Shown: positions 1 through 64,000 of the stretch, one piece after another
How positions within the stretch are numbered: position 1 is the stretch's first letter
Layout: each line of letters starts with the position of its first letter
Origin: Selaginella moellendorffii
Lineage: Eukaryota > Plantae > Lycopodiophyta
Direction: 5' to 3'
DNA length: 64,000 bases
NCBI RefSeq assembly: GCF_000143415.4
Contig: NW_003314315.1
Span: forward strand, 558,001 to 622,000
Notes under the pieces: generated by a model
Database searches by the model: none
The model's input: only the letters and a program-made list of their open reading frames with translations
What the model was told of the DNA's origin: nothing
Made by a program: the position numbers and the translations under genes

Positions 1-757
1 CAAAAAAGTCACACGATAGCATCAGCTTGTGCAAAGCCTTCCCGTGGTATATCACTTTCGCTTCTGGATCGCCCGAGAGGGCATCCAAGAGAAGAACAAA
101 AGTGATAGAATCCGGTCTCACGCCTTCAAGCTGCATCCCTCGGAAGAGATCCAGCCCCTCTCGAACTGCGCCTGAGCGGCAAAACGCATCGATCATGGCG
201 TTCCGCGAGAACGAGTTCTTGTGTTCCATATGTTGGAACACAATAAAGGCATCACGGACAGCCCCGCATTTGCCATACATGTTGATGAGCGCAGTGCCTA
301 CCACAACATCTCGAAAGAAACGGCCTGTCAAGAAACTGGAATGGATCCAAGAGCCTGTTCTACAATCGCCCACCTGGGCACAGGAACCAAGCAAGGCAGT
401 GAAAACGAAAGAATCCCTGGGCTTCAATCCTTCTAAGAGCATCCAATGGAAGAGCTCCACCGCCTCGGTGTGAAGTAGACCACCGTGAAGATCATCCGTG
501 TATGCCGAGATTATCATCGTCCACGAGAACAAATTCTTGGAGGGCATCTTGTCAAACACTTCCCGGGCATCACTCAGGCTCCCACACTTGCAATACATGT
601 CTATGAGATGGTTGTTTAGATACCTGTCTGATGCGAGCAGCGTGTTCGTGGCCAAAGCGGCGTGGAGTTGCTTCCCAGATTCTAGGAGCCGATTGTCTCG
701 GCAGAGCCTCACCTCCTGAACATACTTCTCCACAGTATTCAACCAAGTATGGTTCAT
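1..757 (-). CDS. PLS-class pentatricopeptide repeat protein, 5' part (runs off the window)
   Basis: My translation from the ATG at 757 reads MNHTWLNTVEKY...LNNHLIDMYCKCGSLSDAREVFDKMPSKNLFSWTMIISAY...VVVGTALINMYGKCGAVRDAFIVF, which are typical P/L/S motifs. No stop before position 1. Confidence 0.9.
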   Translation of the reverse strand, partial: MNHTWLNTVEKYVQEVRLCRDNRLLESGKQLHAALATNTLLASDRYLNNHLIDMYCKCGSLSDAREVFDKMPSKNLFSWTMIISAYTDDLHGGLLHTEAVELFHWMLLEGLKPRDSFVFTALLGSCAQVGDCRTGSWIHSSFLTGRFFRDVVVGTALINMYGKCGAVRDAFIVFQHMEHKNSFSRNAMIDAFCRSGAVREGLDLFRGMQLEGVRPDSITFVLLLDALSGDPEAKVIYHGKALHKLMLSCDFF

Positions 758-1783
758 GGGCAATGAGAAAACAAAATCTTAAGTGGTGCTTGTTAAAGAT
801 TTTGGCCTAAAGCATTTCACTGTATGTTATCATTGGATGGAGCAAACCTCCCACATCATGATATGAATCGATCATCACGCTCCAAGACCTTGGGTTCCTA
901 TATGGCATCCTTCAAAAAATCATCCTGGCCTTCCGCAAATATCCATTCCTGGCATTTTTCGTAATTGGTTTGGCCAGAAAGGACTTCTGGGCTGAAGGAA
1001 TCCTTACATGTCTGGGACCAATACACTCTTGAGTTGCCATTGTTATTGTCAGATGTGATGCTCGTGTGTTGGGCCGGATGCAGCAATCCTGGTATATTTC
1101 TTTCTCTCCAGCAGCATCCATTGTAGCAAGGAAAAATTAGAGCTTAACAACCCCATTTCCACTCTTTGGCCCAGTCGCCCACGAAGTTTAGCTCTCTAGC
1201 AGGTTCGCATGTAATAGTCTAGGATGGAAGGAACGGTTTCCACAGGCTATAATTTCCGACCCAAGCACATCCCAAACACTGGAAAATAATTTTCTTGGCC
1301 TATACAATTGAGATCAAAGCCGATAATCTGGTGCCAGCAAAGATGAAGTCACTAGTAGCATGAATACTTCATAACAAAAGCAATGGACGAAAAAGGAGAA
1401 GAACAAAAGCAGGATTGAAGACAACTCACCGGCTTGGTAGTACTTCTTGAGGCTGAGGGTGTTCCTCAGTCTTGGGAGCTGACTTTAATTTTATTCAAGG
1501 CAGCCATGTAAGAAGAGGGAGGGATCATCAGGTTGTTGGTGTAGTGTTGCAAGGGAACGCACACTCCAGATCACATAGAAATCAATCTTTGACTGGAATG
1601 CAAGAGAAAGTCTGCCCTAAAAATCTTTGAAGCAAACTTTTTGCTTAAAAGAAAAGTTTAAGAGGATAAAATCACAGCCAGAAATATTTCTAAAATATAT
1701 TAGGAATATCCATTACACCTTACAGTATAAAATTTTATTTATGAAAACTTGGGATGTTAATTACAACCTTTAAAAAATATTAA

Positions 1784-2629
1784 CTACCCACATAAATAAC
1801 TACTTTGTAATATCCACCAAATAGTATTAGGATAATGTGCTAAAAAAATTACTATATTACAATTATCTTGAATAGTTAAGTATGAAGAAATTATGCATTT
1901 AGGTGAATTAGAACAGTATTTATTAGCTGCCCATAATACTTTTTTATTGTTATACAAAACAAGATTACCATCATTTTGAAGTTTTAATACACAAATATTA
2001 ATATAATCATTAGAGATTTTTGTTTCCCATATTTTTTTATTTTGTAAGAAAAGAACAACTTGACAATTTGATGTCACCATCAATATAACTTTACCATTTG
2101 GAGAAATCAAATATTCATTTTGATATAGTTTTTGTGGATTATATAATGTATGTTGCACAAGAAAACATATAGAAATGGAAGTTTCACTATAATTATTTTT
2201 TAAGTTATTAAAAAATAACCACTCTTGAACTAATTTATATTGTAAAAAGTATCCTGGATTTTCACTTTCGAAATAATCAGGACAACTAACTTGTAACTTA
2301 TTAATATTAGTATAAAAGAGTCTTTGGAATCCAGCTATCAAAGTACTACCTCTAAGAGTTTCTTAATTTGAGCATTCATACTTTGCTTTAAATCTTAAAT
2401 TTATAATTCCTACTGAAGTATTAATTAATTCACCATCTGCATAATTTGCAGGATATAGATCTCTATCATCTAATTTGGATATTAATTTTCTAAAAACTGT
2501 AGCTATTTTTGCTATATCTTGGGGATTTAAATATCCAAGTCTTCCAAACTTTGGTCTATAAACTGGTGCTATAATACATGTAGGAAAAAAATATAGTATA
2601 ATATAAATAAATTTTATTACTGCTACCAT
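1784..2629 (-). pseudogene. Secreted bulb-type (GNA-like) lectin gene with one in-frame premature stop
   Basis: ORFs 2363-2629 and 1784-2341 are in the same frame, separated only by TAA at 2363-2365 (reads ...YECSN*ETLRGSTLIAGF...). It has an N-terminal hydrophobic signal peptide and C-terminal B-lectin motifs LISPNG, LKLQNDGNLVLY, LTIQDNCNIVIF. Confidence 0.75.
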
Positions 2630-2767
2630 CGTGAAAATTGATTTTATTTGTACTTCCTTTAAAAGAGAAGGTGATATTTTAATATTTATAGTTTGTTTTA
2701 CATATATAATTATTAAATGACAAGTAAGAATTAAAGAAGGTTTATTTTGACTCTAGCTATGTTGACC

Positions 2768-2787
2768 AGAGAGAGAGAGAGAGAGAG
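2768..2787. repeat. (AG)10 microsatellite
   Basis: Perfect ag dinucleotide run seen directly. Confidence 0.9.
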
Positions 2788-3689
2788 TTAGTAAGTTAGT
2801 GAAGAACAAATTAAGAAAATTATGAAGACAGTATTAGTTCATTTGAAGATCTTTCTTATGAATATTTGCAAATTTGGTTCTAAGTGTAGGAAGTATGACT
2901 ATTACAACTGAATTGAAAAGCAGCCAATAAAGATCTGCGTAGCATGTTATAGGTTTACCAGTCATGGTTGAATATAGACTATAGTGGAGCACACATTGTT
3001 TAGTCTATGATAGTTGTGGCATTCTCCAATGAAAAACGTGAAGCCCATCAAGCAAATATGCTTGTATTGATGCTGTAGAAAAGCTCCATTTCAAGAGCTT
3101 CATGGTGGCTCTACAATCCTCTTTTTGTGAGCACTTACCAAGGGCCTCTGGAAGCAAATCATGGGCCTATGCACAAAAGCTAGCATTAAACACTGAGGAT
3201 TATAGAACAACCCTCAGGATTATAATTAGACACCTTCAGCATCTGATTCTGTGTACCACATTCAGACGGCATATAGTGCAAGCTTGCCACTTTTCCAGAA
3301 AGACAAGAGCTTCCACCACTCTTTAGATCCCTTTTAACTTCTCACAAAATTTCCAGCAATGAGTGTGAAACTGTGACACCACAGCAGAGGTGACCACCAC
3401 ATCGATCATCACAAGCCAAAAACAAAATGTGGCACACCCTGCCACTAAGCAGACACTATAGTAAACTCGGCTGGAAAACATCGTGTCTGGTGGCAACTCG
3501 TCATCGCGGGTGGTTTGGATTTTATTGTGATCGGTGCCATGCAGTAGCATCCAGGACATAGGCCAAGTAATTTTGGCACCCAGATATAAGAAGGATGATT
3601 TACTAATTTTGCAGAATAAATGGCTTAATTTTTTAAAATAAACGATTAAAAATAAACTTAAAAAGACGCTAACAGCTCATCAATTTTCA

Positions 3690-4260
3690 TCATATATATA
3701 AACAAAGAAACAAGTTTGGGTAAGGCATTCTTCCAAAAATTCTCCTCACTTCGTCCGCTTGCAAAGCCATCAAACATAGCTCAACACTCGCGTATGCCCA
3801 TTCATGGCATAAGCAGCCGCCATGGCCGTCAAAGACAAGCATCTGGAACCCGATCACACAGCGTCTTTTCGTTCTCGACTCTAGCAAGTCGATCATACCT
3901 GTTAGTATGTTCTCAAAAATCCTGTAAGCTTCAAGGATATGCCCGGACTGGCACGTCCAGTCCAAGTAGTATGGCCAAACCGAGCAAGGCACCTATGGTG
4001 GCACTTTCTCGAGCAAAGCCTCAGCCTGTGTGAGAATACCCCACTGCGGGCATAGCTCGTCAAGATTATCCTCGAGCGAGGACATGGCGTCGAACTCGAT
4101 GTGCGCTTGTTCCAAACAGCCATTCTGTGCATACACCGTGACCATGTTGTTCCACGAGAAGACGTTTGAAAGCTGCTGGACGCTATCAAACACCGTAGCG
4201 GCTTCCTTCGCAGCTCCAAACATCTCAACCAAGAAGCGTCCCCTCAGATTGCCGCATGGA
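3690..4260 (-). pseudogene. Degenerate PPR gene fragment
   Basis: PPR-like pieces in different frames (TVFDSVQQLSNVFSWNNMVTVYAQNGCLEQA; GHILEAYRIFENI; ADEVRRIFGRMP), interrupted by stops and frameshifts. Confidence 0.6.
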
Positions 4261-4411
4261 GCTGAAGAACGGCGTAGGCTGCAAACTTGCTTCTTCAGTC
4301 TTCTAGCTCCGCGCTGCTTATTCAGTTCGATACCACCCTGTGCTGCTACTAAAACTAGCTCCCGGTCCGATCGATGAGAAACTTGGTGCCTGTCGGTCAC
4401 CCTCCAAAGAT

Positions 4412-5428
4412 CTACTTCTTCTTCTTGGCGGGCTGCTTGGCACCACCCTTTCCTTTCTTCCCAGCAGCGGCCTTCTTCCCAGCTCCAGCACCGGCGACCA
4501 TGCGCACGCCTTTCCTTCCTTTCACTTGCTTTGGTTTGGCTCGCTTCGTCTGCCCCAGATATGGGAGTCCCATGAGCATCAGCAGCCGCTTTGCCTCTAG
4601 CCTCGACTCGGCTCCAGTCACCAGAGCTATCTTAAGCCCCCTGTTCTGATGAATGTGCTCAAATCTATTCGCCGAGAGCGAGCTGAAGTCCTTGGTTCCG
4701 AGATCATACCGGTCTTTGTGGAAAGCGTAGAAGGCGCTCTTTTGCGGACCCCGGGTCTTTGGAACAACGAGCTCCAAAAGCCTGTCCATGAAAGGATACA
4801 TCAACTGCATCAACAAAACCGAGACCTCGTGAGAGAAAGAACTACTAAACGATGCTCGCATACCTCTCCTCTCAACGTTACTTTGCAGCCAACCGGATCT
4901 CCAACCCTGTAGGCCGATCCCGAGACGGGCTTTGACGCTTTCGTGATCGTGGGGCGCTGCCCGGTTAGAATGTACATGTCCCTCACGGTGGTCTCCAGCA
5001 CCACCGCATCAGTCCGATCGAGCCGGAAGTTACAGTAGACAACGATCTTCTCGATGATAGGAACCTACATTCCCGGGAATTCACGCGAGAAAACCATGGG
5101 AAAATCTTGCAATGAAAGAAAGAAAAGAGAAACAAACCTTGCCGATAGAAGAGTATCCAAACTCATCCACAAGCGCCGGCACCACTCTCTCGCGATAGAG
5201 CTGCTTGGACTTGAAAATCCTCTGGCCTGGAGCGTCGACGCCGGCGCCAGCGATGAGGCCGCGATCCTTGGCATCCGCCGCCGCCACTGAGGCCATATGG
5301 CTGGCGGCCTCAGCGTCCACCCTGAATGTCACCGATCCCGAGTGCCGGACGAGGAGCAACCTCGCCGCCATTGCGGCGCCAGCGGCAGCGCCCTGGCGGC
5401 GGCATCCCCACAGCACAGCGGCCGCCAT
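4412..5428 (-). CDS. RPL5: Nucleus-encoded organellar 50S ribosomal protein uL5 (3 exons: 5428-5138, 5064-4864, 4804-4412)
   Basis: Spliced product ...KQLYRERVVPALVDEFGYSSIGK|VPIIEKIVV...ILTGQRPTITKA...VGCKVTLRGE|LMYPFMDRLL...LLMLMGLPY matches bacterial-type uL5 motifs. GT-AG introns, an N-terminal targeting peptide and a Lys-rich tail. Confidence 0.85.
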
Positions 5429-5471
5429 GGACGATCGATCGATATCGATCAAAACCCTTCTTCCCACATTC

Positions 5472-5479
5472 TAGGGTTT
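5472..5479 (-). promoter_or_regulatory. Telo-box (AAACCCTA) just upstream of the uL5 start
   Basis: tagggttt on the plus strand, about 45 nt upstream of the ATG. Telo-boxes are typical of plant translation-apparatus genes. A second one lies at 5677-5685. Confidence 0.45.
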
Positions 5480-8028
5480 ATGCATTTGGACCAAAGAGCT
5501 AGGCAATGTGTTGCTTGCGATCGATCGGCAGCGGGAATCCTCCTTCTTGCGCTTGTCTCTTCCGAAATATCGATGCTTGAGGCACTTTTCGTGCGTGTTC
5601 TCGCAGATCGCCACCGCGCGGCGGAGCATTCACTGGGTAGGAGCCATCGCTCGAGCGTAGAAATCTCTCTCCGCTTAAACCCTAAGCCTCGGTAGCCATC
5701 GGTTAGATCCATAACTCTTTCTTTCCCTGTTTCTTCGGTCGATTGCGCAGGCATTGCAAAGATCTTTAAAGCTAGAACGATAACTACATTGCTTGCTCAA
5801 CTAGACAATCTCGGCTCCGGATAGAGGTATCATCATACCTTGGAAATTTTCAGGTCCTGAGCGTGCAAGTGGATTCGGGAATAGGAGCAAACAGAAGCCT
5901 TCGATTCCATCGGACTCAATCTACTGTTGACAAGGTAGATCCATACTCCTTTACAAACTAGTTGAATTTCTCCTCCATTTCCATCCTCTTCTCTTCATTT
6001 TTTTCCATCTGCTGGATGATGCTCATTCCTAGATCAAGGCATGCTTGGACCAGTGTCCGATCTCTGCCACTCTCGCATCTGGTGGCCGAGCTCCACGAGC
6101 ACACTAAACAGCCAAGAACTCTTTGCAAGCGCTAGCGGATTCTCCTTCAGCGGTTTTGTAATGGGCGCCTGGGAGGGTACAAGGATGTGGCATGGTGACA
6201 ACGATGGCATTATAATAGCCCGAGCGATGCACACTCCGTGCGTGGCTCACACCTTCGAACGCTTGCGTGCTGTTTTCCATAGCGTGAATGACGACGTGGA
6301 GATAATGTTTGGAATTTTGGCACTGGAAGCCAGCGGCATTCGGTCGAAGATCCTCTGGAGTTGATTGTTGCGTGAAAACGAGACGAGCATCGTGTTCCAA
6401 GCGACGAGATCCATCCCGGGCAGGCATAAAACTTAGTGTTCGTTCAGCAGAGTTGATATGCCACGTTGGAGATTTGGAGATGAGTGCTTGGATGATGCCG
6501 CTTGAGATCAATGCAAAGTATGGAATCCACTCTATAGCATTGCGCTGCTCCACTCTCACCCCATTTCCCCTTGAAAATAGCGACTTCCAAAGAAAAAAAA
6601 AGCGATTCATTTCTAGCTTCCCGATTTCCTATACTCCGATTCTAGTGTGTCGACACCGATAACAAGGGATCGGACAGCTCTGGCGCCTAGCTTCCCATCA
6701 AAACGATTGCTAACGAAACATTTTTGTTGGATGGTGCTTGTGCAAGTGGAAAGGAGTTCAATGGAGCGCGTTGGGAGACAGGACTTCCAAAGGCGATGGG
6801 AATGAGCTATCACCTTATGGCGAGGACAAAATACAAGGTCATGGCTTGGAGTTTGCTGCCCCCAATGGTATTCATTTTTCGCCAAGATGGATCTCCTGAC
6901 TGGCTCCTACTGCTCTTCCTGGTGAGTATTTACCTGTAAGCTTTGTTTTCACAAATTTATTTGCGTAAACAACAATATCTACTCTAACAACGTCGGCAAT
7001 AAGAAAAGGTTTGGAGGAAAACAGTGATAGATATTTCCAGAATCGCTTGTTGGTTTTGTTGTTTTTCCCAAGTTGTGAGTTTCCGGAATTGATGTCGAGA
7101 AATGCTAGACCTTGTGCCATTCTTCTGCCAGAGACCTATGATCAAAAGTTGCAAGCTTTAAGAGCTAGAGAAGAAGAGATTTTACTATCTCCCTGTTCAA
7201 GCTCTTGCCAGAGTCCTATGGTGCTCCTCATATCCCCATTCTCCGGCCTAGTGGTAAGTTTTTCTTCCAATGCTAATGCCAAAGATGAGATTTTTCTTGC
7301 TTAGATCTTCATGAGATTGTGTTGTTGCTACTCATTTATTTGTTTTTGGCTTATTGGAACTAGACACCATTTTTCCTTCTGAGCTGGATGCTGGCATCCT
7401 TGTAATGCTCCTCGCTGATCCCAGTCCTTGCTGATCCTGGAAGTTGATCATGTAAACCCAGCCATGCTGCTTGTTGTATCTCTGTGCCATGGCACTCATA
7501 CCATCATCATTCTCCATTGCAGGCATAAATGTTAACTTTTCAAAGTATAGTGGAACTTGGATCTCGAGCTCATTGAGCAGTGCAAGCCCATCCTTTTGAT
7601 ACTTTCATTCGATGGCATTTGTATGCTATTAATAGGCTCATATAATGTGGTAAGTTGGAATTTCATATGATGTGGCAAATGAATTTTTTTTGGTGTTGAG
7701 AATTTCTATATTAGGCATAAAAAATGCATGCAAACATAATTTTGGTGTTCTGTTTAAAGTGTTTTAACACTATTCATAAAACACACATTTTTTAAAAAAG
7801 AAGATTGAACCCAGGACCTTTATATATTCTTTGATAATATTTTAATGTTTTTTTTGTTTTTATTTTCATGCATAGCAAACATTGTATGGCTTAATCACCA
7901 CAGCTGTTGTCAACAAGTTACAAAGTAAATAAAGACAAAGCACAAAATGAATTATACTACTATAAAATTAACCACGCGCTTTAGTTTTTATACCTTGTAA
8001 GGAGCTAGCTTTGTTCAGATTCTTAGAC

Positions 8029-8985
8029 ATGATCGGTAGGCTCTTCCTCATTTTGTTTCTGTTTTCCAACCACAATCCTATTGGAGCGGATCCCGAGTTT
8101 CTAGCGAGACAACATCCATGGAGGTTTGAATCTGGAGATTTTCATGTGATCTCTATGGCAATTCTGAAGCGCATCCGGTCGCTCTCAATGGAGAAGCATT
8201 ACACCTATGGAAGAAGTTTCACTTCCACATTCATGGCTACATCAGAGTTCAAGGTGAGTGTCAGGCTGTGGCTGTTTAGTGTGCAGAGGAACGATGGAAT
8301 GTGCTATGTCACACCAGATCATTTACATGTAATAGACTCCCAGGCCCTAGTGAATGCGTTCTTGGGTCTCTACAATTCTGTGGCTTCAAAGGAGATTGAG
8401 AGCATGGGTTATGGCCGAATTCTCTGCGTGTGGAAGATTTTTGCCATTGACTATGTATCTTGGTATGGAAAGCCAGAGTATGGATTAACAGAGCAAGAAA
8501 ATCAAGATGAGCCAGCGTTTGATCATTCTCGTGATTTTAACCGCACCCTCTTTGACATTACCACCGATCCCGACTGGGAGAACTGTTGGCCTTTTCGATC
8601 CAACATGATCGGAGGAGCTGAAGCTGCTTTGGGCTCATACATTGTCAGGGTTGGCACGCTGGTATCTCCCAATGGTAGATACAAGGTAATCATGCAGCAA
8701 GATTGTAACTTTGTTCTCTATGAAGCATATCTAGAAAACGTGAATGCGGTGGTGTGGGAAAGCGATACTTTTAGGAAGGCTAAGGGTTGCTACATCAACC
8801 TCCAAATGGATGGAAATCTAGTGCTTGTTGATTCTTCTGGAAAACAGGTTTTATTTGCCTCTAATAGATATTGCCCAAACCAGCCAAATTGTGTGGTTAC
8901 TGCTGGCCTCTCTGTCACAGATAATGGCTACATTGTCATCTGGCAGACTGACACTCAAACTGAGTTATGGCGAGAACCCAAGTAG
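8029..8985 (+). CDS. Secreted protein: signal peptide, uncharacterised N-domain, C-terminal bulb-type lectin domain (intronless)
   Basis: MIGRLFLILFLFSNHNPIGA signal; B-lectin motifs LVSPNGRYKVIMQQDCNFVLY, VVWESDT, LQMDGNLVL, LSVTDNGYIVIW; TATA-like tataaaa at 7961. Confidence 0.85.
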   Translation: MIGRLFLILFLFSNHNPIGADPEFLARQHPWRFESGDFHVISMAILKRIRSLSMEKHYTYGRSFTSTFMATSEFKVSVRLWLFSVQRNDGMCYVTPDHLHVIDSQALVNAFLGLYNSVASKEIESMGYGRILCVWKIFAIDYVSWYGKPEYGLTEQENQDEPAFDHSRDFNRTLFDITTDPDWENCWPFRSNMIGGAEAALGSYIVRVGTLVSPNGRYKVIMQQDCNFVLYEAYLENVNAVVWESDTFRKAKGCYINLQMDGNLVLVDSSGKQVLFASNRYCPNQPNCVVTAGLSVTDNGYIVIWQTDTQTELWREPK

Positions 8986-10297
8986 TGGTCGATCTAAAAT
9001 ATGTTGCATTCACTCAGAGTATCTAGAAGAATTCTTGGGCATGATCTTGTCAAAACTTCTGGTGAAAGATGTGATTCGAGGAAGAGCCAGATAGGATTTA
9101 GCTGTTGGCATAGAAGAGGAACATAAGGGACTGGAGACCATCGACGCAAGTGCGCCAGCGCCAGAGCCAAAAGCTCTTCCTTCTTTCAGTTCTTAACATG
9201 GGGTCACACAGGACCCAAATAAATAGAATGCAATTGCATTGCATCTTGGGTGGTGGGAGGTTGGTACAATTGTGTTATTTAAACCTGGTAAGATAACAAC
9301 ATATATTAAAAATATTTGAAGTAAATGAATAGTTATTGTTACTATTACTAATAAAAGGAATAAAATTGGTATTGTGTATCATAATAAAATATTATATGAC
9401 CTAAGTATTTTACTAACATTCAATAATTTAATATATTTGTGAATCTTAATTAACGTAAAATAATGAATTTTTTAAAGAGGTTAATTTTTTACATAAAATA
9501 AGAATAATTTGCTACACCTTGCATGTAACAATGTTTGGTTTGCTTAATAATAGTGTTATTCCTACTTATTAATCCAATTGATCAAATAAAAGTTTATAAT
9601 TATAAGCATGTTTATAATTTATAAACACAAAATTAATATTATTGCATAATTAAATGGTAGAATAAAAAGAAATATACTAAAAAGTGTTTAAGCAAGTTTA
9701 TAAATTATAAATACAAGATTAATTTAAATGAATAATAACCGCCAGATGGTAAAATATCCTAGAATATTCAAGTATATTTTAAGTATATCTACTACCATCA
9801 GGTTTGCTTAAGCAAATCAAAAAATGATAAATTTACTTATTTTATTTAGTTGACAATTAATTTATAGGTTTATATAGCTTTTGAATTAGTTTGCATTATA
9901 TTAGAATATTCTATTATAGTTTAACTTGATAATAATATTGATCACCACAACAATGTTTTACATTTTTAAAAGATATTATGCATGATAGTTTTTTTGAAGT
10001 GATACAATGGTATGGTGTGTTTTTCTATCTGGAAGATTAGTTGTAAAGAGAACAAGCTTTTGCTTCAGGTGAAAATCCTGAACTCCACACGACTGGCTAC
10101 ACGGAGAAGTCCCATCATCTGAATTGTCACAGGGGACGAATATAATGGAGAGCCTATGATGTCTCCCTAGCATTATGACATTACAATGGAAGAACCCTTC
10201 TTTTTGTGCTTCACGTGGGTTCTCGGGAGGATCGAGTACAGCGTCTCGATCGCTGGGGCTTCCCATTCGGATCGGCGGTAAGGCTAGGGTCTCTGAG

Positions 10298-11708
10298 ATG
10301 GAGCGTGAGATTCCCGCGGCAGTGGCGGCGGGGGAGCCAGCGCTAGGGATGCACACACTGCCTATGGCGGCTGCCCTGGCGGCGTCTCCAGCGGCGGAGC
10401 TGGCGTGCAATCTCCTCGACAGGCCAAACCGCAAGGAGGTGAAGCTCTTCTATTGCAGCGAGTACGAGGATTTGGCACGGAGGATCGCCGCCGAGACGGA
10501 TTCCATCGAGCTCAAATCCATCCGCTGGAAGTAAGTGGATTTCTTTCTTTGTTCTTGGACCGATCGATGGATGGTTGTCTCTTTTTTCTTTCAGCACATT
10601 CGAGGATGGCTTTCCAAACTTGTTTGTGCCAAATGCTCATGGGATCCGTGGCCAGCACGTTGCATTCCTCGCGTCTTTCAGCTCTCCTGCCGTGATCTTT
10701 GAGCAGCTCTCGGTGATCTACGCTCTTCCCAGGATGTTCATCGCCTCCTTCACGGTGGTGGTGCCGTTCTTCCCGACTGGAACGTCGGAGCGCATGGAAG
10801 ACGAGGGTGACATTGCCACGGCCTTCACTCTCGCTCGGATCCTCTCCAACATTCCAATCTCGAGGGGTGGCCCGACAAGTCTCGTCATCTTTGACATCCA
10901 CGCACTCCAGGTTTGCTTTCTCTTTTCCTTTCGATCTTTCTCCTAGCCTCGCTCACCCCGACTTGTAAAACAGGAGAGGTTCTACTTTGGTGACAGCGTT
11001 CTTCCCTGCTTCGAGAGTGGAATCCCGCTGCTCAAGCACCGCCTACACCAGCTTCCGGATTCCACAAATGTGAGACTTAGTCGAGAGCTTGCAACGATGT
11101 AAAAAATCTCTTGCAGGTGACTATAGCTTTCCCCGACGAGGGAGCTTGGAAGCGCTTCAACAAGCAATTCGAGCACTTTCCCACGGTAAAGTTCGTGAGT
11201 TCGTCGAGTGATCTCTAACTGTGTTTCGATGGTGGATCACAGATAATCTGTACGAAAGTTAGAGATGGAAACAAAAGGATCGTTCGCTTGAAGGAAGGCG
11301 AGGCCGCTGGAAGGCACGTCGTCATTGTGGATGATTTGGTGCGCTCTGGAGGCACTCTCAAGGAATGCCAGGTTCGTGCAATGTAAGATTTCTTCATCGT
11401 TTTCTTAGTCAGTATTTTTCGTCTTTCAGAAAGTACTACAAGCGAATGGAGCCACGAAAGTGAGTGCTTACGCCACGCACGGCGTCTTCCCTCAGCAAAC
11501 TTGGGAGCGATTTCTTCACGCGGCAGGAGGTACGTAGAGACTCCATTCTTCTCTTCGTTGACACTACAACATTTCAGAGAGCGAGAAAGAATTTTCGCAC
11601 TTCTGGATCACAGACTCCTGCCCCGAGACCGTCAAGGAGGTAATTGGCAAACCACCCTTCGAAGTTCTCACGCTGGCTGGTTCCATCGCTGCGGCACTCC
11701 ACATATAA
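10298..11708 (+). CDS. PRS4: Ribose-phosphate pyrophosphokinase, class II (PRS3/PRS4 type), multi-exon
   Basis: [85 protein letters not shown]; GT-AG introns; TAA at 11706-11708. Confidence 0.93.
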
Positions 11709-11944
11709 GTGCTCATTCTTCCATCTCCAATTTTCTTACTCTTCCTTTGCTTGAGAGTTCATCCGGTTTTCTCTTCCACCACCAATCTTCTTACTCTTTC
11801 TTTGCTTGCAAAACGCAGGATTTTTTTTGCTCTTCGTTTAGCTAAGTTCATTGAGGATTTGCTTGAGAAGTAAATGAAAACAGGCTGATTTTTCCGAATC
11901 TACTGATTTTTCTTTTTTGTTTTCTTACAAGCTGTGAAGATTTA

Positions 11945-12060
11945 GATCAGATTGAGTTTTCCAGATGGCTGAAAGAAATAGATGACGATCTTCAAAACCT
12001 CCAAAACACAAGGCGATCAGATTGAGTTTTCCAGATGGCTGAAAGAACTAGAAGACGATC
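11945..12060. repeat. Tandem duplication with a period of about 70 bp
   Basis: gatcagattgagttttccagatggctgaaagaa occurs at 11945 and 12015. It duplicates the last codons and stop of the minus-strand gene. Confidence 0.85.
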
Positions 12061-12844
12061 CACAAACTAGAAGCGCATTTTTCCCCAGCAAGACGCCCAA
12101 GAACACCATAACACACGCCGCAAAGCCGAGGAGTGGAAGAACAAACGTTAGCACTGCTTGTTTTGTCTCGTGAATGTTTTTAACTGTTACTTGTGGAGGG
12201 GGCTGTCCATGAGCCCTGAAAACGCTGCTCCCAGGAATCGAACTCACATTTCCATCTGGCAGGCTTCGATGCCACGGTGGCGGTCCAACGTCAGCACTGC
12301 TACAGTTCGCGCAAACGCACGGGAACAAGCCCTCGACGATGGAATCGACGGGAGGAGAAGATGGAGCTGCCGAGGAAGAGGATAAATTGAGAATGGGACA
12401 CAGGCATTGCGCGCAAAATAGATCAGGCGTGTGATCGTGGTCAAAGAGTGCCGCGATGCGATCCAGAGTTAGATTGCTCGAGATCCGCAAGAATGCCGAT
12501 TGAGCGCGCCCCGCCTCCATTCGATCCTTACACATGCACCACGAGGAGTGATTCCAGGGCCCCGGCCGGATCCAGCAGCTGCCATGGAGTGGAGAATCTC
12601 TAGGGCTTAGCGACGCTGGAGCGCCTGCTAGAGGGGATGGAGCCGGCGATGGAGCTGAGGATTGCTGCGATGGCGACGATGACGCGTTGTTGGAGGAGAT
12701 TTCCGGGAGGCAGTGGCAGATTTGATTGTGGCGGAGCGGTAATCTCTGCGTGGAGCACAGAGAATTGCTAGAATCTGGAGTGGCGATCGCGAGAACGCTG
12801 CGAGCAAAGAGGAGGCATCCGAGATGGAAGAGGAGGAGATCCAT
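12017..12844 (-). CDS. Intronless Cys-rich cell-surface protein (signal peptide, CxC motifs, Ser/Pro linkers, C-terminal TM helix)
   Basis: MDLLLFHLGCLLFARSVLA signal; CHC, CMC, CLC and CVC motifs; SAPSPAPSP linker; TM AVLTFVLPLLGFAACVMVFLGVLL; short tail. Confidence 0.65.
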   Translation of the reverse strand: MDLLLFHLGCLLFARSVLAIATPDSSNSLCSTQRLPLRHNQICHCLPEISSNNASSSPSQQSSAPSPAPSPLAGAPASLSPRDSPLHGSCWIRPGPWNHSSWCMCKDRMEAGRAQSAFLRISSNLTLDRIAALFDHDHTPDLFCAQCLCPILNLSSSSAAPSSPPVDSIVEGLFPCVCANCSSADVGPPPWHRSLPDGNVSSIPGSSVFRAHGQPPPQVTVKNIHETKQAVLTFVLPLLGFAACVMVFLGVLLGKNALLVCGSSSSSFSHLENSI

Positions 12845-13049
12845 AGCCTGGTATCGAGTGACATTGATCGGTGAGGAAGAAAGGAGGAGAAATTCGCGAC
12901 AAACGAGGACAGCCGCGGATAAAAAGAAGCCACTCGCTTGCCAGAGCTTTCCTAAATTTGCTCGCGCTGCTTGAAAGAGCATATGCCTCTCAACGGTAGA
13001 GAATATGCCAGCTAAGCTCTAGGGCACAGTCTCTGGTGGAGGTAGGGCG

Positions 13050-16000
13050 ATGGCGATGGCGATGACGGCTCCCCAGGTGGAGAATGCGCCCATTCTCGAC
13101 TTCATCAACAACGTCTTCCCGAACGGTAGGCAATGGCAATGCCGCTCGCTGCATAGATCGATCACTTGAGCTCTTGATTGAGCTGCAGAGGCGTCGCTGA
13201 TCGCTGTGGAGCCGCTCATCCAGAAGCTGAGGAACAAAATTCGTCGCGGCGATGCCGAAATCCTTGCTGCTGTCCGGCAACAGGTTCGTTCTAGATCCAG
13301 TGGCTTGTCCTCGGATCTGAGTAATATCCACACAGAGCTCCTCAGGAACTAAAGCTAAAGAAGATCTTGCCGATGCCATGCGTGCTATCGAGGTATTTCT
13401 TCTGTCACTTCAGTCAGGAGCGAATTGTTTTGTTGATTTGCCAGGAATTGGCAAACAAAATCCGGGAGATCAAGTCCAAAGCGGAACAAAGCGAGGTGAT
13501 GGTTCAAGAGCTATGCCGTGATATAAAGAAGCTCGATTTTGCAAAGAAGCACATCACAACAACTATCACTGCTCTACATCGTTTGTCAATGCTTGGTAAA
13601 TTTTATCGTTTTTCAATGGTTTTGGTTATCTTACGGTTTTGTTTTCCGTTCTTCGCAGTCTCGGCCGTGGAGCAACTTCAGGGAATGGCATCTAAGCGAC
13701 AGTACAAAGAAGCCGCCGGACAGTTAGAGGTTTGTAATTATCAAGACGAAGTATTGAGCTGTGTGACCTTTTCTTCGCTAGGCTGTGAACCAGCTTTGTG
13801 GTCATTTTGAGGCATACAAGGATGTTCCTAAGATCAATGAGCTCAGAGGTACCTACAAGACCATTAAAGAGACTCTAAAGGCTCACGTTTTTAACGATTT
13901 TTCAAGGTGTGAAGTGATATGGCTTTTTTTTTCAATTCAATTTTATGTTTAACATCTTTTGTATTTGTTTCGCAGCTTAGGCACTGCTGGTTTGAAAGAA
14001 GATGGAAACCTCATGCAACAGCTAGCCGATGCTTGCTTCGTTGTTGATGCTTTGGAGCGGACTGTCCGCGAGGAGCTCATCGTCAATATTTGCAGTAAAG
14101 AACTGACTGCCTATCAGCAAATTTTCCAAGGCACAGGTAAAACTTTCCAGAACAGGCATGCTGATTATGATTCTACATTCTGTAGAGGTTGCAAAACTTG
14201 ATAAGGTGGAACGCCGCTATGCTTGGATAAAACGACAGCTCCGTGCAAACGAAGATATCTGGCAGATCTTTCCTGCGCACTGGCGCGTCGCCTTTCTGCT
14301 TTGTATGCAGTTTTGTAAAGTAACTAGGTAAGGCAGGATTTCATATGTTCGGTCTTGATGAACTCGGTCTCTGTATCCAGGGCACAATTACTAGAGATTT
14401 TGGATGGTTTGAAGGAACAACCAGATGTTCAAACTCTCCTTCAGGTAAAATGATATTGCAATAGCGACGGACACTTCATTTTGGCTGTAAAATAGGCACT
14501 GCAAAGGACCTTGGAGTTTGAGGAGGAGCTTGCTGAGCGCTTTGGAATGGGGAGCGACAAGGCTGAGGACCAGGATGAAGGTGAAGGTGATGAGCAGAGT
14601 GCTTCCGCTTTGCGGAGAAAATATGAGAAGCAACTGGCCGTAAAAGGTGGTCGATCAAGCCAAGTTTACCCCGTAAGTATCAAGTTTCATGTTGGAGCGA
14701 AGTGGTCTAAATCATTTGACAGGATGGCGAAGGAACAGAAAAAGAAAAAAGACCTGAATATTTGTCAGCGGTATGTAGCGAGTTGATTATCTTTAAGCAC
14801 TCAAGTTTCTTTGTTACAGACAGCAGCTAATTTCAGCTTTCGTGGCATCATATCGTCATGCTTCGAGTCTCACCTAGGTCCTTATGTTGAATTAGAAGAA
14901 AAGAATCTGCTCGAGACTTTGGAAAAACTTGTGATGGTAAGTATCTATTTTTACTTCCTCGGCAGCTCGGAATTGACTCATACCTGTGTAGGAGGAGAGC
15001 TGGGAGGCTGAAGAAGGTAGTCAAACTAACATTCTTACAAGCAGCACACAGGTCTGAAGGTTTTTTACATAGCTGTCCGGATATACTTAAGAAAACTTTT
15101 CTACAGGTTTTTCTCGTGATCAAGAAAAGTTTGAAACGCTGTGTAGCTCTTACAAAAAATCAAACGCTCTTCAGCTTATATAAGGTATCTCGATTAAAGC
15201 ACTCTATCAGAAACTGAACGCCTTGGCAGGTCTTTCAACGAGTACTCAGGGCGTATGCTGGTAAATTGATTGGACGACTACCAAAGGTTGGAGCTGGCGC
15301 GGGACTTGTTGCCGTAGCGACAGGCATGGAAAGTCATTTACGGGTACACTATCTAACTCGTTTCTATTTTGATAATAATCAAGCCTTTCCAGTTTTACAG
15401 GTTTCGGACAAAGACGAAAGGGTCATATGCTATATTGTCAACACTGCAGAATATTGCCATGAAACTGTGAGTACTTAAAATCTTTAAAACTTGTAGTCAC
15501 GTTTTGTCTCTTGAATCAGGCTGGGCAATTAGGAGAAAACATTTCCAGAGTGATTGATTCTCAGTTCGCGGAAAGCATCGACTTGTCGGAAGAACAGGTA
15601 ACTTTCCATTTGTGTTGGATTTCTTACGAGCTTGGCTATGAAGGATGAATTCTCCGGCGTGATTACCAAAGCGCTTTCATCCCTTGTGATGGGACTGGAA
15701 ACGCGATTGGAAAACGAGCTGGCAGCTATGACAAGAGTGCCATGGGGGACGATTGAAGGTGTTGGCGATCAATCCGAGTAAGAGTATATCATCCTTAAAA
15801 ACAGACTCGAGCTTTAATATTTTTGTTACAGATATGTTAATGGAATCAGCTCGATTCTGTCTAGTAGCATTCCAGTTATATCTGGTCTATTGTCTCCGTT
15901 GTACTTCCAGTTTTTTCTAGACAAGGTATGGTACTTCATTACCCATAGTACTTGTGATCTTATATACCTGTGTGGATATGACAGTTAGCAGCGTCCTTCG

Positions 16001-16759
16001 CTCCTCGATTTTATATGAATATATACAAATGCAAACGCATCACAGAAACTGGGGCTCAGCAGGTATGTTTTCTTTTACCAAACTCTCGTGCTAACTTTGT
16101 TTCTCTTTTAGATGCTACTCGATACACAAGCGGTAAAAACAATTTTACTTGAAGTCCCTGCATTGGGAGGCCAGACAGCTGCTCCGGCAAGCTACACCAA
16201 GTATGTCACTCGTGAAATCGGCAAGGCGGAGGCTCTCTTGAAGGTAAGTAGCCAGGCGCAAAATTTCTTCTTCCGACTGATCAATGACCACTTCTCGGGT
16301 GCCAGGTCATTTTGTCACCGATTGAATCCATCGCTGACACTTACCATGCTCTACTGCCTGAAGGCTCTGGTGCCGACTTCCAGCGTCTACTAGATCTCAA
16401 GGTTTGTGATGCTCTTTCTGTTATAGAGCTACATTCTCACGTACTCTTTCGAAATCCAGGGACTGAAGAAAAGTGACCAACAGCCACTGCTGGATTACTT
16501 CACCAAGCGTGGGATGGGAACTTTGCTGCCAGTTAGTCCGGCGTCGGGACCTTCATCGCCACTCACTCCAAGCGCTGCGAGCAGAGAAGCGATGATGGCT
16601 CGAGCAGCAGCGCTCGGACGAGGAGCGATGGCTCAATCCGCGGCAGCAGCGGCCGCAGTCTCCAGCACTGGACTGAGACGATTCTTCGCGCTGGCCGAGT
16701 CCGCGAAAGAAGGAGCTGCCAAACGAGAAGGAGCGTTTAGAAAGCTCTTCAACTCGTGA
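13050..16759 (+). CDS. VPS53: Vacuolar protein sorting-associated protein 53 (GARP subunit, HIT1 homologue), many short exons
   Basis: ILDFINNVFPNEASL, KSKAEQSEVMVQELCRDIKKLDFAKKHITTTITALHRLSML, CYIVNTAEYCHET, MLLDTQAVKTILL; regular GT-AG introns. Confidence 0.95.
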
Positions 16760-16894
16760 GACTAGACTGTAACCTTTCAAAGCGAATTTAACGGTGACGA
16801 TGTACGTAACGGGTTTTGGACACCGACGGCTATCATGCAGCCACGTGGACGGTGGATGTTGCTTTAGAGCGCAACGTCTTTTTTTTATTAGGGC

Positions 16895-17626
16895 ATGGCT
16901 ATGACGGAGGAGGAGGAGCAGCGCAGCCGGAGGAGTCTCTTCAGCAGCGCCGAGGTAGCGTCCAATCCTTCTCCTGGTTCTCGCGATTCTACTCTCGCTC
17001 GTCTTGCCTCGCAGAAGCAATCTCAATCGCAGTCCGAGTCCTTGTTGGGGAAGCGGCCCGCGCCGATCTCTTCTCCGGCGCCGTGCTCCAAGCGCCAGCA
17101 AAAATCTCCCGTTCCCTATCGCTGCAGAGATCTTCCGCGACGACCCAGCGACGCTCCCCGGGCAACGAATGCCAAGCGCCCCGCCGCCACCACTTCCACC
17201 ACTTCGAGAAAGCTCACGGATATCTATGGCGATCCGGCTTCCATTTTCACTTCTTCTATCTCTTCGCCTTCTTCCTCCGCTGCCGTGCTTTCACAGGAAA
17301 CAAGAGAAGATCACGAGGAGGAGGATCTCGATGCTGTGGCTGCGTCGCTGGAGGAATTCGTGAGGGAGAGGAGGGTAGAGCTGCGTGGCGAAGAAGAACA
17401 AGGGGGGGAGCTAGTGCTGCTACATCACGAAGAGCGACTAGAGTTTCACGAAGAACACCACGAACAAGGTGAAGAACCGGGCTCTCCGCGAACTCCACCG
17501 GCGAGCTCCTCCACTCCCGCCGCTCCAGTCACTCCCATGGCGCCGCTAAAGCGCGGGAGAGCTATGGTGGCAAGACCACGTCCCCCTCCCAGCGCCGTCC
17601 ACAGAAGGCTAAACTTTGACCATTGA
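16895..17626 (+). CDS. Intronless, intrinsically disordered Ser/Pro/Glu-rich protein with S/TP sites and a C-terminal RRLNF motif
   Basis: 243-aa ORF with coding-like composition; SPRTPP, PVTPMAPLKR, VHRRLNFDH. No recognised domain. Confidence 0.55.
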   Translation: MAMTEEEEQRSRRSLFSSAEVASNPSPGSRDSTLARLASQKQSQSQSESLLGKRPAPISSPAPCSKRQQKSPVPYRCRDLPRRPSDAPRATNAKRPAATTSTTSRKLTDIYGDPASIFTSSISSPSSSAAVLSQETREDHEEEDLDAVAASLEEFVRERRVELRGEEEQGGELVLLHHEERLEFHEEHHEQGEEPGSPRTPPASSSTPAAPVTPMAPLKRGRAMVARPRPPPSAVHRRLNFDH

Positions 17627-17742
17627 TTATACGTCGAAAAATCTAAGAGTCATTATAATCGATGTTTGTGAGCATTAGTCCTCTGTGAATATCAATCTAA
17701 CATCTTTCTTTCCATCCTCATCAAAGCAAATCAAAGATTGTT

Positions 17743-18690
17743 CTAAGCAGTAAGAGCCACATTGAGAGAATTTGGAGGCAATGGAACCTCTTCCCAGCTC
17801 ACAATCCTCTTCTCCATGTCCAAAGTACCCTCAAACACAATCGATTTGATGGGGCTGTAGTAGATCTCCACCAGCGCTTTGCTACCACGGACGCTAAACC
17901 CTCCAACCTCGCACACCAGGTCCGCCAGGATCTCCATCAAACTGGTACAAACTCCCGCGCAAGTAAACCTCCTGGTCACCTCGTCCGTCACGAAATCATA
18001 CTCCTCGATCGCCCACAGCTCGATATCGAAGCAAAACCTGGTCGAGACATCGAACTGGCCGACGTCCTCCTTGAGCCAAGTGCCCAGATTCACGCTCGCC
18101 CAAAACTCCCCCGACACGTCGAGCAGATCATCCGGGTCGTCGTCCATCTCGCTCACCATCAGGGGCCGGCCATTGAAGAGGAAGAAGTTGTAACGCTCCT
18201 GGACTTGCAAGCCTCGCGTGGTGAGAAGCTCCCAAGTATCGGTGGCAATGTCGTAGACCTTGCTGGATCCCCGGGACTCCGGAACCACGAAGATCTTGCC
18301 ATTGAAGCCCGCGAACCAAACATACTCCTCGCCCATCAAGCCCGGCATGCTGGAAACGCTCCGCCATGCCGCCGGTTCTTCATGGCCGAGAGCGGCGAGA
18401 TCAAAAACGTGAACTTGGTTGTCTCGCGAGAGCAAGAACACTCTCTTCATGTGGTATACCATCACGCTATCCGGTTGTGGAGGCTTTGGGAGTAGCCTCC
18501 ACTCGGTGCCCCGCTTGGATTGATAGTAAACCTTGTCAACCTTTTTGCTCTCGCTGAAAGAGTGGCACACTATACCTGTGGCGTCGACTCCATCGCCAAG
18601 GTCAGCGTCATTGACCTCGCCGTTGACGCTGACTTGACCGGGGACTAGGTTGACGTACTCGACATCTTCTTCTTCCTGCCACAAAGCCAT
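17743..18690 (-). CDS. Intronless Kelch/F-box-associated beta-propeller-like protein lacking an F-box
   Basis: Kelch-like blades: WRLLPKPP, VHVFDLA...WRSVSSMP, FAGFNGKIFVV, KVYDIATDTWELL, FLFNGRPLMV. Confidence 0.65.
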   Translation of the reverse strand: MALWQEEEDVEYVNLVPGQVSVNGEVNDADLGDGVDATGIVCHSFSESKKVDKVYYQSKRGTEWRLLPKPPQPDSVMVYHMKRVFLLSRDNQVHVFDLAALGHEEPAAWRSVSSMPGLMGEEYVWFAGFNGKIFVVPESRGSSKVYDIATDTWELLTTRGLQVQERYNFFLFNGRPLMVSEMDDDPDDLLDVSGEFWASVNLGTWLKEDVGQFDVSTRFCFDIELWAIEEYDFVTDEVTRRFTCAGVCTSLMEILADLVCEVGGFSVRGSKALVEIYYSPIKSIVFEGTLDMEKRIVSWEEVPLPPNSLNVALTA

Positions 18691-18969
18691 GTATGGTTGA
18701 CTTAGGGCTGAAGAAAGTTGACTTAGTGATTGACTTATATGCTTGAGAGGTTTCGTGTTCGATTCTGGGAATGGAGGTCAGGCGTTCGATTCCCTTGTGG
18801 GGCCGGGGGAATATTCACATTCTCAATCAGACCGTTGAGCCGTTTAAACATCTGGCCGTTTGATCTCCATGCTGCAAAACCCTAAAGAATCGGTGTGGGG
18901 GAATTTTTTCGATCTTCGGTCTCTCGCTCGCTCGCTTGCTCGCGCTTGGATCGGGAGCTGAGAATCGCG

Positions 18970-20550
18970 ATGGCGGATGTGGAGAATCTCAATTGCGGCG
19001 ATGTTCCGCGGCGCAAGAAGGGGTCGCCGGTGGGATGGTTCCCCAGGGGCAAGAAGGAGTCCTATCTGGAGCGCAAGATTCGGCTGCTTCACCAGGTATT
19101 TGCTTTGATCGATGCTTTCATGGGCCGGTCGCGAGACGACTCGAGTTCGATGTGATTCCAGGAAGCGCAAGGGATGACAACCTCCCTCGATGAGACTCTA
19201 CTAGGGAGCCGCCATCTCTCACGCATCGAGAAGGAGAAGCGATCGGCAGTAGCGGCTGCCCAGGAGGCTACCGAGACCCGGAAGAGCGCCCTCGTGGAAG
19301 CGTCGTGGTGCCGCATTCTCAAAGCTGCCCGGTATGTGAATTAGTTCGTTCTTCTAGCTGCTTGTCAGCCAGGAATTTCCTTTCTTTCTCGAGTTCTTCC
19401 TCGTTCTTCGTTTTCATACAGCATTTTTCTCTAGAAAGCTTCTCTCTTTTCTCTTGTTTGAAGGTTGCTCGTTAGACGTATACCAGCATTCATTTAGAAA
19501 CTCTTTCAGTGTTCATAGCTTCGGAACTTTGTGAGCGTGACCACCAATTGTTTGTTCTTTTGTGAGCAGTCTACCATTCATGTCGGCCGCACTGGAGCTT
19601 CAAAAGGCCGAGAAGAAAGCTGCCGAGGCCTTCAACAAGGCTGCTTTTCTGGGCGTTGTGCTGAGAACGAACAGCCAGAATCTGAGAGGTGAGGCGCCAG
19701 AGGCAAATGCCGGGACACCGTCGTCCAGGCACAAAGTCACAGCGTCCCTTGACACCGCTTTCGAGGTTGACGAGGAAGTAGCAGCCGCGCTAAAGTCCGC
19801 CCTTGAGCAGATCGAGAGAACTTCCGAGCCTGCGACAGGTAAACGTCATCCATCTCTTCGATCTACATATCTCACTTTCTCTTATCAGAAGCCGGTGATC
19901 ATTCTCTCGAGGCTGGTGACACCGACCATCTCAAAGACTCGGTTCGAGCTGATAGTAACGACGAGACGACGGCCAGTCCTCTAACATGCCTCATGCTCGA
20001 CCGGGTGAGGAGTCTACAGCCGGAACAGCGTGCTTCTCTAGCCTCCATGGTCGCGAGCCGTGGCCTCAATGCACTCCTCAAGGAAGAGAGCTACGAGCAG
20101 GAACTTAACGCGAAGAATGGCAAGGCCGGGCTGGGCGATGTGCTGGTCAAGCATGTCTCGCGTCTGGAAGCCGAGAAGGCAGCTGCGGCGACGATGGTTG
20201 CAGCCAGACAGGATGAAGCAGAGACCAGAGAGCCGCTAGCGGAGATGTCCAACGCCGCGGAGCTAGAGCCCGTGAAGAAGGCGTCGAGGCTGGAGATGGA
20301 GAAGCAATCGTTCGCAGCTCCAAGGCCTGGTAGCAGCAGCAGCAGCTCGCAGAGGCGGAAGCAAAGGGAGCAAGAGTCGGCCAGTTCCTGGGGTGGCCTC
20401 GATTTCGGGAGCTCTTTGAAACGCCATATATCCAAGCTCGAAGCCGAACAGGTGAGTGATCAACTGGTCTTTGTAAAGGTTTTTCTCATTTCTATGGTTT
20501 TGGGCCAGGCTGCTTGGCGGCGCGCGGCTGAGGATGCAAGGAACAAATAA
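18970..20550 (+). CDS. Conserved uncharacterised plant coiled-coil protein, multi-exon
   Basis: SPVGWFPRGKKESYLERKIRLL...SLDETL...RKSALVEASWCRILKAAR, ASLDTAFEVDEEVAAALK, LASMVASRGLNALL, LVKHVSRLEAEK; GT-AG introns. I recognise these blocks from a land-plant family of unknown function. Confidence 0.75.
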
Positions 20551-21007
20551 AAAACGGAAGCGAAGTTTAAGCTGCCGAGAAAATGTTCTCTTCCCGCAAG
20601 TTAGGAGGAAGAACTGCCCACAAGATTCCAAGGCTCGAAACATGACTGTTTGTAAAACTCGCTGACAAAACTTCCACTTAACTGGACAATAGTTACGGGG
20701 TAAAGTTGGTAAAGATAGGCATATGCTGTTTTGCCAGCTCATTCCGAAGTTGTGGGCCAGGTCTAAATTTATTAGTGGCCACGATCAATAACACAGGTGT
20801 CCGCCTTGATTTCTGAGAAAAAGAATTATAAAAAGTCCGTGATATTATAGAAAACAAATTCGTTTTCTCCTTTTCTCTTTCAGTCTGAGATCTTCCTCTT
20901 TGTTCTGTAGCTCCATCATTTTGTTCCATCCAATCGATGATGTGTGAGATTTGGGCAAGGCTTTTGGTGATAAGGAATGAAGAATAGGAGTGTCTATCTA
21001 GCAGATT

Positions 21008-22632
21008 ATGGGGAGGGTTAAGCTTGAGATTAAAAAGATTGAGAATGCTACAAACAGGCAGGTGACTTATTCCAAAAGGCGCACTGGCCTTGTCAAGAAG
21101 GCTTATGAATTATCAACATTATGTGATATTGATATTGCACTCATTATGTTCTCCCCCTCTGGAAAACTCACACAATATGCCACAGATATGAGGTATTAAT
21201 TTGTCTTTTTATTAATTAGCTCTGTATTTACATGAAGTTTCAGGGTGGAGGATGTGATTCTTCGATATGCTAATGTATCTGAAGCTGAGAGGAGCAAAAG
21301 GTATAAGATTTTGATTTGATTTTATTTTTTAAGAGGCTTTAATTTTAGAAAAATGGAGAATTGGGAGCAGCTTAGCAGAGCAATCAAGAAACTCAAGTCA
21401 GAGACTGATGGTTCTCAAATTTCCAGGTGATAAAAGTTTTTTTGAATTTGATTTTTAATATAATTTTTTCAGAAATACTATTGACTTTAATAATTTGGGA
21501 GTATAAATATTTATATATTTGTATTTATTGTGAATAATTTAGTTTAATGATAGATTTGTTTTTCAGATGATTCAAGAGGAGATTGCAAGGCTGCAGCTTG
21601 AGAATGAACAACTAATTGAACGATTCAAGTATGTGACAAATTATTTTGGAATAATATTTTTAATTATAATTTTCAGGTTTTATCAGGGTGATACTCAAAT
21701 TCTAGAACATTTAAGTTATGAGGATTTAGCTAAACTTGAAGAAGAATTAGCTACTACACTTCATCATATACGAATTCGAAAGGTTAGTATTATATTTATA
21801 ATTTAAGCTACTCAAATATAATCAAATACAGCATAATATGGACGTGGAGTTTTGTATGAGGCAAAAACAGGTATATTTTTAATTTTTATCTAATAATTTT
21901 TTATATTTATAAAATCATATTTAATATTACAGACTGAACATTTCCTCCCTCAGGTAATAATATATTTATATTAACTATTCTAATTTTGATTTTCAGCAAG
22001 TTTACCACCTTCCACTTCATGCATCAGGAATAAATTCGTTTTCATCCCATTGGTCAGATAGAGACCCTCAAATTATTAAATTCTTGACGTAAGTATTCAT
22101 TTTAATTTATGAGAGTTTATAGTAAAATCTGATAGTTTAATTATTATGGCAGTGAAGAAACATCAGTGGAAGGATCATCAACAGATACATTATATTTTGA
22201 ACAACAGAACAACATACCCTATCAAACTACCCAGCTCAACTTATTTGGAACTCATGGTTTGAGTTTTGACAATGCCAATGGACGTGGACATTGTTACATA
22301 GGTGACAATAAGAATCCTATTATCTACATAAGTCCCAATCCAAATACAAATTTGGAGCACTCCATGGAGCAGCCTCAAAATGAGCAACACCAGCGAGAGA
22401 TAAGCTTGAATTGGAACTTGGCCTCCCATCCTAACAATCAAATGCCTGATTTATATTCATCCTCCCAGGTACTTTTTTCTTCTCAAAATTCTAACTCTTT
22501 TTGTTTTGCTTTGAAACATCACAGGGGATGAATGAGGCTGAGGACGAGAGTACAGAGTCTCGTCTAGGAGAAGACGATGAGCCTGAGGACAAAGACGATT
22601 TGGACAATGTGTTTCATAGCGATGAATCTTGA
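21008..22632 (+). CDS. MIKC*-type MADS-box transcription factor, about 11 small exons
   Basis: [54 protein letters not shown]. The I region is split over several short exons ([20 protein letters not shown]|[18 protein letters not shown]), as in MIKC* genes. Acidic last exon ends at TGA 22630-22632. Confidence 0.9.
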
Positions 22633-22681
22633 CTGAAAGAAAGGGAAAGAAATTCAGCAAGTTTGTGATAAATTGAAGTTC

Positions 22682-22885
22682 TTATTTCTTGTTCGACTTT
22701 GGTTTGTTGATAGTAGCCTCGCGGAATGGAACACGTTTGCCGGCTCGAGGATCAAACTTGACGAGCTCGAGCTTCTGTGGCGAATTGCGAGGATTCTTTG
22801 TCGAGACGAAGAAGAAACCAGTGTCAGCAGTGGAGATGAGGCGAATTAGCACGCGGCCAGTCTTGGACTTCCCACCCTTTGCCAT
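22682..22885 (-). CDS. RPL33: Organellar (probably mitochondrial-type) ribosomal protein bL33
   Basis: MAKGGKSKTGRVLIRLISTADTGFFFVSTKNPRNSPQKLELVKFDPRAGKRVPFREA is a zinc-free bL33 signature. Confidence 0.9.
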   Translation of the reverse strand: MAKGGKSKTGRVLIRLISTADTGFFFVSTKNPRNSPQKLELVKFDPRAGKRVPFREATINKPKSNKK

Positions 22886-23204
22886 GGCCACAATGGTACC
22901 ACGAGAATGGAGCTTCCTCTCCAAAACTCCTATTCCAACAAAGCAAAACTACTCATTCCAATGCGAGCGATGTGATTTTCACCTGGAAACGAATGGGCTC
23001 CAAGCTTGTTGCCCAAGAAGCTCGTCGCCATGCTTGAAGAGATGGCCATGGTTGAACCGATAGGGGTTTTGTAAGGCCCAAATGCTTTGATACTCAGAGA
23101 ATATACCCCAACTCCTGGTTCCACGCATTGGAAGTCCTGTTCTTTTGACATGATCACACCGTGGCATTCTTGTGTTCTTCTCGATTCCTCGAGAAACTTA
23201 GTTC

Positions 23205-25907
23205 ATGGTGGCTGGGAGAACTTCTTCTTCCGGCATTCCATACTGGCCCGTGGACACCGTCCTGAGCATCCAGCTGCTGACCCAATTCGTGGATCGGCTG
23301 GAGCGGCGATGCAGCAATCGAGCAGCGGAGGAGTCCGTCTACGCCAGGCTGATGCGAGCTTGCGGGATCTCGGGAGCCCTCGAGCAGGGACGCCGAGTCC
23401 ACGGCCACGTCCAGCGCCACGCTGACGATCGATCGCTTTTCTTCGGCAACAGGCTGGTAAACATGTACAGGCGATGCAGCAGCCTGGACGAGGCGAGAAA
23501 GGTCTTCGATCGGATGCGCGAGAGGGATGTTGTTTCGTGGACCGCGATGATCTCAGCATATGCCCAGACCGGGCATCAGCGACAGGCACTCGATCTTTTC
23601 ACTGAGATGGCGGGCAGCTCTCTCGACCCAAACCGCGTCACCTTTCTCGCTTTGCTCGAAGCCTGCGACTCGCCCGAGTTCCTGGAAGATGGAAAGCAGA
23701 TCCACGCTCGGGTCTCGGCGCTCCAGCTGCTGGAATCCGACGTTCCGGTGGCAAATGCGGTGATGGGGATGTACAGGAAGTGCGAGAGAGCAGATCTAGC
23801 GATGGCAGTATTTAGCGAAATGCGTGAGAGGGATTTGATTTCCTGGAACAACGCTATTGCAGCAAATGCCGAGTCGGGGGATTACACCTTTACGTTGGCG
23901 CTGCTCAAGAGCATGCAGCTGGAAGGAATGGCGCCGGACAAGGTGACATTCGTGAGCGCACTCAATGCTTGTATTGGATCGCGCTCGCTAAGCAATGGGC
24001 GATTGATCCACGCGCTGGTGCTGGAGCGAGGCATGGAGGGCGATGTAGTGCTGGGCACCGCGCTGGTGACGATGTATGGGCGATGCGGGTGCCTGGAGAG
24101 CGCGCGAGAGATCTTCCACCGCATGCCCGAGAGGAACGTCGTGTCGTGGAACGCGATGGTGGCGTCGTGCACGTTAAACGCCCACTTTGCCGAGGCGATC
24201 GAGCTCTTCAAGAGGATGGTGGCGGTGGCGATGGTGGAGCCGACACGAGTGAGCTTCATCACCGTCCTCAACGCGGTCACCACCCGGGAGGCGCTGGCGG
24301 AGGGGCGGAGGATCCACGAGATGATCCAAGAGCGCCAGCTTCTTTCCCAGATCGAGGTGGCCAACGCGCTAGTGACGATGTATGGCCGGTGTGGCGGCGT
24401 TGGAGACGCCGAGAGAGTCTTCTCCGCGATGGAGAGGCGAGACCTCGTGTCCTGGAACGCGATGATCTCGGCCTATGCCCAGTCCGGCCTCGCTTGCGAG
24501 GTGGTGAATCTCTTCCATAGAATGCGAGCCGAGCGTGTTCCTCCTGATCGCATCACCTTCCTCATGGCTCTGGACGCCTGCGCCGAGATGGGCGATCTGG
24601 ATTCCGGAAGAACAGTCCACCACCTTAGCGTCGAGAGTGGATTTGGATCGTGCATCTCCGTCGCGAACGCCACCATGCATCTCTACTCGAGCTGTTCTTC
24701 TTCCTCGAGTTCTTCTTCGTCGCTCATGGAGGTGGTGGCCGGGATCTTCGAGAGCATGGCCGCCCGCGACGTGATCTCCTGGAACACGATGATCACTGGA
24801 TACGTCCAGGCCGGCGATCCATTCTCGGCTCTCTCCATCTTCAAGCGCATGCTCCTCGAGGGGATCCGCGGGAACCAGGTGACTTTCATGTCCCTCCTCA
24901 GCGTCTGCGACTCGCGAGCTTTACTCCGGCAGGGAGAGACGATCCACCGCTGCGTCATCGATCAAACGCCGGAGCTCTCCTCGGATCCCATCGTCGCCGC
25001 GGCCATCGTCAACATGTATGGCAAATGCGGCGAGCTCGACACTGCTCGCCATCTCTTCGAGGATACGAGCCACCGGAACTTGGCGTCGTGGAACTCGATG
25101 ATCTCGGCCTACGCTCTCCACGGACGAGCCGAGCAGGCGTTTGATCTTTCGGAGCGGATGCGGAGGGAGGGAGTTCTTCCGGACCGAGTGACTTTCATCA
25201 CGCTGCTCAATGCCTGCGTCGCCGGAGGAGCTGTCCGCCAGGGAAAGATGATCCACGCCCGGATCATCGACAGTGGACTGGAGAAGGACACGGTGGTGGC
25301 AAACGCGCTCGTCAACTTCTACTCCAAGTGTGGGAACTTGGACACCGCCACCTCTCTGTTTGGAGCTCTGGATTACCGCGACGTCGTGTCCTGGAACGGG
25401 ATCATCGCTGGCTTTGCACACAACGGCCACGCTCGCGAGGCTCTCAAGTCGATGTGGCTGATGCAGCAGGACGGCGTGAGGCCGGACGCCATAACTTTCC
25501 TCACCATCCTCTCCGCCAGCAGCCATGCCGGCTTCCTCCGCCAAGGTGGTGACGACTTTGTGTCCATGGCAGTGGATCACGAGCTGGAGCGCGGCGTCGA
25601 GCACTACGGCTGCATGATCGACTTGCTGGGACGAGCTGGGAGGATTGGCGAGGCCGAATACTTTGTGAGCGCAATGCGGGACGAGGACAAGGAGGTGTCG
25701 TGGATGACTCTGCTGTCGGCATGTGAGGTGCACGGGGACGAGGAGCGGGCCAAAAGAGTTGCCGGGAGCATTGTGGAGATGAATCCGCAGCACTCGAGCG
25801 CCTATGTGGCTCTCTCCAACTTGTATGCGACTTGTGGTGACGGGAGCTTTCGCTTCAAGAGGCCCAGGCTCAAGAAAAGCTTGCTTGCTAAGTCGAGTTC
25901 TGGATAA
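23205..25907 (+). CDS. PLS-E class PPR protein (candidate organellar RNA editing factor), intronless, 900 aa
   Basis: Repeated P-L-S triplets (VVSWTAMISAYAQ, VTFLALLEAC, ALVTMYGRCG), then EHYGCMIDLLGRAG and the E domain SAYVALSNLYA. No DYW domain. Confidence 0.95.
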   Translation: MVAGRTSSSGIPYWPVDTVLSIQLLTQFVDRLERRCSNRAAEESVYARLMRACGISGALEQGRRVHGHVQRHADDRSLFFGNRLVNMYRRCSSLDEARKVFDRMRERDVVSWTAMISAYAQTGHQRQALDLFTEMAGSSLDPNRVTFLALLEACDSPEFLEDGKQIHARVSALQLLESDVPVANAVMGMYRKCERADLAMAVFSEMRERDLISWNNAIAANAESGDYTFTLALLKSMQLEGMAPDKVTFVSALNACIGSRSLSNGRLIHALVLERGMEGDVVLGTALVTMYGRCGCLESAREIFHRMPERNVVSWNAMVASCTLNAHFAEAIELFKRMVAVAMVEPTRVSFITVLNAVTTREALAEGRRIHEMIQERQLLSQIEVANALVTMYGRCGGVGDAERVFSAMERRDLVSWNAMISAYAQSGLACEVVNLFHRMRAERVPPDRITFLMALDACAEMGDLDSGRTVHHLSVESGFGSCISVANATMHLYSSCSSSSSSSSSLMEVVAGIFESMAARDVISWNTMITGYVQAGDPFSALSIFKRMLLEGIRGNQVTFMSLLSVCDSRALLRQGETIHRCVIDQTPELSSDPIVAAAIVNMYGKCGELDTARHLFEDTSHRNLASWNSMISAYALHGRAEQAFDLSERMRREGVLPDRVTFITLLNACVAGGAVRQGKMIHARIIDSGLEKDTVVANALVNFYSKCGNLDTATSLFGALDYRDVVSWNGIIAGFAHNGHAREALKSMWLMQQDGVRPDAITFLTILSASSHAGFLRQGGDDFVSMAVDHELERGVEHYGCMIDLLGRAGRIGEAEYFVSAMRDEDKEVSWMTLLSACEVHGDEERAKRVAGSIVEMNPQHSSAYVALSNLYATCGDGSFRFKRPRLKKSLLAKSSSG

Positions 25908-26081
25908 CTTACTTCGATCTAGGAGTAGACACACAGTGAAAACATGACAAAGGAAATGTAAATTATGATAACAAAGACGCTGACATATGCTCGACATATC
26001 CTATATCCTGGAATGAAGAGAAGGATTGTCAGTATGATCTCGAGCAAAAAGATATAGTAGACTTCCTACCTCCTGAGTCAG

Positions 26082-29000
26082 CTACATGAGAGATGCCACT
26101 TTTGGACGTAGACTCTTTGCAAGGTCTTCGAAGCTCCTCGAGAGCTGGATCTCGTCAATGCTCACTTGAAACATGCCGTCGCCAGCAGCAGCCATGTCGG
26201 TGAGAAGTTTCTTCGCGGAATTGGTCGGATCGGTCGCAAACATGATGGTGTGAAAGATGAGACTCTGTTCCAGCTTCTTGAGTTGGTTCACGCAGTGCAC
26301 GGGATCCAAACCTCCATAGTTGTCACCATCGCTCAGAAACACCACTGCCGGACTCTTGCCGGCCACTGCTGGATCACTGACCGAGCGAACTAGAATCTCT
26401 TCCACGCGAGCAATCCCGGACGAGTAAACAGTTCCCCCGGCGTCTTCAAAAGTGAGAAGCTTGTCCACCTGAGGCTCGGACATGTGCTCCCGCTCCATCG
26501 CGATCTGTCCGTGGTCGTCGAAGAGAACCACTGACATTACGTCTTGAAGGTTGGCGGCTATGCGGGTCCGAATGAAACGAACCATGGCCTCGAAGACGCA
26601 GCCGAGACGGTTCTCCGGGAACTTGACCATCTTCGGTTTAATGTCCGGCGATCCCATGGATCCTGATCGATCCACCACAAAAATGACATGGCTGGACACG
26701 TCTTGGGAGTGGTTGCACGCAAAGTTGTGTCCGTCTTCAGTCACGTAGCCTGTATAAGAGATTGCTTTGGGAACTGGATCGTGCCACAGCTTCTCAATGC
26801 AATACGATTTTCCTGCAGCCTGGAAAGTACTGCTACCTGCAAAGAAAAAAAAAAATAGAGTCATGCAAACTAAGAGCTTCCAAACGTAGATTACCTGAGC
26901 TGCTACCGCTGCCGTTGTGTTCGGTAGATTGGCAGCAGTGGCCGCAGAGAGCAAACTGCCTCTGGTCGTCTTCCGAGCAGGGATCCTTAAACTTCATGTT
27001 CTTCCAGTACGTTGCATGAGTGAGCTCGTCTTTTGGAGTGTCGAAGTCTGGACCATATCTCACAGTCGCGTGACGAGCTCCTTCCAAAAATTTCACATTG
27101 CCGCAGACACCGTCGTCCTTCTGGTCCTTCTGGCAAACAGCCAGGTGGATATGTCCACGGCCTCTAGCTTTGCAGTGCATCATGCACATCTCAGCCGCAC
27201 CAGACTCTCCCCACTCGTACTTCCGCCCCTCGATCTCGACTTCCTCACTTTCGGCTACGAAAGTTTGCTGCGTCATGTTGCCGTGAGTTGTATCGTGAGG
27301 TCCTGGATGATCGATTGGCAAGTGGCAAAAGTAGCCACACCCCTGGCATTTCGACTCGCAGAAGTGGACGGCATCCGGATTGACGGTGTGCAAATGCTGG
27401 CCTGGATGCTCCAGCTCAAAAGGTGGTATCGGAATGCAGCACAGCTTCTTCTTCCCATTCTGCTCCGAGACGTAGTCGTACTCAAAGGTCGAACGCTTTC
27501 CCTGGAATGTGCGAGTTTTCTTTAGAACTTCAGTGAGAACCACGCAGTTACCCTTGCATTCACAGTCGCTCGGACACTGGTGCTCGTTCCCGCAGAGATG
27601 GACTCTAGCTTTGAGCGAGTGGAAGTGGTCCTCCATAGCACATTTCCTGTTGCACCCGTCCATGGTACACTGGCTGACGCACATCTTCTCGTGGCAGGTA
27701 TGAGTGTGGTCGATCACCGCCAGAGGATGAACGCAGGTATTTCTACACCCCGGAAGCGAGCAGTCCTCCTTGCACATATGCTGCTTCGAGTTGCAAGTGT
27801 GGTCGCCATGGTGTGCGATTTTGAGAGTGCAAGCCTTGTTGCAGTTGGACGACTTCTCCCAGAGGTGGCACGTCTCTCCACAGGTGTGGCTCTTGAGCTT
27901 GCAGTCGTGCAGACCTTCGTGACCAGCCTTGTCCACGCAGCGCTCCATACTCGAAGCCTCCTCCTTGCAAAACGAGCAGTACTGCTTGCAGCGATGGCTA
28001 CCTTTGCAGCTGTGATGACCCGGATGTGCCTTCTCCAAGATGCAACGAAGAAAGCACTGCCCACACTTGCAGCTACACAGCGCCAGTTTGTCTTTCACAT
28101 CCGCCACTGCCGCTGTAACTTCCAGAAGCAGCTTCTGGACATCACCGTCCGATGAGAAGTCACGGGTGTTGGCTTTGATCCAGTTAGCCACTCGAGTCTT
28201 GCGTCTCTCTGCTAGAGATCCCAGGAAATTCTCCAAGGACGCGTGCCATTCTTCGTCGCTACATAGACTCTCTTCACGGGGCACCACCTTCTCAAACTCC
28301 GGTATCAGCTTCTCCAAAACTGTGTTGGCGACGTCCATTTCTTCGTATCCTGCAAGCTGAAGACGTGTGTCGAGAACGTCGAACGTGTGACCACTCACGA
28401 GAATTGGCTCGTCTTCAAACTTGTCCTCCGAATCAAAGTCGACCAGCTCTCTTTTCTCGTCGCCTGCGAGACATCCCAGAGCTATGGCTGTCCTCAAGTG
28501 CTTCCTCAGCATACTGACTTTGAAGCCGATCCTTTTGGTGTCGATAGGAGACCAGTCCTTGGAACAGATCTGTGCTATCACCAGCTTCAAATCTCTCAGG
28601 AAACTCTTCCCAGTCTGGTGCACCGCATCAAGCCCTTCGACAGTCGCAGCGATCTGCGATATGCTCTCGTGGAATTCCTTCCGGTTGAAAGGTGGCATGG
28701 CTGAAATCTCCACAAGACCCCCGTACATTCTCGTCAGGAAGTTGTCTTTGGACTTGTTGCAAATGTAGAGGATCTTCGAGTAGAACTCTTCGCGAAGATC
28801 GTCAACATCAGCTGCATCTACGTCTTTGATGGCCATGTAAAACAGTCCTTTGAAGAGCTTGTCATCGTCTTTCACCAAGCTCACACCGTTTTGGAACCGT
28901 TCGAACACGGCCTCCGTTTCCTTGTCAAGGTGGAAATCCTGGACAAGAAAAACCAACATTTTAGTAACATTGCATTAGCAAACAAATGCAAACTGACCTT

Positions 29001-32000
29001 CTTGTTGAACAAAGTTATGTTGCTGATGGCAGCGTTCAGGATGGCCAGGAACATATCCTCCTGCTCACTTCGCTCGAAGCTTCCAAGTCCTTCAAAATCC
29101 AGAATAATAAACATGCAGTCCTCACTGGCCCGGCAAGTCATCCACACGCCATCCGTGCAGCGTCCACCGGCAACGTCAAGGACCGAGCCACTCAGGTGAT
29201 TCAAGAGGTACGACTTTCCACTGCTCTGCTTCCCCATCGACGAGATAACTTTCACAGGCCCCGTCCAGCTTTCGAGAAGAGCATCGTAGACGCTGAACTG
29301 AATGATGCCTGCAAGCTGGATAGCGTCTCCATAGCTCACGTCTGCTGCCATCTCCAGTCCATCGATCAGAGGCCTCAAGTTGTTGTTTTGAGCTCGAGCG
29401 ATCTGCACCGGAACGAGGGACATCAGCTGACGCAGAAACTCGCTCATGTTCCTGTCCTCTGGCTGCACCAGCATTCCTGAGTCGCTGAAGAACTGCAGAT
29501 CGAAGAGGATCCTCAGGCCCGAGAAATCCTTGCCCTTGTCCTTCTCCAGCTGCTGGACGATTCTTTCCGCATGGCTGGTGAGCTTTCTTCTCGCTACCAT
29601 CGGGTCGCCTCTCAAGACGTCTACCACCAAAGAAAACCGGAGAATCCTCGAAGAATTAATGAGCGGAGGACTCACTGCATACTTGTCGAAGACATGGTAG
29701 ATGTAGTCGAGCTCGTGACACATCGATTCCTCACTTTCTGCTGGTGCCACTTCTGCCTTGGTAAAAGAGTCCCTGACGAGCTGACAGCTTTGGGAGGACA
29801 CCGTTACTTTCAGACGCAGCGACCGCACCACATTCATATCCTCTCCATCACTGATTAGCATCTGCATCTGCGTCCCAAAATTCGCCACCGCAAGCTGGAA
29901 GTTACTCCCATTCTTGACTGCTACTCCCAAGTCCACTGCTTTCATGCGTTCCAAACTGTCGTCGAGTCTGTAAACTTCAGCTGAAAGTGCCGCTCCAACT
30001 TCCGACGGGTCACCACACACTGCGACCAGGCAGAGGCCATCCGGTGTCAAGCAAGGCCTCAGGAACGAAGTTGGAAGCTGGATGACTCGCGGCTTCATCA
30101 TTCCTGGTTGTACCGCTTCAAAAACCCGGACACAGAAGTCCTCGTCCGCCACTAAGAGCTCCTCTCTGCCGGGTATGAACTCCATCCAGGTGATGTTCCT
30201 GCTGCCACCGTAGTTGCTAAGTAGAATCGTGACCCCGTTCCACATCAGCTCGCGGAACGACTCGTCAAACCGGTATACTTTGATCATTGCTCCCGAGACG
30301 TCGTATAGAGCGATGAACCTCAAGACCTCGTCATAAGCAACAAGATCCGCGCCCCTGCTGAAAGTCTTGACGTGCATCTTTGGGCTTGGAACGTTCAAGT
30401 GTGCTCCCAAACTCGGGCATAAGTATATGCTCAGCTGCGAGTTCTGGAGTCCTCTGACGAAAACGAGCACCTGTCCAGACTTCAGGAAGACGACTTTAGA
30501 CAGTCCAAACTCGCTAGCTTCCAAGTCCACCACGTCACACGTTTGAGAGCACTTGAGGGTGATAAAGTGCTCGCGGTTTTGCATCTGAACTTCCAGATCT
30601 TTCTTCGTAGGCAGCAACTCGACAGCTTTCCAGGAGACACGCTCATTCTGAGTGACTTCTCTTCTGAAACGAATCTGGACCCGGTCGCTGTAAGCCTCTG
30701 AAACGCAAGTGTCCAACAAGACTTTCGGACGTGTGTCGTTGGGATCCCACAGTTTCGCTCGAAACTCTGCTACGCATTCGGACTTCTTGGACTTGATAGC
30801 TTGCTTGAGCTGCGCCCGTTTCTCCGTCAACTCAGAAGTGGCCGTTGACTTCAAAAAGCCAAAGAGAACTTCCTCGGAGCTTTCAAAGATACTGCTGAAG
30901 AACTTCATCCGACCAGTTCTGTAGACCTCAGCACACCAAGGAAGTATCTTGTCTTCTGCCTCCAAAACAAATGGTCCAGCTGAAGCCCGTATTTCCTGCC
31001 ACCTTTCCTCGCATAACCTCGCATTGGACGCATACTGGAACTGGTTCTTATCCGCAAGCACGCCATGGAAAAGAACCTCGTCATCTGCTTCTTCGGGAAT
31101 ACCCAGCATAGCTTTGTGAGAGATCACAAAGTCCGCAAGCACAGCTTTCCCCTCCAGAGCCACCACCTCCTTGGCGAACGAATCTATCCATGAGTGAATC
31201 CCGGAATCGACCTTGGTGAAGCCAACATCGTAGATTGTCGACCCTCTCCAGTTCAATATCCCAACTATGACGTCGAGCGTAAATCTGTCGTTCGTGAACA
31301 CTGGACCGGTTCTGCGACGAGAAGAAAGTTTGAAGGTGGCAGTGGAGTCTTTCTCATTAACCGCAGAAAGCATGTCACCATACCGCACCGGACCTGACTT
31401 TCTCATATCAGCGGACAGAATGGTGTAGGAGCCACCCAAATTGTCAAAGGTAACTCTCGAGCCGATGAACACGATTGAACCTCTGTGACTGTTGAGCACG
31501 CTGGCCAGCCTCGACTCCAAAGTCTCCACAGCCTTGGTGTCCAAATCTCGAGTCGACTTGCCTGGCTTATCACAGTATTCCAGAAACTCTAGAATACTTG
31601 CACCACTCAGCTGACATGGTGAAACTTCCCCATGGACTTTCGAGTAGGCCCTCTCCTCCCAGGGAAAATGGAGCCTCAGGTAAGCCTTCAACCCCTCGGC
31701 CAAAGTTTGAAGCACAGATATCTTCCTCACGGTTAGGTAGTCTTCCGTGTTGGAGAGTTTTCTGGACTCCACGTCCATGGATCTATCGAGCGCACGGAGA
31801 CTGTCGGACAACGTGTCAAAACCATTCAGCTTCGCTGCGCTTGCAAAGAGAAGAAAGCCGGTTTCCCTCAGCTTACTGAGGTCGAGGCAGAGATCTTTCC
31901 ACTCCTCCATCTTTCCAGGCATGTATGATCGAGAAACTGTCCATTCTCCAGACACAAGCTTCGTTTCCGGAGTGTACTTCTCGGGAACAAGTAGCGCACA

Positions 32001-32771
32001 GCGATGAAAGCCTTCACTCCACATTGAACAGTATCCAGACGCCACAGGTGGGAGACCTTTCAGGCGCAGCTCAAAGCCTGGTAGCACCCCAAAGTCATTC
32101 TCTGACGAGTTCACGACCGATATCTGCAGCCTCTGGATCCGATTCTTTTTCGCTGCCACCCTCACCACTGAAGAAACATTCGCACCGCCATCTTCAACTT
32201 CCATGCAGCAGTAGACCGCGTCGCAAAGATCCAAGAGGTAGCGTATGAAGTTGCAAGAGATGTCACCCCGTCGTGCAGCCGAGAACTTCTTATCCGGATG
32301 CCAGTAGAAGAGCACAAGCTTCTTCTCCTCGAACAGAGCTCCGTAAAGTCCAGGCAGAAGGGAGTCCTCTTGAAGCTGTGTCACCGTCTCTTCCGGAAGT
32401 TGGCCGTGCTGCAGTAGAACTTTGGCCAGAATGCGTTTGCTCCCGTAGAGCCCCACCGTGGCTAAAACGGAGCTGTCCAACCGAGAGAGATCCAAGATCC
32501 AGCGGCCGCTAGATGATGACTTAACCGAGCCTGGAGCCACAGCGTTGAAGAACGCAAAGATGTCCTCTCGATTGATCAGCACCTTCTCGACGAAGCTCAA
32601 GTCTTGCTTGTCCGACTTTACCCCGATCAAGTTGAAAAGAGCGTTCGCTGGAGGTGATACCTGGACAACTTCCATCGGATCGCCAAGAACAGGAGGTATT
32701 TCATTGTCGACGTAGTCGAGCTCAGGATTCGCGTTCACCATCTCGAAATCGTCAGCCGCGCCTCCTCCCAT
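26082..32771 (-). CDS. Giant (about 2190 aa) VLIG/GBP-like GTPase with Cys/His-rich repeats and a C-terminal vWA domain (exons 32771-28998, 28938-26895, 26836-26082)
   Basis: Two GT-AG introns (28997-28939, 26894-26837) join three ORFs into 6573 nt, or 2190 aa. G1 GKQSSGKS, G2 GRCT, G3 DFEG, G4-like IKDVD; multiple C-x5-H-x-G-x-H-x-C repeats; vWA MIDAS DRSGS...GGT...LSDG. Confidence 0.88.
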
Positions 32772-33145
32772 TGTACCAATCCTGGATTTCTTCTCACAGA
32801 ATCCAGAAAGCCACGAGTTTGTAGAAGAAAGCTATAGAAAATTCCCCACGCAAAGCAAGAACAAAGAAGATCAAGGGATCCAAGCAGCCAAGCAATCTAG
32901 GCGCGAGCGCTTACCCGATCAAAGCTTCGCTTGCGAGCACGATCACCAACGAATAGCACCGAGATCGAAAATATCACTTCGCGAATACGATCGGACGTGC
33001 CATCACGCCGCGCCACCGGGAGGAAATGCGCGATAAACCCTTCTAAAGTTTTAAATATCGCATTTTACGCGGGAAAGATAGAGGAATATATGCCAGGAAT
33101 GGGCATTTTTCTCGTGTTCTTCGACGCTTTTCTGCGTGAAACCAG

Positions 33146-44878: not shown

Positions 44879-45610
44879 CTAAACGGAAGTTGCGTGATCC
44901 GTTAGCAGGCCCAAGTCTAGAACCGTCTCCCCTTCAACATGCACTTCATCAAAGAGCTCTTGCCACTTGAATCGCAGAACGTTTCCATCGATTGCTTCGA
45001 TCACTTGAGTCTCTGTAGTCTGCCTGTCCCTGTAATACACAACACAAGGATCACCAACAATGATCCCCAAGGCAACTTTGGCCCCGCCTCGCTCCCCAAC
45101 AAGCACTTCCATATCATCAAAAACAGCCCGTGGATCTTCATTGCGATATACAACTTGGGCCGCCAGGATTACCCTTGCCTTCTTGAGATTGCGGTCCTCC
45201 TTTGATTTCTCTAGCACAAACAAATCCACTTGCTGGTATCGATCGTTTCCGATTTCCATCAAACCTCCCGGAGACAAAGAGACTTGCCGGCTGCTCCCCA
45301 GAAACACGACCCCCAGCCTCTGGAATTCCTGGAGGAGCTTTGCATGCAGCCAGTACCTTACCTGTTCATGATGGTCCGTGTAATCTGCCTGGATGAAAAG
45401 CGAGCCAGACTTCCACAGCATGTTTCGCTTGTAAGCCCGGCTCTTGTTATACATTTTGAGGAACCTATCTCTGGGCACTTCACCTGATACAAAGACTGGC
45501 CCGGTGTTGTCTCCTATCTTCTCTACTGCAGCATCCATCGCCCTAAGCCAAGCTTCAATGTCTGGATCATTCTCTGGAATAGGGGAGTACTCCATAGAAA
45601 CCCTAGACAT
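44879..45610 (-). CDS. Intronless Uma2/DUF820-like PD-(D/E)XK nuclease-fold protein
   Basis: Order of motifs HHEQV...G..EIG..YQQVDLFV...VILAAQVVYRNE...VALGI resembles the Uma2 pattern H..., xPD, vvEV. The candidate catalytic Glu appears as Gln. Confidence 0.55.
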   Translation of the reverse strand: MSRVSMEYSPIPENDPDIEAWLRAMDAAVEKIGDNTGPVFVSGEVPRDRFLKMYNKSRAYKRNMLWKSGSLFIQADYTDHHEQVRYWLHAKLLQEFQRLGVVFLGSSRQVSLSPGGLMEIGNDRYQQVDLFVLEKSKEDRNLKKARVILAAQVVYRNEDPRAVFDDMEVLVGERGGAKVALGIIVGDPCVVYYRDRQTTETQVIEAIDGNVLRFKWQELFDEVHVEGETVLDLGLLTDHATSV

Positions 45611-45649
45611 AAACCACAACTTTAAAAAATAGACTATTCATGAAGACTT

Positions 45650-45674
45650 CCTAGTTAATAGGTCAAGAATATCC
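45650..45674 (-). repeat. Right arm of the 25-bp inverted repeat (partner at 38004-38028)
   Basis: Exact reverse complement of 38004-38028; lies 40 nt upstream of the nuclease-like ORF start. Confidence 0.9.
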
Positions 45675-47971
45675 TTACATATACAACAATTATTAGTACA
45701 ATCCTTCTTTCCAAAAATGTGTACAAAAACGAAGAGCCTTTATTTTTGGTCCACCGGATTCAATTCATTGCTTGGTCCGACTGCACTTGTGTCCTGATTC
45801 GAGGATTAGACTGCATGTTCATTGGTACCATGAATCAAGTTTATGTTGGAAAGAGCTCTTGATGAGAGGAATGCTGCAATAAACTTCCTGGATCATCATA
45901 AATCTACACTTTAGTTAGAAATTTAGCTCATGTGAAGTGACTTATAAAATTTCCTGAAAGAGCTTTAAACTTACCTTTCTTGTAAAGTCTTTATGCTATC
46001 ATGGAGGCTGCATGCTTGTATGTTCTCGGACCAATGAAGGAAAGGAGAAACCCAGTTTATAGGGCTTCAGAATGCTGTGCTCCTAACAAAAACATTCCAA
46101 AGCATGTAGCAAAAATTCATGGTTAATTAAACTTGGATGTCTGTCTTTCATCTAGCAAAATTAATGTTCATGACTGGTTTCTTCAAAATCATTGTGATTG
46201 ATGAAACTTTTTGAACACCTATGCAACACCTTTGAAATTGAGACCAAAAAGCTTAGATAGTTTTGCTAGGAAACTTTTAGAGATATCCTCAATATGATCT
46301 CATATCCAATAAAGATCAATATATAAAGTTTGCTCATCAAATCAGCTTCAACTGCATATTGCACAAGCACCCAGAAAACTTGCTAATTCGGCTGTAAGGG
46401 TTGTCCAGGAGAGATGTCAATCACCTGTATTTTTTGACCCTTGAACTCTATCGCAGCAATTATCCTTAGGGTTTAACCATATTTTAATGCCTATGCACAT
46501 ATGAGTGCCTCTTTCTAGGCCAGTAGTTTAGTCAAAAATTTTGCTTTGCAGTTGCAGCATTAATTCATTCCACACCACTACCTCCCACACTGTGGCTGAC
46601 TTCCAATCTTCTCTGATTCAACAGTTGATCGATCTGTCAACTTGTTTAATTATCAAGCATTCGGAAGGAACTACTTGAGAAAACAAACATAGTTATTAAT
46701 CAGTTTGAAAACAATAGGAAGCAGAATGGTAATGTATTATTGCCTTAATTACAACTTTATACAGCACTAACATGAAGGAGTATTTTAGATTTCTTTCTAT
46801 GTTTGGTAATGTATTTATATTTTTGAAATTTAAATCTTGTTGAGCTGTGTTTTTTAAGATGAAATTGGTGGTGTTAAAGATTCAGATCTTAATGAACATC
46901 ATGAACAAATAAGGCTATATATTAATTTAATATTCTAATTAGAACTATTATGCTATAACATTACATACCTATAAAGAGGAAGACAAGTAATAGTGTTTGG
47001 TAAAGTTTTAATTGACTTCTTGTTTGTGGTGTGTTGTGCAAGAACCCTCCTTGAAGCCTCACATTCACTAGTTACACAAGTAAATTATGGCTTTCATATG
47101 GCTCCAGACATACCTGGTTGTGCCATTGGCATGTTGCACCACTGGACAACAAACTGGATCACATGGTGGTGAGATTCTAGTAGCAAGAGTGTGTGAATGT
47201 AGATTGCATCGTCCATCACAGCAAGAATGTCAGCATTGTAGATGGCACCTCGCTCCTGTCAGGCGGAAGCCTTCCTTTGCACCAAGTATTTTCCTGAAGA
47301 AACAACTATTAGCTCTTTTTCCCTTTTGTGATGTTTCACACACTTTCCTTTCCATTTCCTTGCCATGGCATCGAAGTTGTAGTTTTGTAGCCTCATGCCT
47401 GCTCTCCAGCGCTCCACAACGTACTTGGCCTTGGCCTTTTGCTCCACCAAGCTCTCAAACCCGCAGAGTGTGAGAAAAGATCCATGGCAGAGAACTTGGA
47501 GAGGCTGCACCATGTCTAGAGAACGTGCCACTCCAATGCTCCAGACAAGATCTGGGCAGCCAAGATGATCACTGATCCTAGGGAAGGACCAGAGGTGTGG
47601 AAACCCCAGCTGCATTGTGGCATTGAGCAGCTCTAGGGCTGGCCAAATGGAGGCACCATCCACCCTCAAAGTAGCTTGTGCTGGGGATTATGGACAAGAA
47701 ACTGTAGAATCACGTGCAGGCACTTGAAAAGATCCTTGCAGCCTGGCCACGGAGACACGAAGGATTAAAAGTTTGAAACTTTTGCCTGATCGTGGCCAAG
47801 AACATGAATTTCATGCTCTTGACCGCTCCACAGCCGGAAATCTCGCTCAAGATCCTCAAAAGCCCTCTTAAGAACAGCAATGGCGGCTGGAATACCTGGA
47901 TTGCAAGACATGGCTATCCATAGCAAGAACACATCTGACGACACTAGCATCTTGGCCAGCACCTCCATGAG

Positions 47972-48155
47972 CTCATCCATTCCCATGCCCCCAGCCTCTT
48001 GAGATTGTCAAGATCAAAAATCCTACATGACGGAACAACATTGTCAGGAATGAGTGTCTTGGCTAGCGCCCTCATCCATTCCCTCGCCCCCTAACCTCTT
48101 GAGATTGTCAAGCTCGAATATCTTGTGTGGCAGAACAACATTGTCGGGAATGAGG
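47972..48155. repeat. Two diverged tandem copies of a unit of about 99 bp
   Basis: ctcatccattccc...cctcttgagattgtcaag...gaacaacattgtc.ggaatgag at 47972 and 48071. Confidence 0.8.
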
Positions 48156-48499
48156 CGCATTTGGACCCATGGTGGTGCCATGCCCTGCCATTCCCATGGA
48201 TTCTCTCACAATTGCACTATGTCGTGACGACTTGCTAGGCCTAGCGAGAGCCACATTGAATGGGAACCCGAAGTTTTCTCAGAATGTGTAACGCCATCGT
48301 GGAGCAATTGGATGATTGATTGCAAGGATGATGTTCAAGATTTTAAATTTATATTCGTTAGTATATGGCATTGTAGCCGTACACTTTCACATCATCCTCT
48401 CCTCTCAGAATAATGGAAGGCCGTCAGGGTTCTCTTGTAGACGGGCCGGGATCTGGAGGAACGTCAGGAGGAGGCATCGGTGGATCTGTAGATGGTATT

Positions 48500-51300
48500 A
48501 ACTGCTCCTAATCCCTTTGTATGAAGTGTTTCAACCGCTACACATGCACAATCTTTGGAGGATTGGCCTACTGGACGTCATACCGAACCTCATAAACTTG
48601 TGGTCCAACTTGCCGCAACACCCGATACGGTCCTTTCCACTGCGCAAGGAGCCCCTTAGATAAACCACATACTGTAAGATGGGGAAAATGGACTAACACC
48701 AAATCATTCACTTTGTACTCCACAGGTGGACGATGATGAGAGTTGTAGCGCCATTGTTGTCCCACTTGTACGCGGCCTAAGTGTTCGGCAAACTCTGCTT
48801 AGACAAGTGGAAGAATGTTTATCAAATATTGACCCCACGACCTAGCATCGGGAGCTCGTGGCAATCGTGAAGATAAACCCAGCTCTGTTGGTAATATTGG
48901 ATCATGACCATATAGGAGTTTATATGGTGAAGCACCAATAGAACTCTACACCCCTGTGACATAGGCATACTGAAAAGATGGCAAATAACCATCCTAATTC
49001 AAATGCTGAAAGTTCACATACTTCGCAATCATCCCTTTGAATGTCCAAATGAGCCGTTCCACCAGACTGTTTGATTGTGGATGATAAGCACTCGTGAAAG
49101 TCTGGTGTATCCCCAACCAAGATGTCAAAACGTGAAATGCCTCAGCCATAAATGTGGGACCATTATTCGAAAGAATCCGCTCTAGACAAGAATGCTGGAA
49201 CACCACTCAATTGAGGAGGAAGTATCCAACAGCAGTTGCAGAGGCGCTAGCAAGAGCACCAACTTGCACCTAACGAGTCAAGTAGTCAGAAGCAATACTA
49301 ACATACTCATTGCTAGCAGTCGACCGTGGAAAAGGTCCCATAAGATGAAATGCCACCAACTCAAATGGACGAGAAATTGCAATTAACTGCAACCGTCCTT
49401 CTGCAGCATAAGGGGGGGTATTACGAGCTTGGCACCAAACACAGTTACGCACATATCGGATAATATCATGTTGCATCTTTGGCCAATAGAAAGACCTGTG
49501 CAGATTCTCAGTCACACAACGATGTCCCATATGCCCACCTGGAATAGAAGAATCATGGTAGGAATGGAAAAATCACAGAATAGAGATAGAAAGCACCACC
49601 AGCTGTAAATGATCATCAAGATCTGTCCCCACCAAATAAAGAAGGCCATCTTCAAAGCGATATTGAGAATGTAAATGCCGAAAAGGCAAGTCATTAGCAA
49701 ATGATGTAGGATTCTCAAACGCATCTCAAAGCCTTCAAATCCATGGCTCAATCTTTTGAGCCTCGCGAACCTCATCAATAGAAGGTAGATCTTGCTCTGC
49801 ACCTTATGGACATTGAACATCAAGTACAGCAACTGCCGACGGCATAAAATCCTTGTTTAGAAAATCCACAAATGTTGGAACAACAGGCTCATAAAAAACA
49901 TGAGAAGAGAGTGGAGAAGGAAGAGGAGCTCGAGAAAGGGCATCAGCATCGGCCATAGAACTCCCTGAGCAATGAACAATATCAAAATCATATATCTAAA
50001 GCTTCAAAGCCCACTGAACAGTACGACCAACCATGTTCTTCCACTTTAATAATGAAGTAATGGTAGCATGGTCACCTTCAAGTAACGTCTGAGAACCATG
50101 TAGATATGCATGAAGTTTTTCAAAACCCCAAATTGCCACTATTAGCGGCAATTAGTAAACACTCCTTCTTTGTTGTAAAGTAATTCACCTCTACTGGTTG
50201 TAACATATGCAATGGGATGATGCTGACCAGACACATTTGGGTTTTCTTGCATCAACACACCTCTAAGACTAATATCAAAAGCATCTACGTGCAAAATAAA
50301 AGGTTGAGTGTAGTAAGGATATGCCAAAATTAGAGGAGTCGTCAACAGTTATTTGAGATCTACAAACACCCACTCACAATCTGAAGACCAAATGAAAGAT
50401 GACATTGATGACTTCAGCAACGCTTGCAACGGTGCAGTGCGATCAGAAAAATGATCCACAAAACAACCGAGATACTACACCTTGCTCAGGAAATGTTGCA
50501 CATCATTCACACACTTCGGAGTAGGGAACTTTAGAATAGCCGCAAGTTTGTCAGGATCAACTTGCAAACCCTCACGAGAAATACGGTACCCAAGATAAAT
50601 TGTGTCTTTGGTCCCAAGCACACACTTTGACTTCTTCAGCTTTAAACCAACGTCCTGTAGCCGATCCAACACTTTACACACATCACGAATGTGCTCCTCC
50701 TACGTTCCTGCCGAGTGAATCAAAACATCATCAATGAAGTCAACAGTCACTTCTAGCATATCACAAAGAACCTCGTCCATCATTTGCTGGAAAGTTGCTG
50801 GAGCATTGTTCAAACCAAACGGCATCACCAAGAACTCATACAAACCAAATGGTGTATAAAAAGTAGTGTTAGGAATATCTTCTTTGGCCATCGGTACTTG
50901 CCAGTACCTAGAAGCCAGATCTAGCTTGGTGAACCAACGACTTCACCCTAGACAATCCAAGAGATCAGCAGTGTGAGGAAGAGGGTACACATCCGGGATC
51001 GTCACTTTGTTTAATGGACGATAGTCAATGCAGAAATGAATACTCTCATTAGGCTTCATCACAAGATGAGGTTCACATGCCCAAGGAATCCGCGACTTCC
51101 AAATAACACCCTTCTCTAACATCTTCTTGATGTTTGCATGTAAAATCTTGATCTCCTTGGGTGACCCATGACGAATAGGAACCTTGATTGGATGAACATG
51201 TCCGGTTGGAATCAGATGACGTATGGCAATCTTAGCCCTAGACGATAGTCAAATTCAAAGAGATCAGAATACTCCTTTATGAGCTGGTCAACCACTGCAA
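48500..51300 (-). mobile_element. Ty3/gypsy LTR retrotransposon pol remnant (RT-RNaseH-integrase), inactivated
   Basis: RT: DLASRYWQV...TTFYTPFGLYEFLVMPFGLNNAPATFQ...FIDDVLI. RNaseH: PFILHVDA. Integrase: HHCC GHMG...YWPKM..CVWCQ, core TSAYHPQSNSLVER, GPY module WKGPYRV. Gypsy domain order, with many stops and frameshifts. Confidence 0.93.
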
Positions 51301-53079
51301 TGCAAAGATTGTCGAAGGGATCAGAAAAGGGAAGAGTAGAATAAGACAGAAACATAGGAAGAAATAATGGGGGAACAAAAGTAATGGAAGCAAAGGTAGA
51401 AATAAAGGGACGAAGAGGTACAGAAGTGAGAAGAATGGATAAAACATAAGGAAGTATGAAATAAGAGGAAGAAAGGAAATGAAAAAAGCTAGATCTAGAC
51501 AATACAAAAAGCTAGATCTAAACCAAAATCCCAAATCCAAGCACTCCCCAATGCAGTTATTGCAGGTGGTGCTTAATAGCTTTAAGATCCTAATATAGTA
51601 GGATACAAAGTGTGGTATATATTATAATTGCCTCTTTGGAAGTCACACTTCATTACCAATGTTGAAAATCTAAAAGGAAAACAAAGTCCAAAGAAAATAT
51701 GTTAAGAAAGCTATTGCATCAATGGTAAATATGATTTTTATAAAACATTATGATAGTGAGAGGGGGAATGTTTTATAATTTGAGATATCTAAAAATATCC
51801 CTAAGCTAGGCTTCAACTCTTACAAACTAGTTTTTCATATGGAATACATATTGCAGTGCATCTTAGAGCATGGAGAATCTAGAGTGTAAGAATGAATATT
51901 TTACATGAGGGGTATATACCTTTTTTCCCTCTTAAGTTTAAGGTATGATGGATAATACATTTATAATGTATTTTAAAGTTTTACCTATAAAGTTTCTCTT
52001 GCCTTAAACTTACATTAAAATGAGAGAGGTGTGTTAGTTGTGCATCATATACACCATCATAAGAGTGTTTGAATCTAAAAAAGTTTTGATTTATAACTAA
52101 ATTATTCATTTACGATTTAAAATTATAAATAACTATAGAGCAAGTTAAGCTTTATTATATAGCACATGGAAGTATAGAGCAAAATTGGGTTTCAAAAAAT
52201 TTGAGGAGTTTGAGTAATTGTCAAATGCAAAATTATAATTCTTATATTTCCCAATAACTTAAGGTAATCATACACCCCTTAAGACGTATTCTAACCTTTA
52301 CAAAAATACTTCTCAATGGAAAGGACAATATTTCTCTAAAAGAAGATAGTAAATTTGCTAGGAGCAAGGTGTATTATGCTTTACCCAAGTAAAAATATTT
52401 CTTTATAAAAAAAGAAAAAAATTCCCCCTAATAATTCCACATAAAACCTAAGGCATTGATAACAAATTATAATAGTTAGTTGGAGTTGGAATGCAACCCC
52501 CAAATTAGTAAGCTCCACTTTTTGACGAAGTGTTGAGCAAAATGGGTAAAAAAATCTTAATTTGTCAATAGTTGCATTTCAATTTAAAAGAAACTTTATT
52601 TTACTATATAGATACACAATTATTTCAATATAAAACCATGGATGTTATGGTCATGTTCAACATCTTTATCAAAAAGAATAAATTAAAATTTTTTGAGAGG
52701 TTTATTGTAAACTAAAAGGTTTGATCTACATAATTTAGATGAGACATTAACTATATTGCCACTATATTTCTCCACATTAATTAATGTTCTTCCTTGGAAA
52801 ACATTAAGAGTGGTTGTGACTATTTAATGTTTAAATGATGAAATTGTGAAAATGGGTGGAATATTGAGGATATATAATGTAATGATTTGATGGAAGTTTA
52901 GCATTTAGATAGTGAGTTATTAAAAATGTGATTACTCCTATTTAAACTTTTGATTTACTAGATATATAAATTTTTAACCTCAAAAATTGCTCTAATCATT
53001 TTAAATATGTACATCGAGGTTATTATGAAATATGGGAGGCCGAAGAAGCTTAAGAGGGACTTTGCTAAATAATTCAACT

Positions 53080-53649
53080 TGATCATGAATAAAAGTGCAA
53101 AATTGGGTTTAGGGTTGGTTTAGGGTTAGAAAAGGGGTAAACCCCCTTTTCTAATTGGTTAAAAGTCTTGAGATACTTGGGGTTAAGTGTTCTTGGGTTT
53201 GAATAGTATTGAATTGGGTGATCTTTCAGGAAATCCAAACTCAAGAGCTTATATTTGGTATCGAAGCAGTCTCAAATCAAACTCTATTGATTGACTAAGG
53301 GAATCACACCACATGTTAATTGACATTTGGCTGGTTTAATTTGCCCCCTGTGCTCAACCCAAGGGGTAGGGTGTTAAGAAAGTGGGGCTCTCAAGAGAGT
53401 TGCAGCTGTTAGCTTTCGTTCACGAGGGCGTGAACTTGCAGGGAAGCGTGATGGATTATAAACAACCAAAGGAACGACTCGAGAGACAGTCTATGGAGTT
53501 CAAATATAAAGGGAAAGGGCTTATGAATAAAAGTGCACCTCTTTTTCCTATCGGTTAAGGGTTTTAGGATACTTAAGGTTAAATGTCCTTGGGTTTGAAT
53601 AATACTAGGTTGGGTGACATTTTGGGAAGTTTAAACTCAAGAGCTTACA
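53080..53649 (+). mobile_element. TRIM-like non-autonomous mini LTR retroelement (about 570 bp)
   Basis: Direct repeats at 53080-53253 and about 53520-53649 (atgaataaaagtgca...aaactcaagagctta(t/c)a); PBS-like tggtatcgaagc (iMet type) at 53256-53267; polypurine tract aaagggaaaggg at 53508-53519; non-coding interior. Confidence 0.75.
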
Positions 53650-54394
53650 TAATGAAATGCAATGGATTAACATTTTTTTATACAACTTTTACACCTAAAT
53701 TAACATATTTTTCATATACTTATATGATGTGCATTTACTTACTAAAGATGCTGATTTAATCAATGAAATTTGGATATTATTGATCATATTGAGGATATAT
53801 AAATTTCCATACCTAAAAGTTTCTTAGCAAAATTATTTGAGTTTCTTAGTCTTGATTTCAAGGGTGTTGCGTAGTGTGTATTCCATAACAAATGGTTTCA
53901 ATACACTCAAAGAGTTTTATTAATCACAACAATTTTGAAGCAAATTAATCATAAATATTAATTTTGCTAGATAAAAGATAGTTATCTAAGTTCAATTTAT
54001 CAAATTTTTTTCATAAGTTCAATTATGCTATTTGAGAAATTAGAGCATTTTTTTTTTGAGAGCAGAACATTCTCAAGCTAGAAAATTTTTAATGCAATAA
54101 CTTTCCAAGAACATACAAGTATTATCGACCAGCGTGATAACATAATAAAGACTTTACAAAAAGGATAATGTTAAAACTCTTTACTTCTTATTAACCAAAA
54201 TATAAAAACCTCTTTAAAAAATTTACATGTTATTTTGCCTTCCACATGGGACAAATGTGTTGGCCCATCTTCGAAATCATTGAGTCCCAACTAGAAAAAT
54301 ACTGTAAACTTCTTTCAGATCTAGCATTGGAAGAGACATATACATCCCTTACTTTGCAAAGCTTGATTCCAAGTCCACTCCAGCAAGATTTTAT

Positions 54395-56020
54395 ATTAGT
54401 TTTTTAATTGTTTAATAAAATGAGAATCTGCGAGAATGGCGATGACACACGCGCTATCGACGGGAGGAGGCTTCTCGTCCAGGACAAGAGCAAAGGCACG
54501 GTAGAGGCGCTCGTCTGAGGCGCTGTGCCGCAAGCTGGCTCCGATCGACGCAAGGATTGCGTGGAGACTACTCCGGAGCACCATGATATCCCCAAGGAAT
54601 CTTTTGTTTTCTCTCAGTGAATGCTTCCTCAGTTTTTTCCTTGGACTCTGGAAGCACAGATTATCTAGGAATTGGAAACACGGCCAGAGTTATTGGCTGG
54701 TATCATTCACATCCGCACATCACTGTTCTTCCTTCTCATGTTGGTGAGTTTCATCTCCTTCCTACGTGTGAGAAAAAAAAAAAAAAAAAAGTTCTTGTTC
54801 TTCGTTGTTGGTGTAGATCTTCGAACACAGCAGTCTTTCCAGATGCTGGATCCTGGGTTCGTTGGAGTCATATTTTCCTGCTTCGACGACGACGCAAACA
54901 TGGTATCATCTCTTTTTCTTTGCGCCTTTTCAGGACTCCAATTTTGGTTTTGGTTCCAACGGGAACGGTCTTCCGTGGATGAAGCCTCCTCGTCTCTCTC
55001 GGTACTTGAGTCACAGCTCGTTTTTTTTTCTTCTTACAGACAGTTGTGGACATCAATTATACTCGCAGGATATCGGATTCGTAAAGCAATGAAATCGACC
55101 AGCGGCTTTCTCCAGGCATCGAAGAAGCAATGCATCTTTCAAGTCTTGACATGAGGTAAATACCGTTTTGCTTGCCATTCTCAAACTTCTCCTACGTAAA
55201 ACAGTTCCGGAGATTTTTCACGAGAGGAGATCCCGATACAAGTAGTTCCTGTGTCCACATTCAACCTCGCCAATCCTCCTCCCGATCCTCTGCTTTCTTT
55301 GCAGCAGACAGTGTTTAACGAAGAAAAGGCTGCGTTCGAAAAAGCCATGCATCAAAGCAAACAGTTAAGTCCTTCCTGCTCAACTTCTTGACAAGTTTTC
55401 TTTCTTCTTGGTTCTCTAGGGGGCAGCGGATCCATCCTTTGGCAGCTTCACACCACTGCGTGACACACCAGGCGTCCCTTTTGAAACTTATGGAACTCTG
55501 GTACTCGCAGTTTTTCTGTTTCCTTTCACACTCTTCATTCGGGTTCTTTCTCTAGCCTTGCGCCTGCAATGACGACGCTGTGGGACAACCTCCAGCAGAA
55601 CAAAGCGCAGGTGAGAAATCTGTCGGATCTTGTTTAGAGCGTGCGAAGTATTAAGTTTGCTTGTTTCCTGTGCAGCTTGCGCTACTGCAGCAGGAAGAAG
55701 CAGCGCTTGGCCTTAGATTCGATCGGCAGGCAGCCAGGAAACAAGCCGGACGCGATGGCACGCGATGGAACTCAGAGCGTGCTCAGCAAAGCATTCCCGA
55801 TTTGGATCAACGTGTCCGAGGAAACACCGTATTCCTCTTAGTTTCCGCAAAGGGATTGAAGAGGTCCAAAGTTTCGGAGGCTTCTTCCGTGGCTGGACGA
55901 GTTCATGTAAGCCTTTTGCTACTTTGATCATGGAAGTTGGACGTTGTAGATCCAGAGAAGCTCCGCTCGAGAGTTCTCTTTGTCAGTGTGAAGCTCGAGA
56001 ATTTTGCATGATAAACTCCG
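54395..56020 (+). pseudogene. BRCC36 duplicate 3 (5' deletions, TGG>TGA stop, exon loss)
   Basis: Near-identical to BRCC36 with introns retained. Shares the rearranged 5' junction (aatgagaatctgcgagaatggcgatgacacacgcgct) with copy 2; gtctgaggc replaces gtctggggc. Confidence 0.9.
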
Positions 56021-56201
56021 TGTTTGTACAAAACATAATTAGTTTAATAAACATGTTTAAGAGATTTTAGGGCTAAGAAAAGGGATATGCAAATTTAAAC
56101 ACAGATTAATTAGTTTAATAAATACATTTAAGGGATTTTAGGATTAAGATATTGGGATATGCCCTCGTATCTTGCTCTAGGGTAAGGCCATTTGCTCGTC
56201 A

Positions 56202-57802
56202 ATGACGTCGGAGCCATTCCGGAGGTAGGCGCGATCGCCCGGCGCCTCGTTCTAAATTCTTCCTTGCTTGCCAGGCTCGTGAGGCTGGTGGCGCGAGCGT
56301 TCTACGACGATGAGATCCCCCACAAGGGCGCAAACCCTGGCAAGTCCGGCAAATCGGACAACAAGGGGATCAGTGTGGTGGTGCTGGATGCGCTGACGAG
56401 GTAAAGAAAATCAGCGCTGCAGGCATCTAGCTTCTTTGGGCTGTGATCAGATGATTCATGGGATCAGAATGACAGAAGACAATGGGTGAAAGAGGAAGAG
56501 CTGGCCAAGAGGCTCAAGCTCCATCCAAAGCAGCTCCGCCGGACGCTCAGAGTTCTCGAGGACGAGATGCTGGTGATTCGAGAGGACCACAAAGAGGTTT
56601 TTGCTCTCTTCTTTTTCTTTTCCTTGTTCTTGCGCTTTGGCATCTATCTTAGCTCTTTCTTTCAGACGACCAAGAATGCAAAGGTTTATAATGCAGCTGT
56701 GGCTGTCGCTGATGGCGAGCAGCAAGGTGGTCCTGCCAACGAAAAGACGAAGGCTCTTCTACATTCGTACTGCTGCTTAGATTATGCTCAGGTATAGCAG
56801 TAGAAGGTCGTGAATCTTACTTGGCTCTTGATTCCTTCGTGTCACAGATTTGCGATGTTGTTAGATATAGGATACACCGCGCGAAAAAGATGATCAAGGA
56901 CGAACTCGAGGACAAGAACACTGTGCAAGAGTATGTTTGTCCGGACTCTGGTTGTGGTAGGAGGTAAGCGCGTCGAATTGCTCTGCTGCCAGCTAGAGAG
57001 AGTCGTTTTTGCTTAATAGTGTATTTCTTTTCTCACAGTCCTGTATTTTCTCTGTGAAGATACTCCGCTCTGGATGCATCAAGGCTGATCAGCCCAGTGG
57101 ATATGAACTTCCATTGCGAGAGATGTGATGCCGAGCTTGTTGCAAACAATGATAAGCTAGCGCCTAAAGACCTTGGCGAAGGGAATAATGAGGAAAACGC
57201 GAGGCGGCGCCAACGCGAGAAACTCAAGGAGATGCTTGAGCGCATGGAGGTTTGTATGTTCTAGCCTGTCAAAGGTTTTGCTAACGTCGTTTCCACACAG
57301 GTCCAGCTAAAACCTTTGACGGACCAGCTCGCAAAGCTGAAAGATCTGACCCCTCCGGACTATGGATCATTTTCGCAATGGCAAGAAAGGACGCTGGCGC
57401 AGGCCAGGGGCGACGGAGACGGTGATCATAAAACTGCTAATGGAGAACGACCGAGCGTACCGATGCCGTTTCTGGGCGAAACCAAGGCAAGAGTTTTTTT
57501 TCTCTCGTCAAGACCACCTCTTATGTTTCATCGTTTCTATCAGGTGGAAGTGGCTTTTGCTGGCTCGGATACGAAGGAGGCTGTCAAAGAGGATCCTGGA
57601 AAATCCATGAAAGTTCTTCCGCCTTGGATGATACGGCAGGGAATGTCTCTAACAGCACAGCAACGGGGCGAAGTTAAGACCGAGGAGGGTGCTTCCTCCG
57701 ACACAAAGCCAACCGTAGCGGCAACGATGGACGAGAAGCCCATGTCCGCCGAGAGGCAACTACAGGAGGAATACGTGAAGGCTTACTACGCAGCGCTGAT
57801 GC

Positions 57803-57841
<39 letters not shown>

Positions 57842-58113
57842 CAGGCGATGCTCTGGACGAAGTCAAGAAGGAAGAACCGGATCAAGAGAATGGTTTTGCT
57901 GCGATTGCTGGAGATCGTGTTGTGGGGGCCAAGTCGAAGCGAGACGATGCCGAAGACGATGTAGAATGGGAGGAAGAAGCTCCATCCACAGGTTTGCGTT
58001 CTCCGATTTTATTCGCTTCCATCGCTAAGCTTTGCTAAGCTTTTGGTTTTTTGGCAGAGGCTGGAGTTGCTGGAGCTGCTGACGCTGGCGACGATGATAT
58101 CGACTGGGAATGA
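56202..58113 (+). CDS. GTF2E1: General transcription factor IIE subunit alpha, multi-exon
   Basis: EPFRRLVRLVARAFYDD, VVVLDALTRRQWVKEEELAKRLKLHPKQLRRTL, HSYCCLDYAQICDVVRYRIHR, zinc ribbon YVCP..GC...FHCERC, KVLPPWMIRQGM, acidic DDDIDWE end. Confidence 0.93.
57805..57837 (+). repeat. CAG/CAA repeat encoding poly-Gln (Q11) in TFIIE-alpha
   Basis: (cag)9 caa cag in frame. Confidence 0.9.
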
Positions 58114-58325
58114 TCGTAGCCCACCACCACGTTGCTGGGATTATTTTTTGCTTTTCTCTCGCGGAAGAGAGCTAGATATAGCATAGCAAATTCGTGTGTT
58201 CTTTCCAATTTTTAATGTACGGAAGAACATTGGTGGTCTGGCCGTACGGTGGATCTGTTTAGAGTTAAGCTTCCCCACATTTTTAACTTTAACACGTTCT
58301 CAGTGGATTAGGGTTTTGAGGCTCG

Positions 58326-60162
58326 ATGGGTGAGGAGGGACTCTTGCCCAAGGACTCGGCGGCTCTCATGACGATCCTGAGCGACAGGGAGCTCACCTTC
58401 GCCGGCGCTGTGGAGGTTTTCACGCGCCAGTTCGATGCGACGATGCACTTCCAGCTCTCGTGCAATCTCGTGCTGCTGCTCCAGGTACCGTGGAAGCAAG
58501 ATTTTGCCCCATTTCCCTCATAGTTGCGATGATCGGCTAGGAAGGGATCATTCTCCAGAAAGAACAGCGGCTCGTGGCACTCTACATTCTCCACAGCTTG
58601 TATATCACACAGACCGAGACGAATCCATTCGTCTCGTTTCTTCTCCGGGTAAGTCCATGGCTAGCCTCTTTGTTTGGAGATATTTCCTCCATTGTTTTTC
58701 TAAGCTCTTCTCCACAGTTCACTGCCGACGAGTCTGTTGCGAAGCTCGAGAGAGGTTTTCTTGTCACATTGATTCGTAGCGGTAACAAAGAGGTGAGCTG
58801 CTTGGATCTAAGTTGAGAGTTCATGTTCTTCTCATTGCAGTTTGAGAAACGAACGCCCAGTGACTTCGTGACTACTTTTGATGGATCCCTCCAAGTGAGT
58901 TTTGCTTCTTTCTTCCTCCTTATATCTATGTGTAAACGTAGAGTGTCTTCCTAGGCGCCTACCAAAGACCAAGTGCAAAAGCAAGCGCCACAAAAGGCTG
59001 TAAGTTTCTTGCCTGGACCGAATTGCTTTAGCAAGGCTGCCATCAGAAATGTACTCCCAGACCCGGATTTACCGTCCGGCTACAGTTCGGACGGTCTAGA
59101 AACGGGAGTCTCTGAGTCTGAGAGTGGCGAGTTGGCAGCCATCGAGCTGATGCAAGCCAGTAGTCTGAAAGGATTGGAGCCGGCATGGGACAGACCGATT
59201 CCTCCAAAGTTTCCACTTCGCAAAGAAGAGGTAGGCTGTTGATTGCCCATACTCATAACTCAAGGTAGCTAATCAATCATTTCGTTTTGTGACAAGCTTC
59301 TTTGGCTTACTCCAGACAGCGAACACGACCTCTTATGGCATTCTGGGATGTGTGCGGATTCAAGTCGGGGTGCTGCAGTCCGTGAGCTTATCGCAAGGGC
59401 TTTGAAAGGCGCACTAGCTCCGGCACAACAGCAGGTTGCTTCTACTTGTAGATGCCTTGTGCTCATAGTTTTACGAATTTACAGCAAGTTCTTCAAGAGC
59501 TGGAGTCCGATCCGAAGCTTGTCTATCACTGTGGTCTCACGCCCCGTAGACTACCAGTACGTATGGCACTCTTTTAGGCTGTTTGGCTTATCAATCTCTC
59601 ATCATTAGGAACTCGTTGAAAACAATCCTATTATTGCAGTTGAGGTTCTTCTCAAGCTGATGAACTCGGTACAAAGCTCCGAGTAAGTACGTCTGTGGAG
59701 ATTACAAGCTGTTTATCTCGCTTCGGTTTCTACAGGTATTTCAACGCGCTTGTAAGCATGGACATGAGCCTGCACTCCATGGAAGTCGTCAATCGCCTGA
59801 CAACGGCCGTGCAGATCCCTGTCGAATATATCCATGCCTACATTAACAATTGCATATCTTCATGCGAGAATATGAAGGTAGGAGTGGCCTAGAAGTGAGC
59901 ATGGCTTGTTCATTCGGTTTCTTAGCAGGACAAGTACATGCAAAATCGATTGGTGAGACTGGTGTGCGTCTTTTTGACGAGCCTCATTCGCAATAGAATC
60001 ATAAACGGTAACGAAAAACATTTTTCTCTTACTGAGGACTTAACGTTAGTTTGTGGTGTAACAGTTCACGATCTGTTTATCGAAGTTCAAGCGTTCTGCA
60101 TCGAGTTTTCCCGCATCAGAGAGGCCGCGGGCCTTTTCAGGCTGCTCAAGTCACTGGAATAG
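58326..60162 (+). CDS. CNOT11: CCR4-NOT complex subunit 11, multi-exon
   Basis: [76 protein letters not shown]. Confidence 0.93.
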
Positions 60163-60274
60163 GTACATAGCTAGGCCAATTTATTGCAAGCTAATTTGTG
60201 AAACTGGATCCGCTGCAATGGAAATAGTATTTTCCTTACAAGTGTTGTTTGGGGGTTAGGGAAGGCTACAGAAA

Positions 60275-62011
60275 ATGGATGCTCTACGACTCCAGTTCCA
60301 GTTCTCAGGGAAACTGCTTCAGAGCTCTTCGAAAAGATGCTCCTCAAGTTCCAAGCAAAGTGTTTGCCGATTGGGTGCTGTAGAACTCGAAGACTGCGCT
60401 CTCAAAGTAGCTCAATTTGATGGTGGCAAGCCGGTGGAAGAGTCTTTGACAGCACCCAGTTCCTGGTACTGGAGTTCTTCGCTCGCGTCACTCGAGATGG
60501 AGTGCATCTTTGGAAGAGGTTGGCATGCCGCAGGTACTTCACTTTCTTTCGGTTTTGCTTGTCAACAATGCCCGTTTTCTAACCAGGTTATGTCGAGCAG
60601 CTGGAAAACCCGAGGCAGTTCTTCACTGGAAGGTATTTTTGAGTCGTGTTGAGAAACTTTTCATTCTTTTGAGTTTTATCCAGCCTCGGGCGAGTGAGAT
60701 ACGTTGTTTGCAGAGACGAGCAAGGTCAGCTTCATGCATTTCACAATGTCTGTAGGCATCATGCTGCGCCTGTTGCTTCTGGCTCTGGATGTACGCCTTC
60801 GTTTTCATGTCCTTATCATGTCTGTGAACAATCTCTCTGGCCTGTAAAACTAACTTGCCTTTTTTTTTTCTTGCAGGGATGGACCTACGGCCTCGATGGT
60901 AATCTTCTAAAGGCCACTCGTATTACAGGCATTAAGAACTTCAATCCACGGGTAAGTTGAGTCTTTCTCTTCTTTTGTGTGTTGTCTAATCGTGTCATGC
61001 GTTCACAGGAAAATGGCTTGGTTCCCATCCAAGTGGCTGCATGGGGGCCTTTTGTGCTCATTAATCTCGATGCTCAAGCAAATCAGGAACTTGTAGCGGT
61101 CGAGTGGCTTGGATCCTCTTCTGATTTGCTAGTTGCGGCCGGTATTGATAGATCCTTACGACATGTTGCACGGAGAGACTACGTTATCGACTGCAACTGG
61201 AAAGTATGTGTTTTCTTTTCTTTTTCTGTATAAAATGCGTCAAAAGCTAATGCTTTCCAATGTCAACAGGTATATTGTGATAACTATCTGGATGGTGGAT
61301 ATCACGTACCTTTTGCACATCCGGGGCTGGCAAAGGGATTGGATCTCGCATCGTATAAAACTGTGGTAAGCTCTGGTTTTCGGTTTTTATTTATTTGTTT
61401 CTCTCTTTACGTTTTTTTATGTGATTAGCTTTATGAAACTGTGAGCATCCAAAGCTGCAGGTCCAAGAACACTGGAGAGGAAAGACTTGGAGAGCGCGCT
61501 ACGTATGCTTTCGTGTATCCAAATTTCATGATCAACAGGTAGACACTTCGGTTTTCTATTTTTTTTTGCTCTGACTCCAAACCAACAGGTATGGGCCATG
61601 GATGGACACCAACCTGGTTCTTCCAATCGCTCCAAACAAGTGTCAGGTTGTGTTTGACTACTACCTGGAGCCACAGTTCTGCGTAAGCTTCCGCAATCTC
61701 GTCTCGCAGCTCGCTCACTCTTTGCACCACAGCAGGACAAAGAATTCATCGCTAGCAGTCTCGAGGAAAGCGATCAAGTCCAGGTACGATTCATCTTAGT
61801 TTTTTTGGTTTGTGCTGAAAAAGCTGCGTGTTTTTATTAGAGAGAAGACGTAACTCTATGTCAGAGTGTCCAGCAAGGTCTCGAGTCCTTGTCGTATGAC
61901 GCGGGACGTTACGCACCCAAAGTGGAAGAGGCGATGCACCACTTCCACTGCCGCCTCCACAACGATCTTCTCCTGGGAATCAAACGCGCAAAAATTCCTA
62001 GTGGTATGTGA
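60275..62011 (+). CDS. CMO: Choline monooxygenase-like Rieske non-heme iron oxygenase, multi-exon, with a transit peptide
   Basis: Rieske ligands NVCRHH...CPYHGWTY, CNWKVYCDNYLDGGYHVPFAH, YPNFMINRYGPWMDTN, GRYAPKVEEAMHHFHC. Confidence 0.9.
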
Positions 62012-62586
62012 CAATCTTCTTTTCATCCACACCACAGTTGGTCTAACGATTCCATTCCATCGCTGGTTTTATAGTTGAGCGCTCGTGTCGAAGAGAAGTT
62101 TGAGCACGGATCCAAGATTCTTTTAAGTGACGCTAACAGGAATCGAGCTCCGTGTCAAATTCCACTACCACGTGTGCGATAAATATCTTGTAAGACCTTT
62201 CCATTTGGCGTAATGAGAAAAAACTTTGTTGGTAGCGGAGCGGAATAAAGTGAATGAATATTCTCCGCCCAGATGCTTGGCCGAACCCTCCAGCGTTATC
62301 TCTCCACGTGTCGCGCTTGGAGGCCCCAAGATCGGGTGCCCTGATCTTCGACGTGGCAGGTATAAGACCGTCGATGCTTCTGGTGTGCGAGCTTTTGTGG
62401 CACTGGCGATGGATGCGCCAAAATGCTCGTCGATCGAGGAAGGAACGCGCTCGTTTTCTCCGGATTTGAGGTAGCTGTGGCGGATTCTCTCGGCGCATTC
62501 GATCGGCATCGGTGATAATTCGAGGGGAAAGATCGGGCATTCTCTTCCGGGGATAGGAATCATAGAAGGCGAGGCTCCGATCGAGA

Positions 62587-64000
62587 ATGCGCGCCGTGTC
62601 GAGCTCGTCGTGCCACTGCTGCTGCTCGGTCGATGCCGGGGAGCTGCGCGAGGCGGCCAAGAGCTGGACAGCGCCGGCGGGGGCCGCGGCGAGGAGAAGA
62701 GCCAAGGGATTGCGGCTGCGAGCGTCTGTGGGCGTGGATGGAAGCCCCGTGGGAGCGAACAATGTGCCGGATTACAGGGTCTTCTCCACCATGATCGCTG
62801 ATAGCCCCGCGGCGCTGCCATCGCAGCAAAAGGTTTACGATGTGGTGCTCAAGCAAGCTGCCTTGGTCGAGAAGCTGGGGAAGCTCGAGAAGTTCCCAGC
62901 GATCCCTGTGACGAACAGAGATCTCTTGGAAGAGGCGTATACCAGGTGTGGAGAGATTTGTGCCGAATATGCCAAGACCTTCTATCTAGGTGAGACGATT
63001 CTAAACGCGCGAATGATTCTTCTCACGAATGGTGTGGTGTTTGTAGGGACTTTGCTGATGACTCCAGAGAGAAGGAAAGCGATCTGGGCGATATATGGTG
63101 AGTTGATCTAGAAGAACTCTTTGTTTTTCTTTGTTTTGTTTCTACTTCCTTTGCGGCATCCGTGATTTGTTTTTTGTTTTCTATTGAGCTAGTGTGGTGC
63201 AGGAGAACTGACGAGCTCGTGGACGGGCCAAACGCAGCACACATAACTCCCACGGCGCTGGATCGCTGGGAGCAAAGACTAGAAGATCTCTTCGTTGGAA
63301 GGCCTTTTGACATGCTCGATGGAGCACTGGCAGACACTGTTTCGAAGTATCCGGTTGACATCCAGGTATTCTAAAGACATTTCTCTTGCGGATATTATAT
63401 GCTGATCATTCCTTCGAATCGTTCATGCAGCCGTTCCGGGACATGATAGAAGGCATGCGACTGGATCTGGTAAAGTCGAGGTACAAAAATTTTGACGAGC
63501 TTTACCTGTATTGCTACTACGTCGCCGGCACTGTGGGACTCATGAGCGTGCCAGTGATGGGCATTGCGCCGGAATCCAACGCTAGCGTGGAGAGCGTCTA
63601 CAATGCCGGCTTGGCCTTGGGCATCGCGAATCAGCTAACCAACATTCTCCGGGACGTCGGGGAAGAGTGAGCCTGAGATCATCCTTTGCTTTTGAGAAAA
63701 CTCAAGCTCGATTTGCTGTCCAGTGCCGGGAGAGGACGAGTCTATCTCCCTCAAGACGAGCTCGCCAAGTTCGGCCTATCGGACGAGGACATCTTCGCGG
63801 GCAAAGTTACTAACAAGTGGAGAGCGTTCATGAAGGACCAGATAACGAGAGCTCGGAAGTTCTTCAAGGAGGCCGAGCTGGGTGTCATGGAGCTAGACAA
63901 AGACAGCCGGTGGCCTGTAAGTCAACAGCACGTTTTCTAGCTTCGCTTTCTAGCGTTTTCGGCCGTTCACGTTTTCTAGCGTGGCCTTGTTCCAGGTGTG
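62587..64000 (+). CDS. PSY: Phytoene synthase (3' end beyond the window)
   Basis: [95 protein letters not shown]. Confidence 0.97.

What the first reader, a model, noticed from the sequence alone, without database searches (positions are those of the whole stretch)
26082..32771. Intact 2190-aa giant GTPase (VLIG/GBP-type G domain, Cys/His repeat array, vWA): candidate undescribed immune sensor-effector of non-seed plants
Seen in sequence: three ORFs splice through two canonical 58-59 nt introns into one uninterrupted 2190-aa protein. From N to C it has a globular N-domain (VGLYGSK...LFYWHPD...CNFIRYLLDLCD), a helical stretch, a beta-propeller-like region (LVAYDEVLRFIALYD, ITWMEFIPGREELLVAD, CLTPDGLCLVAV), a complete P-loop GTPase (G1 GKQSSGKS at 29211-29234, G2 GRCT, G3 DFEG, G4-like IKDVD), a helical linker, Cys/His repeats and a vWA domain. 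Established knowledge: QSSGKS...GRCTxG...DxEG is the signature of the GB1/RHD3 clade, in particular the VLIG/GVIN very large inducible GTPases, relatives of the antimicrobial GBPs. I recall similar architectures in fungi and oomycetes and do not know them from angiosperms; this is recall, not a search. Inference: a single-chain oligomerising defence or nonself-recognition GTPase in which propeller and vWA sense and the GTPase switches or assembles. It would be either ancient and lost in seed plants, or horizontally acquired.
Basis: partly seen in the sequence, partly recalled or inferred. Interest (0 to 1): 0.9.

Follow-up and report, generated by a model that had tools for sequence, protein, structure and literature searches.

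The report
Giant GTPase-zinc-vWA gene, Selaginella
This is an intact spikemoss gene for a 2,190-residue soluble GTPase from a large, unstudied protein family found in many eukaryotes, including conifers, but not found in flowering plants; it may act in cell defence, but nobody has tested that.

Summary
Three minus-strand ORFs join through GT-AG introns of 59 and 58 nt into one 2,190-aa frame, collinear with a Selaginella paralogue. Intron 1 sits at the same codon in a fern homologue. RNA reads are few and none crosses a junction.

From N to C terminus:
- a variable helical region
- a 7-bladed beta-propeller
- an active-looking GBP-type G domain
- a ~400-aa Cys/His module (pLDDT 92) with no match among solved structures
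- a vWA domain with a complete MIDAS site

The family is large: 1,163 cluster representatives match the Cys/His module. It occurs in bryophytes, lycophytes, ferns, gymnosperms (several copies on one Cryptomeria chromosome), algae, oomycetes and fungi. No angiosperm or prokaryote member was found. Land plants form one clade, so inheritance with losses fits better than horizontal transfer, and "non-seed plants only" is wrong.

An immune role is plausible but indirect. Relatives carry B-box/RING or kinase domains, a sponge protein joins CARD to the Cys/His module, and Lactarius has a tandem array.

This scan had already reported paralogous copies elsewhere in this genome.

The parts
28998..32771 (-). 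Exon 1 (codons 1-1258), starting at the first ATG after an in-frame stop
   Evidence: collinear with P0001 from residue 1
28939..28997 (-). Intron 1, 59 nt, GT..AG, phase 0, inside the G domain after FNKK
   Evidence: same position in the Ceratopteris gene; several gymnosperm gene models end at FNKK
26895..28938 (-). Exon 2 (codons 1259 to the first base of codon 1940)
26837..26894 (-). Intron 2, 58 nt, GT..AG with a polypyrimidine tract, phase 1, in a variable Gly/Ser linker
   Evidence: not present in the fern or the Selaginella paralogue; no RNA junction read
26082..26836 (-). Exon 3, including the stop codon
31872..32648 (-). N1 domain (aa 42-300): predicted large-G-domain-like fold with a degenerate P-loop (VGLYGSK, 32436-32456); probable pseudo-GTPase
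   Evidence: Model pLDDT about 90. VIA-align matches: Sey1p Z 15.4, GBP1 14.6, GBP2 14.3, atlastin-3 14.1, atlastin-1 14.0, with 201-219 residues aligned. Language-model neighbours are GBP/RHD3/Smg9 clusters at 0.87-0.90. No GKS/T in any of 47 homologues.
30732..31871 (-). Variable region (aa 301-680): helices, a small beta domain (about 430-520) and a long helix (606-674)
   Evidence: least conserved part
29763..30731 (-). Seven-bladed WD40/NHL-like beta-propeller (aa 681-1003)
   Evidence: pLDDT about 95; Foldseek probability 1.0 to G-beta and other WD40 propellers; VIA Z 14-17
29322..29729 (-). Alpha/beta domain just before the G domain (aa 1015-1150)
   Evidence: conserved in 83 of 127 homologues; does not match the N-terminal part of the URGCP Pfam model
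28423..29321 (-). GBP/RHD3/URGCP-type large G domain (aa 1151-1430; the span includes intron 1) with G1-G4 present
28078..28422 (-). Helical linker (aa 1431-1545)
26895..28077 (-). Cys/His module (aa 1546-1939): 44 Cys and 35 His; about five tandem knuckle units, then a beta-hairpin and an alpha/beta part
   Evidence: 28 invariant and 47 near-invariant columns, mostly Cys or His; pLDDT 92; no PDB match; 1,163 representatives match its profile
26085..26702 (-). vWA domain (aa 1985-2190) with a complete MIDAS site: D1995, S1997, S1999, T2075, D2109
   Evidence: VWA_2 30.6 bits against a 27-bit cut-off; MIDAS residues kept in 82-95 of 95 homologues

Best explanation
The locus is an intact gene, transcribed at most weakly in the runs sampled, for a soluble 2,190-residue large GTPase of an old, unstudied eukaryotic family.

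**Shown**
- The domain order is: G-domain-like fold without a P-loop, variable helical region, 7-bladed beta-propeller, alpha/beta domain, GBP-type G domain with all nucleotide-binding motifs, helical linker, about 400-residue Cys/His module, and vWA domain with a complete MIDAS site.
- There are no transmembrane segments.
- The whole order is conserved from fungi to plants.

**Inferred mechanism**
- The active G domain binds GTP and pairs across its nucleotide face, as GBP, atlastin and Sey1 G domains do. This switches the protein between a closed state and an assembled state.
- The N-terminal pseudo-G domain may occupy that face in the same chain and hold the protein closed.
- The propeller and the MIDAS site bind partner or target proteins.
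- The Cys/His module is a rigid scaffold between the switch and the vWA domain.

**Inferred role**
- The most likely role is cell-autonomous defence or another genetic-conflict function, like the animal GBP and GVIN1 GTPases.
For: - **Gene model and conservation:**
- **G motifs.** G, Q, G, K, S of G1, T of G2, D-x-E-G of G3 and D-V of the K-D-V motif are invariant or nearly so across 46 members.
- **Best solved relatives.** GBP5, GBP1 and GBP2 reach E 8e-13, and Sey1p E 1.4e-10.
- **Second G-like fold:**
- **Propeller:**
- **MIDAS conservation:**
- **Solubility.** No hydrophobic stretch of 16 or more residues.
- **Domain accretion in relatives.** B-box plus RING in P0039, B-boxes in Cyanophora P0036, and a weak kinase match in P0048.
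- **Link to a death-fold domain.** CARD plus tandem Cys/His modules in the sponge Sycon.
- **Duplication.** Three family genes lie head to tail in 28.7 kb of Lactarius. Several copies sit on one Cryptomeria chromosome, and several in Ceratopteris and in Glomeromycota.
- **Patchy distribution.** No angiosperm member was found.
- **Precedent.** Human GVIN1 has two large G domains and coats intracellular bacteria (bioRxiv 10.1101/2025.03.24.645074).
Against: - There are no functional data for any family member, and no paper was found.
- Expression is very low and induction is unknown.
- Variation among recent paralogues is only graded: the G domain is 77-90% identical and the propeller 61-79%. 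No hypervariable surface was shown.
- N1 has no sequence similarity to the G domain (hhalign probability 0.2). Its G-like fold rests on one predicted model, and the alignment range also reaches into residues 1040-1124.
- The P-loop lacks the arginine that GBP1 has at the third variable position, so catalysis may differ from GBPs.
- There are no PADLOC hits.
Confidence: 0.45

Rival explanations
1. The protein is a GTP-regulated scaffold for a non-immune process, such as ubiquitin-linked signalling, stress condensates, or RNA or protein quality control. The zinc module and the vWA domain would recruit clients.
For: - The RING/B-box fusions fit any ubiquitin pathway.
- The whole architecture is strongly conserved from fungi to plants and follows a species-like tree. 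That looks more like a conserved cellular machine than a fast-evolving receptor.
- Paralogue variation is only graded.
Against: - The family has been lost repeatedly and is absent from angiosperm hits.
- There are lineage-specific tandem expansions.
- The zinc module has no structural match to NFX1/Fap1 or any other solved fold.
Confidence: 0.27
2. The protein is a housekeeping membrane-remodelling GTPase, similar to RHD3, Sey1 or atlastin.
For: - The G domain matches the RHD3_GTPase model from its first position (31 bits) and matches Sey1p.
- The QSSGKS P-loop lacks the GBP arginine.
Against: - The score is below the RHD3 cut-off of 42.4 bits.
- There is no transmembrane or long hydrophobic segment.
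- No Sey1 three-helix-bundle match was reported.
- Distribution is patchy and copy number varies.
Confidence: 0.1
3. The gene came into plants by horizontal transfer from fungi or oomycetes.
For: Fungi and oomycetes have many copies.
Against: - Land plants form one clade (100% SH-aLRT) with liverworts, moss plus lycophyte, ferns and gymnosperms in roughly species order.
- That clade groups with Cyanophora, Galdieria and unnamed algal sequences, not inside fungi or oomycetes, each of which is monophyletic.
- Mesostigma also has a member.
- An intron position is shared by lycophyte and fern genes.
Confidence: 0.03
4. The locus is a silent or decaying gene copy without function.
For: - Reads are very few and no spliced read was seen.
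Against: - The 6,573-nt frame is uninterrupted.
- All G and MIDAS motifs and the conserved Cys/His positions are kept.
- The G domain is 71% identical to a liverwort protein.
Confidence: 0.05

Closest known systems
Animal very large inducible GTPases (GVIN1/VLIG) and URGCP (Pfam PF25683)
   Same: - The URGCP model is the best Pfam match for all 46 members tested.
- The protein is giant and soluble.
- It has two G-domain-like folds in one chain. Human GVIN1 is predicted to have two large G domains.
- UniProt names some family members 'VLIG-type G domain-containing'.
   Different: - Scores of 31-40 bits in the individually tabulated members are below the 55-bit cut-off, and only the G1-G3 half of the model aligns.
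- The first G-like domain here has no P-loop.
- No propeller, Cys/His module or vWA is reported in the GVIN1 domain description read here.
- No interferon system exists in plants.
Guanylate-binding proteins (GBP1, GBP2, GBP5) and plant GBPLs
   Same: - GBPs are the best solved sequence relatives (E 8e-13 by profile, 5.5e-08 with the window's own sequence).
- P-loop, switch-I Thr and D-x-E-G align with them.
- The Pfam GBP model passes its cut-off (25.9 against 21.1 bits).
   Different: - No GBP_C helical domain was found.
- Ser replaces the P-loop arginine.
- K-D replaces R-D in G4.
- About 1,900 further residues belong to other domains.
RHD3 / Sey1 / atlastin
   Same: - The QSSGKS-type P-loop region matches the RHD3 model from position 1.
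- Sey1p is a profile hit at E 1.4e-10.
   Different: - The score is below the RHD3 cut-off.
- There are no membrane anchors.
- The family is not universal.
Unnamed 'VWFA domain-containing' hypothetical proteins, e.g. SELMODRAFT_408444, Cryptomeria LOC131042113, Rhizophagus GLOIN_2v1781568, Saprolegnia SDRG_04553
   Same: The full domain order is the same, with 30-62% identity in the G, Cys/His and vWA parts. This is the family the window gene belongs to.
   Different: - The window gene is a separate Selaginella paralogue, sister to SELMODRAFT_408444 with 99% SH-aLRT support.
- Its G domain is closer to bryophyte and gymnosperm copies (66-71%) than to its paralogue (58%).

Membership tests
Uncharacterised pseudo-G / propeller / G / Cys-His / vWA family | Collinear full-length alignment with other members | tested here: met
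   Residues 1-2165 align with P0001. N1, propeller, pre-G, G, Cys/His and vWA segments were found in the same order in 72-127 of 127 homologues.
VLIG/URGCP GTPases (PF25683) | Score at or above Pfam's curated cut-off (55 bits) | tested here: not met
   37 bits in the window protein and 31-40 bits in the individually tabulated homologues. All 46 members match below the E threshold, but only model positions about 186-290 of 396 align.
VLIG/URGCP GTPases (PF25683) | G-domain tree placing it with GVIN/URGCP rather than GBP, atlastin or RHD3 | not tested
   No outgroup sequences could be fetched. The short-query search returned only family members.
GBP family | GBP N-terminal G domain above the cut-off (21.1 bits) | tested here: met
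   25.9 bits on exon 1 alone; 45 of 46 members match.
GBP family | C-terminal helical GBP_C domain | tested here: not met
   No GBP_C hit in the window pieces or in four full-length homologues.
GBP family | Arginine in the P-loop (GBP1 position R48) | tested here: not met
   The alignment shows 'kqssGKS' against 'lyrtGKS'.
RHD3/Sey1/atlastin | RHD3_GTPase above the cut-off (42.4 bits), plus membrane anchors | tested here: not met
   31.3 bits; no hydrophobic run of 16 or more residues.
vWA domains with MIDAS | VWA_2 above the cut-off, plus the D-x-S-x-S, T, D metal site | tested here: met
   30.6 bits against a 27-bit cut-off. D1995, S1997, S1999, T2075 and D2109 are kept in 82-95 of 95 members.
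WD40-like beta-propellers | Seven-bladed propeller fold | tested here: met
   Foldseek probability 1.0 with TM by target 0.42-0.53 to G-beta; VIA Z 14-17. No WD40 sequence repeat was found by Pfam, so membership is at fold level only.
NFX1-type zinc fingers | Match to zf-NF-X1, or structural match to the FAP-80S chain (taken from recall to be the NFX1 homologue Fap1) | tested here: not met
   No Pfam hit at E up to 0.1. The only Foldseek row, 7zw0_sh, has E 0.47, and realignment gave Z below 2.

The most novel reading that the evidence does not exclude
This family may be an ancient eukaryote-wide cell-autonomous defence GTPase, a relative of GBPs and GVIN1 that predates interferon. A pseudo-G domain would hold an active G domain closed until the propeller or MIDAS site meets a non-self ligand. 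The protein would then assemble through a zinc module whose fold has no solved relative. Angiosperms would have lost it while gymnosperms expanded it.
Probability: 0.25. Interest if true: 0.85.

Novelty: new variant of a known kind. Interest (0 to 1): 0.62.

Why it matters
**Current picture**
- Large GBP-type GTPases are central to cell-autonomous immunity in animals, and Arabidopsis GBPLs act in plant immunity.
- This family adds a conserved architecture for which the paper searches here found no description. It joins a pseudo-G and active-G pair to a propeller, a confidently predicted zinc module without a solved structural relative, and a MIDAS vWA domain.
- It is widespread in fungi (including mycorrhizal Glomeromycota), oomycete pathogens, algae and all land-plant groups sampled here except angiosperms.

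**If it acts in defence**
- It would give a non-NLR immune component to lineages such as Selaginella.
- It would raise the question of why flowering plants dispensed with it.

**If it does not**
- The zinc module and the two-G-domain arrangement are still worth a structure.

Tried and rejected
- **RNA support for the two junctions.** Too few reads and none at a junction.
- **NFX1/Fap1-like reading of the Cys/His module.** Rejected.
- **Named language-model neighbours of the Cys/His module.** None found.
- **Sequence link between N1 and the G domain.** hhalign was negative, and a PDB profile search gave only one chance-level row.
- **Prokaryotic relatives.** No confirmed match in one genome for each of 185,579 species. 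PADLOC gave no hits, and NCBIfam gave only two weak hits far below their cut-offs.
- **Outgroups for a G-domain tree.** The last word-based search returned only family fragments, so no GBP/atlastin/RHD3/GVIN phylogeny was made.
- **Fold searches with the 1,150-residue model.** In Foldseek and the Atlas these were swamped by the propeller.
- **Literature.** They found nothing on this family.
- **Codon-based selection tests.** Not possible: the only related DNA held is a 46%-identical paralogue.
Full report
**Observation**

Three minus-strand ORFs lie at 28881-32771, 26833-28959 and 26082-26954. Reading the minus strand shows two short introns with canonical ends. Intron 1 is 28939-28997: 59 nt, phase 0, with the junction AAG|GTCAGT...TCCAG|GAT. 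Intron 2 is 26837-26894: 58 nt, phase 1, with GT, an 11-T run and TTTGCAG. Joining exons 32771-28998, 28938-26895 and 26836-26082 gives 6,573 nt and 2,190 codons with no internal stop. The start is the first ATG after an in-frame stop.

**Support for the gene model**

- The spliced protein aligns in one block (residues 1-2165, 46.6% identity) with Selaginella moellendorffii SELMODRAFT_408444, here P0001.
- Junction 1 lies inside a block conserved across plants, FNKK|DFHLDKETEA.
- In a Ceratopteris gene, the DNA after FNKK runs into sequence with stop codons and resumes at DFHMDKETEA. An intron therefore sits at the same codon.
- Several gymnosperm gene models stop at FNKK.
- Intron 2 lies in a variable Gly/Ser linker. 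It is absent from the fern gene and the Selaginella paralogue. It rests on its canonical signals and on the fact that only its removal keeps the frame into the conserved vWA domain.

**RNA evidence**

- RNA evidence is thin. Two 2026 RNA-seq runs, sampled at about 12%, gave 6 and 10 reads. A few of these lie inside exons 1 and 2.
- No read or contig crosses a junction.
- One contig, from a run only guessed to be RNA, covers 27 nt of intron 2.
- Another contig runs from the neighbouring convergent PPR gene to 26606, across the last exon. Part of the depth over exon 3 may therefore belong to that gene.

**Setting**

The neighbours are intron-less PPR genes. A repeat at 48791-51473 is 87% identical to DNA beside P0001 in S. 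moellendorffii. Earlier notes of this scan name the genome as Selaginella. No paralogue lies in the window.

**Anatomy**

- *G domain, Pfam.* On exon 1 Pfam gives URGCP_GTPase 37 bits (cut-off 55), RHD3_GTPase 31.3 (cut-off 42.4) and GBP 25.9 (cut-off 21.1), all at residues 1166-1256. On exon 3 it gives VWA_2 30.6 bits (cut-off 27). Full-length homologues behave the same way. All 46 G domains tested match the URGCP model best.
- *G domain, solved structures.* A profile of the G domain finds GBP5, GBP1 and GBP2 (E 8e-13 to 4e-10) and Sey1p (1.4e-10). The window's own first half of the domain finds GBP2 at 5.5e-08.
- *G motifs.* G1, the switch-I Thr, D-x-E-G and a K-D-V motif are invariant or nearly so. 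The P-loop has Ser where GBP1 has its arginine.
- *vWA.* The MIDAS residues D1995, S1997, S1999, T2075 and D2109 are kept in 82-95 of 95 members.
- *Solubility.* There is no long hydrophobic segment.

**Two structure predictions**

*Cys/His module* (residues 1540-1939, 56-sequence alignment). It has 28 invariant and 47 near-invariant columns, mostly Cys or His. It contains 44 Cys and 35 His. It folds with mean pLDDT 92. It has no PDB match:
- The best Foldseek E-value is 0.47.
- The best Z against 48,161 chains is 2.4.
- No chain reaches Z 2 on a second look.
- In the Atlas it matches only fragments of its own family, and no named cluster is near it.

The tool's own notes warn that a missing match does not prove a new fold, and sub-domains were not searched alone.

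*N-terminal 1,150 residues* (53-sequence alignment, mean pLDDT 81.7):
- Residues 683-1000 form a seven-bladed propeller (Foldseek probability 1.0 to G-beta and other WD40 proteins; VIA Z 14-17).
- The same VIA search returned five G domains from three families whose alignments start at residues 40-44. These are Sey1p (Z 15.4, 216 aligned, rmsd 3.6), GBP1 (14.6), GBP2 (14.3), atlastin-3 (14.1) and atlastin-1 (14.0).
- The order of secondary structure in N1 is a hairpin, a helix, a strand ending in VGLYG, then a helix. From my own recall, not a test here, this matches the start of a GBP G domain.
- Language-model neighbours of residues 40-300 include GBP, RHD3 and Smg8/Smg9 clusters at 0.87-0.90.
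- No homologue has GKS/T at this site.
- Profile comparison with the true G domain is negative.

I therefore read N1 as an old, degenerate G domain, with moderate confidence. The VIA ranges end at 1122-1124, so part of the pre-G domain may pack with it. That point is unresolved.

**Family and history**

- *Members found.* A search with the C-terminal half of P0001 gave 144 proteins of 1,166-3,711 aa. They come from moss, liverworts, lycophyte, ferns, Ginkgo, Taxus and Cryptomeria (many copies, several on one chromosome). They also come from Galdieria, Ulva, dinoflagellates, many oomycetes, Glomeromycota, Basidiomycota, Basidiobolus, a chytrid and Endogone.
- *Angiosperms.* No angiosperm is among the 120 listed. 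Searches tuned to other length ranges also found none.
- *Further members.* Cyanophora and Mesostigma also have members.
- *Census.* An exhaustive profile search with the Cys/His module found 1,163 cluster representatives at E up to 0.001 and 388 at 1e-30.
- *Domain order.* All segments occur in the same order in fungi, algae and plants. The helical region 301-680 is the least conserved and the G domain the most.
- *Prokaryotes.* No relative was confirmed.
- *Tree.* A quick maximum-likelihood tree of 68 G-to-vWA regions puts land plants in one clade (100% SH-aLRT) in roughly species order. The window protein is sister to P0001 (99%). The plant clade sits next to Cyanophora, Galdieria and unnamed algal sequences. 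Fungi and oomycetes are each monophyletic. This fits old vertical descent with many losses, not transfer into plants. The tree is unrooted, two long branches join, and support is SH-aLRT only.

**Clues to function**

- An unnamed relative carries an N-terminal B-box and a RING inserted in the variable region. Cyanophora has B-boxes. Another relative has a weak C-terminal kinase match.
- A 3,777-aa protein of the sponge Sycon has a CARD domain (24.8 bits, cut-off 23.9) followed by tandem Cys/His modules and no detectable G or vWA domain.
- Lactarius quietus has three family genes head to tail in 28.7 kb.
- Human GVIN1, the nearest characterised giant GTPase by Pfam model, is predicted to have two large G domains and coats intracellular Burkholderia.
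- These points make a defence or conflict role the leading idea. All are indirect, and variation among paralogues is only graded.
- No paper on the family was found.

**Verdict**

- The architecture and its presence in fungi and oomycetes are right.
- 'Non-seed plants' and possible horizontal origin are not supported.
- 'VLIG-type' is only the nearest label, below its threshold.
- The immune role is untested.

This scan already reported paralogous copies elsewhere in the genome, one of them followed up with the same family-level conclusion.
- the pseudo-G reading of the N-terminal domain
- the propeller confirmation
- the confident but unmatched zinc module
- the family census
- the tree
- the conserved intron
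- the accessory-domain fusions

Noticed in passing
window 23205-25907 (+), 33146-34951 (+), 35528-37918 (-): Three intron-less PPR genes flank the GTPase gene. The first carries a weak, sub-threshold E-motif match (24.8 bits against a 27.3-bit cut-off).
   Followed up: partly
window 25950-26606: A 1,646-nt transcript-like contig starts inside the upstream PPR gene and runs about 700 nt past its stop, across the last exon of the convergent GTPase gene. The two genes' 3' ends may overlap.
   Followed up: no
window 48791-51473 and L001 16158-18833: A repeat of about 2.7 kb is 87% identical between the window and DNA next to the paralogue in S. moellendorffii. A second copy at 75% lies on the other side of that gene. 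It is probably a transposable element.
   Followed up: no
L001 12496-12830: The public model of SELMODRAFT_408444 seems to have a wrong C-terminus. The window protein aligns in frame up to L001 12571, through the end of the vWA domain, whereas the model jumps to 12669-12830.
   Followed up: partly
P0002, P0003, P0006 (Ginkgo and two proteins from unnamed sources): These gene models of about 1,380 aa end at or just after FNKK, the conserved intron site. They are probably truncated predictions of full-length genes.
   Followed up: no
P0162 (Sycon ciliatum, 3,777 aa): This animal protein has an N-terminal CARD domain and about six tandem copies of the Cys/His module, with no G or vWA domain detected. 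The zinc module is therefore mobile and occurs with a death-fold domain.
   Followed up: partly
P0238, P0241, P0255, P0265, P0278: In these members the first roughly 115 residues of the Cys/His module (the knuckle units) are amplified 6-9 times before a complete module and the vWA domain.
   Followed up: no
window 40001-44000: This AT-rich stretch (GC 0.26-0.33) contrasts with about 0.5 around the genes.
   Followed up: no
window 17743-18690 (-): A 315-aa ORF has a weak, sub-threshold match to the KIB1-4 beta-propeller family.
   Followed up: no
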